From positions 258 through 64,257 of the forward strand of contig CAKOKS010000006.1 in assembly GCA_934095845.1 (NCBI GenBank): a stretch of 64,000 nt of DNA, written 5' to 3'. The position numbers and the translations under genes are program-made. How positions within the stretch are numbered: position 1 is the first letter of the stretch; the number at the start of each line of letters is the position of its first letter. This stretch comes from an uncultured Bacilli bacterium. Lineage in GTDB: Bacteria; Bacillota_I; Bacilli_A; RF39; UBA660. Of the stretch, positions 1 through 64,000 are shown piece after piece. The notes below the pieces were generated by a model. The model ran no database searches, was not told the origin of the DNA, and worked only from the letters and a program-made list of their open reading frames with translations.

Positions 1-1789
1 CATTATATTCATATCCGTTTATTGTTTTAAACTTTTGAGGTACATTTAAATCATGATAATAATTATAGTAAGCTTTGGCCAATTCATATTTTTTATTCCA
101 TTCATCGACGCTATTTCTAAGTTCAAAATTCATTTCAATTTTTTCTAATAATGCTATTTGATCTTGGGTTATTTTATAAGTTCCTTTTCCATTAAATGCT
201 AATTTTTGTGTATTGATCCATTTTCCTAAATTTACTCCATTTTCATTATATTCATATCCGTTTATGGTTTTAAAATCCGTAGGTACATTTAAATTATGGT
301 GATGGTTATAATAAGCTTTAGCTAATTCATATTTGTCCATCCATGTCATCGTTAACCTACTATACATATATTTAATAGTTCTGAATAAATCTTCGTTTAT
401 CATAGATATGTTAAATGTTGTACTTTTTAAATGAATTAACTTTTTTTCTCCATCTTTTCGTATTTGATATTTTTTTACTCTATTTATTAAATTGTTTTCT
501 AATTCTTTTATAAATTCAATATTGTTTGATAAATCAATTATTATAGGTGCAATCAGTATTTCAATTAATTCTTCTTTTGACATCGAATCGTCATAATTTA
601 ATTCTCTTATTTTACATTTTTCAATTAATTCTTCTTTTGAATATAGATTATATTCTTCAAATTCACTTTTGATATTATGCCCAACAGATAGTGCTCTTCC
701 TAATTGTTCAAAAAATACAATGTCAGAATTAGTACTCCTGCCCATTATAACTCCGTTTAATCCCGGTGCATGAATTCCTTCATTATACTGATTCTTAGCA
801 AACATTATTCTTAATTTACCACTTGCATCATTTTGTTCTAAGTCTACATTTTTATAAAAAGCTTCTCTATTCTTTTTACCTTTTTCACCCATTTCACTGG
901 TAGTCATATAAAATTCATAATCATTTTCTGTTAATTTCATCTCATGAACCCATTGCCTTGTTTCTTTCATTATGCTATCGATATCATTAACTCCTGGTTC
1001 AGAATTTAAAGGGCAAAAATATATATATTTTCCATTCGGTTTTATATTAGTTTTAAATATGTCACTTAAGTTAGGTGCTTCATGAACCCTCTTTTTTAAA
1101 TCAACTAATAATGAAGCTAATTCTTTATGATTTTTACTATTGGGATTTAATGAATTTATTTTATTTTCTAAATATTTACAAGTTTCTTCTAAAAACACAT
1201 ATCCACTTTTATAATTTGGTTTAGGAAGAACCCCATCTATCATAGCATCACATAAATCATAATTGCTTACAACCTTGTTTGAAAATAATTCATCAGTTTT
1301 AGAATCAGTCATATCTCTTTCATAAGATGAGCCTCTATCTCTTACTGTATATGCTGTCATACCAAATACTTGTAAATTTTTATGCGTATCGATAAGACAA
1401 TTTATCCTTTGACCCCAAACTGGAGCACCTAAATGATGAAATTCATCTAATATCAATAAATCTACATCTAACTTCGAAATTTCATCCCTACTCATATTTA
1501 TAAAACTTTGATATGTTCTAAATTCCAAATTTGGAAAATCATTTTCTAATGAAACGTTACTATTTTGTTCAATTAATTTTTTTTCGTGCTCAATAATTGA
1601 TCCATAAGGAACAACATATATTATTTTTTTATTTTTATTATCAAGAGCAAGTTGTAGTGCATTAAAACTTTTACCTGTTCCAGTTGCATGAACTATTGCA
1701 GCAATGTTATCATGTTCATATTGCTTTTTTACTTTCTCGTAACTTTTTATATTATGTTCATACAATCCTAATCTACTATAATCACTCAT
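1..1789 (-). CDS. SF2 DEAD/DEAH-box (ResIII-like) helicase with C-terminal helicase-associated (HA) domain repeats. The 3' end runs off the window, so it is absent from the supplied ORF track.
   Basis: Hand translation of the minus strand from the ATG at 1789 is open to position 1. Motifs seen: Walker A AIVHATGTGKS, motif II LILDEFHH, GMTAY, QLGRALS. Two or more tandem HA-type repeats (W..KYELAKAYY.HH.NLNVP..FKTINGYEYNENGVNLGKWI) appear as a DNA tandem repeat around 1-120 and 240-350. Confidence 0.75.
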   Translation of the reverse strand, partial: MSDYSRLGLYEHNIKSYEKVKKQYEHDNIAAIVHATGTGKSFNALQLALDNKNKKIIYVVPYGSIIEHEKKLIEQNSNVSLENDFPNLEFRTYQSFINMSRDEISKLDVDLLILDEFHHLGAPVWGQRINCLIDTHKNLQVFGMTAYTVRDRGSSYERDMTDSKTDELFSNKVVSNYDLCDAMIDGVLPKPNYKSGYVFLEETCKYLENKINSLNPNSKNHKELASLLVDLKKRVHEAPNLSDIFKTNIKPNGKYIYFCPLNSEPGVNDIDSIMKETRQWVHEMKLTENDYEFYMTTSEMGEKGKKNREAFYKNVDLEQNDASGKLRIMFAKNQYNEGIHAPGLNGVIMGRSTNSDIVFFEQLGRALSVGHNIKSEFEEYNLYSKEELIEKCKIRELNYDDSMSKEELIEILIAPIIIDLSNNIEFIKELENNLINRVKKYQIRKDGEKKLIHLKSTTFNISMINEDLFRTIKYMYSRLTMTWMDKYELAKAYYNHHHNLNVPTDFKTINGYEYNENGVNLGKWINTQKLAFNGKGTYKITQDQIALLEKIEMNFELRNSVDEWNKKYELAKAYYNYYHDLNVPQKFKTINGYEYN

Positions 1790-2027
1790 TTAAATCCCCT
1801 TCTAACTTTTTTATATCCACAAAATTATAATTATCAACTGTTTTTATAATAATGTTGACTTTGTCATCTTTCATAATATCTGCATTTTCCGCGTTTTGTT
1901 CAGTTTCATATTTATAGATTTTAGAACCAATCTCAATTATAAATCCGATTTTTTTAGATGCCATTACATCCTCATTATTTACAGTCGGAACGTATACTTT
2001 TTTTACTTTTCCATATTTTTCTAACAT
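1782..2027 (-). CDS. Small hypothetical protein (81 aa), translationally coupled to the helicase.
   Basis: ORF track. Its TGA stop overlaps the helicase ATG in the sequence ATGAGTGA. No recognisable family. Confidence 0.45.
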   Translation of the reverse strand: MLEKYGKVKKVYVPTVNNEDVMASKKIGFIIEIGSKIYKYETEQNAENADIMKDDKVNIIIKTVDNYNFVDIKKLEGDLNE

Positions 2028-2185
2028 ATCATTACTTATATAATTAAAATTATAAAAATATTACTTAATTTTTATTATTAATTAATTCCTTTCTATTTAT
2101 ATTCTTGAATCATTAATTTAAAATTAAAAACGTGTTTATGATAACATAAAAGCAACCTTTTTACAAGTTGCTTCAAATCTTATTA

Positions 2186-3615
2186 TTACTTAAAAAAGTA
2201 AATGTAACTTTAGATAGTAATTTTTTAAAAGTTGCATTTAGTTCTTTAATATTATTTAATTATTCTTATTAATTGTTTTTTTATTAAAAATTGAAAGGAT
2301 GTTTTATATAAAAAAAGAAAGATTAACAATTGAAAACAGAATGTTAATTGAACAACTATTGAAACTAAATTATAAATTAAAAATATTGCTGATGCTTTTG
2401 ATTCAACTTCTTCCACTGTTTCTAAAGAAATTAAAAAAAGAAGAATTTGCAATAAAGGTAATCTTAAAGAATGTGACAAATTAAAAAGATTTCCTTATGT
2501 GTTTTCATGTTGCAGTCTTAAAATAAATTGCCATAAAAAGAAATACTATTATAATTATAAAAAAGCACAAGAAAATTATGATTATCTATTACATTATTCT
2601 AGGAAAGGAATTGATATGTCTATTGATGAAATAGAATATTGGAATGATTATTTAACTGACAAATTAAAAAATAAAAATCAACCAATTTTACATTTATACA
2701 ATACTATAGAAAAAGAATTTCCAAAATCTATTCAAACATTTTATAACTATGTTCATGGAGGTTATTTTTCAAACATAAATGATGAAATGTTACCTAGATC
2801 TTATAGTTATAAACCTAGAAAAAGAAAAAATGAAGCTCCAACTATAAGATATGATAATCCGGCAAGAAAAGGTCGTACATTAAAAGAATTAAATGAATAT
2901 TTAGCTATAAATCCAAATGCAAATATAGTTGAAATGGATACTGTTATTGGAAAATTTGAAGACAAGAAATGTATACTAACTTTATATTTTAGAAATAGTA
3001 AACTAATGCTGATGTTTCTTATAAACAAGTACAAAACCTCAGAAGTTAAAAGAATTTTTAATTATCTGAGAAAAAAATTAGGTACAAAAAAATACAAAGA
3101 ATTATTTGAAATTATTCTTACTGATAATGGCTGGGAATTCTCTAAACCACTAGATATAGAAATTGATCCTATTACAGGTGAAAAAATAATAAATGTATTT
3201 TATTGTGAACCATACTCTTCATGGCAAAAAGGTGGTATAGAAAGAAATCATGAATTTATAAGATATATAATTCCAAAAGGCATTACTTTTGATAATTTAA
3301 ATAATGAAAATATTATAAATATGATGAATAATATAAATAATGTCAAAAGAAAAAGTATGGAGAGAAAATTTCCAAAACTCTTCATCTTCATCATATTGAT
3401 GAAGAAGACGTTGATTTAAGTTATAAAATACTTAAATAATCAACAGATTGAAAATAACAAAACAATTGATATTTCAAAACTAATAACTTACATTTAATTT
3501 TTGAAATTATCTTCAAAATACTTTTTCGAATGCATTAATTTCCTTTTTCGATTACTATTTTATCTAAATTTACAAAAAATGCAAGTATAAAACTTGCATT
3601 TACTTCTTAAAGTAA
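2186..3615 (+). mobile_element. Degraded IS30-family insertion sequence (about 1.43 kb).
   Basis: Imperfect terminal inverted repeats TTACTTAAAAAAGTAAATGTAACTTT (2186-2211) and the reverse complement of 3589-3615 (TTACTTTAAGAAGTAAATGCAAGTTTT) flank a frameshifted IS30-type transposase. Confidence 0.6.
2299..3439 (+). pseudogene. IS30-family DDE transposase carrying at least three frameshifts.
   Basis: The N-terminal HTH part (2299-2484) shifts frame near 2370-2380, and again near 2495-2505 (RFPYVC / CC..C motif split). The catalytic part reads DTVIG...TDNGWEF...SSWQKGGIERNHEF. The natural C-terminus (...HIDEEDVDLSYKILK) is in another frame ending with TAA at 3437-3439. Shifts lie near poly-A runs. 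Confidence 0.7.
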
Positions 3616-3668
3616 CTATATATATTAACAAAACAAAAAGAAAGTATTTTACATTATTTTTTTGAATT

Positions 3669-4853
3669 TTATTTACTATCATTATTGTTTTTTCTTTTTA
3701 AAACAAGTTTAGGGCCACTAGTGGTTTTATCTAATTCTTTATCAACTTGTTCAATAGTAATAATATGCTCCTTATCTATTGGAATACCATCTATTCTTAA
3801 TCTTAAATCATATGTAACTTTTTCCCCTATGCTTTGTTCTATATATTTTTCTAAATCTTCAAAGTCCATATTAACAATTTCATCAAAAGGCAACTCAATA
3901 GTTCTAGATATATTTTCTTTTGTTTTTTCACTTAATTGATATGGTTTATTTTCTATTTCATCATCATTCTTTTCTCTACATTTTTTCACAAAATATGCTG
4001 TTCTAAACTCATGTTTAAAATCATTGTTCAATATAGAAAAGTAGTAGTTATATATTTGTTCAGGATATACAGATAATAAATTCCACATTTGTAACTGATA
4101 AATATCTGTAGCTAATTTATTAATATTCCTTACATATATGTTATATTCCGAATATATATGTGAATTTTCTTCATCAAGCACATTAATATAAGCTATTTTA
4201 TAGTCTTGTGGTCTATAGTATGAAATTCCAACTTGTTCACAAATTGTAGTAGGAAGAAGTTTCAGTCTTTTTATTGGAATATTAATATTCAGTTCTAATC
4301 TTTGATTTTCATCAGATAATTCTAAATCTTCGATTTTTTCTTTTAATCTTCTAATGATAAATTCACAATCCTCTATACTAGTTTCCATAAACATTGATAC
4401 AGCTCGTAAATACAAATTAGAATTAATCTGATCTTGAGTCAATGAATTAATAAAATTCTTTAATTTATTATATCTTTTTATTTTACTAATTCTTTTCTCG
4501 TCAAAACTTTTATTTATTAAATGATCTTCTAAGCCATAAGTACCAATAATTTTAAACAATTTCTTTTCTAACTCTTTATTTTCTCTTTTACAATAATCAT
4601 TTACAAAAATTTTAATTTTTGTAAATCTATCAGAATATAACTCATTTCGTTGAATTTGTCTTTTATGTTCTTCAAATTCTTCTTTTGTAGGATAATCTGT
4701 ATTTCTTCTTGCAAACTTATCTAATGCTTTATCTGAAAAACTATCATTATCACAACAATTTTTTTCAACTTCACAAAATTTATCATAGTTCATTCCAAAT
4801 GCTCTTTTATTCTTGCATTTTATTTTATTTTTAATAACATCAATTAAATTCAT
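3669..4853 (-). CDS. Hypothetical protein (394 aa).
   Basis: Long ORF with no recognisable motif. Confidence 0.5.
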   Translation of the reverse strand: MNLIDVIKNKIKCKNKRAFGMNYDKFCEVEKNCCDNDSFSDKALDKFARRNTDYPTKEEFEEHKRQIQRNELYSDRFTKIKIFVNDYCKRENKELEKKLFKIIGTYGLEDHLINKSFDEKRISKIKRYNKLKNFINSLTQDQINSNLYLRAVSMFMETSIEDCEFIIRRLKEKIEDLELSDENQRLELNINIPIKRLKLLPTTICEQVGISYYRPQDYKIAYINVLDEENSHIYSEYNIYVRNINKLATDIYQLQMWNLLSVYPEQIYNYYFSILNNDFKHEFRTAYFVKKCREKNDDEIENKPYQLSEKTKENISRTIELPFDEIVNMDFEDLEKYIEQSIGEKVTYDLRLRIDGIPIDKEHIITIEQVDKELDKTTSGPKLVLKRKNNNDSK

Positions 4854-4915
4854 ATAAAGCCTCCTCTTGTGTTTTCTTATTATATTATATTTTTTTTAAA
4901 AATTTCTTATTTTCA

Positions 4916-5809
4916 TTATTTATTTTCAATCAAAACTCTATTATTTACACTTATTTTTTCTTGTAATAATTCTAATTCTTTAATACCATTATTATTTTTC
5001 AATATTTCCATTTGATTTCTAGCAGAATTATTTAAACTAATTAATCTTTCACTCTGTGACATACCTAATTTTATAAACTCTGCATTTGTATTTTCTAAAT
5101 TATTTAATATTACTAAATGTAATAAATCAGTATAATCTCTCATGTTACCTTTTTCGGAAAGCTCTGGATTTTCTTTTCTCCATTCTTTAGCAGTCATTCC
5201 AAACAATGCAACATTTAATACATCTGCTTCTTCGGCATATACAAATTTTTTTTGTTCTTCTGTTAATGTAGGAACTATATAATTTTTAACTGCATCTGTA
5301 TGGACTACATAATTTACTTTTGATAAAACTCTATTAGCATGCCATTCTAACTTTTGTTGATATGCTTCATTTTTCTTTAATCTTTCAAATTCTTTTATTA
5401 AATAAAGTTTAAATTCCGGACTTAACCAACTAGCAAATTCAAACGCTATATCAGGATGGGCAAATGTTCCAACACTATATTTTCCTGCACTTGGAACAAT
5501 TCCTATTGCATTAAATTTATCTTTCCATCTCTTTGGAGTCATAGTGAATCTATTGTATGGTGCTTCTTCAGTTTTAATTACGTGAAATTCCACGGAATTA
5601 AAATTTTCGTTATTTATTTGTTCCCACAAACCATAATAATCAAATGAATTTTTATTAGACATCCAATTTCTAATTACGCCTGATGGATCTTCTGGATTTT
5701 GATATTTTGCTAAATCAGTAAGTGATATATAATCAACATTTCCAATTCTCATTATTCCTATTTTATTATCTATAACATTTATTTCAGTTTTTACTAAATC
5801 TTTTGCCAT
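4916..5809 (-). CDS. KilA-N domain protein.
   Basis: GTFAHPDIAFEFASWLSPEFKLYL is a KilA-N hallmark. The likely start is the ATG at 5809, preceded by AAAGGAG; the ORF-track start at 5839 is less likely. Confidence 0.75.
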   Translation of the reverse strand: MAKDLVKTEINVIDNKIGIMRIGNVDYISLTDLAKYQNPEDPSGVIRNWMSNKNSFDYYGLWEQINNENFNSVEFHVIKTEEAPYNRFTMTPKRWKDKFNAIGIVPSAGKYSVGTFAHPDIAFEFASWLSPEFKLYLIKEFERLKKNEAYQQKLEWHANRVLSKVNYVVHTDAVKNYIVPTLTEEQKKFVYAEEADVLNVALFGMTAKEWRKENPELSEKGNMRDYTDLLHLVILNNLENTNAEFIKLGMSQSERLISLNNSARNQMEILKNNNGIKELELLQEKISVNNRVLIENK

Positions 5810-6230
5810 ATTTTTGCTCCTTTCTAAATAGTCAGACAAGTTTGACTAATCATTTTCTATATCAATTTTATCATAAAATTCAGTTAATTATCTTTATATT
5901 CTTTCCCAATAGGAAAATAATATATTTTGTTATATTCTTTTTTAATTATTATATTATTTTCTCTTAAATTATCTGCAACTTCTTTATATTTGTTTTTTAA
6001 TATGTGATAAATTATAATTGCTTATACTTTTGAAATTTTTATTATTCTTATCAATAGCTTTTATATATTCTTTTTTATCAGAAGATATTATTAAACTGTT
6101 TTTTGATAAAGGTTGTTGTTTTAAATTTTCTAATATTTCCTTAACAACATTTGACTTAACACTTTATCTACGATTTATTTATTTTATTATGCTGCTTTTT
6201 ATAATATTTTTTTAATTTATTATAAAAAAA

Positions 6231-6269
6231 CGAACTATTTCTAGTTCGAATAAATCTTTAATGGTGCCC
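6231..6269 (-). repeat. att-like site (distal junction of IME-A): hairpin CGAACTA..TAGTTCG, a 13 nt spacer, then TGGTGCCC.
   Basis: TGGTGCCC (6262-6269) repeats the last 8 nt of tRNA-Leu (11953-11960). The same hairpin-spacer-TGGTG architecture occurs at 11925-11960, 49585-49626 and 58450-58494. Confidence 0.5.
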
Positions 6270-6369
6270 TAAAGGAAGAAGTACGACAACTTTTTAGACA
6301 ACAAATAATAGTCAGTAATAAAATTAACTAACTAAATTATATCAATATTAGATTATTTTATCAATAGTT

Positions 6370-7263
6370 TTAGTTGTTTAAAGCACCCGACATAATTCTA
6401 AATTTTGATTTATTGTTCCATATATCTAATATTTTATCAAAATTTTTATCAGGTTCTAATAATAATTCTGCTAAATTATCTAATTCAATATATTCTTCTT
6501 CACTTAATTCAAAATTTTTATCTTGTATATATTTAGGTAAGTGTAAAAATATTATTTCATCATTCATTAAAGAATGAAAATCATAAAATAATCCGCGAAT
6601 ACTTGCTTTTAAACCTAATGTTGCGGGGTCAGAAGCATAATAAATTTCTTCTGTTTTATATTTTCCAGTTCTCATCCCTAAATATGCTTCAGCACCAAAT
6701 ATAAATTTATTTCTAGGAATATCGTTTAAATCAAACCCCATTTCATGGTCTGGACAATGTTCATCAGCATCTACTAATACCCATCTTTGTTTAATTTCAT
6801 CATAATATTCTGTAATCCAATGATCATAACTAACACCATCATATTTTATATAAGGAGCAAAACCACTTCTTACTCTTGCAGAATAACCTTTTGCCTTTAA
6901 TGTTGCAGCAAGTAATATTGCTTCTCCTCTACATGTAACATGTATTTTATCTTCTGCTTTTCTATTTACACTATATGTTTTATCTTTTCGTAACAATTCA
7001 CTTATCATACTTATTGCTGTCGGAAACAAGTCATCTTCATAATCTAATCTAGTAATTGGAACTTTTGTCATATCACCCCAAAAACAATTAGATTGTTTTC
7101 TAATGTTAGGAATATCAAATACTACTGGATGAATAATTTGTTTTCTTTGAAGAATACACAATTCGTTAATATCATCAGGAAGATTCTTCATAAAATTTTT
7201 ATATAAACCTAAATCAGTATATAAACTAGTCTGCTTATAAAAATTAAATACTTCATTATTCAT
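6370..7263 (-). CDS. Transglutaminase-like superfamily protein.
   Basis: CRGEAILLAATLKAKGYSARVRSGF ... DHWITEYY ... VLVDAD matches the Cys-His-Asp transglutaminase-core pattern. The ATG at 7263 overlaps the upstream stop (ATGAATAA). Confidence 0.6.
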   Translation of the reverse strand: MNNEVFNFYKQTSLYTDLGLYKNFMKNLPDDINELCILQRKQIIHPVVFDIPNIRKQSNCFWGDMTKVPITRLDYEDDLFPTAISMISELLRKDKTYSVNRKAEDKIHVTCRGEAILLAATLKAKGYSARVRSGFAPYIKYDGVSYDHWITEYYDEIKQRWVLVDADEHCPDHEMGFDLNDIPRNKFIFGAEAYLGMRTGKYKTEEIYYASDPATLGLKASIRGLFYDFHSLMNDEIIFLHLPKYIQDKNFELSEEEYIELDNLAELLLEPDKNFDKILDIWNNKSKFRIMSGALNN

Positions 7264-7822
7264 TATACCACTCCACAATATCCTTTAATTTTTTTCTAGG
7301 TCTTTGTTTAGGAAATTCATTTGGGTAGCCTATTGATACCGCGCAATTTAATTCCATATCTTCATGTCCTAGCATCTTAGCTACTTCATCTGCTACATAA
7401 ACTATATCTCTTATCCACAATGAACCGAGACCTAAATCGGTTGCTCTTAAACACATATTTTCTACACAAGCTCCAATAGATAAATTATCACCGACTATCC
7501 AATTATTATCTTTTTCTCTAAATATTAAAATCAATATAGGTGCTTGTTTGATTACGTTAGCTGTAGGATTAACACTACTATTAAATCCATATATTGCTCT
7601 TTCTTCTGATTTTTTGTTTTTTAACGTATAATTAATCATCATATCCATAACTCTGTTTTTTGTTTCTTTTGTTAAAACAACAAAATACCAAGGTTGTTTA
7701 TTTTTAGCAGATGGGGCTAATCTTCCACAATTTAATATATCTTCAATTAATTCTCTATCAACATTATCATTTTTAAAATTTCTAATACTTCTTCTTTCTT
7801 CTATAATTTTTAAAACTTCCAT
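7256..7822 (-). CDS. Nitroreductase family protein.
   Basis: IEERRSIRNF...RLAPSAKNKQPWYFVV is a typical nitroreductase N-terminus. Confidence 0.8.
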   Translation of the reverse strand: MEVLKIIEERRSIRNFKNDNVDRELIEDILNCGRLAPSAKNKQPWYFVVLTKETKNRVMDMMINYTLKNKKSEERAIYGFNSSVNPTANVIKQAPILILIFREKDNNWIVGDNLSIGACVENMCLRATDLGLGSLWIRDIVYVADEVAKMLGHEDMELNCAVSIGYPNEFPKQRPRKKLKDIVEWYNE

Positions 7823-7876
7823 TTTATCACCATATATTACCTTTCCAAATCATCAAAAAGTCTAAATCTAATTATT

Positions 7877-8269
7877 TTATTTTGAAAGGAATTTCTTTTG
7901 CAACCTTTCTAATTGTTTTGGCAAAATTTTGCCACTGATTACATCTTTAAAAACATCTCCCATTACCCCGTAAAGAACATTACCTGCTAGTGTTTTGCTT
8001 TTTTCATCAATTGTTGATTGACTTTTTAGTTTTTGCATTTCAATTTCATGTTTATATTCTTTATCTTTCATTTCCATTTCCAATTTGTGCTTTTCTTTTA
8101 AATTTTCAATATCTATCTCATGTTGTTTTAACAATTTTTCTAATTCGTTTTTATGATTTCTTTCTAGTTTATCTAATTCTAATTTGTATTTTTTTGTTGC
8201 TTCTTTATATGCTAACTATGCAGTGAAAATAGAAACAACATATGGTAAAAAATTCTTTACATATTCCAT
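7877..8269 (-). pseudogene. Small membrane/coiled-coil protein interrupted by an in-frame TAG at codon 18.
   Basis: The ATG at 8269 (GGGAG upstream) reads MEYVKNFLPYVVSIFTA, then TAG (8216-8218), then continues in frame into the 85 aa ORF-track entry, which starts at a TTG. Confidence 0.4.
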
Positions 8270-8415
8270 AATTAAATCAGCTCCCGTTTGATAATATTAT
8301 ATCACACTTCACTGACTATTTAACTAACAAATAGAAAATCACACGCATAATGATTAGGTCATTATGCAAGTGTGTTTCTAAATTATCAGAAATTTAGTAT
8401 AACTAAAGAATACAA

Positions 8416-11575
<3,160 letters not shown>

Positions 11576-11590
11576 CTAGTTTAAAAACAT

Positions 11591-11869
11591 TTAATTGTTT
11601 TTAATATGAACTTCCATATCTTTTAATTTAATACATTTAGAATAATCATTTACAAAAATTTTATCACTTTCATTAAATATCAAATAATTATTCTCTTTGA
11701 TTGTTATAATATGTGGACTTACATAAGCAATATTACTTCCTTTAATATTGATAATACTTCCTTGTTTAATAGTATATTTACAGCAAGCAAATCTACATAT
11801 CATATCAATTCTTTTTAAAACTTCCTTTTCAACTTCTAATATTTTTACTTCCTTCATAAAACTCCTCAC
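11591..11869 (-). CDS. Small conserved IME protein (92 aa). A recombination directionality or regulatory role is only a guess.
   Basis: Paralogous to 58095-58376 and in the same position, between the recombinase and the tRNA. Confidence 0.5.
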   Translation of the reverse strand: MRSFMKEVKILEVEKEVLKRIDMICRFACCKYTIKQGSIINIKGSNIAYVSPHIITIKENNYLIFNESDKIFVNDYSKCIKLKDMEVHIKNN

Positions 11870-11924
11870 TTTCCTTATAATAACAAAAAAACTAGACGGT
11901 ACTTCTAGTTAATATTTATTACTA

Positions 11925-11960
11925 CTCGAAAAGTTCGAGTTTCCTATCAATCTGGTGCCC
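11925..11960 (-). repeat. att-like site (tRNA-proximal junction of IME-A).
   Basis: Hairpin CTCGAAAAGTTCGAG, spacer TTTCCTATCAATC, then TGGTGCCC, which is the 3' end of tRNA-Leu. Confidence 0.5.
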
Positions 11961-12039
11961 ATGGTCGGACTCGAACCGACACGATATTGCTATCATTGGA
12001 TTTTGAGTCCAACGTGTCTACCAATTCCACCACATAGGC
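11953..12039 (-). tRNA. tRNA-Leu (anticodon CAA).
   Basis: Hand-folded cloverleaf: acceptor GCCTATG/CATGGGC, anticodon arm TTGGA-CTCAAAA-TCCAA, long variable arm, T-arm GTCGG-TTCGAGT-CCGAC, encoded CCA. Confidence 0.85.
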
Positions 12040-12087
12040 ATATATAGATTATAACATAATAATTACAAATTTGTATATAAAAAACAA

Positions 12088-12663
12088 CTAATTCTCTAGT
12101 TGTTCACTTTCTTTATAGGTTGATGAAAATAATTCTACGTCATCATTTTCTTTTGTTTCTTCTATTTCTATATTTGGTAAATCTTCAATAGTTGCAAGTC
12201 CAAAATAATCTAAAAACTCACTTGTTGTTCTATAAAGATTAGGTCTTCCAGCAAGTTCTGATTTACCTACTTCTTTTAATAAACCTTTAGCAACTAATTT
12301 TCTTATAATTTGACCACTTTGTACTCCCCTTATTTCAGATACTTCTGGATTAGTAATTGGTTGATTATAAGCTATTATTGCTAATGTTTCTAATGCTGCT
12401 TGACTTAATTTATTTGTACCAGGATTAACAGCTAAAGATTCATAATATTTTTTATGTTCTTGTTTAGTAGTTAATTTAAATGCGTCTCCTAAATAAGATA
12501 TTCTTAATCCTCTATCTTTAGCTTCATAATTCTTCTTTAATTCTTTTAGTAAATTTTTTACTTCTTCTTCACTTATTTCCATTATTTCTGATAAAGTTTT
12601 TAAATCACAACCTTCATCACCCATAACAAAAAGTATTCCTTCAAGTATTCCTAGTTGTTCCAT
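12088..12663 (-). CDS. scpB: Segregation and condensation protein B.
   Basis: LEGILFV.GDEG..., SQAALETLAIIAYNQPIT, GRPNLYRTT. Confidence 0.85.
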   Translation of the reverse strand: MEQLGILEGILFVMGDEGCDLKTLSEIMEISEEEVKNLLKELKKNYEAKDRGLRISYLGDAFKLTTKQEHKKYYESLAVNPGTNKLSQAALETLAIIAYNQPITNPEVSEIRGVQSGQIIRKLVAKGLLKEVGKSELAGRPNLYRTTSEFLDYFGLATIEDLPNIEIEETKENDDVELFSSTYKESEQLEN

Positions 12664-12667
12664 ATAT

Positions 12668-13384
12668 TCACTTCATTTCTATTGATATTTCACCAAAATT
12701 ATTATCTTGTTTAATTAGTATTTCATTATTTTTAGCCATTTCTAAAATTGATAAAAAAGTTACTACTATATATGGTTTAGTTAACTCTTCAAATAAATCT
12801 TCAAAATGACAACTTTTTTTTGTTTTTAAAATATTACGTATTTGGTTAGTTCTTTCTTTAACACTAAGTTCTTTTTTCATTATCTTAGTATTAAGTGGTT
12901 TATTAAGTTTTTGTCTTGATAAGAAAAGCTCAAACGCATTTATTAAATCATCTATGTCATTTTCACCATAATTTAACTTTTCTTCTTGTTTAAATTCACT
13001 TAAATCACTTGGAAGTTTTGTATAAAATTCACTTCTCTTATCTTCTAAATCTTTAAAAGAATCTGTTATTCCTTTTATTCTTTCATATTCAATTAAACGA
13101 TTTTTTAAATCTTCTTCATTATTGAATTCGTATTCATCATCTTCTTCATCATCATTTTTGTTTAAAAGAAGTTTACTTTTTAAATGAATTAATTCAGCTG
13201 CCATCACTAAGTATTCACTTGAATCATCCATTGAAAGATCTTTATTATTATTTATAAAATCTAAATATTGTTTAGTAATACTTTCAATATTAATATCATA
13301 AATATCCATTTTACTACTACGTATTAAATGTAGTAATAAATCAAGTGGTCCTTCAAAATCGTTTATACAAAAGTTTGGAATCAT
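12668..13384 (-). CDS. scpA: Segregation and condensation protein A.
   Basis: FEGPLDLLLHLI...DIYDI.I..IT.QYL, immediately upstream of scpB. Confidence 0.85.
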   Translation of the reverse strand: MIPNFCINDFEGPLDLLLHLIRSSKMDIYDINIESITKQYLDFINNNKDLSMDDSSEYLVMAAELIHLKSKLLLNKNDDEEDDEYEFNNEEDLKNRLIEYERIKGITDSFKDLEDKRSEFYTKLPSDLSEFKQEEKLNYGENDIDDLINAFELFLSRQKLNKPLNTKIMKKELSVKERTNQIRNILKTKKSCHFEDLFEELTKPYIVVTFLSILEMAKNNEILIKQDNNFGEISIEMK

Positions 13385-14325
13385 TTACAATCAAATCCTT
13401 TTCCTGTCATAGCGTAATGAACTTTTTTAACATTTGTATCTTTAACATAATAATTATAATCAACTACCTTAGTAGGTACAGCTGATTTTTCTAAATCAAT
13501 ATTTGCTTTATATAAAAGTCCATCACTTGTTTCTTCTAAAGTAGCAAGTTTTCCCATATTGGTAACAAGTTTATCATAAACAGATTTCTTATTTAAATAT
13601 TCTTCATCAGTTAATCCATTTTTAGTTATAACTTGAGTATCATCTATACTTATAAGTTTATCATTAGCAAAAGTATATTCAATCTCTCTTGAATCCTTTT
13701 TACAAGTTATACTTCCAATTCCTGATTCATCAGTTTCTAGTTTATAATCTGGATAATCTTCATCTTTAAGTAATACTATTTTTCCAATATAAGTAATATT
13801 ACTATTAAAATTAGTTAATGTTTTAAATTCAACTGTTTTTTCTTGATAATCATATGTTCCAGTTAATTTAACTGCTGCAAGTTTAGTATTATTTTTACTT
13901 GATAATATTTCAAAATAATATTCATCTTCATCTAAATTAATAACATTATTGAAACTAGATATAGTCATTTTTACAATATTATTATATAAAGAAATATTCT
14001 TTAATACAATATTTCCACTTTTCATAACAGTTGTACTTAATAAAGATTGTTCTTTAGATCCATCTAAATAAGTTTGTCCAGTTGTAATATTTTCACTTGT
14101 ACCAGAACTACCATTTAAGAATTTATAAAGAACACTATTTTCATCTTGCATCATACTATTAACAATTGGTAAGCCTATTAAAACAATTATAAACAAAATA
14201 GCAAGTTCTATTACTATCATTGGTCTTCCTATTTTTTCTTTTCTTAATTCACCAATTACTTCTGCTTGTACATTTCTTGGGTCAGTGTAGTTTTCTTTTT
14301 CTACATTATCTTTTTCTTCTTGCAT
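13381..14325 (-). CDS. Membrane-anchored hypothetical protein (314 aa).
   Basis: Single N-terminal TM segment. Its stop overlaps the scpA start. Confidence 0.55.
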   Translation of the reverse strand: MQEEKDNVEKENYTDPRNVQAEVIGELRKEKIGRPMIVIELAILFIIVLIGLPIVNSMMQDENSVLYKFLNGSSGTSENITTGQTYLDGSKEQSLLSTTVMKSGNIVLKNISLYNNIVKMTISSFNNVINLDEDEYYFEILSSKNNTKLAAVKLTGTYDYQEKTVEFKTLTNFNSNITYIGKIVLLKDEDYPDYKLETDESGIGSITCKKDSREIEYTFANDKLISIDDTQVITKNGLTDEEYLNKKSVYDKLVTNMGKLATLEETSDGLLYKANIDLEKSAVPTKVVDYNYYVKDTNVKKVHYAMTGKGFDCK

Positions 14326-14403
14326 ACTTAATCCCTCTATCCTTAAAACAATTATATCAAAAAAAATAGAAAAGTTAAACTTTTCTTTTCTATTTAAACA
14401 TTC

Positions 14404-14766
14404 TTAAAACTTAGGCATGTTACGAGTAATATCCTCATTGTCATATTCATCAAATTTACTCATAACCTCTTCTACTAAAGTTTTTACTCCACCATTACTT
14501 AATAAGTATTTTAGAAATATCCATGATTTTTTATATTTTTTTGCTTGTTCTATTTTTTCTTCGTCGCTTAAACCACTAGTAATTATTTTTGCACGAATTC
14601 TTTTCATATCATTATAAAAAATTGAAATATCAAAAATATAATGAATAATAGATTCCTCATTTATCTCTGGCCAGTCTTTTGAGGTTACTTGTATTTTCTT
14701 TAAAGCTAAAACTGGAATATTATTTAAAAAATCAATTGCATCTTTTACTACTCTTTCGTTATTCAT
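14404..14766 (-). CDS. Hypothetical protein (120 aa).
   Basis: ORF only. Confidence 0.45.
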   Translation of the reverse strand: MNNERVVKDAIDFLNNIPVLALKKIQVTSKDWPEINEESIIHYIFDISIFYNDMKRIRAKIITSGLSDEEKIEQAKKYKKSWIFLKYLLSNGGVKTLVEEVMSKFDEYDNEDITRNMPKF

Positions 14767-14810
14767 AGTATCACCTATTTAATTGTATCAAAAAAATTAA
14801 GTGGTTTCTA

Positions 14811-16214
14811 CTATTTTACTATTCCATCTAAACTAAAGCTTTTAGCATCTGTTATATAAACATTTACTATTTCACCTACTAATGATGGATCACATGTAAC
14901 ATTTACAAGTTTTTGAGTCTCTGTATATCCAAATAATTTAGTATCATCTTTTTCACTTTTTCCTAAAAGTAATACTTTAACAGTTTTATTTAAGTATTTT
15001 TGATTGTTCATATTTGAGTATTTATTAACAATTTCATTTAACCTATGAAGTCTTTCTTCTTTAACACTTAAAGGCACTTCATCTTTAATCTTAGCTGCAG
15101 GGGTTCCTTCTCTAGGTGAATATATAAATGTAAATGCTCCATCATATTTACATTTCTCAACTACTTCTAAGGTACTTTCAAAATCTTCTTCACTTTCATT
15201 TGGAAATCCAACTATAATATCAGTCGTGATAGCAACATCTTTTATGCGAGTTTTTAATTTATCAAACAGTTCTAAATATTCTTCTTTAGTATATCTTCTT
15301 CCCATTAGTCTTAATACTTTATTTGAACCACTTTGTAAAGGTAAATGAATATAAGGCATAATATTATCATATTTAGCAATTACATCTATCATTTCATCAG
15401 TAAAATTCCATGGATGACTTGTAACAAAACGTATACGTTCAATTCCAATTTCTGCAACTTTTTTTAGTAATTCAGCAAAACTTATTTCCTCTTCTCTATC
15501 GGTTCCATAAGCATTAACGTTTTGACCTAATAAAGTTACTTCTTTATATCCTTTTTCTTTTAAACAACTTATTTCTCTTAAGATATCTTCACTTTTTCTA
15601 CTTCTTTCTTTTCCTCTTGTATAAGGAACTATGCAATAAGTACAGAATTTGTCGCATCCATACATTATATTAACCCAAGCTACATATTTAGAATCTCTTT
15701 TATAAGTTTCCCCTACTTCAAAAACATTTCCTTCATTACTTTTTACTTCAATATTAAGCCCATCACTTAAATTCATTAAATAATTAGGAAGTTCATGAAT
15801 GTTATGTGTTCCAAAAACTAAATCAATATATTTATGACTTTCCATTATTTCTTTAACAACGCTTTCTTCTTGAGCCATACATCCACATAGAAGTATTTTT
15901 AAATCTGGTTTAGATTCTTTTAAATGTTTGCATATTCCTAAAAATCCAAATACTTTATCATGAGCATTTTCTCTAATCGCGCATGTATTTAAAACAACTA
16001 AATCAGCATCTTCTACATTATCTACTTTTTCATATCCTAAGTTTTCTAAAAGTGCACTTATTTCTTCTGAATCATGCACATTCATTTGGCATCCATAAGT
16101 TCTAATAAAATATTTTTTACCATTAAATTTATCACTTATAATTGGATTATTATATATAAATTCAACATGTTCTTTATTTCTTGATTTTTCATGATTCATA
16201 TCAGGTATATTCAT
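14811..16214 (-). CDS. miaB: tRNA methylthiotransferase MiaB (radical SAM).
   Basis: YFIRTYGCQMNVHDSE and the radical-SAM motif CDKFCTYCIVPYTRG. The ATG at 16214 has GGAAGTGA upstream. Confidence 0.85.
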   Translation of the reverse strand: MNIPDMNHEKSRNKEHVEFIYNNPIISDKFNGKKYFIRTYGCQMNVHDSEEISALLENLGYEKVDNVEDADLVVLNTCAIRENAHDKVFGFLGICKHLKESKPDLKILLCGCMAQEESVVKEIMESHKYIDLVFGTHNIHELPNYLMNLSDGLNIEVKSNEGNVFEVGETYKRDSKYVAWVNIMYGCDKFCTYCIVPYTRGKERSRKSEDILREISCLKEKGYKEVTLLGQNVNAYGTDREEEISFAELLKKVAEIGIERIRFVTSHPWNFTDEMIDVIAKYDNIMPYIHLPLQSGSNKVLRLMGRRYTKEEYLELFDKLKTRIKDVAITTDIIVGFPNESEEDFESTLEVVEKCKYDGAFTFIYSPREGTPAAKIKDEVPLSVKEERLHRLNEIVNKYSNMNNQKYLNKTVKVLLLGKSEKDDTKLFGYTETQKLVNVTCDPSLVGEIVNVYITDAKSFSLDGIVK

Positions 16215-16301
16215 AATAATCACTTCCATTAAAAGATTATAACATAAGAAAATAAAAATCTCTACATTAATTTTGTAAAGATTTTTTACTCTAGTAATTC
16301 A

Positions 16302-16442
16302 TTATTTTTCATAAATATTTACTTGATTAACATTGGTACTATTTTCAAGTTTACGAACATTTATTGACATAAGACTTAGTCCAAGGAACAATACAAGTAA
16401 AACTAAAATCACCCCACGATACTCACATAAAACTTTTTGCAT
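16302..16442 (-). CDS. 46 aa single-TM peptide divergent from lexA; candidate SOS-induced division inhibitor.
   Basis: The ATG at 16442 is preceded by GAAAGGAAG. A Cheo box lies about 35 nt upstream. The ORF-track start at 16529 would include the operator itself. Confidence 0.4.
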   Translation of the reverse strand: MQKVLCEYRGVILVLLVLFLGLSLMSINVRKLENSTNVNQVNIYEK

Positions 16443-16476
16443 ATCAACACTTCCTTTCGACAATTCAATCTTATCA

Positions 16477-16490
16477 AGAACATTTGTTCG
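16477..16490. promoter_or_regulatory. LexA (Cheo/SOS) box AGAACATTTGTTCG.
   Basis: Matches the Firmicute consensus CGAAC-N4-GTTCG at 12 of 14 positions. Located between lexA and the divergent small ORF. Confidence 0.6.
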
Positions 16491-16522
16491 TGTCAATGCA
16501 ATTTTATTATTTTTTGAAAAAT

Positions 16523-16536
16523 TAAACATTTGTTTG
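16523..16536. promoter_or_regulatory. Second, weaker LexA-box-like site TAAACATTTGTTTG, overlapping the lexA -35 (TTGACA at 16534-16539).
   Basis: Same half-site spacing as the box at 16477-16490, but with degenerate outer bases. Confidence 0.4.
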
Positions 16537-16583
16537 ACATTTTATATTTTTTTTGATAAAGTTTATATAGGAGGAATAAAGAA

Positions 16584-17204
16584 ATGACTCAAGAATTAAC
16601 AAAAAAACAAAATGAAACCTTAACTTTTATAAAAAAATATATTGTATCTCATGGATACTCACCTAGTGTAAGAGAAATCTGTAGTGGTATGAATCTTTCA
16701 AGTCCAGCTACTGCTCATACTCATTTAAAGGAGCTTGAAAAAAAAGGTTGGATTAGGAAAGAAGAAAACAAATTCAGAACTATTGAACTTTTAGTTGATA
16801 ATGAATTTGAAGAAAAAAATGAAGATGTTGTATCGGTTCCACTTTTAGGTAAAATATCTTGTGGTAATCCAATTGAAGCAATTGAAAATCCGAATGAGTT
16901 CTTTACATTACCAGCTAGTTTAATACCTGCTAAAGAATCTATATTTACATTAAAATGTTCTGGAGATTCAATGATTAATGTTGGTATATATGATAAAGAT
17001 ATTGTAATTCTTAAAAAACAAAATGTTGCTCATAATGGTGATATAGTTGCTGCTATGACTGAAGAAAATGAAGTTACATTAAAAACATTTTATAAAGAAA
17101 AAGATCATATTAGATTACAACCTGAAAATGATGAACTTGCACCTATTATAGTTGATAATTGTAAGATCTTAGGAATTGCAATTGGATTATATAGAAAATT
17201 ATAA
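16584..17204 (+). CDS. lexA: LexA repressor.
   Basis: N-terminal winged HTH (SVREI...TAHTHLKELEKKGWI) and an S24 peptidase domain (GDSM...KT). Confidence 0.9.
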   Translation: MTQELTKKQNETLTFIKKYIVSHGYSPSVREICSGMNLSSPATAHTHLKELEKKGWIRKEENKFRTIELLVDNEFEEKNEDVVSVPLLGKISCGNPIEAIENPNEFFTLPASLIPAKESIFTLKCSGDSMINVGIYDKDIVILKKQNVAHNGDIVAAMTEENEVTLKTFYKEKDHIRLQPENDELAPIIVDNCKILGIAIGLYRKL

Positions 17205-17226
17205 AAAAAGGAAACTTTATTGTTTC

Positions 17227-18087
17227 CTATAAACCAAGAGTTTTTATAAACTCTTTTCTTTTTGCCTCAAAATCTACATAATATTCAATATAACAATTTG
17301 GAACTACTATTCCGTGTTTTTCTTCTATATTACCTAATGAAGATAACATATTACTATTTTTAATCATTTCCATATATTCTAAAAAATATGGATTATTCTT
17401 TTTAAAGAATTCAACAGATTCTTTTGAAAAAACACAGTCAAAAAGTGGATCCCCAGTAAAATATGATTGTGAATTAATAAATGAAGATTCATAATCAAAT
17501 GTTGGAGTAAATACTAATTTTCCATCCTTTATACCATAATATGAATTTTTATATCTATCACCAATTGCAGTATAAAAACTTTTTACAAGAGATGATGTAT
17601 ATCTTCTTCTAAGTAATTCATCACATTCATAATCTGGATTAGTTAATATATTTCTTATTTCTTTTAAAATTTGTTTACTAGCATACATTCCTTTACGATG
17701 TTCAAATGTACCATCTAAGAAATTTTCAGAAAATAAACCTATTATTTCATCTTTATCAACAGCTATATTATATTTAATAGTTGGTATACTCATATATTCT
17801 GATAACTCTTGACCTAATAATTCGTTTAATATAGCAAAATTACTTTTTCTTTCCTTTAAAAAATATGTTCTTCCATTAATATAATACCAATAACCATATT
17901 CTTCTAAATCATCTAATTTTATTTTAACAAGTTCTGCTGTTTCTTGATCAACAGGAAGTTTTATTCCATCGCTTACACTTATACTTTTTAAATGATCTGT
18001 TTTTAAAAGTGAAGTATCTACTATTCTAATATCATTTTTATAATTAAGTTCTGCCTCAGGTATACTACATTTATGTACTTTATTCAT
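17227..18087 (-). CDS. Hypothetical protein (286 aa).
   Basis: ORF only. Weak kinase-like GDRYKN / FDYESS motifs are not enough for a call. Confidence 0.45.
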   Translation of the reverse strand: MNKVHKCSIPEAELNYKNDIRIVDTSLLKTDHLKSISVSDGIKLPVDQETAELVKIKLDDLEEYGYWYYINGRTYFLKERKSNFAILNELLGQELSEYMSIPTIKYNIAVDKDEIIGLFSENFLDGTFEHRKGMYASKQILKEIRNILTNPDYECDELLRRRYTSSLVKSFYTAIGDRYKNSYYGIKDGKLVFTPTFDYESSFINSQSYFTGDPLFDCVFSKESVEFFKKNNPYFLEYMEMIKNSNMLSSLGNIEEKHGIVVPNCYIEYYVDFEAKRKEFIKTLGL

Positions 18088-18182
18088 AAAAATCCCCCTT
18101 TAAAACGAGTATGATTATACCATATATTAATTTTTTATTCAAATTTACAAAGAAAAAACTAGAGATAATTCTCTAGTTAATG

Positions 18183-19388
18183 TTAGATAATTCTAAATGC
18201 TGGAGAAACACCAAAGGGGTTGAACGGATAGGTGCTATTCCAACAGCCGTTGATGTCGACGATAAGGAAGTAATCCTTACTGCTAGAATAAGCCGAACGA
18301 AGCCACCACCAATTATTTTTTCCACTATGTTGTTTTTGTACTTCTGCAAAACTGCTTGTTATTACTCCTTGATTTTTATAATAATCTAGTTGTTTCGATG
18401 TTCCTAATGCTGTATCATATTGAGCATTCTTTGAACTTGCAAAGTCACCATATATTTCTTCACTTGATAACAAGTATAATTTATCTTGTGTTTCAAAATT
18501 TTCTTCTCCACTTGTACTTCCATGTCCTGATATTACTTTTGTTGTTGCCATTACACTTTGTAAATCACTTGGAAGTGCATTGTATATTGTACCATTTACA
18601 TATGTACGCATTTCTGAATCTCTCCATCCACCCACATTTGTTCTTGTACTATAAAATTTTTGTGTCGTTATTATATCTACAAATTCTAATACAAATCCGC
18701 ATGCTGTTTCACTTGTTTCTGTTGTACATTCACTTTTATTTGCTATTCTTACTGAATGTATTCCCATTTCACCTAAATCTACTTCTTTTGTATCTCCTAT
18801 ATTATATTTGCTTGTATTTCCAATTTTTACATTTGCTGCTATTGTTGACCAACTATCTTCACTAAAAGTTACAGGTTCTGGCACATTACTTCCTAAATTA
18901 TCTCTTTCAGTTGCATTAAATGTTAATTCACATACATATTCTTCTCTTACCTCTTCTGTTGCAGTCTTGTTTAGTGTTACTGTTAACGTTCCATTAACTG
19001 AATTTTTAGCTTTAACTACTGTTGCATTATTTTCAAGTTCATTTGTTATACTTGTGTATTTTGCTGTTGTATTTTCTTTTACTTTACAAGTTACTTGTAC
19101 TTCGGCATCATAGTTGCTTGAATTATTTGTAACTTCATAATTTAACACACTTGTTTGATTTAATGTTTTTAAATCACTTGTTTCAAATGTAATTGTTTTC
19201 TTATCTTCACTTATTACATTTGTATATACGTCTGTTCCATCCAATGAAGCTGCAGTGAAAATAACACTAAAGTCATCTGTATTTTCACTTACTTTTGCAC
19301 TTCCGTTAATAATCAATGTTGTTGATATAGCAGCAAATCCCACTGCTAATAATAGTATAGCTACTACTAAACTCCCTTTCTTTTTCAT
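18183..19388 (-). CDS. Surface-family member P1: shared N-module plus one WWLRS...GVSPAFRI head domain (DUF6273-like by recollection).
   Basis: N-terminal MKKKGSLVVAILLLAVGFAAISTTLIINGSAKV... is about 85 percent identical to the N-termini at 35426-36697 and 41196-42545. The head is closest to the first head of P3. Confidence 0.8.
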   Translation of the reverse strand: MKKKGSLVVAILLLAVGFAAISTTLIINGSAKVSENTDDFSVIFTAASLDGTDVYTNVISEDKKTITFETSDLKTLNQTSVLNYEVTNNSSNYDAEVQVTCKVKENTTAKYTSITNELENNATVVKAKNSVNGTLTVTLNKTATEEVREEYVCELTFNATERDNLGSNVPEPVTFSEDSWSTIAANVKIGNTSKYNIGDTKEVDLGEMGIHSVRIANKSECTTETSETACGFVLEFVDIITTQKFYSTRTNVGGWRDSEMRTYVNGTIYNALPSDLQSVMATTKVISGHGSTSGEENFETQDKLYLLSSEEIYGDFASSKNAQYDTALGTSKQLDYYKNQGVITSSFAEVQKQHSGKNNWWWLRSAYSSSKDYFLIVDINGCWNSTYPFNPFGVSPAFRII

Positions 19389-19502
19389 TTCTTTACCTCT
19401 TTTCTATTGATAATTATACTATTATTTTTATTCTTTATAATTATTATATAAAAATAAAATGTAAACTTATGTAAATGAATATATAAAAAGATAGACAACA
19501 GT

Positions 19503-20618
19503 CTATCTAAATAACATCATATAAAGTAAGAAACCTATTAAAATAGAAGTTATAATTATTCCATTTATAGTATCACTTTTGCTAGTTTTACCTTCTATAC
19601 CAACTATCATTCCTGAGAAAACTCCACCAATAAGTCCACCAATATGACCAAAGTTATCAATCATTGGATTCATAAAACCAATTACTAAATTTAATATAAT
19701 TACTGGAACAATACCTGTCATGATTACATTACCTAAATATAATCTATAATGATAGCCAAAATATACTAAAGCTCCCATAAGTCCGAATATTGCCCCACTT
19801 GCTCCAATTGATGAATAATTTGCAAGTACTCCACTAAATAAAGAACCTAAAATTGCACTCATAAAGTAAACAAATATAAATTTTTTCTTACCTAAAACAG
19901 TTTCTAATTCTTTACCTATTATTGCAAGTGAATACATATTACATAATAAATGAATTAAATCAGCATGGAAGAAAGCAGCAGTAATTAATCTATAATATTC
20001 ATGATTTAAAATACCTACTTTATTCATTGAAAAATCATTTACATTTAATATTCCAGCAATAGAAAGCATAAATATTAATATATTAACAAATATTAAAATA
20101 TAAGTAACAACTATTGGTTTCTTTTTAAATATTTTTTCAAATAATCTATTCTTTTCTTCAGTTTTTGTATTTATATCATTTGTAACGTTTATAAAGAAAT
20201 CCATATTATCTGTAGAAGATATTTCGTCTTTAGCAAAATCTGGAAATAAAGTAAGTAATTTATTTTCTTTTATTCCTTTATCTGCATCAATTTTAAGTAT
20301 ATCCATATTTTTTCTTGAATCTTCATACTTTACGTTTTCACCCATGTTTAAGAAAATATTTAATGATTTACATTTAAGTGATAAAGTTTTCTTTTTTATT
20401 TGTTTAATTACTGAATTAGTTTTATATAAATCAAAATCTAATTGTTCATTATTATGAATATAATTACTATTAATTCTAATTACTTCATATTTTGAATCTA
20501 AATTTTCTAACCATATTTCATTTTCTACACCATTTACAAGTATAGGTTGATAATTTTCTTTTGTTATAAAATAATGAACTAAACGCATCACTAATTCATC
20601 TGAATTTGACATATTCAT
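19503..20618 (-). CDS. Rhomboid-family intramembrane serine protease with an N-terminal extra domain.
   Basis: GASGAIFGLMGA and HIGGLIGG motifs with multiple TM segments. AGGAGG precedes the ATG at 20618. Confidence 0.8.
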   Translation of the reverse strand: MNMSNSDELVMRLVHYFITKENYQPILVNGVENEIWLENLDSKYEVIRINSNYIHNNEQLDFDLYKTNSVIKQIKKKTLSLKCKSLNIFLNMGENVKYEDSRKNMDILKIDADKGIKENKLLTLFPDFAKDEISSTDNMDFFINVTNDINTKTEEKNRLFEKIFKKKPIVVTYILIFVNILIFMLSIAGILNVNDFSMNKVGILNHEYYRLITAAFFHADLIHLLCNMYSLAIIGKELETVLGKKKFIFVYFMSAILGSLFSGVLANYSSIGASGAIFGLMGALVYFGYHYRLYLGNVIMTGIVPVIILNLVIGFMNPMIDNFGHIGGLIGGVFSGMIVGIEGKTSKSDTINGIIITSILIGFLLYMMLFR

Positions 20619-20631
20619 ATTACATTTCCTC

Positions 20632-21522
20632 CTACTTTTCTTCAAGTGTTTCTAAAAAATCACTAAAATATCTTGGTAAATCACATTCAAAATGCATATG
20701 TTCTTTTGTTATTGGATGTTCAAAATCTATACTTGCTGAATGTAAAAATTGACCAAAATCTGTTGTTTTATCATTTGTATAAACTGGATCATTATAAACT
20801 GGGTATCCAATATAATTCATATGTACTCTTATTTGATGAGTACGTCCTGTATGAAGTGAAAGTCTTACTAAAGTAAATCCTTTATATCTTTTTAAAACTC
20901 TCATATCTGTTATAGCATCTTTGGAATTTTCAGCTGTAACAGTCATTTTTTTTCTATTTATTTTATCTCTTCCAATTGGAGCATCAATAGTAGCTGTATC
21001 GCTTAAAAATTCACCTTTTAAAAGAGCAATATATTCTCTTTTTATTTCATGTCTTGATAAATCTTCTGCTAATATTTGATGAGCTTTATTAGTTTTAGCA
21101 ACAACCATAAGTCCAGATGTATCTTTATCTATTCTATGAACAATACCTGGTCTTACTTCTCCATTTAAATCAGATAATTTATTTGTATGATATAAAAGTG
21201 CATTTACAAGGGTTCCATGACTATTACCATTACCTGGGTGAACAACCATACCTGATTCTTTATTTAAAACAATTATATCATCATCTTCATAAACAATATT
21301 TAAAGGTATATCTTCTGCAGTAATATCTAATGGTTCAATAAAATCTTCATTAATACTAATTTTATCTCCATTTTTTATTAAATAATTGTTTTTTGTTTTT
21401 TTATCATTAACTAGTATAAATTCATTTTCTATCATTTTAGCAATAGTGCTTCTAGAAAATTCTGTTTTCTCTGCTAAGTATTTATCAATTCTTAAGTTTC
21501 CCTCTTCGACGATTAATTCCAT
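20632..21522 (-). CDS. rluD: 23S rRNA pseudouridine synthase, RluA family (RluD-like).
   Basis: S4-like N-terminus and catalytic HRIDKDTSGLMVVAK. Confidence 0.85.
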   Translation of the reverse strand: MELIVEEGNLRIDKYLAEKTEFSRSTIAKMIENEFILVNDKKTKNNYLIKNGDKISINEDFIEPLDITAEDIPLNIVYEDDDIIVLNKESGMVVHPGNGNSHGTLVNALLYHTNKLSDLNGEVRPGIVHRIDKDTSGLMVVAKTNKAHQILAEDLSRHEIKREYIALLKGEFLSDTATIDAPIGRDKINRKKMTVTAENSKDAITDMRVLKRYKGFTLVRLSLHTGRTHQIRVHMNYIGYPVYNDPVYTNDKTTDFGQFLHSASIDFEHPITKEHMHFECDLPRYFSDFLETLEEK

Positions 21523-21964
21523 TTTTTACATCCCCTTTGAACGTTGCTACAACGATTAGTATGACTCCTATAACTATAGACATGTCAGCTATATTAAATA
21601 TTGGAAAATTATATCCAAATATATTTAATCCAATAAAATCTCTGACATAGCCATAAAATATTCTATCACATAAGTTACCTAATATTCCACCAAATAAAAG
21701 TCCGAATGCTGTATCATTAAATTTATTAGAAGCATAAGAAAACATTAAACTATATACAAGTACAAGCATAATTATAGAAACTATAATTAAAAATGTTACT
21801 TTACCTTCTAGAATTGACCATGATGCACCAGTGTTTTTATAAAAAGCAAAATATAAAAAATTATTAATTAAATGAATAGTTCCTGAAGACATTTGCATTA
21901 ATAATTTAGTAATTTGATCAACTATTAAGATTAAAATTGAAATAATAACTATTCTTTTATTCAT
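21485..21964 (-). CDS. lspA: Lipoprotein signal peptidase II.
   Basis: NTGASWSIL and FNIADMSIVIG motifs with 4 TM segments. Confidence 0.85.
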   Translation of the reverse strand: MNKRIVIISILILIVDQITKLLMQMSSGTIHLINNFLYFAFYKNTGASWSILEGKVTFLIIVSIIMLVLVYSLMFSYASNKFNDTAFGLLFGGILGNLCDRIFYGYVRDFIGLNIFGYNFPIFNIADMSIVIGVILIVVATFKGDVKNGINRRRGKLKN

Positions 21965-21997
21965 GAAAAGTCACCTACTAAAATTATATCTTATAAA

Positions 21998-22222
21998 TCA
22001 TAAATCTACAAGTATTACATCCTCTCCTATTTTAACAATTTGAGATATTTTTATACTTGTTTCATTATTATAAATATTAAATTTTTTAATTATTTTTTTA
22101 GGTTCAACAACAAAGTAATTTATTGTACCATTTTCTAAGATGTCCATATCTATAATTCTCCCGATATTTCTTCCATCATTTTTATTAACAACATCTTTTG
22201 ATTGTAAATCACTTATACGCAT
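21998..22222 (-). CDS. YlmC/YmxH-family PRC-barrel protein.
   Basis: MRISDLQSKDVVN.NDGRNIGRIIDMDI...G.I..FVV pattern. Confidence 0.65.
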   Translation of the reverse strand: MRISDLQSKDVVNKNDGRNIGRIIDMDILENGTINYFVVEPKKIIKKFNIYNNETSIKISQIVKIGEDVILVDL

Positions 22223-22265
22223 ATAAACACCCATTAAATTATACGTTTTTTATCTTGTTTTATAC

Positions 22266-22673
22266 TTAAATATTCCAAGTAGATTCATTACTTAATTTAA
22301 AATTTTTATTTTGATTAATTTTTTTATTAAAAACTTTTATATATTTATCTATTTCTTTTTTAGATATATAACACTCCTCATTCAGAGATTTATTTATTAT
22401 TCCTTTTAAAAATGGAATATGTTCATAGATATATAGAATATCTGCCATAAAACTAATATCTTCATCATATTTTTTTATATTTTCTAAATTATAATTTTCT
22501 TCTATTTTTTTTATTATTTTTGAAACATTACCAGAATCCCAATAAGTGGATTTATTATTTAAACATAATTTAGGTTTATTTATAATACTTTTTTTATAAG
22601 ATAAATCAAACACAACATGGTATTCATTTTGACTTAATAATACTCTTCTTTTTAATTCCATAATTACCTCCAC
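22266..22673 (-). CDS. Hypothetical protein (about 131-135 aa).
   Basis: ORF only. Confidence 0.4.
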   Translation of the reverse strand: MEVIMELKRRVLLSQNEYHVVFDLSYKKSIINKPKLCLNNKSTYWDSGNVSKIIKKIEENYNLENIKKYDEDISFMADILYIYEHIPFLKGIINKSLNEECYISKKEIDKYIKVFNKKINQNKNFKLSNESTWNI

Positions 22674-22752
22674 AAATATATTTTAATTTTATTATATAGC
22701 AAATTCAATTTAAATAAAAATACCTAGACTATTAATTCTAGATATTTTATAT

Positions 22753-25164
22753 TTAGCCTTTTATAACAATATTAACTATTCTTCCTTTAATAACTATTAT
22801 TTTAACTATTTCTTTACCTTCAATATGTTTTTTAACATTATCTTCGTTTAATGCTTTTGCTTTAATATCTTCTTCAGATTCATCATTAGAAACTGTAATA
22901 GTACCTCTTACTTTGCCATTTACTTGTACACCTATAGTAACATTTTCTTCTACTAATTTAGATTTATCTGCTACTGGCCAAGATGATTCGCATATAACAT
23001 TACCAAGTTTATAATATTCATTTAATTCTTCAGTTATATGAGGCGCGATTGGATTTAATAAAGTTAATAGTAATCTATATTCATCTTTAGTTATTGTTTC
23101 ATAAGAATCAAGTTCATTTAGTAAAATCATTAACGATGATACAGCTGTATTATATTTTAAAGTTATTAAATCATTTGAAACTTTATCAATTGTTTTATTT
23201 ATTAAAGTTTCATTTTTATAACCTTCACCAGTTCCAAGTTTTTCACCTAGTTTAATTACACGATCAATGAAACGTTTACATCCTTTAAGTGAGTCAGTAC
23301 TCCATGGAGCATCCATTTGATAGTCTCCCATAAATAATTCATATGTTCTTAATGTATCTGCTCCATATTCATTTACTATATCATCTGGATTAATAACATT
23401 ACCTTTACTTTTACTCATTTTTTGATTATCTGAACCTAAAATCATACCATGACTAACACGAACATCAATCATTTCTTTATTAGGAACTAGCCCAAAATTA
23501 TAAAGCATTTGAACCCAGAATCTAGCATAAAGTAAATGTCTTGCAGTATGTTCCATTCCACCATTATACCAGTTTACTTTACCCCAATATTTCATTGCGT
23601 CCATTGAAGCAAATTCATGATCATTATGAGCATCCATAAATCTTAAGAAATACCAACTAGATCCAGCCCATTGAGGCATTGTATCAGTTTCTCTGGTAGC
23701 ATCCCCACCACAGCATGGACATTTAGTATTTACCCAAGAAGTGATTTTTGCAAGTGGTGATTCACCATCATCTGTAGGTTCATATTCAGCAACATCTGGA
23801 AGTACTAGTGGTAAATCACTTTCATTCATTGGAACCCATCCACATTTAGGACAATTAATCATTGGAATTGGTTCTCCCCAGAATCTTTGTCTTGAGAATA
23901 TCCAGTCACGCATTTTATAGTTGTTTACTCTTCTTGCAATACCTTCATTTTCTAACTTTTTAGTTATTGCTTCTTTTGCATCTTCAACAGTTAAACCAGT
24001 AAATTCTTCAGAATTAATAAGTTTACAACCTACACCTAAATAATCTTGTTTTTCAAAAGCACGCTTGCTTACATCTGCTCCATCAATAACTTGAATCATT
24101 TCAAGATTATGGGCAACTGCATATTCAAAGTCTCTTTGGTCATGACTAGGAACAGCCATAACAGCACCAGTTCCATAAGAACCTAAAACAAAATCTCCTA
24201 AGAACACAGGAACTTCACGACCATTAACTGGGTTAATTGCCTTAATTCCTTTTAAAATACAACCAGTTTTACCTTTATTAAGTTCAGTTCTATCCATGGC
24301 ACTTTTCTTTTCAGTTTCATGAATATAGTCCATTACTTCATCTTTATTTTCTACTCTTGGAAGTAATTCTTTAATAAGTTTTCCATCTGGTGCTATTACA
24401 AAGAAAGTAATACCATAAACAGTTTCTATACATGTTGTGAATATTGAAAATTTTCCTCCACCAACTATGTTAACATCCATTTCTACACCAGTTGATTTAC
24501 CTATCCAATTTATTTGACCAAGTTTTACTTTATCAGCAAAATGAGTATCTTCTAGTCCAGTTAAAAGGTCTTCAGCATAATCACTCATTCTAAGCATCCA
24601 TTGGCTTTTTTCTTTTTGAATTACACTTGTTCCACATCTTTCACATACTCCACCAGCAGCATCTTCATTGGATAAAACACTTTTACATGTAGGACACCAG
24701 TTTACTGGAATTGTATCTTTATAAGCCATTCCATGTTTATAAAATTGTAAAAATTGCCATTGAGTCCATTTATAGTATTCTGGATCAGTTGTAGAAAATT
24801 CTCTACTCCAGTCAAATGACATACCTAAACTTTTCATTTGTTCTCTAAAATGATCTATATTAATTTTAGTTGCTTCTTTAGGATGAACATGATTTTTTAT
24901 AGCGTATTCTTCAGCAGGAGCTCCAAAAGCATCAAATCCCATTGGATATAAAACATTATATCCTTGCATTCTTTTCATTCTTGCCATTGCATCTTGAGCA
25001 GTATAACTTCTAACATGTCCAACATGAAGTCCAGCCCCACTTGGATAAGGGAATTCTACTAATATGTAATAAGGATTAGCTCCTTCATTTTTAACTTCAA
25101 AAGTGTGTTTATCTTCCCAATATTTTTGCCATTTTTTTTCAATATTTTTAAAATTATATTCCAT
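22753..25164 (-). CDS. leuS: Leucyl-tRNA synthetase.
   Basis: HVGHVRSY (HIGH) and KMSKSKGN (KMSKS) motifs. Start MEYNFKNIEKKWQKYW. Confidence 0.95.
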   Translation of the reverse strand: MEYNFKNIEKKWQKYWEDKHTFEVKNEGANPYYILVEFPYPSGAGLHVGHVRSYTAQDAMARMKRMQGYNVLYPMGFDAFGAPAEEYAIKNHVHPKEATKINIDHFREQMKSLGMSFDWSREFSTTDPEYYKWTQWQFLQFYKHGMAYKDTIPVNWCPTCKSVLSNEDAAGGVCERCGTSVIQKEKSQWMLRMSDYAEDLLTGLEDTHFADKVKLGQINWIGKSTGVEMDVNIVGGGKFSIFTTCIETVYGITFFVIAPDGKLIKELLPRVENKDEVMDYIHETEKKSAMDRTELNKGKTGCILKGIKAINPVNGREVPVFLGDFVLGSYGTGAVMAVPSHDQRDFEYAVAHNLEMIQVIDGADVSKRAFEKQDYLGVGCKLINSEEFTGLTVEDAKEAITKKLENEGIARRVNNYKMRDWIFSRQRFWGEPIPMINCPKCGWVPMNESDLPLVLPDVAEYEPTDDGESPLAKITSWVNTKCPCCGGDATRETDTMPQWAGSSWYFLRFMDAHNDHEFASMDAMKYWGKVNWYNGGMEHTARHLLYARFWVQMLYNFGLVPNKEMIDVRVSHGMILGSDNQKMSKSKGNVINPDDIVNEYGADTLRTYELFMGDYQMDAPWSTDSLKGCKRFIDRVIKLGEKLGTGEGYKNETLINKTIDKVSNDLITLKYNTAVSSLMILLNELDSYETITKDEYRLLLTLLNPIAPHITEELNEYYKLGNVICESSWPVADKSKLVEENVTIGVQVNGKVRGTITVSNDESEEDIKAKALNEDNVKKHIEGKEIVKIIVIKGRIVNIVIKG

Positions 25165-25166
25165 AA

Positions 25167-25505
25167 TTACCAACCTTTCTTTTTTAATATATAACCTAAT
25201 AAATTATAGCTTATAAGTATTAAGATTATAAATAATATAAAACTTATTATAATTGAGTATATATACTTAATATTAAGTCTTAAAATAAGTTCAATTGGAA
25301 TACTTATTATAAGAGAATTTACTACTATTATTATTTTTGATAAAAGCTTAGTTTTTTTATCATCTAATTTTAATTTATATTTTTTAGTAATAAACATTAA
25401 AGCTTGATTATCAATTAGATTATTATGTTTATTTTTCAGTATATAATTAACAAAATAATTTACTACAAATATAACAAAAAAAATTATCATAAATTCTAAA
25501 ATCAT
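25167..25505 (-). CDS. Small polytopic membrane protein (112 aa) between the T-box leader and leuS.
   Basis: GGAGG lies 5 nt before the ATG at 25505. The stop lies 2 nt before the leuS start. Confidence 0.5.
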   Translation of the reverse strand: MILEFMIIFFVIFVVNYFVNYILKNKHNNLIDNQALMFITKKYKLKLDDKKTKLLSKIIIVVNSLIISIPIELILRLNIKYIYSIIISFILFIILILISYNLLGYILKKKGW

Positions 25506-25515
25506 TTTTACCTCC

Positions 25516-25705
25516 AAAAAAAAGGTGATACCAAAGGACGATTATATATCGTGGTACCACCTTAATTAATACTCATAAGACTTTAAAGGGTCAATCCTGA
25601 CACATCCAAAAACAAGTTCATAAGCTCTTATTGTTTATTTACACCAACCATAAACTCTCTTTAAATAAGTTAACTTATTACTACTTTTTCTTCATCTGCT
25701 TAAGT
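25516..25705 (-). promoter_or_regulatory. T-box leader (Leu specifier CUU proposed) with an intrinsic terminator.
   Basis: The minus strand shows AGATGAAGAAAAAGTAGTA (GA/K-turn region), AGAGAG...GGTTGGTG, GAGCTTATGAAC (a CTT followed by A), the T-box sequence AATTAAGGTGGTACCACGA, and a terminator followed by T8. Confidence 0.7.
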
Positions 25706-25743
25706 GTATTATACAAAAAAGATATTTAAATGTAAATATCTTT

Positions 25744-26238
25744 TTATGCATCTTTTTCAACTGCATTAAATACTAGTGTACAAGTATACTCTTCAGTAGC
25801 ATCTTCTACAGAAGTTTTATTTAATTTCATTGTTAAAGTACCATTAAGTTTTCCTTTAGCAACTACTTTTGTAAGATCATCTGTAACACTATTTTCTATA
25901 GTAGTATATTTAGGAGTAGTGTTTGCTTTTGCTGTACAATTAATTGTAACATCAGCATCATAGTTACTTGAATTATTTGTTACTTCATAAGTTAAAACTG
26001 AATTATCATTAAGAGCTTTTAAATCTTTACTAGTAAATGTAAGTGTTTTTTTATCTTCGCTTACAATATCAGCATATACATCTGTTCCATCTAATGATGC
26101 TTTAGTAAATGTTACTAAAAAATCATCTGCATTTTCTCCAACTTTAGCACTTCCATTAATTATAAGTGTTGTACTTATTGCAGCAAATCCTACTGCTAAT
26201 AGTAGTATAGCTACTATTAAACTTGCTTTCTTTTTCAT
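25744..26238 (-). CDS. Surface-family member P2: free-standing N-module only (164 aa).
   Basis: Same signal/anchor and module as P1, P4 and P5. It ends at ...LVFNAVEKDA, exactly where the fusion partners begin in the paralogs. Confidence 0.75.
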   Translation of the reverse strand: MKKKASLIVAILLLAVGFAAISTTLIINGSAKVGENADDFLVTFTKASLDGTDVYADIVSEDKKTLTFTSKDLKALNDNSVLTYEVTNNSSNYDADVTINCTAKANTTPKYTTIENSVTDDLTKVVAKGKLNGTLTMKLNKTSVEDATEEYTCTLVFNAVEKDA

Positions 26239-26367
26239 TCTTTACCTCTCTTTACTTTCTATACTCAAAGTATATCACAAATTTCATTTATAATATTTAT
26301 TTTTTTACTTATAATTTGTAAATTTTTGTAAACTAAAAAGATAGATTAACTATCTTTAAGTTGTCTA

Positions 26368-29300
26368 TTATGCAATTCGGAAAGCTGGAGAGACTCCGTA
26401 GGAACTTCGTGCATAGAAGTCGTACGCAGCGCTGCTGTTCCGGTTGCCGTAGTTGATGACGTCAAGGAAGTACCCCACGCCGCCAGAAAGAGCCGAACGA
26501 AACCACCAATAATCATTACTCCCATTATATTGCTTTATTGCTCCTACATAACTACTTGTTGTTACTCCTTGATTTTTATAATAATCTAGTTGTTTTGACG
26601 TTCCTACTGATGTATCAGATGATGCATTTGATGAACTTGCAAAATCTTCATATATTTCTTCACTTGATAACAGATATAATTTATCTTGGGTTTCAAAGTT
26701 AGTTTCTCCTCTTGTTAGTCCATGACTTGATATTACTTTTGTTGAAGTTATTACATTTTGTAAGTCACTTGGAAGGGATTTATATATTGTATCATTTATA
26801 TATGTACGTAGTTTTGAATCTCTCCATCCTCCTACGTTTGTTCCGTATTGATTTGTTGCATCTGCTTCATTATAGTTATGTTTTTCTATTATATCTATAA
26901 ATTCTACTACAAATCCACATGCTGTTTCACTTGTTTCTGTTGTACACTCCCTTTTATTTGCTATTCTTACTGTTAATTCTTTAACTGGTTCTACACTTGA
27001 ATTACAAACATAGCTTGCTCCACTTCCTGAATATGATGAGCAATCATTTGTATGACTTGCTATTGTTACTTTCTTTGTATCTCCTACATTATAGTTATCT
27101 GTATTTCCTGTTTTAACTGCTCTTTGTATTGTTTGCCATGAATCTTCAAAAAACGATACTGGAACTGGTCCTTGTAGTCTAAATGCTGGTGAGACTCCGG
27201 TAGATGAACCTCTGCTACCCCAATTACCTGCATTATTAACCACAAGGAAGTAATATAAGTTGCTGGAAATAACTGAACGAAGCCACCAATAATCATTACT
27301 TCCATTATATTGTTTTATTGCTCCTACATATCTACTTGTTGTTACTCCTTGATTTTTATAATAGTCTAATTGTTTGGTATTATTATATGATGTATCATAT
27401 GTACTTACTTGATTACTTGTTCCATCTTCCCATATCTCATGTGCACTTAGTAAATACAATTTATCTTGTGTTTCAAAATTTGTTTTTTTACTTGTACCTC
27501 CCGATATTACTTTTGTTGAAGTTATTACATTTTGTAAGTCACTTGGAAGGGATTTATATATTGTGTTATTTATATATGTACGTAACTCTGAATCTCTCCA
27601 TCCACCTTTATTTGTATCTGTACTATTAAATTTTTGTTTTGTTATAATGTCTGCAAATTCTACTACAAATCCGCATGCTGTTTCACTTGTTTCTCCATTT
27701 GTACATTCACTTTTATTTGCTATTCTTACCGTATGTGTTCCAAAAGTTCCTAAATCTACTTCTTTTGTATCTCCTACATTGTATTTATCTGTATTTCCTG
27801 TTTTTACATTCGATGCGATTGTAGACCAGTCATCTTTTCCAAATTGACTTAAGCTTTCTTCCCATATTGCATACATATCTATATTTCCTGAAGTTGCTAA
27901 GTTTTTTACTGTTGCTCCTGCATTGTATGTTTCTCCTGTTATTGAATCTTTCGCCCAATTTACAAAATCATAGTTTTCTTTTGTAAATGAGTTTCCTGCT
28001 ATTGTACAATTTGTATCATATACGCATGTTGTTTTATTCATACTTCCAGTTCCACCATTTGCATTATATGTGATTGTATATGTATTTGCACTCCATTTTG
28101 CATATAATGTTATACTTCCGGTTTCAACTAAGTTTCTTACTGTTGCATCTGCTGTATATTCTATTTCTCCTTCACTTGTTTTACTCCATCCGGATATTGT
28201 ATATCCTTCTTTTGTAAATCCTTCTGTACTTAATTTACAATCTTTATCATATGTACATGTTAATTCAGTCTTTGTTCCAGACCCGCCATTATTATTAAAT
28301 ACTACTTTATATGTATTTGCTGTAAATACTGCATACAATGTTTTACTTGGATAATTTGTATCTATGAATGTTCCATTTACTGTATTTGTTACTTCATAGT
28401 TCTTACTTCCATTTTCTTTTTCCGAATATCCTGTTAATGTATATCCAGTTTTACTAAATCCATTATTTGTAAATGCTTGATTTTCTTTTCCATACAAGTA
28501 TTTTACTTCTTTTTTTGTACTTCCATTTATAAATGTTACTTTCAATTCTTTTCTTTCATAATAGTAATCTACTTTGGCACTTCCATCTGCTAATATTTTT
28601 ACTGTTTGTTTACTTGGTGTTACAAATCCTTCATATGTTTTTAATTCAGCTTCTACTGTTTTATTTGTTGTTCCTGTATATACTATACTTTCTGTTGCAC
28701 TTCTATATGTTTTATCTATTGTTTGTAAATAATAATTTACTGTATATTTTGTATTTGTTTCTTCTGTCCATTTGGCTTTTATTGTTATATCTTTTGCATA
28801 TTTATATACACTTTCACTTGTTATACTTTCTGTATCTAAATGCCATCCTCCAAAGTTATATCCTGTTTTGGTTGGACTTGTTATTTCTCCTATTTTACTA
28901 TCATATGTTACAGTTTTACTATTTACTGTTGTTCCTCCATCTGTATCAAAGTTAATTGTATATGTATTTGGATTACATTTTACATATATTGTTTTATCTT
29001 CTCTTGTACTTATACTTGTTGTATATTTTATTTCTCCTGTTGGTGTATCTCTATATCCACATGTATATCCTGTTTTTGTTGGAGTATCTAAAGTAATATT
29101 TGTTTCTTCATAATTCGCTGTTAATGTTACTGTTCCATTTAATTCACTTGTTAAGTTTTTAAATGTTGTTGCTTTTGTTAAGTTTCCATTCCAAGAAGTT
29201 CCATTTGCTAAAGCTGAGGAAGATAAGTTTTCTCCTGTCCATCCTGTAAATACTGGATTTCCTGTATAACTTGTTTTTGTTAATGTTGCTCCTTGATTAT

Positions 29301-30447
29301 TGGCATCTATTGTTATTGTTGTTTGTTTTGTTGGATTTGTTATTTCCACATCTTTATCAAACATTGCTCCTGTTGGTGCTTTTTCTGATAATCCTCCTTT
29401 TAAGTTATATGCTATTGTATATGTATTTTCTCCATAATATGCATATAATTTATTTGTTGTTGTTTCTATTATAAATGTATTATCTGTTATTTTTTTTCCG
29501 TTTTCATCTTTCCAATATAAAAATTTTATTCCTTCTTTTGTTGGTATTGGTAGATCTGCATATCTTGTATTTTCTGTTACTTCTATTTCTTCATCTGCTT
29601 CTCCATTATTTTTTACTAGAGTTATTTTTATCTTTTTATTATTTTCTTCTTTTAGTTTATTTTCTGTTATTTTATGCCCTTCATTAAATTCTATTTCTCC
29701 TGTATGTGTTGTTGTTACATTTACTGTATCTATGGCATTTTGTTTTATTGTTTCTTTATCTTTATTTACATCTAAACTATCTATATAATATAGTTCATGT
29801 TTTCCTCTTTCCAAATTTCCTACATAAAAGTATCCATAATCATCTGTTTTTACAAATTGAGGATTTTCTGAAAATACTGCTACGTTAGCATTTGGTATTA
29901 CATTTCCTTCTTTATCAGTGAAATATCCACTTATACTATATACTTTTTCATTTATTGGTGTTGTATCTATTGTATCTCTTTCTTCGGCATTAAATTCTAA
30001 TTCTACTGTTATTGGTATTCTTTTTTCTTCTAATGTTACTTTTTTTAGTTTTATTTCTAGGGTTCCTTTTCTTGTTTCTCTGGCACTTAATTTCTTTTCT
30101 GCATCAAATGTATTTGTTACTTCTATTTCATTTGTATTATCTACTTTTACCGTTACTTTTACACTTGCATCATATATTGTACATCCATTTGTTACATCAT
30201 ATTCTAGTGTTGATGTTTCATCTTTACTTTTTAATATTGTTTCAAATGTTATTGTTTTTTTATCTTCACTTATTATTTCATTTGTATAGTCTTCTTTATT
30301 TAATGTTGCTCCTGAAAAATATATTTTGAAGTCTCCTTCATTTTCTGCTATTGTTGTTACTCCATTTATTATTAATGTTGTTGTTAGAGTAGCAAAGCCG
30401 ATTGCTAGTAATAATATTCCAATAAATATTAAGTTTCTCTTTTTCAT
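26368..30447 (-). CDS. Surface-family member P3 (1359 aa): divergent N-module, CarboxypepD_reg-like domain, multiple Listeria-Bacteroides (Flg_new/InlB B-repeat) repeats, a MucBP-like segment, and two WWLRS...GVSPAFR head domains.
   Basis: Repeats of the type NTYTI.Y..NGG......P.K.GY.F.GW. Head 1 resembles the P1 head and head 2 resembles the P4 head. Confidence 0.85.
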   Translation of the reverse strand: MKKRNLIFIGILLLAIGFATLTTTLIINGVTTIAENEGDFKIYFSGATLNKEDYTNEIISEDKKTITFETILKSKDETSTLEYDVTNGCTIYDASVKVTVKVDNTNEIEVTNTFDAEKKLSARETRKGTLEIKLKKVTLEEKRIPITVELEFNAEERDTIDTTPINEKVYSISGYFTDKEGNVIPNANVAVFSENPQFVKTDDYGYFYVGNLERGKHELYYIDSLDVNKDKETIKQNAIDTVNVTTTHTGEIEFNEGHKITENKLKEENNKKIKITLVKNNGEADEEIEVTENTRYADLPIPTKEGIKFLYWKDENGKKITDNTFIIETTTNKLYAYYGENTYTIAYNLKGGLSEKAPTGAMFDKDVEITNPTKQTTITIDANNQGATLTKTSYTGNPVFTGWTGENLSSSALANGTSWNGNLTKATTFKNLTSELNGTVTLTANYEETNITLDTPTKTGYTCGYRDTPTGEIKYTTSISTREDKTIYVKCNPNTYTINFDTDGGTTVNSKTVTYDSKIGEITSPTKTGYNFGGWHLDTESITSESVYKYAKDITIKAKWTEETNTKYTVNYYLQTIDKTYRSATESIVYTGTTNKTVEAELKTYEGFVTPSKQTVKILADGSAKVDYYYERKELKVTFINGSTKKEVKYLYGKENQAFTNNGFSKTGYTLTGYSEKENGSKNYEVTNTVNGTFIDTNYPSKTLYAVFTANTYKVVFNNNGGSGTKTELTCTYDKDCKLSTEGFTKEGYTISGWSKTSEGEIEYTADATVRNLVETGSITLYAKWSANTYTITYNANGGTGSMNKTTCVYDTNCTIAGNSFTKENYDFVNWAKDSITGETYNAGATVKNLATSGNIDMYAIWEESLSQFGKDDWSTIASNVKTGNTDKYNVGDTKEVDLGTFGTHTVRIANKSECTNGETSETACGFVVEFADIITKQKFNSTDTNKGGWRDSELRTYINNTIYKSLPSDLQNVITSTKVISGGTSKKTNFETQDKLYLLSAHEIWEDGTSNQVSTYDTSYNNTKQLDYYKNQGVTTSRYVGAIKQYNGSNDYWWLRSVISSNLYYFLVVNNAGNWGSRGSSTGVSPAFRLQGPVPVSFFEDSWQTIQRAVKTGNTDNYNVGDTKKVTIASHTNDCSSYSGSGASYVCNSSVEPVKELTVRIANKRECTTETSETACGFVVEFIDIIEKHNYNEADATNQYGTNVGGWRDSKLRTYINDTIYKSLPSDLQNVITSTKVISSHGLTRGETNFETQDKLYLLSSEEIYEDFASSSNASSDTSVGTSKQLDYYKNQGVTTSSYVGAIKQYNGSNDYWWFRSALSGGVGYFLDVINYGNRNSSAAYDFYARSSYGVSPAFRIA

Positions 30448-30449
30448 GA

Positions 30450-31034
30450 CTATTTTACTCCTTTATAAAATTCTTCCATACTTGGTAATGATTCATATAT
30501 TTCTTCTTTACAATATTTGTACTTCTTATTTTCTTTCTTTGTACATTCATTTAAACTTGCATAATTATTTATTACTGGAAGTGTTACTGTTAAGCTTCTT
30601 GCTGAATCATTCTTACACTTTCCATTTTTACTTATTATATTTATTGTATATTTTATTATATCTTTACTATATATTGTTTCATAACTTGCTTTTTTATCTT
30701 CTACTTCTAACATCTTTGTTTCTTTTGTATAGTCATTATATATTTCTACTCGATAATCTTCTTTTATATTACTTAAATTTATCTTAAATACTTTATCTAC
30801 TACATCTTTTCCTGTTGTTTCATCATATCCAACTATTTTGTCTATTTTTTCATATTTTATTTTTACTTTTTTTGCTCCTCTTTTTGCCTTACTTTGAGCT
30901 AATGTTCCACATTTACTTACATTAAAGTCTAATTTTTCTGCTTTCGTTGGATAGGCATACTTTTCTCTTCCTATTACAAATATACCTATTACTACACACA
31001 AAAAAACTGCGACACACACACCTATTTTTCTCAT
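30450..31034 (-). CDS. Membrane-anchored hypothetical protein (194 aa), first gene of the P3 operon.
   Basis: AGAGGAG lies 9 nt before the ATG at 31034. The ORF-track start at 31061 lies a few nt after the -10 and is unlikely. The stop is 2 nt before the P3 start. Confidence 0.55.
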   Translation of the reverse strand: MRKIGVCVAVFLCVVIGIFVIGREKYAYPTKAEKLDFNVSKCGTLAQSKAKRGAKKVKIKYEKIDKIVGYDETTGKDVVDKVFKINLSNIKEDYRVEIYNDYTKETKMLEVEDKKASYETIYSKDIIKYTINIISKNGKCKNDSARSLTVTLPVINNYASLNECTKKENKKYKYCKEEIYESLPSMEEFYKGVK

Positions 31035-31065
31035 CGTTAATATCTCCTCTATTTTTTTCATTTTT

Positions 31066-31093
31066 AGTATATAATACCCCCCCCGATTGTCAA
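31066..31093 (-). promoter_or_regulatory. Sigma-A-type promoter with a G8 tract in the spacer (locus 1).
   Basis: The minus strand reads TTGACA-ATC-GGGGGGGG-TATTA-TATACT. C8 on the plus strand is at 31077-31084, and the spacer is 16 nt at G8. A block of about 60 bp is identical to 36714-36771. Confidence 0.6.
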
Positions 31094-31236
31094 ATTTTTC
31101 TGTTGAAAACTTATAATATTTTTACATCACTTTTACAGAGGGTGTATATATACATTAACAAAATAAAATAAATAAAAAATTAAAAGTATATGCAAAACAA
31201 ATTGCAAATCTTTAGGTTTCGTGTTATATTTTATTT

Positions 31237-31304
31237 AGTGAGAAGCAAAGTTTCTTTACCACCGTTGTTGGTGCACCTTTTTCAAAAGAAAAGGTGCTTT
31301 TTTA
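31237..31304 (+). ncRNA. Candidate small antisense RNA (about 68 nt).
   Basis: Promoter TTGCAA (31202-31207), 17 nt spacer, TATATT (31225-31230). Canonical terminator: stem 31273-31281/31289-31297, then T6. Convergent with the small toxin-like ORF. Confidence 0.4.
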
Positions 31305-31312
31305 TTTTGCTC

Positions 31313-31405
31313 TTATCTACTTTTATATAAAAGCAGAAGTAAAATAAAAATAATAATGAAAAGGGTAACAATTAAAACATCTGTTTTAAATGATTTCTTA
31401 AACAT
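31313..31405 (-). CDS. 30 aa hydrophobic peptide MFKKSFKTDVLIVTLFIIIFILLLLLYKSR; type I toxin-like candidate.
   Basis: Not in the ORF track because it is too short. AGGGAAG lies about 9 nt upstream. A consensus promoter TTGACA (31520-31525) -16- TATAAT (31498-31503) is on the minus strand. Confidence 0.35.
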   Translation of the reverse strand: MFKKSFKTDVLIVTLFIIIFILLLLLYKSR

Positions 31406-31604
31406 TATAAATCACTTCCCTACTACAGCCTTTGCTGAAATTTACGTCCTACATATAAGAAAGTGATAAGCATCTTTTCTTTGCTTCTCGAATGGTTATT
31501 ATAAAGACTAAAATACGTATGTCAATAGACTCGACAAATGTCGACAAAATTAGAACCTAAAAATTTAATACAAACAAAAAACAGGCAATTTTATTGCCTA
31601 TTTT

Positions 31605-41195: not shown

Positions 41196-42545
41196 TTACT
41201 TAATTAAAGTTATACGAGCATATCCATTACCAGATTTAGCACAATTTTCTGTTGGTGTTGAGTTTACACATGTTGTGCTTATAGTTTTAGTTGATTCTTC
41301 TGTAGATTCTTCACAGTTATAACAATACATTACTTTTTCTGTTAAAAGTGAGTTTCCTATATATCCTGAGCCTCCTGCTCCTGATGAAGCACAACTATTA
41401 CCACTTTTAAAGCTTGCAGCTCCACCTCCGTAGAAACCTCCTCCGCCTCCACCGGCACCGAAAGTTCCTGTTGTTGAATTACCACTTGGAGCTGAACCAC
41501 CTTTTCCAAATGATGCTTGAGAAGCATCACTATCTCCGCGAGTACCTGCTGTTGTTTGTGTACCTCCAGTTGGAGTAAAGCAACTTCCTGTTCCTTTAGA
41601 ACCAGTTAATCCACCGCCAGAACCACCAGGACGTCCACTATTTTCTCCTGCTCCGCCTCCGCCTCCAGAGACAATAAGTATACTATCTTTAGAATTTTCT
41701 AAAGTAGATAAGAGTCCAGAAACCAATGACATATGAGTAGCTCCGCCTCCGCCACCTCCAGGATTAGATATTGATCCAGCAGTTTTTTGACCAGAGCCTC
41801 CGCCATTATATCCATTTTTAGCTGATATAGATTGACCACCAATATATATGTATAGTAAACTATTTTCATTTAAATCTAAGTTTCCAGTTGAATATCCACC
41901 ATATCCACCTATTGATTTATTACCACTACCTGAGCCTCCTTGTGCTCCCCAAGTTTCGATTTTGTATGTTCCACTTATTGGAACGGTAAATGTTTGTTCT
42001 CCACCAGTATAATCAAATGTCCATTCTGTTGGGCCTGAATAACTTTCTCCTAATGTATCTCTTTCTACTGCATTAAATGTTAATTCACATACATATTCTT
42101 CTTTTACTTCTTCGGTTGCTGTTTTGTTTAATGTTACTGTTAATGTTCCATTTAATGAAGTCTTTGCTTTTACTACTGTTGCATTATTTTCTAGTTCATT
42201 TTTAATGCTTGTATATTTTGCTTCTGCATCATCTTTTACTTTACAATTAACAGTCACCTCTGCATCATAGTTTGCTGAATTATTTGTTACTTCATAATTT
42301 AATACCGATGTTTGATTTAATGTTTTTAAATCACTTGTTTCAAATGTAATTATTTTCTTTGTATCATCTACTACTGAACTATATACATCCTTTCCATCTA
42401 ATGTTGCTGATGTGAATATTACTGAAAAGTCTTCTGTGTTTTCAGAAACTTTTGCATTGCCATTTATTACTAAAGTTGTACTTATGGCAGCAAATCCTAT
42501 ACAGATTATTAAAATTGTAATTATTAACATATTTCTCCTTTTCAT
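41196..42545 (-). CDS. Surface-family member P5: N-module plus a glycine-rich domain.
   Basis: The N-module is about 80 percent identical to P1 and P4. The C-terminal part has repeated GG.GGG blocks (WGAQGGSGSG..., GGGGGGATH, SGGGGGAGE, GAGGGGGGFYGGG) and a Cys-containing tail. Confidence 0.8.
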   Translation of the reverse strand: MKRRNMLIITILIICIGFAAISTTLVINGNAKVSENTEDFSVIFTSATLDGKDVYSSVVDDTKKIITFETSDLKTLNQTSVLNYEVTNNSANYDAEVTVNCKVKDDAEAKYTSIKNELENNATVVKAKTSLNGTLTVTLNKTATEEVKEEYVCELTFNAVERDTLGESYSGPTEWTFDYTGGEQTFTVPISGTYKIETWGAQGGSGSGNKSIGGYGGYSTGNLDLNENSLLYIYIGGQSISAKNGYNGGGSGQKTAGSISNPGGGGGGATHMSLVSGLLSTLENSKDSILIVSGGGGGAGENSGRPGGSGGGLTGSKGTGSCFTPTGGTQTTAGTRGDSDASQASFGKGGSAPSGNSTTGTFGAGGGGGGFYGGGAASFKSGNSCASSGAGGSGYIGNSLLTEKVMYCYNCEESTEESTKTISTTCVNSTPTENCAKSGNGYARITLIK

Positions 42546-42656
42546 TATACACACACCATTCTAGGATAATTATACAATATTTTAGTTTTATTTTTACTTT
42601 TATATTATTATTGTGTGTAAAAGTTTACAAATTTATTGTAAAAAAATAGATAACAT

Positions 42657-43502
42657 TTATTTATTATCTATTTTATAAATTATAATTGTTTTTTCTTTAC
42701 CATACTTTTTATAATCTTGTGTTGATTTAGGAACTATATAATTTTCAAAATCTTCTTTATTAAAATCTAATATTTTATCTATAAAATCTTGTTCATGTAA
42801 AAAGTCTGAAAAGCCATCACTATAAAGTAAAACTGTATCTTCATTTTCTAACTCAATTTCTCCACTTTTAATAAAACTAATTGCTTCTTTTTCTCCAGTA
42901 ATTGCGCCAAATGAAACACATACGCCATCATGAATATTATCTGGTTTATTTCTAAAATCACGCCTTACAATTACTCTAGTTTCTGGTAAATGCCAAGTAT
43001 TACCAGTTATTTTTGATTTATAAGGATCACTATAGAGTGCTTTATCATCATCTGTTTGGAATTTTATATTACCTAGTTTGTCATAAACAATTACGCCTGA
43101 ATCACATATATACGCAAATTTAAGAGTACTTTCTTTTATTTCAATACATGATGCAACTGCTCCATAATAGTCGTTTTCTAAATAATCACATTCTTTAATA
43201 TATTTTTTATTTAGTAAGTTAACTGCTTCATTACATTTAATTAATTTTTCTTTTAAAGTACCATTCTCTTCTTCAAAAGTTTTACATATCTCTTTAGCAC
43301 ACATTTCTGCTCCACTTGGATTAGGATAATTAATAATTAAATCTTTTTTTGAACATTTAGAAAAGTCTTTTATTCCAATTGGATCTCTTGTTATTCCATC
43401 AGCTATAATAGCTGTATTTTCATTAGCATAATATTGATCTTCTACTGGAAAATTAATATTACTAGTTAATATATTTTCAAAAGTATTTTTATATAATAAC
43501 AT
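42657..43502 (-). CDS. PP2C/SpoIIE-like phosphatase domain protein (tentative).
   Basis: AIIADGITRD and TVLLYSDGFSDF resemble the metal-binding motifs of PP2C-type phosphatases. Confidence 0.4.
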   Translation of the reverse strand: MLLYKNTFENILTSNINFPVEDQYYANENTAIIADGITRDPIGIKDFSKCSKKDLIINYPNPSGAEMCAKEICKTFEEENGTLKEKLIKCNEAVNLLNKKYIKECDYLENDYYGAVASCIEIKESTLKFAYICDSGVIVYDKLGNIKFQTDDDKALYSDPYKSKITGNTWHLPETRVIVRRDFRNKPDNIHDGVCVSFGAITGEKEAISFIKSGEIELENEDTVLLYSDGFSDFLHEQDFIDKILDFNKEDFENYIVPKSTQDYKKYGKEKTIIIYKIDNK

Positions 43503-43516
43503 TTTAACAACTCCTT

Positions 43517-44419
43517 TTATTTGTTTTTATGTTTAGTAACTAACTCTTTTATTTTTCTAAAATGATGATTTATTCCGGATTTAGTTATATTTATATCTGT
43601 TTCTAAAGATATAATTTCTGCAAGTTCATTCATTGTTGTTTCTGGATATTTAAGTCTATAAGATATTATTAATTTAGTTTTATCATCTAATAAAGACTCT
43701 AAATCATTTTCTTTTAAATAATTTATATTTTCTATTTGTTCATTACAAGTTTTCATAGATTTTTCAACATTTGCTTGTTCACAGTTATTAAGTCTATTAA
43801 CCATGTTTTTATGGTCCCTATAAATTCTTATATCTTCAAAATAGAATAATGCATTTATTGCTCCTATTAACTTAATAAAGTCACTTATTTCTTCTGCTTG
43901 TTTTAAGTAAACCATATAACCTTTTTCTCTTTTTAATATTTTACTTGAGAATCTAAAATGTTTAAGTAATTTATCAACTGTTTTTGCATATCCTTCATTA
44001 TCTATTAAAAATTCAAGATGATATTTACTTTTAGCTGGATCATTAATGGAACCTGTTGCTAAAAATACTCCCTTTAAGAAAGATATTTGTTCTTCATCTG
44101 AAAAAGTAAGTATATTTTTATAAATATTATCAACATCTAATTTTATAGTATTAACTTTTTCAGTTACTTGAAGTAAATATATTTTTTTTACTAAAAATTT
44201 TTTTTGAGTTCTTATAGTTAATTTTATATTAACTCCATATATTCTTTTAAGAAGATTAAACATTCTTCTTGCTACACTTGAATTTTCTGTTTTTATTAAT
44301 ATAGATTCATCTATAGAATCATTATATTTTAAGAATGAACAAAGTTCACTTAAAGATTCTAATTTATTAGTTTCTATTTTAGATATTTCATCTTTTATTT
44401 GAGTTGTAAATGATGCCAT
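43517..44419 (-). CDS. whiA: DNA-binding protein WhiA.
   Basis: MASFTTQIKDEISK..., a LAGLIDADG-like middle region and a C-terminal HTH (KSGINHHFRKI). Confidence 0.85.
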   Translation of the reverse strand: MASFTTQIKDEISKIETNKLESLSELCSFLKYNDSIDESILIKTENSSVARRMFNLLKRIYGVNIKLTIRTQKKFLVKKIYLLQVTEKVNTIKLDVDNIYKNILTFSDEEQISFLKGVFLATGSINDPAKSKYHLEFLIDNEGYAKTVDKLLKHFRFSSKILKREKGYMVYLKQAEEISDFIKLIGAINALFYFEDIRIYRDHKNMVNRLNNCEQANVEKSMKTCNEQIENINYLKENDLESLLDDKTKLIISYRLKYPETTMNELAEIISLETDINITKSGINHHFRKIKELVTKHKNK

Positions 44420-44493
44420 GTTAACCTCCTCAATGTAATATTATTATATCAAATTTATTTTATAAAAAAATGATAATTTTTAAATTACCATTT

Positions 44494-46140
44494 TTAGAAT
44501 ATTTCTTTTAATTCTTTTTTAATATCATTAACTACTTTTATTAAATCAGGATTATACTTTTTACTTTCAGTTACTAATATATTTTTTATAGCTACATTAA
44601 ACGATTTAGATAAAGCATATTGATAAATTCTCACAGCAACATTTGTTATTTGAGCTTCTATCGGTATAGATTCTCCACTTATAGAATTTGGATAACCTGT
44701 ACCATTAAAGTTTTCAAAACTATATTTAATTATATTATTAGCAACTAAAAGTGTACCTTCGTCTTTAATATAATTTTTTAATAGTATTTCACCATATTCT
44801 ATTTCTTCTTTTATAGCATCACTTGTAATAACTGAATCTTTAGATAAAGCAATTGAACCTACATTATAAAGTGCACATGTATTTACAATTTTATCAATGT
44901 ATTTAGCTTCTAAATTATATTTAGGATAGTTATTTGCAAGTGTTAAAGAAATAAGTCTAACTATTTTCTTTAAAGTATTTGATTCTTTAGAAGTTTCAAT
45001 ATTATTAATTATTTTATTTATTATTATTTCTAATGATTTATTATCATTTGCAGTTTTTAATTCTTCATTTTGAACATCAACTATATTTTGTAAGTTATTA
45101 CTCGATTGATATAGTTTAATAATTTTACCAAATCTTCTTCTTATATTTTCTGTATTAAATGGTTTTTCTAACATATCAACAATTTCATATTGATATACTC
45201 TTTTTCTTGTTTCTCTTGATTCATCTCCACTTATAATAGCAACAGGGATTCTTGAAAATAAATCATTTGAACGCATAAAGTTAAGAACTTCAAATCCATC
45301 TGATTCTGGCATTATTAAATCTAAAAGCATACCTACAATGTTTTCTTTAGAGCCATTTAAATCGTTTGATAAAACATTTTCAGTAATTATATTTATTGCT
45401 TCTTCTCCATTTTTAGCAACTAATATTTCATATTCATTTGAAAATATTCTTTTTAAAGAGTTTCTTATAATTGATGAATCATCTACAATTAAAATAGAAG
45501 GTTTTTTATAACTACTAGAAAGTGCCATTTTATTAAGAATAGCTTTATTTAATTCAGGATGTTCTTCAGTAACTTTATTAAATACTGAATTAATATATTG
45601 TCTTGTTTCTTGATTACTATTCGAGTTTTCAAGTGCATGATTAATTAAATAAATGGCATCACTTATACTTTTATTTTCTTTATCAAGTTTTTTCTTATAA
45701 TCAACTACTTCAGTTTCTAGTTTGTCATTTTCACTTTCGATATCTGTTAAACGATTACTAATATCTTCACTCATCATGAAAATCATTTTTTTATTTTCAA
45801 ATGGTAAATAATTAATAATATTTACAAACCATTTATATTCTCCAGTTTCACAAAGTTTACGATATTTTACTTTAGTTTCACTGTTACCTCTTTCTCTTTC
45901 ATTTTCAAGTTTATTAATAGATAATGCATCAAAGTAAGCATTTAAATCACTTGCTGCTACAAATCTTTTAGCCATTTCAATAAAGTTCATATATGAAAGA
46001 GTTTCTTTAATTACTAAACTATTACTAACAGTAAATTCAAATTTATATACTTTATCTCCAGGTATATCAATTGCATATATATTTGAGTAATTTGCATTGA
46101 TAATTCTAGATACTTGTTCAATTAATCCCATTTCATTCAT
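44494..46140 (-). CDS. Response-regulator receiver domain protein with a degenerate HD-GYP-like C-terminal domain.
   Basis: REC domain: ILIVDDSSIIRNSL...LLDLIMPESDG. In the C-terminal domain GTGYP is retained, but the HD position reads ALYNVGS. Confidence 0.6.
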   Translation of the reverse strand: MNEMGLIEQVSRIINANYSNIYAIDIPGDKVYKFEFTVSNSLVIKETLSYMNFIEMAKRFVAASDLNAYFDALSINKLENERERGNSETKVKYRKLCETGEYKWFVNIINYLPFENKKMIFMMSEDISNRLTDIESENDKLETEVVDYKKKLDKENKSISDAIYLINHALENSNSNQETRQYINSVFNKVTEEHPELNKAILNKMALSSSYKKPSILIVDDSSIIRNSLKRIFSNEYEILVAKNGEEAINIITENVLSNDLNGSKENIVGMLLDLIMPESDGFEVLNFMRSNDLFSRIPVAIISGDESRETRKRVYQYEIVDMLEKPFNTENIRRRFGKIIKLYQSSNNLQNIVDVQNEELKTANDNKSLEIIINKIINNIETSKESNTLKKIVRLISLTLANNYPKYNLEAKYIDKIVNTCALYNVGSIALSKDSVITSDAIKEEIEYGEILLKNYIKDEGTLLVANNIIKYSFENFNGTGYPNSISGESIPIEAQITNVAVRIYQYALSKSFNVAIKNILVTESKKYNPDLIKVVNDIKKELKEIF

Positions 46141-46237
46141 TTTAATCCCTATCCTTACTATTAGTAATTATATCATGTTAAACATTAGTTGTAAATTAGA
46201 GAAATTTTGACAAAAAAAAGAAAACTTAAAAAGTTCT

Positions 46238-47047
46238 CTATCTAGATAAAGTTAATTTTACTGAATTTAAGTCTAATGTCGATTTCTTACTTTGTGGATT
46301 TTCTGAAAATAAGAATTCATCCTCTAAATAAGGTATAAATTTTAAGTTATCTGCCATAAATGTTAAATCTGCTCCATGAATTCTAAGTAATTTAATAATA
46401 TCTTCTACCATTGTTTCTGATCCATTATTCTTTTTACCTAATAATGTTAATATATCACTTACTTGAGGATTTTTTTGATTTCTTTCACACTCTTCTATGT
46501 AAAGATTAATACTTTCCATTATTGTTCTTACATATTCATAAACACTTGGAGAAGAAAAACCCATTACTTGCATACGATAACTCATAATATAAAACGTTTT
46601 TATTTCTTCATTAATAAATTTTATATACGATATTAATAAATTATATATAGTTTTTATTTCTCTTTTTATAATACTATCTTCTGTTTCTTTAAAGATAGTG
46701 AATGATTTGATTGGTTTTATACTTTCATATTTATCTGCTAATACAAAAAAGTCATTTAAGTTATAATTTTCAAAAGGATAATCAAAAATTTTTCCAAATT
46801 GGTTCGTTTCATCATGAGTACTAATTTTATCATAGTATGTATTTGCAAATGTTATTTCATATGCTGGGTTAATTTTTTCAACACCAATTGTTTCATAATT
46901 ATTATTTAATAAAATATGTAATCCATCTATAGGTGTTCTAACTAAAATAACATTGTTAAATGCTTCAGCATCTACATTATATAGTCCATATTTATCACAT
47001 TCTTTTTTAAAATCTTCACTAGCTAATATTTCTTCCCTTTTTTTCAT
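46238..47047 (-). CDS. Hypothetical protein (about 269 aa).
   Basis: AAAGGAAG precedes the ATG at 47047. Confidence 0.45.
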   Translation of the reverse strand: MKKREEILASEDFKKECDKYGLYNVDAEAFNNVILVRTPIDGLHILLNNNYETIGVEKINPAYEITFANTYYDKISTHDETNQFGKIFDYPFENYNLNDFFVLADKYESIKPIKSFTIFKETEDSIIKREIKTIYNLLISYIKFINEEIKTFYIMSYRMQVMGFSSPSVYEYVRTIMESINLYIEECERNQKNPQVSDILTLLGKKNNGSETMVEDIIKLLRIHGADLTFMADNLKFIPYLEDEFLFSENPQSKKSTLDLNSVKLTLSR

Positions 47048-47536
47048 AAGCCACTTCCTTTGTTGATTACATATTGTATTACAAAAGAAGAAAATATGCA
47101 AATCTTTTACAGATCATTTTTATCCATTAAGTCAACTAGATTTTTTGATGAAAAAACAGTGAATTTATTAATCTAATTTTATAAACAAAATAAATAAGCA
47201 CAAATATTTTTAATCTTATCTTTAATCCTTATTATCTTCCTTTTATTATTATTGTTATCTAAAACTATAATATAAAAGAAAATCACCTAACTCAGCAATG
47301 ATTTAGGTGAACACCATTTTTAAGGCAACACTCAACATGCTAATATTAAATGTCCCTTTTTTATTGTATGCAAGTTTCCTTGACATATTCATAATATCAT
47401 AAATAAGGTATTTTAACAAGTCACTTTATTGGTTAACAATACTTTCTTATATTAATATTTAATTATTCATTTTGGTTATCTAAACTTTTAACCATTTTTT
47501 TTACTTCTTCATTTCCAATTGGTGTAATAGTTGCTT

Positions 47537-48457
47537 TTACTTCAGGATCTTCATCCCAATAATATATTCTGTTCCATCTATTTCATAACTTTCTTTTAAT
47601 TTTAAAGTTGGTATGTCTATTTCTAATGATTTTATATAAGCTCCATAAGACATATTTATTAAATCTTCATAACCTTTAAATAACAATTTATAATTTGCAT
47701 AAGCTAAATATCCATTTGAAGAAGAACTAATTTTTAAGTTTGTATCTTGTTGATATAAAATTGCTACTCTTTTTGAAAGAACATTATAAAGTTCGATTAA
47801 TTCTTTTCTTATTGATTTAACACCGATAATATTAGCCAAATCCATTTCAAATAAATATTTTTCCATGTCCTTACATTGTTTTGGCCAAGCATGATTTTGA
47901 ATTTGTATATCTGTATAACTATTCCAAATACTAGTTATAATCTCAGCCGCGATACACTTTCCTATAGATAGATTTTGTTCATCTACTTCAATTGATTCAT
48001 CAATTTTTCTTTTTGGAAAATTAGTTAACCATTCTTTAATAATACTTCTTATTTTAAAAGTTTGGCCTTTATAATCATCATATTTTCCCATTCCTTCATC
48101 CATAAAATATGTATTAATAACACTTCTATCATAATCACTTAATCTATAATTTGCTTTAATTAAATAATCACTATATTCAATATCCATATGTGGTTGTATT
48201 ATTTTTTCTTGTTTTATCCATAAAGTTGTTGACCAGTCACTATCTGATTTACGTTCAAAGAATCTTTTAAATAATTTTTCACTATCATACAATGAATCTT
48301 CAACTGGCATTTGTTTTTCAAAAAAACGTAGGAAAATCATAAATTCTGATGCTAAAAAACTTGGTTCATAACCATTTTTGACCTTACACATCATAAACTC
48401 TACTATTAAATCATCTACTGTTAACTTATGTTCTAAATTTACCATAAAACCCTCCAT
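47537..48457 (-). CDS. Hypothetical protein (306 aa), accessory.
   Basis: ORF only. A plausible alternative C-terminal frame (...WDEDPEVKATITPIGNEEVKKMVKSLDNQNE) continues to about 47461, suggesting a possible frameshift near 47545-47575. Confidence 0.4.
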   Translation of the reverse strand: MEGFMVNLEHKLTVDDLIVEFMMCKVKNGYEPSFLASEFMIFLRFFEKQMPVEDSLYDSEKLFKRFFERKSDSDWSTTLWIKQEKIIQPHMDIEYSDYLIKANYRLSDYDRSVINTYFMDEGMGKYDDYKGQTFKIRSIIKEWLTNFPKRKIDESIEVDEQNLSIGKCIAAEIITSIWNSYTDIQIQNHAWPKQCKDMEKYLFEMDLANIIGVKSIRKELIELYNVLSKRVAILYQQDTNLKISSSSNGYLAYANYKLLFKGYEDLINMSYGAYIKSLEIDIPTLKLKESYEIDGTEYIIGMKILK

Positions 48458-48545
48458 AAATACAAAAATACTATTTTATATCACATTTTAATTAAAAATA
48501 AATAATCAGTCATATCGTATTAACTAATTACTTATTTTTCATAAA

Positions 48546-48947
48546 TTATAAATTTTTAGTTTGAGAAAATTGATTAGCTATAATACCATTTTGAGGCATA
48601 ATCATATGAAAACCATTTGGAGTTGTTAGCATTCCTATTCCATTGGAACCTTCAATGTTATAAATCGCATTATCCCATTCATTATTAGTGTTCATTGCTT
48701 TTAGTTCTTCTAATGGAGTAAATTCACCAAAAAAATACATTTCATCATCTTCACTAAGTATCTTCTTTTTAGTTTTACCAAATTCTTCATATTCGACATA
48801 ATCAATAAATTTGAAAGCAGCCAATCCATTTTGATAAGTAATTAAACTAGGATCTTTGCTTTCTACTTTTGATATACCTTCATCTAAACCTATAAAATGA
48901 TTGTCCCAATATGTTTTTACTCCTGTATAAAATCTTAGATAACTCAT
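48546..48947 (-). CDS. Hypothetical protein (133 aa), accessory.
   Basis: ORF only. Confidence 0.4.
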   Translation of the reverse strand: MSYLRFYTGVKTYWDNHFIGLDEGISKVESKDPSLITYQNGLAAFKFIDYVEYEEFGKTKKKILSEDDEMYFFGEFTPLEELKAMNTNNEWDNAIYNIEGSNGIGMLTTPNGFHMIMPQNGIIANQFSQTKNL

Positions 48948-49099
48948 TATTTCACCCTCCTTTTTAATAAATATATTTAATTATTGTGTAAAAAAGGTAA
49001 GTTCTCTAATAAACACATTAATTAAATAATTGAGATTTATTATAGCATAAACTTTAGTATATTAAAACCCAAACTTTTATAGTCTAAATTTTAAATTAT

Positions 49100-49500
49100 T
49101 TGGTTTCGATCAAAGCTTTATTGTTTTCATTTATTTTTTCTTATAATAATTCTAATTCTTTTATTAGGTATAATTTGAATTCTGGACTTAACCAACTAGC
49201 AAATTCAAATGCTATATCAGGATGTGCAAATGTTCCACCTTCATATCTTCCAGATTTTGAAACAATTCCAATTGCATTAGTTTCTTTAGTCCATTTTTGT
49301 GGGGACATTTTAAATTTATTACTACCTGCTTCATTTTTAAAGGGGTGGCGAATTCGCCACCCCTTTAAAATTTTCATTATTTATTCTTTCCCACAATCCT
49401 AAATAAGAAATAACTTCTTTATTTCTCATCCAATCTCTAATTGGAAATCTTGGTTCTTCGGCATCAGCATATCTTGCCATATCAGTTAATGATATATAAT
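49100..49500 (-). pseudogene. KilA-N domain gene remnant, homolog of 4916-5809.
   Basis: Retains GGTFAHPDIAFEFASWLSPEFKLYLIKE. Defects: an internal deletion joining LIKE to LELLQEK..., a 36 bp palindrome that introduces a stop, and loss of the N-terminal start. Confidence 0.7.
49335..49370. repeat. Perfect 36 bp palindrome TTTTAAAGGGGTGGCGAATTCGCCACCCCTTTAAAA.
   Basis: Read directly from the sequence. It has a GC-rich core centred on GAATTC, within roughly 27 percent GC DNA. Confidence 0.9.
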
Positions 49501-49584
49501 ATATATTCTTCTTTCTAAATATTCATTTTCTAAAATCAATTTTATCATAAAACTTGCTTAATAATTTTTATAATTATTAAAAAA

Positions 49585-49626
49585 CGAACTAAATAAATTA
49601 GTTCGAGTTATTATCATTCTGGTGCG
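49585..49626 (-). repeat. att-like site (distal junction of IME-B).
   Basis: Hairpin CGAACTAA..TTAGTTCG, a 14 nt spacer, then TGGTGCG. The flank is homologous to 6228-6300. Confidence 0.4.
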
Positions 49627-49731
49627 ATAGTTAAGATAGTCCGAAACCATCACAACAAATAAATAAACAATTTAATTCTATAATCATTATACCATGACTT
49701 TTACTAATTTTGATAAATTATTTTTATAAAA

Positions 49732-49769
49732 ATGAAAAAGACCTAAGGCTTCTAAAGTTTCCTAGGCAC
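49732..49769 (-). terminator. Intrinsic terminator, copy 1 of a 38 bp repeat.
   Basis: The minus strand reads GTGCCTAGGAAACTTTAGAAGCCTTAGGTCTTTTTCAT. A near-identical copy is at 50707-50744, so the two copies bracket the Abi gene. Confidence 0.55.
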
Positions 49770-49802
49770 TTTTCAATATTATTATATGCTATGAATTAAT
49801 AT

Positions 49803-50690
49803 TTATACAATGTAATGGTCCTTATCAAATCCCATTACTTTTAATACTTCATCAATAGTAATTGAAGTTAAATTATTCTTTAAATTATCTAATTCTTTTG
49901 TAATTAAACTTCTCATTCCTATTACTTGATCATTTTCTAATAACAATTCTAAAGATTTAATTATTATATACATATTGGTATGTAATGCTTTATCTGGTGA
50001 TTTTTTAGTTTTATCTAATCTAATATAGAATGTGCTTCTATAAGTATATAATCTATCATCATGAGCTGCTATATTACGAACTGAAGTTAAATTACCAAGA
50101 ATGTTCTTTAATATTCTATCATTTATATGAAATTGTTTACTTATTTCTTGTCTATCTTGTTGTTTCATTAAACCATAAAACTTACTTATAGTTCCAAGTG
50201 ATAATATTTTAGTTACTGCCCAAGGTGGAACAAAACCATATTTACTCATATAATGAGTTATTGCATCATGTTTGCCATTTCCTTTATCAACTTCATTTTT
50301 TATTTCTTCAATTAGTTTTTCCATATGTTCTAAATTAGAATTATCATCTTTTAAATCAAAGTTATTAATATTTAAATAATCTTCTAGTCCATACTTTTCA
50401 GCAAATAGATTAGCAATTTTAGTTTTTATTACTGCTTCTATTTCAAGAATATATTTAAGCATTATTATTTTTAAATTCTTATCAAATTTATACATTGCAA
50501 ATATTTCTTCAAATGAAGCATTATCTTTATAGTTTTCTCCTATTTTAAATATCCATTTATAGGAGTTTACTATTGAATAATAAGAATACTTTTCAATTAA
50601 ATATCTAACATTATTTTCATCTTTTATTGATACACCTTTTGAATTTAATATTTCTATTAATTCATTTGTTGATTTAAATTCTTTAACCAT
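49803..50690 (-). CDS. Abi_2 (AbiD/AbiF-like) abortive-infection family protein.
   Basis: N-terminal pattern F.S..ELIEIL.SKGV.I.D......L....YY...NSYK....... and FEEIFAMYKFDKNLKIIMLKYILEIE, as I recall the family. Confidence 0.65.
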   Translation of the reverse strand: MVKEFKSTNELIEILNSKGVSIKDENNVRYLIEKYSYYSIVNSYKWIFKIGENYKDNASFEEIFAMYKFDKNLKIIMLKYILEIEAVIKTKIANLFAEKYGLEDYLNINNFDLKDDNSNLEHMEKLIEEIKNEVDKGNGKHDAITHYMSKYGFVPPWAVTKILSLGTISKFYGLMKQQDRQEISKQFHINDRILKNILGNLTSVRNIAAHDDRLYTYRSTFYIRLDKTKKSPDKALHTNMYIIIKSLELLLENDQVIGMRSLITKELDNLKNNLTSITIDEVLKVMGFDKDHYIV

Positions 50691-50706
50691 TTTTACCTCC
50701 TATTAA

Positions 50707-50744
50707 ATGAAAAAGACCTAGGGCTTCAAAAGTTTCCTAGGCAC
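50707..50744 (-). terminator. Intrinsic terminator, copy 2 of the 38 bp repeat.
   Basis: See 49732-49769. Confidence 0.55.
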
Positions 50745-50818
50745 ATCTCGATAAATAATATACACTATTTATTGATAAAATGCAATACTTTTGAAGAAAA
50801 ATTTATTTAATTATTCTA

Positions 50819-53608
50819 TTATATAAATTCTAAAATTTTTCTTCTTGCATCTAATTGTTGTAAGCATTCTTTGTTTTTAGTTAATGTTTTGAGATTACTT
50901 TTAGTTGATTTCTTTAAGCCTTTATTTCTATTATATTCTCCTAACAATTTAAATACTATTTTAATATCTTTAACATTTATTTTATTAATTTTTGATAAAT
51001 ATTTATTAATAAATACATCATTATTAGTATTTAATACTGATTCAATTATATCAACTCTTTGAGGCAAATCATTAAATAATATTAGTCTGCTTTCATCAAG
51101 TTTGCTCATATTCACATTTTTGTATAAATACTGTTTCATATTATTCCCAACTTTGCATTTCCAATTTTTTCGATATTCGTATTCACTGACATATCTTTCT
51201 GCTAAGTTATCAAATTTATCATCCTCTATTTCATAAAAGTTTTCATTAAGTCTTGTGGATATAACATAATATTGATAATAACCATTTTTATAAAATTGTT
51301 CACGAATATTTTTAGAAAAACCAAAAACAGTATTATCTCGTGAATAATCATCTAATAATTTCATACTATTGGTATATATTTTACCACATTTATCTAGATA
51401 ATTCTTATATGAAACAATATTAGTTTTTAAATCAGTTTTTTTCAGATTTCCTAAATAATAATCATCAAATTTTTGACAATAATAATTTATATAATTTAAA
51501 AACTTGTTATAATTATTAACATTATCTAATTCCAATTTTGTTTTAGATATTTCTAATATTTTTAAATACTCACTATCTCTAAAATCATATTCATTTAATC
51601 TTATTGAATAGAAAAAATTATTATACATTTCATTTGTAATATTGTTGTTTTTTGACAAAGATATTAATAAATCAATAATTGATTGTTTACTTGTTTTTTG
51701 TTTTTTTAATACATTTATATAATTGTTTAAACAATCCTCGTCAATCATTTCAAAATTGGTAAGTTTTATTATTGTTTGGAAACTATTTATATAGCTAATT
51801 TCTTCGCCACTTATTAAATGATTTTCTCCCATAAAAATATCGGAAATGATTGCAGATTCATTACCTAATTCTTTAACTATTTTTTTTCTTAAAGTTAAAA
51901 TTTTTTCCTTATCTAATTCTTTTATTTTTGATAAATGATACTTAAAATATTCATTTAATATAGTTTTGTATTCATTTTTATTTAATTTTTTTAAATTTTC
52001 AATTAAATTATGAAATTGATCAAAATTGGATAACAAATCAAAATTTTTTTCTAATGTATTACAAAAGGCTTCATATTCTTTGTTATAAGCAATAATAAGT
52101 AACTTAGGATACTTAAAAGTAATTTTAGGGAGAAAAGCGTAATTGGCTCTTTTAGACAAAATATCATATATTTCTATTTCCTTTAATTTTTTTAATGATA
52201 TATTTAAGTTTTTTGAGTCTTCATCATAAAAAATTGCGTTATATAACTCATATTCATATATATTGTATGATTCCTTATTTTTAGGAAATTTATAAAAATA
52301 ATAGTTATAATCAACTGATATATATTTAGAATCTAATCCCTCTAATAAAACATTGTTTTCTTTATCATCAATTCCTAACTCTTTAAAATTTCTATTGCTA
52401 TTTGCATAGTTTATTAATATTAGATTTATTAGATTTTCATTTATTAATTTTTCATATAGTTTATTATATTCATCCTCTAAATATGATATAAACAGGCATT
52501 TATCAAAATTTGCTTTAATTCCAGATTCATTAACTGATAAGTATAGAGAAATAGCAAAATTATATCTATGCTTTATATCTCTTATTTTAATACGTTCTCC
52601 CTTATATAAATATCTCCAATTTTTTAAATTCTTTTCATTTGGAATTTTTATTCCTTCTGGTATCTGATTTTGCTTTGCATTAATTAATGACCAAATTATA
52701 GAGTCATAATCATGAATATTTATTTGGTTTAAATTTACTATAAAATCAAATATTTTTTCATATATATTCTTTATTTGATTTATATTATTATCCTCATTAT
52801 CCCTATTATTTAATTCATTTAACTGATTTGAAGACTTTAATGAAACTATAAAAATAACTTTTTGTTTTGGAATAGGTTCTTTATAAAATTTATAAAATTC
52901 TTTCAAATATTCTAAAATTGTATCTGAATTATCATATCTATCTAATTCCTCTAAACAAATTATTAAATCACCAGCGTTTTTATTTTTTAAATAGTATTCA
53001 CCTATTATTTCATTATATACATCTTTAGTATCATTTTCATCTATTATTCTAAAATTGTCTTCAGCTTTTTTATAAGCGATAACTGGTTTATAATAAATTA
53101 CACATAATACAGTTAAAATAGCTATTAAAGAGTACCCAATAAGACTTAATTCTGATATAAAAATAGTAATAAATCCTAATTTTTCTAATATGCATAATAT
53201 GTAGTAAAAAAATAATATTAAAGCAAATATTGAATTATTATATTTAAATTTGATATCAAATATATTATAATTTTTATCAATTTTCTTTTTATAATAATTC
53301 TTGTTTCCTATATCGAGTTTATCAATTAGTTGGTGCAAAAATATTCTATGTATATCTATTTTATTGTCTTCATTGCTACTATAACAATTCCATAAATTAA
53401 TCTTTATTAGATTATTATTTTTTGATTTTTGTTTTGCATCTAACATATTTATCAAAGTACTTTTACCAGAACCATAATCAGCAATCAGGCCAATAAACTT
53501 TGCACCATTACTTATTGCACTTTCTAATGAATATAAATAAGAGTCAAATCCTATCCAATCTTCTTTTGCTACACCTTCAATAAGAAAATAATTTTTGTTT
53601 TCCTCCAT
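50819..53608 (-). CDS. KAP-family P-loop NTPase (929 aa).
   Basis: Walker A GLIADYGSGKSTLINML, followed by two TM helices inserted after the P-loop (IFALILFFYYILCILEKLGFITIF...LIGYSLIAILTVLCVIYY), as is typical of KAP NTPases. Walker B-like LIICLEELDR. Confidence 0.7.
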   Translation of the reverse strand: MEENKNYFLIEGVAKEDWIGFDSYLYSLESAISNGAKFIGLIADYGSGKSTLINMLDAKQKSKNNNLIKINLWNCYSSNEDNKIDIHRIFLHQLIDKLDIGNKNYYKKKIDKNYNIFDIKFKYNNSIFALILFFYYILCILEKLGFITIFISELSLIGYSLIAILTVLCVIYYKPVIAYKKAEDNFRIIDENDTKDVYNEIIGEYYLKNKNAGDLIICLEELDRYDNSDTILEYLKEFYKFYKEPIPKQKVIFIVSLKSSNQLNELNNRDNEDNNINQIKNIYEKIFDFIVNLNQINIHDYDSIIWSLINAKQNQIPEGIKIPNEKNLKNWRYLYKGERIKIRDIKHRYNFAISLYLSVNESGIKANFDKCLFISYLEDEYNKLYEKLINENLINLILINYANSNRNFKELGIDDKENNVLLEGLDSKYISVDYNYYFYKFPKNKESYNIYEYELYNAIFYDEDSKNLNISLKKLKEIEIYDILSKRANYAFLPKITFKYPKLLIIAYNKEYEAFCNTLEKNFDLLSNFDQFHNLIENLKKLNKNEYKTILNEYFKYHLSKIKELDKEKILTLRKKIVKELGNESAIISDIFMGENHLISGEEISYINSFQTIIKLTNFEMIDEDCLNNYINVLKKQKTSKQSIIDLLISLSKNNNITNEMYNNFFYSIRLNEYDFRDSEYLKILEISKTKLELDNVNNYNKFLNYINYYCQKFDDYYLGNLKKTDLKTNIVSYKNYLDKCGKIYTNSMKLLDDYSRDNTVFGFSKNIREQFYKNGYYQYYVISTRLNENFYEIEDDKFDNLAERYVSEYEYRKNWKCKVGNNMKQYLYKNVNMSKLDESRLILFNDLPQRVDIIESVLNTNNDVFINKYLSKINKINVKDIKIVFKLLGEYNRNKGLKKSTKSNLKTLTKNKECLQQLDARRKILEFI

Positions 53609-53689
53609 CTACTACCTCCTACTAAAAAAGGGCATAGTATTCCTTATATTTAATAAGTCTTTACTAGCCCTTATTCAAAATTATTTTTA

Positions 53690-54343
53690 TTAAAATGGTA
53701 AATCGTCATCTTCAAACAAATTTTTTGGCATTTTTTTTACAAGTCTTTTAGCTTCTTCCTCTGTAGCAGTCATAACTCTGTTAATAACTGGTTGACATTC
53801 TTCCATGATTTGTTGTGTTTCTTCAGAAGTAAATCCTCTTCCTTCATAATTTCTTAAAATTATTTGACACATACTATTTCTCATAGCAATTGAGTTATCA
53901 TAGAATTCTTTACCAGTTTCATCCATAATACTTTGTTTATATCTTTGAATTCTTTTTTCTAATTCATTAGTTTCTGATTCAGTATTTTCTCTAACTGATT
54001 CAGCATATTGCGTAATTATATGAGATACACCACATGACATTGCTCCAAATAACCCAATAGTTTCAAATTCTCCATCATAACCTTTAGCATCTCTTTTACC
54101 ATGAAATACAAATGGTGCACTAATATTAATTGGTGTAAATTTAAATAATTCTATTACTTTTTCAGGATGGTAAACTCCAAAAATAAATCTGTCTTCTGTA
54201 TATGAACTATTTGGATCTACTACTATTCCTTCAAACCATCCATCTTCATCTAATAATATTTTTCCTTCCCACATATCATTATCATTAAATTCAAAACTGC
54301 CTGACATATTCCAATAACCTTTAATATCCATTAATTTTGTCAT
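53690..54343 (-). CDS. Hypothetical protein (217 aa) ending in an SSB-like acidic tip ...FEDDDLPF.
   Basis: The C-terminal DDDLPF matches the canonical SSB C-terminal tip. The N-terminal region does not look like an OB-fold SSB. Confidence 0.55.
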   Translation of the reverse strand: MTKLMDIKGYWNMSGSFEFNDNDMWEGKILLDEDGWFEGIVVDPNSSYTEDRFIFGVYHPEKVIELFKFTPINISAPFVFHGKRDAKGYDGEFETIGLFGAMSCGVSHIITQYAESVRENTESETNELEKRIQRYKQSIMDETGKEFYDNSIAMRNSMCQIILRNYEGRGFTSEETQQIMEECQPVINRVMTATEEEAKRLVKKMPKNLFEDDDLPF

Positions 54344-54423
54344 TTTTCAAAGCCTCCCTTTGTTAATTGTATATTATAGCATATAAATTCTATTTTTTTA
54401 AAAAAACTTACAATTTTTTTATT

Positions 54424-55770
54424 TTATCTTTCGTAATCACCTTTTTCTTTACTTAAATCTAAATCTTTAATATCATTATCATCTAATACATTATTTTCAT
54501 ACATATCATTAACTACAACAATATATTTATCATCTTTATCATACCAACTATGAAGTTTATCGTGTAAAAAAGATATTAATTTACTAATTTTATCTTTCCA
54601 ATAATCTAGTGTATTTTTTAAATCACTTATTTTAGATTTTAAAAATGATATTTCATTATCCTTTTCTTTAATCGTATCATTTAAAGTTTTAACTCTTAAA
54701 TTAAGTGCTTCGTTATTTTCAGTAAGAGTTTTAATTTTATTATTCTTATCTTTTAATTGTTCGTGAGCATTAACTAATGTATTTGATAGAGTTTGTATTT
54801 TATCATATTCTATATTAGTGCTATCTACTTGTTCAATAAAGTTGGTAAAAGAATCTTTATCTTCTTTTGATAAAATATAATTATCCTTATTTAATTTAGA
54901 TATTTTTAATTTATCAATTTTATCTTTTATATCTTTAGAGTTTTGTTTTAACTCTGAAGATTTTTTATTTGCTTGTTTTAAATTTTCGGTATTCTTTTCA
55001 ATTTGTTTTTTTATTTCAATATAGTTGTCCATATCAGATACATAAATATCTCTATTTCTACCTTTTTGTTTTTGCTTTAAAGTAGATTCTAAACTATATA
55101 TTTGATTAAATTCTTCAATACATAAGGTTCTCATTTTATCTTGTAATCTAATTAAAGATTCTTTGGTAAATACATCTGATTTACCAACTTGTTTTTCCAT
55201 ACCATTTTTATTTTTATATTTTATTGGAACACCAACAATATGCAAATGTGGACTTGTTTCATCATAATGAATAATAGCACTTGCTACTTTAAAATTAGGA
55301 ACAAGTAATTCTAAATCATCAACTCGTTTTTTATAAACTTCGGACATTTTCTTTCTGAAATTTTCATCTTTTGTATCCCAATATTCTTTATCTCCAAGTT
55401 CGAGAATTATTTCACAAGCAAGATCTTTCTTTTCATTATTAGATACATTATCAAAGTAATTATCTATCATTCTACTATGTCTAGATTGTTTAGAATTGTA
55501 TTCAAGTCTTGCTTTTTCAAATTCACTTAAATATAATTCTTTTACATCATCAAGTGGAGAAGAAGTACCTCTTACTATTTCTATTAGTTCTTGATTATCA
55601 TCATATTTTCTATAATTATGTTTATCTACTTTTGATAATTGTCTTACATTTTGAATAGCATTATTTGGTAAAGATGTTGTTCCACTTAAATTATTTTTAC
55701 CATTTTGTTTAGATATATTTTTTCTATTTTTATCACTACCTAAATGTAATGAATAAGCAAGTTCTGACAT
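54424..55770 (-). CDS. MobV-family relaxase.
   Basis: IIHYDETSPHLHIVGVPI (HxDE..PHxH) and a long coiled-coil C-terminus. Confidence 0.75.
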   Translation of the reverse strand: MSELAYSLHLGSDKNRKNISKQNGKNNLSGTTSLPNNAIQNVRQLSKVDKHNYRKYDDNQELIEIVRGTSSPLDDVKELYLSEFEKARLEYNSKQSRHSRMIDNYFDNVSNNEKKDLACEIILELGDKEYWDTKDENFRKKMSEVYKKRVDDLELLVPNFKVASAIIHYDETSPHLHIVGVPIKYKNKNGMEKQVGKSDVFTKESLIRLQDKMRTLCIEEFNQIYSLESTLKQKQKGRNRDIYVSDMDNYIEIKKQIEKNTENLKQANKKSSELKQNSKDIKDKIDKLKISKLNKDNYILSKEDKDSFTNFIEQVDSTNIEYDKIQTLSNTLVNAHEQLKDKNNKIKTLTENNEALNLRVKTLNDTIKEKDNEISFLKSKISDLKNTLDYWKDKISKLISFLHDKLHSWYDKDDKYIVVVNDMYENNVLDDNDIKDLDLSKEKGDYER

Positions 55771-55879
55771 TGATTTCCTCCTTTCTAGAAGTGACCACTT
55801 GAGTGGCCATTTTGTTCATCCAAAATTTCTAACTAACCCCCTAGGAATTTTGTACGTTCCATACAAAATATCCAGTGGG

Positions 55880-55898
55880 CTAAGGTTTAACACCTTAG
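55880..55898 (-). promoter_or_regulatory. Candidate oriT inverted repeat/nick region of IME-B.
   Basis: The minus strand reads CTAAGGTGTTAAACCTTAG (7 bp arms), related to the IME-A motif TTAGGTGTTATTACTTTAG. It lies in an unusually GC-rich intergenic stretch upstream of the relaxase. Confidence 0.35.
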
Positions 55899-56022
55899 GA
55901 TCCGTTTACTTTATTTCGTAATAACTATAAACTTCGTAAATAGTTAAAACTACATATAGTATTAATTTTTAAATTGCTATCGCCACTTTCATTTACTTCG
56001 TAAGCAAAACGTGCCACGCATT

Positions 56023-57879
<1,857 letters not shown>

Positions 57880-58094
57880 TTAACTCCTTTTCCTACAAAA
57901 AAGGGAGTCAAAAATACTAGTTCAAACTAATACCTTTGACTCCACTTAATTTCATATTATATTTTTTATTAATTGTGCTTTTGACCATAGTGTACCTTCT
58001 TTTTAATAAAAGACGGATACTGCTTGTCATTTATTGGTTTTATATAATATACTTAAAAGTTCATTTTGTCAATTCCCTGATTAGAGTATAGATA

Positions 58095-58376
58095 TTAGTT
58101 ATGTTTTAAATAGTTTTCTAATTCTGATAATTTAATCTTGTTATTTAAGTTTTCAATAAATATATCATTAGAATAATTAAAAGCTAGAAAGATTATATCA
58201 TTAATTATAATTCTATGTGGCTCTAGATATGTAAGATTAGTTTTATCTATTGTTCTTAAATTACCATTAATAATAACTGGTTTAACTCTACAAAACTCAC
58301 AAATAAATTCTAATCTCTTTCTTAATGATTCTTCCATTCTAACTTCCTGCTTAATAACATTTACCATTTTAATCAA
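58095..58376 (-). CDS. Small conserved IME protein (93 aa), paralog of 11591-11869.
   Basis: Aligned motifs include C.F / I.G / L.PH.I.I / IF..N...KIKL. Confidence 0.5.
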   Translation of the reverse strand: MIKMVNVIKQEVRMEESLRKRLEFICEFCRVKPVIINGNLRTIDKTNLTYLEPHRIIINDIIFLAFNYSNDIFIENLNNKIKLSELENYLKHN

Positions 58377-58449
58377 TCCTTTCTTTGAAAGACTTTTTTC
58401 TAAACAAGAAAAAAATCAATCCTAATTTAGAATTGATTGTCTATTTATT

Positions 58450-58494
58450 CTCGAAACTTATAAATAAGTTCGAGCGGATTTCCCTATGGTGTCC
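58450..58494 (-). repeat. att-like site (tRNA-proximal junction of IME-B).
   Basis: Hairpin CTCGAAACTTA..TAAGTTCGAG, spacer CGGATTTCCCTA, then TGGTGTCC, which is the 3' end of tRNA-Arg. Confidence 0.45.
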
Positions 58495-58561
58495 CAGATG
58501 AGAATCGAACTCATATCTAAGCTTTAGGAGAGCCTTGTACTATCCATTGTACTACCAGGAC
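58487..58561 (-). tRNA. tRNA-Arg (anticodon CCU).
   Basis: Hand fold: acceptor GTCCTGG/CTGGGAC, anticodon arm AGGCT-CTCCTAA-AGCTT, T-arm ATGAG-TTCGATT-CTCAT, encoded CCA. Confidence 0.8.
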
Positions 58562-58624
58562 ATATAGAAATTATATCATAAAAATTAAACTATTAATATT
58601 TATTTATAAAAAAAAACAATGGTT

Positions 58625-59146
58625 CTACTTTCTTCCCATTGTTAATATATTAAATGATAAAATTAAGAATAAACTTAATGCTGTAGTAACTTTTCCAGTT
58701 ACTTTCGTATAATTAAATTTATAACTTGCATATTCATATATTGCAACTAACTTATCTACAACTGTTAATACCCAAGATTCTTTATATTTTGGTAAAGTCA
58801 TACATAAAGGAAACATATGAGCTGCAATTGCATTTTGTTCTTTTTCATTAAGTTCAAATTCTCCTAATGCATTTGTAAGTGCTATATCAGGATGAACTAC
58901 CCCTTGAATAAGACCATGATTACTTCCAAATTCTTCATTAGTAAAGAAATCATGTAATATTGCTGCTCTAGTTGCAGATATATAATCCACATTTAATTTT
59001 TTCGATAATTTATATACATGTCTAGCTACACGCATAGAATGCTCATAACGAGTTATTCCATGATGAGATTCACCTTTTAATTTAAGGTATTTTTTATTTG
59101 TAATAATCTCTTTAGCTATATCATCAAAACTTAATTCAGTTTTCAT
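58625..59146 (-). CDS. HD-domain phosphohydrolase with a C-terminal TM segment.
   Basis: RYEHSMRVARHV...AAILHDF (the H...HD motif). Confidence 0.7.
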   Translation of the reverse strand: MKTELSFDDIAKEIITNKKYLKLKGESHHGITRYEHSMRVARHVYKLSKKLNVDYISATRAAILHDFFTNEEFGSNHGLIQGVVHPDIALTNALGEFELNEKEQNAIAAHMFPLCMTLPKYKESWVLTVVDKLVAIYEYASYKFNYTKVTGKVTTALSLFLILSFNILTMGRK

Positions 59147-59268
59147 TTTATCACTCCATTATGATAATTATAACATGTAAGTAATTACATATTTAATAAT
59201 TATCTAAGCTTTACAAAGGTTTTTACAAAACCTTTGTAATTATAGCAAAAATATCAATATTTTTCAAA

Positions 59269-60027
59269 TTAGTACTTTAAATCATATGTCTTATTATCAA
59301 ATACTAGTGAATCTCCTACTTTTTTAAATACTTTATCTCCAAGAGTAATTGATTCTTTATCTTCTAAATAAGCATAAGAATTTATTAAGTGATTAGTATC
59401 CACCGTATAGATAGATTCTAATCCAAGAGTTCCATTAACTAAAACCATTTCACTTATCTCTTCACTTTTATATTCATAATATTTAAATTCACTGTCATCT
59501 AAATTATATGTTTGAGAGCCTTCAATACCAGTTTCAGTTATTTTATATAATTCATTTTCATTATTTAAATTAATATTAATGCTTTCACCCTCTATATTAT
59601 ATGTTCCATAATTTGAACTTATTAATTCGTTATTACTAATATTAAGTTTTATTACAATTCCATATGATTTAGGAAGAATATATAATATACTATTTTCATT
59701 TTTAAATTTTTTCACTATATCTTTATTTAAATAACTAAGTACAACATTTTCTTTTGTTGTAACAATTGTCGTAGTGCTTGTTAATTGGTCCATTTTATTT
59801 TTTATTTTAAATACACCATAATAAGTTAAATATACTGCAAGAGCTAAACAGATAATAACAACTATAGCAATCAGAAAATAATTTTTCTTTTTTACTTTTA
59901 TTTTGTTATTAACTGTTTTTACTTGTTCTTCATTAATATTATTATTTGCATCTATTGTTGCTTTTACAATATTTTCTCTTTCACGATTAATAAAACCATT
60001 GTTAATATTGTTATTATTATTCTCCAT
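59269..60027 (-). CDS. Membrane-anchored hypothetical protein (252 aa).
   Basis: ORF with a single TM segment. Overlaps the upstream gene by 11 nt. Confidence 0.5.
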   Translation of the reverse strand: MENNNNNINNGFINRERENIVKATIDANNNINEEQVKTVNNKIKVKKKNYFLIAIVVIICLALAVYLTYYGVFKIKNKMDQLTSTTTIVTTKENVVLSYLNKDIVKKFKNENSILYILPKSYGIVIKLNISNNELISSNYGTYNIEGESININLNNENELYKITETGIEGSQTYNLDDSEFKYYEYKSEEISEMVLVNGTLGLESIYTVDTNHLINSYAYLEDKESITLGDKVFKKVGDSLVFDNKTYDLKY

Positions 60028-61435
60028 TTAAATCACTCTTTACTTCTTGATGAGTATTAATTACTTGTCTATTTACACCATTTGTATTTATTGTTTTAAT
60101 TACTTTTACTTGAGGATTTGGAGCACTAGTCATCATTGGCTCTGGAGTATTTACAGTATTAACGTGAGCAGATACAACTCTAGTAGGTATAACTACTCTC
60201 TTTCCAACACCAACACTATTTTCTCCATTAATTGAAGATACTACTTTATTCTCTTCTCTCTTTTCTTCCATTTTGGCAGTAGCCATTTCTTTTACTACTT
60301 CATCTTTTACTTTGTTTTTCTTTTTATAAGTATAGAAAATCATTCCACCAAGTCCAAGAATAGATCCAATAAATCCAATTAAGAAAATCATACTTGAATA
60401 TGTTCTTTTAACTGTTATCGTATATTTAGTTTCAGAAATATCTCCATAAGTAGATCTTACTATAATAGTATTTTTTCCACTTGCAAGTACTTGTAATCCA
60501 GCATTTTTAATAGTTACATCGTCACTTTTTCCTTCAGCCATTATATATATTTCTTTTACATTATATGGAACTGTTATTGTGTATTCATAAGTTTCAGGAT
60601 TAAAAGTAAAGTTATAATCAACTACTTTTAAAAGAGATAGTTTAGTATCAACTTGTTTTTTACCATCTGGTTTAGTAATTATTACATTTATGGTAGCAGT
60701 TTCGTCAAATTCATTTTTTAAAACTAGATCTACTGTATTTTTTCCATCAGCAAGACTACGTTTACCTAAACCAATTATAGTAATACCTTCTCCTGCGGTT
60801 GCATTTATATTAACTTCGGTAGTATCTTCATTAACTGTAACATAATATATATCATTTTCATAAGTTACTTTAAAATCATCTACTGTTAAGCTTGTTAGTT
60901 TTAAAGGAGCAACATATCTAGTCGTTGTAGTTGTAACATTCGAAGTTACTACTCTTTGATTTGTTGTAGTTGTTTTTTTAGTTGTTGTAGTTGTTGTAGC
61001 TTTTGCTGTAGCATTAAATGTACCACTAGCATTATTGATTCCACTTATATTTTCAAAGTTTTCATCACTTGCTTCTATTCCAGAAATAGTTAAGCTTCCA
61101 CTTCCAACGGCATTAGTTTTAATATTAACTGTTCCAATTGAGAAAGTACCACTTTTTTTAGAATCTGTATAAAGGTCAATTACACCATTACTACCTTCAC
61201 CTAGAAAACCACTTCCTGTTTGAAAGGATTCAAATGATCCAATACCACTTACACTTATTCTTCCATGGAAACTTGTTACTTCAGATCCAGAAGCATTACC
61301 TGTAATCGTACATTTTGCTGTTTCACCAACGGTAACTGTATTACATTTTACACTTACTTTAACTGAACCTGCATTTACTTTATAAAATGGTATAACCATT
61401 AGAAGCACAAATGCAATCAAATATTTTCCTTTCAT
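60017..61435 (-). CDS. Membrane-anchored surface protein: cohesin-like N-terminal domain, Thr-rich linker, two cadherin-like beta-sandwich domains, and a TM anchor.
   Basis: GVIDLYTDSKKSGTFSIGTVNIKTNAVGSGSLTISG; two L.SL.V....F.P....Y...V......I.A........I......L..G.N.I...V....... modules; poly-T linker ATTTTTTKKTTTT. Confidence 0.6.
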   Translation of the reverse strand: MKGKYLIAFVLLMVIPFYKVNAGSVKVSVKCNTVTVGETAKCTITGNASGSEVTSFHGRISVSGIGSFESFQTGSGFLGEGSNGVIDLYTDSKKSGTFSIGTVNIKTNAVGSGSLTISGIEASDENFENISGINNASGTFNATAKATTTTTTKKTTTTNQRVVTSNVTTTTTRYVAPLKLTSLTVDDFKVTYENDIYYVTVNEDTTEVNINATAGEGITIIGLGKRSLADGKNTVDLVLKNEFDETATINVIITKPDGKKQVDTKLSLLKVVDYNFTFNPETYEYTITVPYNVKEIYIMAEGKSDDVTIKNAGLQVLASGKNTIIVRSTYGDISETKYTITVKRTYSSMIFLIGFIGSILGLGGMIFYTYKKKNKVKDEVVKEMATAKMEEKREENKVVSSINGENSVGVGKRVVIPTRVVSAHVNTVNTPEPMMTSAPNPQVKVIKTINTNGVNRQVINTHQEVKSDLNGE

Positions 61436-61872
61436 TTTTTATTCCTCCTTTTCAAAACTATTAATATGCTTAATATTAATACAACAATTATAATTATTAC
61501 TATATAATACTTATTATTATTTCTTTTATCATAGATGACAACTTCTTTAAAAGAATCATCTCCATAACTTAAATATTCCTCTTTTATTTTACCTTTAATT
61601 GTTATTGTACCAATTTCTACTTTACCACTTCTTAAATCATCTGTATAAAGAAGTATTGAACCATTTTCATAATCACCTAACCAGTTGTTAGTAGCAACAA
61701 AGTTAGAAACTTTTCCTTTAATATGATATTCAATTGCACTCATATTAAAGTTTGATTCTGCATACATTGTACAATTTTTTTCATTCTTGTTTTCCTGACA
61801 GTCATAAGTTATGCCTTCAGCAAAAACAAAAGTTGGAAAAAGTGATATTAATAATAGTAGTAACTTTTTCAT
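61432..61872 (-). CDS. Small membrane-anchored protein with a single cohesin-like domain.
   Basis: GSILLYTDDLRSGKVEIGTITIKG is homologous to the N-terminal domain of 60017-61435. It has a signal peptide and a C-terminal TM segment. Confidence 0.5.
   Translation of the reverse strand: MKKLLLLLISLFPTFVFAEGITYDCQENKNEKNCTMYAESNFNMSAIEYHIKGKVSNFVATNNWLGDYENGSILLYTDDLRSGKVEIGTITIKGKIKEEYLSYGDDSFKEVVIYDKRNNNKYYIVIIIIVVLILSILIVLKRRNKK

Positions 61873-64000: not shown

Follow-up and report, generated by a model that had tools for sequence, protein, structure and literature searches.

Why should a surface-protein gene lying in AT-rich DNA end in a short, GC-rich block? This question is raised by gene P3, which is located in the window (the whole 64-kb stretch of DNA analysed here) and is listed below together with the variable region (VR) that contains the block.

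26368..30447, minus strand: gene P3, 1359 aa (from the ORF list and translation).
26385..26501, minus strand: VR of the C-terminal P3 head, homologous to the template repeat (TR), running from TTCGTTCGGCT to GTCTCTCCAG, with variable codons at 26398-26493; aligned to conspecific TRs.

The P3 protein has a hydrophobic anchor module at its N-terminus, repeats of the Flg_new (Listeria-Bacteroides) type, and two head domains assigned to DUF6273 (Pfam: Flg_new, 4.9e-40; DUF6273, 6.3e-34 in two stretches). The neighbors of P3 are the housekeeping genes of LeuRS, signal peptidase I, Fpg, and Pol I; thus, the locus is chromosomal and not part of a phage. The GC-rich block (26398-26493, minus strand) comprises 32 codons between WWFRS and GVSPAFRIA and, according to Pfam, forms the C-terminal end of a DUF6273 domain. 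A preliminary description of this locus had reported a high proportion of C-ending codons, an A content of about one fifth, and a sharp contrast to the AT-rich surroundings, and the exact counts agreed: 19/32 codons of the block end in C, compared with 68/1313 in the remainder of P3, and the block has a GC content of 56.2% and an A content of 19.8%, compared with 28.6% and 48%, respectively, in the remainder of the gene. The P3 tip is also the 100-nt stretch with the highest GC content of the whole window (57, compared with a mean of 25 and an sd of 6), and its C excess is borne by third positions and not by whole codons. A second GC-rich stretch (41361-41680) was considered as another VR and was rejected, as it encodes a glycine-rich domain (GGN codons).

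DUF6273 is a published target domain of diversity-generating retroelements (DGRs), with the VR at its C-terminus (PMC11792537, PMC10743442). In an AlphaFold (AF2) model of the last 266 residues of P3 (pLDDT 81, pTM 0.85), the lowest confidence was observed inside the variable block. The model of the P3 head matched phage DUF6273 and tail-fibre models with E values down to 4e-11, and a Foldseek search of the same model against the PDB returned no match below E=1; thus, the assignment of a C-type-lectin fold to this head is taken from the literature.

As the preliminary description had noted, no reverse transcriptase (RT), accessory gene, or TR was found within the 64-kb window (tblastn for the RT and the accessory gene, blastn for the TR). 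A cassette placed just past the right end of the window was also considered and was not supported, since this end carries mobile-element genes and the window holds no match to the rplQ-pil locus in which the cassette resides in relatives. These relatives were found by a scan for the adenine-free 5' flank of the block, in which each species was represented by one genome. The scan of low-GC genomes gave about 30 loci, all of them from MAGs of uncultured gut 'Bacilli' and from 'Firmicutes bacterium CAG:582', and a GC-rich tip was present at the same codons in all low-GC relatives. In three of the loci (L021, L083, and L098), the block recurs in adenine-rich form, as the TR, approximately 0.9-1.1 kb downstream of the VR; this copy is preceded by a conserved ORF of 150-187 aa and followed by a 355-aa RT with a YMDD motif. 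The VR and TR of these loci are equal in length and differ at 22/34 (L021), 25/34 (L083), and 20/36 (L098) adenines and at 0 of the 50-51 other bases; these VR-TR pairs are textbook DGRs. In the longer contigs, the order was rpoA, rplQ, the DUF6273 cis-target, the accessory gene, the TR, the RT, an 81-aa ORF, T2SSF, and prepilin peptidase, and the conspecific and sister-species contigs showed that the cassette site is fixed on the chromosome. One cassette is accompanied in the relatives by several remote DUF6273 genes with the same flanks, which matches the earlier expectation that any DGR acting on P3 must do so in trans.

The RT in the relatives starts about 300 nt after the TR, contains YMDD, and matches PF00078 (2e-14) and phrog_1423, and the nearest PDB sequences to it are group II intron and retron-type RTs. 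Motif 4 reads [ILVM]GxxxAQ in 91/94 members of the RT clade; the usual hallmark of this motif in DGR RTs is ...SQ. The conserved ORF before the TR occupies the position of Avd. Searches of Pfam, NCBIfam, and PDB, with a single sequence and with a 7-sequence profile, gave nothing significant for its product, which is not recognizable as Avd; its sole match was phrog_30516, an entry without a function. The TRs contain 38-40% GC and 42% A within genomes of 25-30% GC, and a TR of this composition, mutated at adenines, accounts for the raised GC content and the NNC codons. The TR core is TCTCCAGATTTCTATAA, followed after about 4 nt by ATAGAACAGGTAAAAT, and two alleles were distinguished: TR-a (...AAC GGC AAC TGG AAC AGC ... 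GGA GTC) and TR-b (...AAT GGT GAY TGG AAC AAC ... GGG GTC). All TRs found were 28 or 29 codons in length, and none exceeded 87 nt in any fetched locus.

How closely these cassettes are related to the window was addressed by sequence identity. One contig (L043, MAG CAKONX) was 95.4% identical to positions 31588-35659 of the window, and two contigs from sample ERZ27287307 (L105 and L106) were 99.1% identical to it over 17.6 and 11 kb. Two further contigs (L099 and L102), which carry the accessory gene, TR, and RT, were 97% identical to the pil region of CAKONX; therefore, the DGR element occurs in the species of the window. A link between an RT contig and sample ERZ27287307 was sought, and this sample was absent among the places returned. 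A full-length 355-aa RT together with a TR was present in three conspecific contigs (L099, L102, and L118), a full-length RT occurs in samples ERR13898505 and ERZ26858495, and TRs alignable to both P3 and its paralog P2 came from conspecific contigs (L099, L102, and L116-L120) and from sister species (L021 and L083). The window contains the following further copies of the block:

35426..35551, minus strand: VR of paralog P2 (gene 35426..36697), 28 codons, with an IMH-like flank identical to that of P3 and with TR-b diagnostic bases.
18183..18308, minus strand: VR-like block of paralog P1 (gene 18183..19388), without the IMH-like flank, flank GTTTCTCCAGCATTTAGA, weak adenine bias.
27199..27273, minus strand: VR-equivalent block of the internal P3 head copy, faded signature, without the IMH-like flank, 3' flank GTCTCACCAGCATTTAGA.

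The VR of P3 was aligned to TR-a, its closest TR, after the removal of 15 nt, and the placement with the fewest non-adenine mismatches was chosen. In this alignment, 19/35 adenines and 7/49 other bases were changed (Fisher p=1.3e-4), and P3 bears the diagnostic non-adenine bases of TR-a. Similarly, 16/34 adenines and 4/50 other bases were changed in P2 compared with TR-b (p=5.6e-5); hence, P2 and P3 of the same genome are marked by different TR alleles. The bias was weak in P1 (17/35 adenines, 11/49 other bases; p=0.02), and P1 and P2 each possess one DUF6273 domain, which is C-terminal (Pfam). The preliminary description had predicted mismatches only at TR adenines. The predicted bias was thus observed in P3; the restriction to adenines was not, given that seven other bases are changed and 15 nt are inserted. 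In a currently active pair, the VR and TR would be expected to match in length and to differ hardly or not at all outside adenines, and the P3 VR departs from TR-a in both respects. The internal head copy, previously described as using ordinary AT-rich codons, was instead found to be compositionally intermediate (GC 38.7%, with 7/25 codons ending in C), and its orthologs in L073 and L078 carry a GC-rich block at this position that is nearly alike in the two species.

The borders of the P3 block were compared with those of the paralogs and of the TRs, and the elements at and beyond the borders are as follows:

26491..26508, minus strand: 5' conserved flank TGGTGGTTTCGTTCGGCT (WWFRSA), adenine-free, with one mismatch to the family consensus; the TR homology starts inside it.
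26371..26394, minus strand: IMH-like 3' flank GTCTCTCCAGCTTTCCGAATTGCA; its first 10 nt are common to the TR, and the remainder is unlike the ATTTCTATAA of the TR (IMH*-like).
26337..26357, minus strand: hairpin AAAGATAG-TTAAT-CTATCTTT with a T run behind it, located 11 nt past the P3 stop codon; DNA fold z = -2.9.

An exact match to the 5' 18-mer TGGTGGCTTCGTTCGGCT was observed only in P1 and P2; the copy in P3 has one mismatch (TGGTGGTTTCG...), and that of the internal head has two. The 3' 27-mer GTCTCTCCAGCTTTCCGAATTGCATAA is confined to P3 and P2, where this flank is identical at the nucleotide level, and P1 and the internal head copy carry ...TCTCCAGCATTTAGA... in its place. Since each of these words is absent from some of the copies, the two flanks are not conserved in all paralogs, contrary to what had been described. 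Another proposal, that the 3' flank resembles the initiation-of-mutagenic-homing element (IMH), agreed with the alignment: GTCTCTCCAG is followed by CTTTCCGAAT in the VR and by ATTTCTATAA in the TR, such that after the common GTCTCTCCAG the VR continues with CTTTCC and the TR with ATTTCT. The 3' flank of P3 thus appears to fit an IMH/IMH* arrangement, and we refer to it as IMH-like. It is conserved at the nucleotide level in the cis-targets beside the cassette (L021, L083, L102, and L118). The hairpin beyond the P3 stop codon looks like an intrinsic terminator by prediction, and similar hairpins were observed 3' of P2 and P1.

Taken together, the comparisons of P3 with the TRs (adenine bias, the IMH/IMH* arrangement, and TR composition) lend good support to the proposed mechanism for the origin of the block. 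With a DUF6273 target and a cassette in the relatives, the earlier attribution of the block to adenine-directed DGR mutagenesis is very probable, and we concluded that a DGR in all likelihood wrote the P3 block (26398-26493) by homing into this copy.

The most conspicuous departure of P3 from the known TRs is the following insertion:

26404..26418, minus strand: 15-nt block TTCTATGCACGAAGT (or, equivalently, shifted by one base), with no counterpart in any TR found.

These 15 nt extend the P3 VR to 33 codons instead of 28. Among 102 parsed tails of homologs, a tail of 41 aa was observed in 77 and one of 46 aa in none. The insertion lies near the 3' end of the VR, where homing from the known TRs would erase it, and the same 15-nt block is present in L106 and in another contig, L180. 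No TR long enough for a VR of 33 codons was found in any fetched locus, and a metagenome scan with the pattern GTTCGGCT-N85-112-TCTCCRGATTTCT returned only chance matches in unrelated high-GC contigs. As the insertion is without a template in any TR found, the cognate TR, if there is one, is not among them. For a possible origin of the insertion as a duplication of neighboring TR codons, only about 4/7 non-adenine positions fit in a hand alignment.

Strain variation at this locus was addressed by collecting P3 alleles via the 164-aa ORF downstream of P3, through which ten contigs sharing the same flanks were retrieved. The last head domain occurred in three allelic forms, each invariant, across 2, 6, and 3 sequences. 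The allele of the window, including its VR, was identical in L106, a strain that is 0.9% diverged (99.1% identity over 11 kb); the second allele contains an in-frame TGA and recurs unchanged in six samples, and the third recurs unchanged in three. Differences between the alleles extend throughout the head domain and are not limited to the VR, and the same was observed at P2. The preliminary description had expected a hypervariable segment with strain differences confined to the VR codons; at P3, we found instead replacement of the whole head domain, and a VR that is invariant between the window and L106. Across the family, the tails of the homologs are hypervariable. The metagenome assemblies are consensus sequences, in which low-level VR variation within a population is invisible. 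At the P2 locus of L180, we found a VR of the P3 type that has both the 15-nt block and, in its 5' flank, the T variant, and that differs from the VR of P3 by only 3 nt. This near-identity indicated that finished VRs move between paralogous loci by recombination.

The fate of the cassette was followed at the informative rpoA-linked loci of the species (n=18). In 16/18, the cis-target leads straight into the 81-aa ORF without a cassette, and the two loci that keep the cassette are both damaged: the RT of L123 contains YTDD and a premature stop codon, and in L126, the cis VR is truncated and the accessory gene contains a stop. Only a frameshifted accessory gene is left in a sister MAG. A candidate deletion junction of the cassette-less strains lies after ...GATA(A)GTTATTTAT.

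On these grounds, we proposed the following course of events. The RT would copy the RNA of a TR in which AAC and AAT codons abound, misincorporating opposite template adenines, and the cDNA would take the place of the VR as far as the IMH-like flank, GTCTCTCCAG followed by CTTTCC (mutagenic retrohoming); AAC and AAT codons would thereby become NNC and NNT codons, raising GC and lowering A. The source would be a chromosomal cassette, composed of the DUF6273 cis-target, the accessory gene of 150-187 aa, the TR, and the 355-aa RT, which in this species group lies outside the window, between rpoA-rplQ and the operon of T2SSF and prepilin peptidase, and serves several remote DUF6273 genes in trans. 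Such a cassette may be present elsewhere in the genome of the window. In most conspecific strains, the cassette is deleted or damaged. The P3 VR would have gained its non-adenine changes and the 15-nt insertion, and homologous recombination would have passed the head cassettes that bear VRs from strain to strain and from one to the other of the P2 and P3 loci. We thus favor, with a probability of roughly two in three, the reading that the P3 VR was written by a DGR and is now an inactive relic in this genome.

Could P3 still be an active target in trans, under ongoing rewriting by an intact DGR outside the window with a 33-codon TR that matches all non-adenine positions? Such activity would suit the IMH-like flank of P3, which is intact and identical to that of the cis-targets, and the full-length RT and TR of the conspecific L099, L102, and L118; moreover, TR alleles vary between strains, such that an unseen allele is possible, and the assemblies hide minority variants. 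However, no TR above 87 nt was observed in the loci or in the metagenome scan, the marks of two TR alleles are found side by side in P2 and P3 of one genome, and the P3 VR is identical in a strain that is 0.9% diverged and nearly identical at another locus, that of P2, in a third strain. In conjunction with the 15-nt insertion, the seven non-adenine changes, and the absence of the cassette from 16/18 sampled loci of the species, these observations do not support the ongoing DGR action on P3 that the preliminary description implied, and we regard an active P3 as unlikely.

The exchange of whole head domains at both P2 and P3, the presence of a P3 tip at the P2 locus in L180, and the invariance of each allele across samples would also be expected if recombination alone were responsible, with the GC-rich tips being old allelic cassettes, as in pilin-type antigenic variation, and their composition arising from amino-acid preference or a foreign origin. 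Nevertheless, recombination alone leaves unexplained why the differences from a known TR are placed at adenines, why the adenine-free 5' flank is identical at the nucleotide level, and why the intact VR-TR pairs of the sister genomes contain zero non-adenine mismatches; it accounts better for the spread of finished VRs than for their source, and as a full explanation it seems to us improbable. A further account, in which the P3 patch is DNA acquired horizontally from a higher-GC donor or a chance compositional outlier, could appeal to the sharp step in GC (57% vs 25%). Yet the borders of this step are exactly those of the TR-homologous block, the block is present at the same codons in all low-GC relatives, the TR itself reaches 38-40% GC inside genomes of 25-30% GC, and the C excess affects third positions and not whole codons; we therefore give this account hardly any credence. 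The reading of P3 as a VR written by a DGR and since inactive remains the one that we prefer.

With this reading, the compositional island in P3 gains a known mechanism, and a chromosomal, multi-target DGR with DUF6273 targets is added in uncultured, small-genome gut Bacilli related to 'Firmicutes bacterium CAG:582'. The loci also provide a population picture of a decaying DGR, in which an apparently full-length RT and a TR are present in some strains of one species, the cassette is damaged in others and missing from most, and in which written VRs outlive the cassette and are shuffled between loci. For genome scans, this implies caution, as a VR-like signature is not equivalent to ongoing hypermutation, and orphan VRs are recognizable by alignment to the TRs of sister strains. 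Two further suggestions are tentative, and we consider them rather doubtful at present. The finished VRs could form a standing repertoire of tip alleles that is recombined across loci and strains after loss of the element; in that case, retrohoming would create the diversity, and homologous recombination would redistribute it between paralogous surface-protein loci and strains. Separately, the accessory protein could represent a new family, a possibility in which a protein at the Avd position belongs with an RT clade whose motif 4 is of the AQ and not the SQ type.

Among known systems, phage DGRs with DUF6273 targets have been described in the Faecalibacterium prophages Lelie, CP11, Roos, and Pioen and in the 'tentaclin' phages nd4 and nd12 (PMC11792537, PMC10743442). 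The present system resembles them in the Pfam target domain with a C-terminal VR, in the AAC/AAT-rich TR, in having one cassette for more than one target gene, and in the match of the P3 head model to phage DUF6273 models. However, the targets here are chromosomal surface proteins with an N-terminal anchor and Flg_new repeats and not phage tail proteins, the host is a small-genome gut Bacilli lineage with the cassette at a fixed site after rplQ, and the cassette is mostly gone in the lineage of the window itself. With the DGR of Bordetella phage BPP-1 (mtd-avd-TR-brt), it shares the order of target VR, accessory gene, TR, and RT, the adenine specificity, the location of the VR at the 3' end of the gene, and the divergence of IMH (VR) and IMH* (TR) right after a common GC-rich stretch; it differs from that system in its accessory protein, which has no detectable similarity to Avd, in the AQ-type motif 4 of the RT (91/94), and in being chromosomal with many targets.

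In Treponema denticola, the cassette is strain-variable and acts on remote targets in trans, strains without the core keep the targets, and most differences between the leftover VRs and the TR fall on adenines; the authors read these targets as remnants of cassette loss (PMC4891356). The understanding of DGRs is unchanged by our results, and similar leftovers are known from that species; both systems show a cassette that is present or absent among strains, remote targets in trans, and leftover VRs with an adenine bias. In contrast to T. denticola, the fold family of the targets and the phylum are different here, several intermediates of decay were observed (an RT carrying YTDD together with a stop, and truncations of an accessory gene and of a cis VR), and there is direct evidence that finished VR cassettes have moved between paralogous loci.

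The surface-protein gene P3 encodes, besides its terminal DUF6273 head domain, a second, non-terminal head, and the orthologs of this internal head copy in two other species (L073, from position 3927 onward, and L078, from position 432 onward) contained a GC-rich block resembling the variable region (VR) of a diversity-generating retroelement (DGR). The VR-like block was nearly the same in L073 and L078, and the corresponding position in the window (27199-27273) was occupied by a different, AT-richer block. These observations suggest that the internal head copy carries an old, fixed VR in the L073 and L078 species and that this block was later replaced in the window.

The P3 locus also varied among strains. 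L105 comes from a strain with 99.1% identity to the window; its P3 ortholog (16251 to the locus end) was recorded at 1678 aa, compared with 1359 aa in the window, and the length difference was located in the Flg_new repeat region; a P3 version of 1360 aa was also found in L106, from the same sample as L105. A further allele of the locus, allele B (L107-L111 and L113), carried the same in-frame TGA in six samples from different studies. Because this codon lies inside the last head domain, the domain is cut off; downstream of it, the VR and its IMH-like 3' flank were still intact and were identical in all six samples.

An N-terminal module of about 170 aa (MKK..ILLLAVGFAAISTTLIING...) was common to five genes of the window, including the P3 paralogs P1 and P2, and the C-terminal parts of these genes differed:

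18183-19388, P1
25744-26238, a further gene with the module
26368-30447, P3
35426-36697, P2
41196-42554, minus strand, gene for a 452-aa protein with the same module as P1 and P2; GC-rich part at 41361-41680

The GC-rich part of the last gene, which ranked second in GC-richness in the window, encodes a glycine-rich (GGN codon) C-terminal domain, and the 452-aa protein had no Pfam-style family match in NCBIfam. P2 is adjoined by a signal peptidase I gene (34380-34898), and in relatives the cis-target of the DGR cassette adjoins T2SSF and prepilin peptidase genes.

A remnant of a mobile element was observed at 54424-57873 of the window:

54424-55770, Mob_Pre relaxase
56023-57063, ORF with a recombinase zinc ribbon
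57235-57873, ORF with a resolvase N-terminal domain

The latter two ORFs look like one large serine recombinase that has been split.

A 9-bp inverted repeat (GTTATTTAT ... ATAAATAAC) flanked a 37-nt GC-rich loop in the stretch that separates the stop codon of the cis-target from the accessory gene of the cassette:

L021 (intact VR/template repeat pair), about 300-370 of the oriented locus, reverse strand
L126 (damaged cassette), 8730-8790

In strains lacking the reverse transcriptase (RT), the deletion that removed the cassette had its left boundary directly after GTTATTTAT.

Among the RT homologs (P0001-P0116), 91 of the 94 members of the RT clade that have a YxDD motif carried [ILVM]GxxxAQ upstream of YMDD. 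For DGR RTs, SQ is the hallmark that is generally cited.

Follow-up and report, generated by a model that had tools for sequence, protein, structure and literature searches.

In Neisseria meningitidis, slippage in the poly-G spacer tract of porA and in the poly-C tract of opc leads to graded or on/off expression of outer-surface proteins (summarised in PMC7864442). Repeats also lie in or beside the promoter spacer in Mycoplasma hyorhinis vlp (poly-A), Haemophilus influenzae hifA/B ((TA)n) and Bordetella fim (poly-C), and in these surface-protein families each copy switches independently, which results in combinatorial surface variation. At classical contingency loci, tract lengths differ widely among strains, and a homopolymer of 8 stands at the low end for hypermutability. 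To our knowledge, promoter slippage switches have been described almost only in pathogens. Gut commensals, as far as is known, vary their surfaces mostly by inverting DNA.

In Treponema pallidum, tp0126, which encodes an OmpW homologue, has a poly-G tract between its −35 and −10 elements. Transcription is optimal at a spacing of 17 bp, and within an isolate most molecules have one tract length, with minorities that differ by 1 (PMC7864442). Two other reports describe a poly-T ‘rheostat’ at sabA of Helicobacter pylori, a slippage tract that tunes adhesin expression (PMC4081817), and a G-tract slippage switch of a pilus in the gut commensal Bifidobacterium breve (PMC9187656).

Here we analyse a G8 tract in the spacer of a predicted promoter, found in a 64-kb stretch of DNA (the whole of which is called the window below) from an uncultured gut Bacilli lineage, together with its counterparts in related contigs, designated by L numbers.

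Results

The predicted promoter is read from the minus strand as TTGACA-ATC-G8-TATTA-TATACT. Its −35 hexamer TTGACA (31088–31093) and its −10 hexamer TATACT (31066–31071) are separated by a spacer of 16 nt containing the homopolymer (31077–31084, C8 on the plus strand), and a consensus promoter scan gave it a score of 11/12. Coordinates and scan agree with the original prediction, which had described this same layout and spacer length. The element is placed 25 nt upstream of a ribosome-binding site and ATG, the former (AGAGGAG, 31044–31050, minus strand) standing 9 nt before the ATG at 31034. The homopolymer is situated between −35 and −10, as in promoters of the spacer-length type. An extended −10 was looked for in the two copies of this promoter that the window contains: both read TATTA-TATACT, without TG at −15/−14.

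Hexamers alone are no proof of a promoter in this window, because promoter-like matches are not enriched in AT-rich DNA: 49 promoter-like hexamer pairs were found, versus 55 expected from shuffles. The significance of the first copy rests on the G8 tract and on its conservation elsewhere. At a GC content of 25%, the window has just two G/C runs of 6 or more, both C8 on the plus strand (31077–31084 and 36740–36747). For runs of 8 or more, 0.019 per window are expected by chance, against the two found, both in identical context. The first tract had been taken as the only long G/C homopolymer of the window, a statement that has to be amended, as the second, identical G8 lies within a 90-nt repeat of the promoter cassette. 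A chance occurrence or an assembly artefact, to which the hexamer counts by themselves would lend some colour, is extremely improbable in view of the run counts and of the same tract being present in dozens of assemblies made independently, by different projects and with different assemblers.

The second core promoter (36729–36756, minus strand, with its G8 at 36740–36747) is identical to the first. It precedes a monocistronic 423-aa N-module/DUF6273 gene (35426–36697, minus strand, Pfam assignment), which encodes a paralogous surface protein and is followed by a terminator. Around the two cores, the promoter/5′UTR cassettes (31025–31114, minus strand, and 36688–36777) form a direct repeat of 90 nt with 91% identity (repeat family D11).

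The first copy precedes a 194-aa gene (30450–31034, minus strand) whose product has one N-terminal hydrophobic segment and matched no family in a Pfam search. For this protein 57 homologues were found, at 63–96% identity, and each of their genes is directly followed by a giant adhesin-like gene. In the window the latter is P3 (26368–30447, minus strand), which encodes a 1359-aa adhesin-like protein with an N-module, Listeria-Bacteroides repeats and two DUF6273 domains (Pfam). The P3 ATG, preceded by a ribosome-binding site, is 2 nt past the stop codon of the 194-aa gene. The original prediction had placed the 194-aa gene, P3 and probably also P2, a 164-aa gene, under the G8 promoter. Co-transcription of the first two is supported by the 2-nt gap, the ribosome-binding site, and the conservation of the gene pair in all related loci. 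P2 is probably a separate unit, because P3 is followed by a weak terminator-like hairpin with a T-run (26337–26357, minus strand, −9 kcal/mol, z −2.7 by folding), the probable end of the operon, and because P2 has its own extended −10 promoter, TGaTATACT. Of the five N-module genes in the window, two are under AT-rich, tract-less promoters. The predicted fold of the N-module is a helix followed by an Ig-like sandwich of a generic kind, for which no informative PDB relative was found.

Directly downstream of P2, a leucyl-tRNA synthetase gene is preceded by a T-box leader (25531–25704, minus strand, 99.9 bits), which has its own promoter, TTTACA-17-TATAAT, at 25736–25708. The operon of the 194-aa and giant-adhesin genes is found in at least three genomic neighbourhoods (after rplQ, after dUTPase, and in a pilus-like cluster). 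In some relatives (L015 13956–16260; L032 1–1164) it is adjoined by T2SSE, T2SSF and prepilin peptidase A24 genes, a cluster of the type IV pilus or T2SS-like kind.

Recurrence of the promoter was followed in two samples. A DNA pattern scan, in which only the flanks were fixed and any 3–15 bases were permitted at the tract position, matched three copies in a MAG from Hadza gut, named ‘uncultured Bacilli bacterium’, and also had matches in ‘uncultured Tenericutes bacterium UMGS1611’ and several gut metagenome contigs. The second, less biased sample consisted of contigs encoding homologues of the 194-aa protein and of the N-module. With the two samples pooled, at least 24 distinct contexts of the core promoter were obtained from related uncultured gut Bacilli, in several MAGs and metagenomes. 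Four pattern matches with non-G spacers (L004, L005, L008 and L013) were discarded as unrelated chance matches. A phage origin was also rejected, neither promoter pattern occurring in viral contigs.

Over the 24 contexts, the −35 hexamer is TTGACA or TTGAAA and the −10 hexamer TATACT or TAAAAT. The three bases before the tract are ATC or TTC, and the five after it TATTA, TAATA, TGTTA or TATGA, while beyond the core the context types are unrelated in sequence. No interruption of the tract occurs in these pattern-matched contexts (24/24 intact), a set outside of which interrupted versions fall, and in 20 of the contexts the length is G8 or G9. In the related loci that were checked for G/C runs of 7 or more, every such run was within this promoter. 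The tract itself would then be under selection, because it is pure across diverged promoters although a neutral G8 should erode under AT-biased mutation at 25% GC. The genes downstream in the relatives all encode signal-peptide or surface proteins (N-module, TasA-like and other secreted proteins), with Ig-like modules, Flg_new, DUF6273 or TasA-like N-termini among their further features, or are targets of a diversity-generating retroelement (DGR). Both the purity of the tract and the class of gene it precedes are those of slippage promoters.

A fixed cis-regulatory element offers another way to read this conservation. The G8 and its neighbours, (A/T)TC and TATTA, would form a signal of set length, carried by sequence or shape, which marks a surface-protein regulon and is recognised by a dedicated factor or acts directly on RNA polymerase, through the rigidity of the spacer or its sensitivity to supercoiling. 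Confinement of the promoter class to one functional class of genes suits such a signal, as do the conserved ATC/TTC and T(A/G)(T/A)TA beside the Gs within unrelated outer flanks, and the lack of a tract in other strong promoters of the window, such as TTGACA-16-TATAAT at 31525–31498. Against it, no candidate binding factor is known, the tract is without palindromic or repeat structure, and the promoter has no consistent link to any regulator gene.

Two types of loci in the relatives have additional elements around the G8 promoter. In L054 (10001–12894; also in L055–L063), a 283–289-aa N-module gene under this promoter is part of a diversity-generating retroelement. Two sets of 283–289-aa N-module genes are followed by bAvd and a reverse transcriptase. 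Between the variable repeat at the 3′ end of the gene (L054 10713–10865) and the intergenic template repeat (11059–11211), template adenines account for 19 of the 22 mismatches, which is the signature of such retroelements. In another metagenome lineage (L012 10124–10340 and 11652–11865; also L002 and L007), a terminator hairpin directly abuts the G8 promoter. The latter is followed by an A-rich leader of about 75 nt with a terminator-like hairpin at its end, and then by a second promoter, TTGCAC-17-TATAAT, ahead of a secreted-protein gene. In loci of this type, the product of the G8 promoter may be a short RNA or an attenuated leader.

Tract lengths were counted in 53 related contigs in which both flanks of the tract are read. 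They were G8 in 46/53, G9 in 3/53, G7 in 3/53 and G6 in 1/53, the G6 call and two of the G7 calls coming from contigs at 2–5x coverage. G7 is present at three independent loci (L009, L023 and L049), of which L009 is the orthologous locus of the second window copy, in a strain 97.3% identical in polA. G9, which brings the spacer to the 17 bp that had been predicted for such an allele, is found in L029–L031, three samples of one strain lineage. L029 and the G8 contig L028 encode the same protein and are 98.5% identical, and the tract is their sole indel in 1.8 kb. At two loci in different hosts, all contigs had G8 (19/19, made up of 9/9 at one locus and 10/10 at the DGR-target locus), and these include strains 95–100% identical to each other. 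The set from the DGR-target locus includes strains that are just 95–97% identical and differ by many other indels. The length spread among strains and among paralogous copies is therefore far narrower than in classical loci.

The phase variation proposed for this tract in the original prediction receives divided support from these counts. Natural G9, G7 and G6 alleles exist, and one G7 is at an orthologous locus (L009); on the other hand, G8 predominates strongly, and the nearest orthologues of the first copy are tract-less (see below). A length invariant across strains had been named as an outcome that would speak against switching, and the lengths recorded here come close to it. This near-invariance is what a fixed element would predict, the rare G7, G9 and G6 alleles being then ordinary, mildly deleterious slippage mutations with no adaptive switch. 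Such an element does not by itself explain the use of a mutation-prone homopolymer, G9 is the consensus in three samples, and orthologous genes function under tract-less promoters. We regard it as a serious rival, though of lower probability than the switch.

Contig ends were considered as a sign of length heterogeneity, Logan contigs of tract-bearing promoters starting at the tract or no more than 4 nt from it in 8/8 cases. This sign was rejected: the breaks are attributed to the multi-copy nature of the cassette, because L020, a contig with a tract-less paralogue, also ends in the shared 5′UTR. A search of the 64-kb window for mutS and mutL returned neither gene.

The closest orthologues of the first copy, L034 (95.5% identical) and L035 (syntenic upstream), read TTGACA-ATTGGGTGAAGAAAAATA-TATACT, with an 18-nt spacer and no tract. 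In L018–L022 the promoters read TTTATA-N17-TATACT, with TG at −15/−14. Judging from these cores, the tract is dispensable, in that predicted tract-less promoters drive orthologous genes in close relatives. The copies with TATGA after the tract, a change of T to G at −14 that creates a TGn extended −10, have either a G7 (L023 and L049, that is, two of the three G7 copies) or an interrupted tract (L011 at 11752–11780, and L045/46). TGn was confined to relatives in which the tract is short, interrupted or missing. The tract is intact in 0/5 contexts with TGn and in 20/23 without it (Fisher p = 6e-4, for contexts that are phylogenetically non-independent). The −35 element and the length of the spacer matter little to extended −10 promoters, and the pattern therefore fits a function of the tract tied to the −35/−10 spacing. 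It appears from these sequences that an incorrect spacing is compensated, or tolerated, only once the promoter is no longer −35-dependent.

Promoter cores also move between loci. L045 and L049 are 99.84% identical over 11.4 kb, and at least 6 of their 17 differences, together with their sole indel, fall within one promoter core. The core concerned is that of a 503-aa N-module gene, which reads TTGATAATTAGTGGAAG in L045 (about 3480–3545) and TTGACAATC-GGGGGGG in L049 (195–271). By its clustering, this difference is a short gene-conversion patch, in which a tract-less core would have been swapped for a G-tract core. The same comparison led us to discard the idea that the tract at this gene had decayed step by step. 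Because the differences cluster in one core, promoter cores are exchanged by conversion. The first copy of the window looks recombined in, or imported, because L035, its closest syntenic orthologue, carries another core at this position, one without a tract, while the two cassettes of the window are 91% identical.

These exchanges raise the question of whether the tract is a neutral passenger, without function of its own, in a short cassette that spreads by recombination or gene conversion among paralogous surface-protein genes, so that its apparent conservation reflects recent copying. The similarity of the two window cassettes next to the deviating core of L035, the patch in L045/L049, and the repeat-mosaic nature of the surface-protein genes themselves all agree with such spreading. 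Yet the tract stays intact beside differing hexamers and flanks, in several species-level lineages, and the erosion expected of a neutral G8 at 25% GC is rare, interrupted versions being found with TGn. Passive copying as the whole explanation is for us quite unlikely.

The only relevant pair of inverted repeats, 52 nt long and 88% complementary (31162–31213 and 36833–36884), TTGCA-rich and with promoter-like sequence inside, flanks a 5.6-kb block containing the 716-aa, 146-aa, signal peptidase I, bPH and 423-aa genes. This pair could be a recombination or inversion site. An invertible promoter was considered and rejected, the pair bracketing the 5.6-kb gene block and neither promoter specifically. 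Inversion would leave both promoters coupled to their genes, because the first copy lies outside the pair and the second one inside, together with its own gene. No alternative orientation of the block was seen in related contigs.

Other features of the window are as follows. Between the two G8 promoters, a c-di-GMP-I riboswitch (34251–34341, minus strand, 62 bits for a gathering score of 35) is located upstream of a 146-aa gene and of the gene for the 716-aa surface protein, which has Ig-like and Listeria-Bacteroides repeat domains. A response regulator with a NosR-family c-di-GMP phosphodiesterase-like C-terminal domain is encoded at 44494–46140. Just upstream of the first copy, both strands of 31230–31530 contain a possible type I toxin-antitoxin-like module. 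The perfect promoter at 31525–31498 (minus strand) precedes a 30-aa hydrophobic ORF, MFKKSFKTDVLIVTLFIIIFILLLLLYKSR (31405–31313), 93% conserved in L003 (1195–1284), and a small convergent transcript is predicted on the plus strand (promoter 31202–31230, terminator 31273–31297). The 5′ part of this small RNA also abuts G8 promoters in L003 and L006. An Rfam search of 31000–31650 yielded no family near threshold. A large serine recombinase (640 aa) and a MobV-family relaxase (413 aa), at 8416–12039 on the minus strand, adjoin a tRNA-Leu(CAA) gene, and this region is probably an integrated mobilisable element.

Discussion

The explanation we favour, at about even chances, is that the G8 tract is a selected, slippage-prone part of the spacer, acting as a low-frequency contingency or ‘volume’ switch of expression in which G8 is strongly favoured. 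The tract would belong to a lineage-specific, sigma-A-type promoter class of these uncultured, 25% GC gut Bacilli, placed before secreted and surface genes: the N-module family, the 194-aa and giant-adhesin operons, and DGR targets. As it makes up half of the 16-bp spacer, RNA polymerase would reach both hexamers only at the right tract length. Replication slippage in a pure G·C homopolymer is expected to gain or lose one base now and then. A G9 allele, with its 17-bp spacer, should still be active or be stronger, whereas a G7 allele, at 15 bp, should be weak or off. A change of length would be heritable and reversible, would alter the expression of the downstream surface protein, and would take place independently at each genomic copy. 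The prevalence of G8 points to a switch of low frequency rather than to a locus of random length.

We prefer the slippage switch because variants of +1 and −1 exist, one of them at an orthologous locus, because the genes are of the class typical for such switches, and because of the extended −10 pattern. A stricter version of the fixed element would see in the poly-G a new promoter-spacer signal of fixed length, recognised by a factor specific to the lineage or by RNA polymerase itself, which defines a co-regulated surface-protein regulon, and in the length variants losses of function, sometimes rescued by an extended −10. It seems to us unlikely.

The uncultured gut Bacilli lineage studied here has many copies of one G-tract promoter before its surface proteins, and a retroelement adds further diversity to some of these proteins. 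If the tract switches, cells could differ from one another in the adhesins they show, each with its own subset, which would bear on colonisation and on the evasion of immunity and phages. Without switching, a conservation as strict as this one points to a promoter signal that has so far gone unrecognised.

Among described systems, T. pallidum resembles the present one in having a homopolymer of about 8 Gs within the promoters of several paralogous surface-protein genes (tp0126 and tprE/G/J/F/I/L). That organism is a spirochaete pathogen with 53% GC, in which poly-G is common, whereas here the GC content is 25% and the two tracts are the sole such runs in the window. Length heterogeneity and its effect on transcription have been measured in T. 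pallidum, and the promoters of the window are known from sequence. Moreover, the whole 28-bp core is here a repeated cassette, whose assembled consensus is almost always G8.

With porA and opc, the common point is a homopolymer between −35 and −10 that sets the spacer length. Their tracts are longer (9–14), widely variable among strains, and present at a single locus of a Gram-negative pathogen, while ours is shorter, occurs in many copies and hardly varies in length. The vlp system is the closest in logic, with a low-GC, Bacilli-related lineage, many paralogous genes and one promoter design. In vlp, hif and fim, the repeated base or unit is another one, lengths vary among strains and clones, and switching is experimentally proven; the host in our case is walled, uncultured and commensal. 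Neither the sabA tract nor that of B. breve is a spacer tract: the former is upstream of −35 and acts through DNA geometry, and the latter is in coding sequence and acts by frameshift. The promoter described here thus joins the known spacer-repeat class, in which it is unusual for its multi-copy design, its strong conservation and its commensal host.
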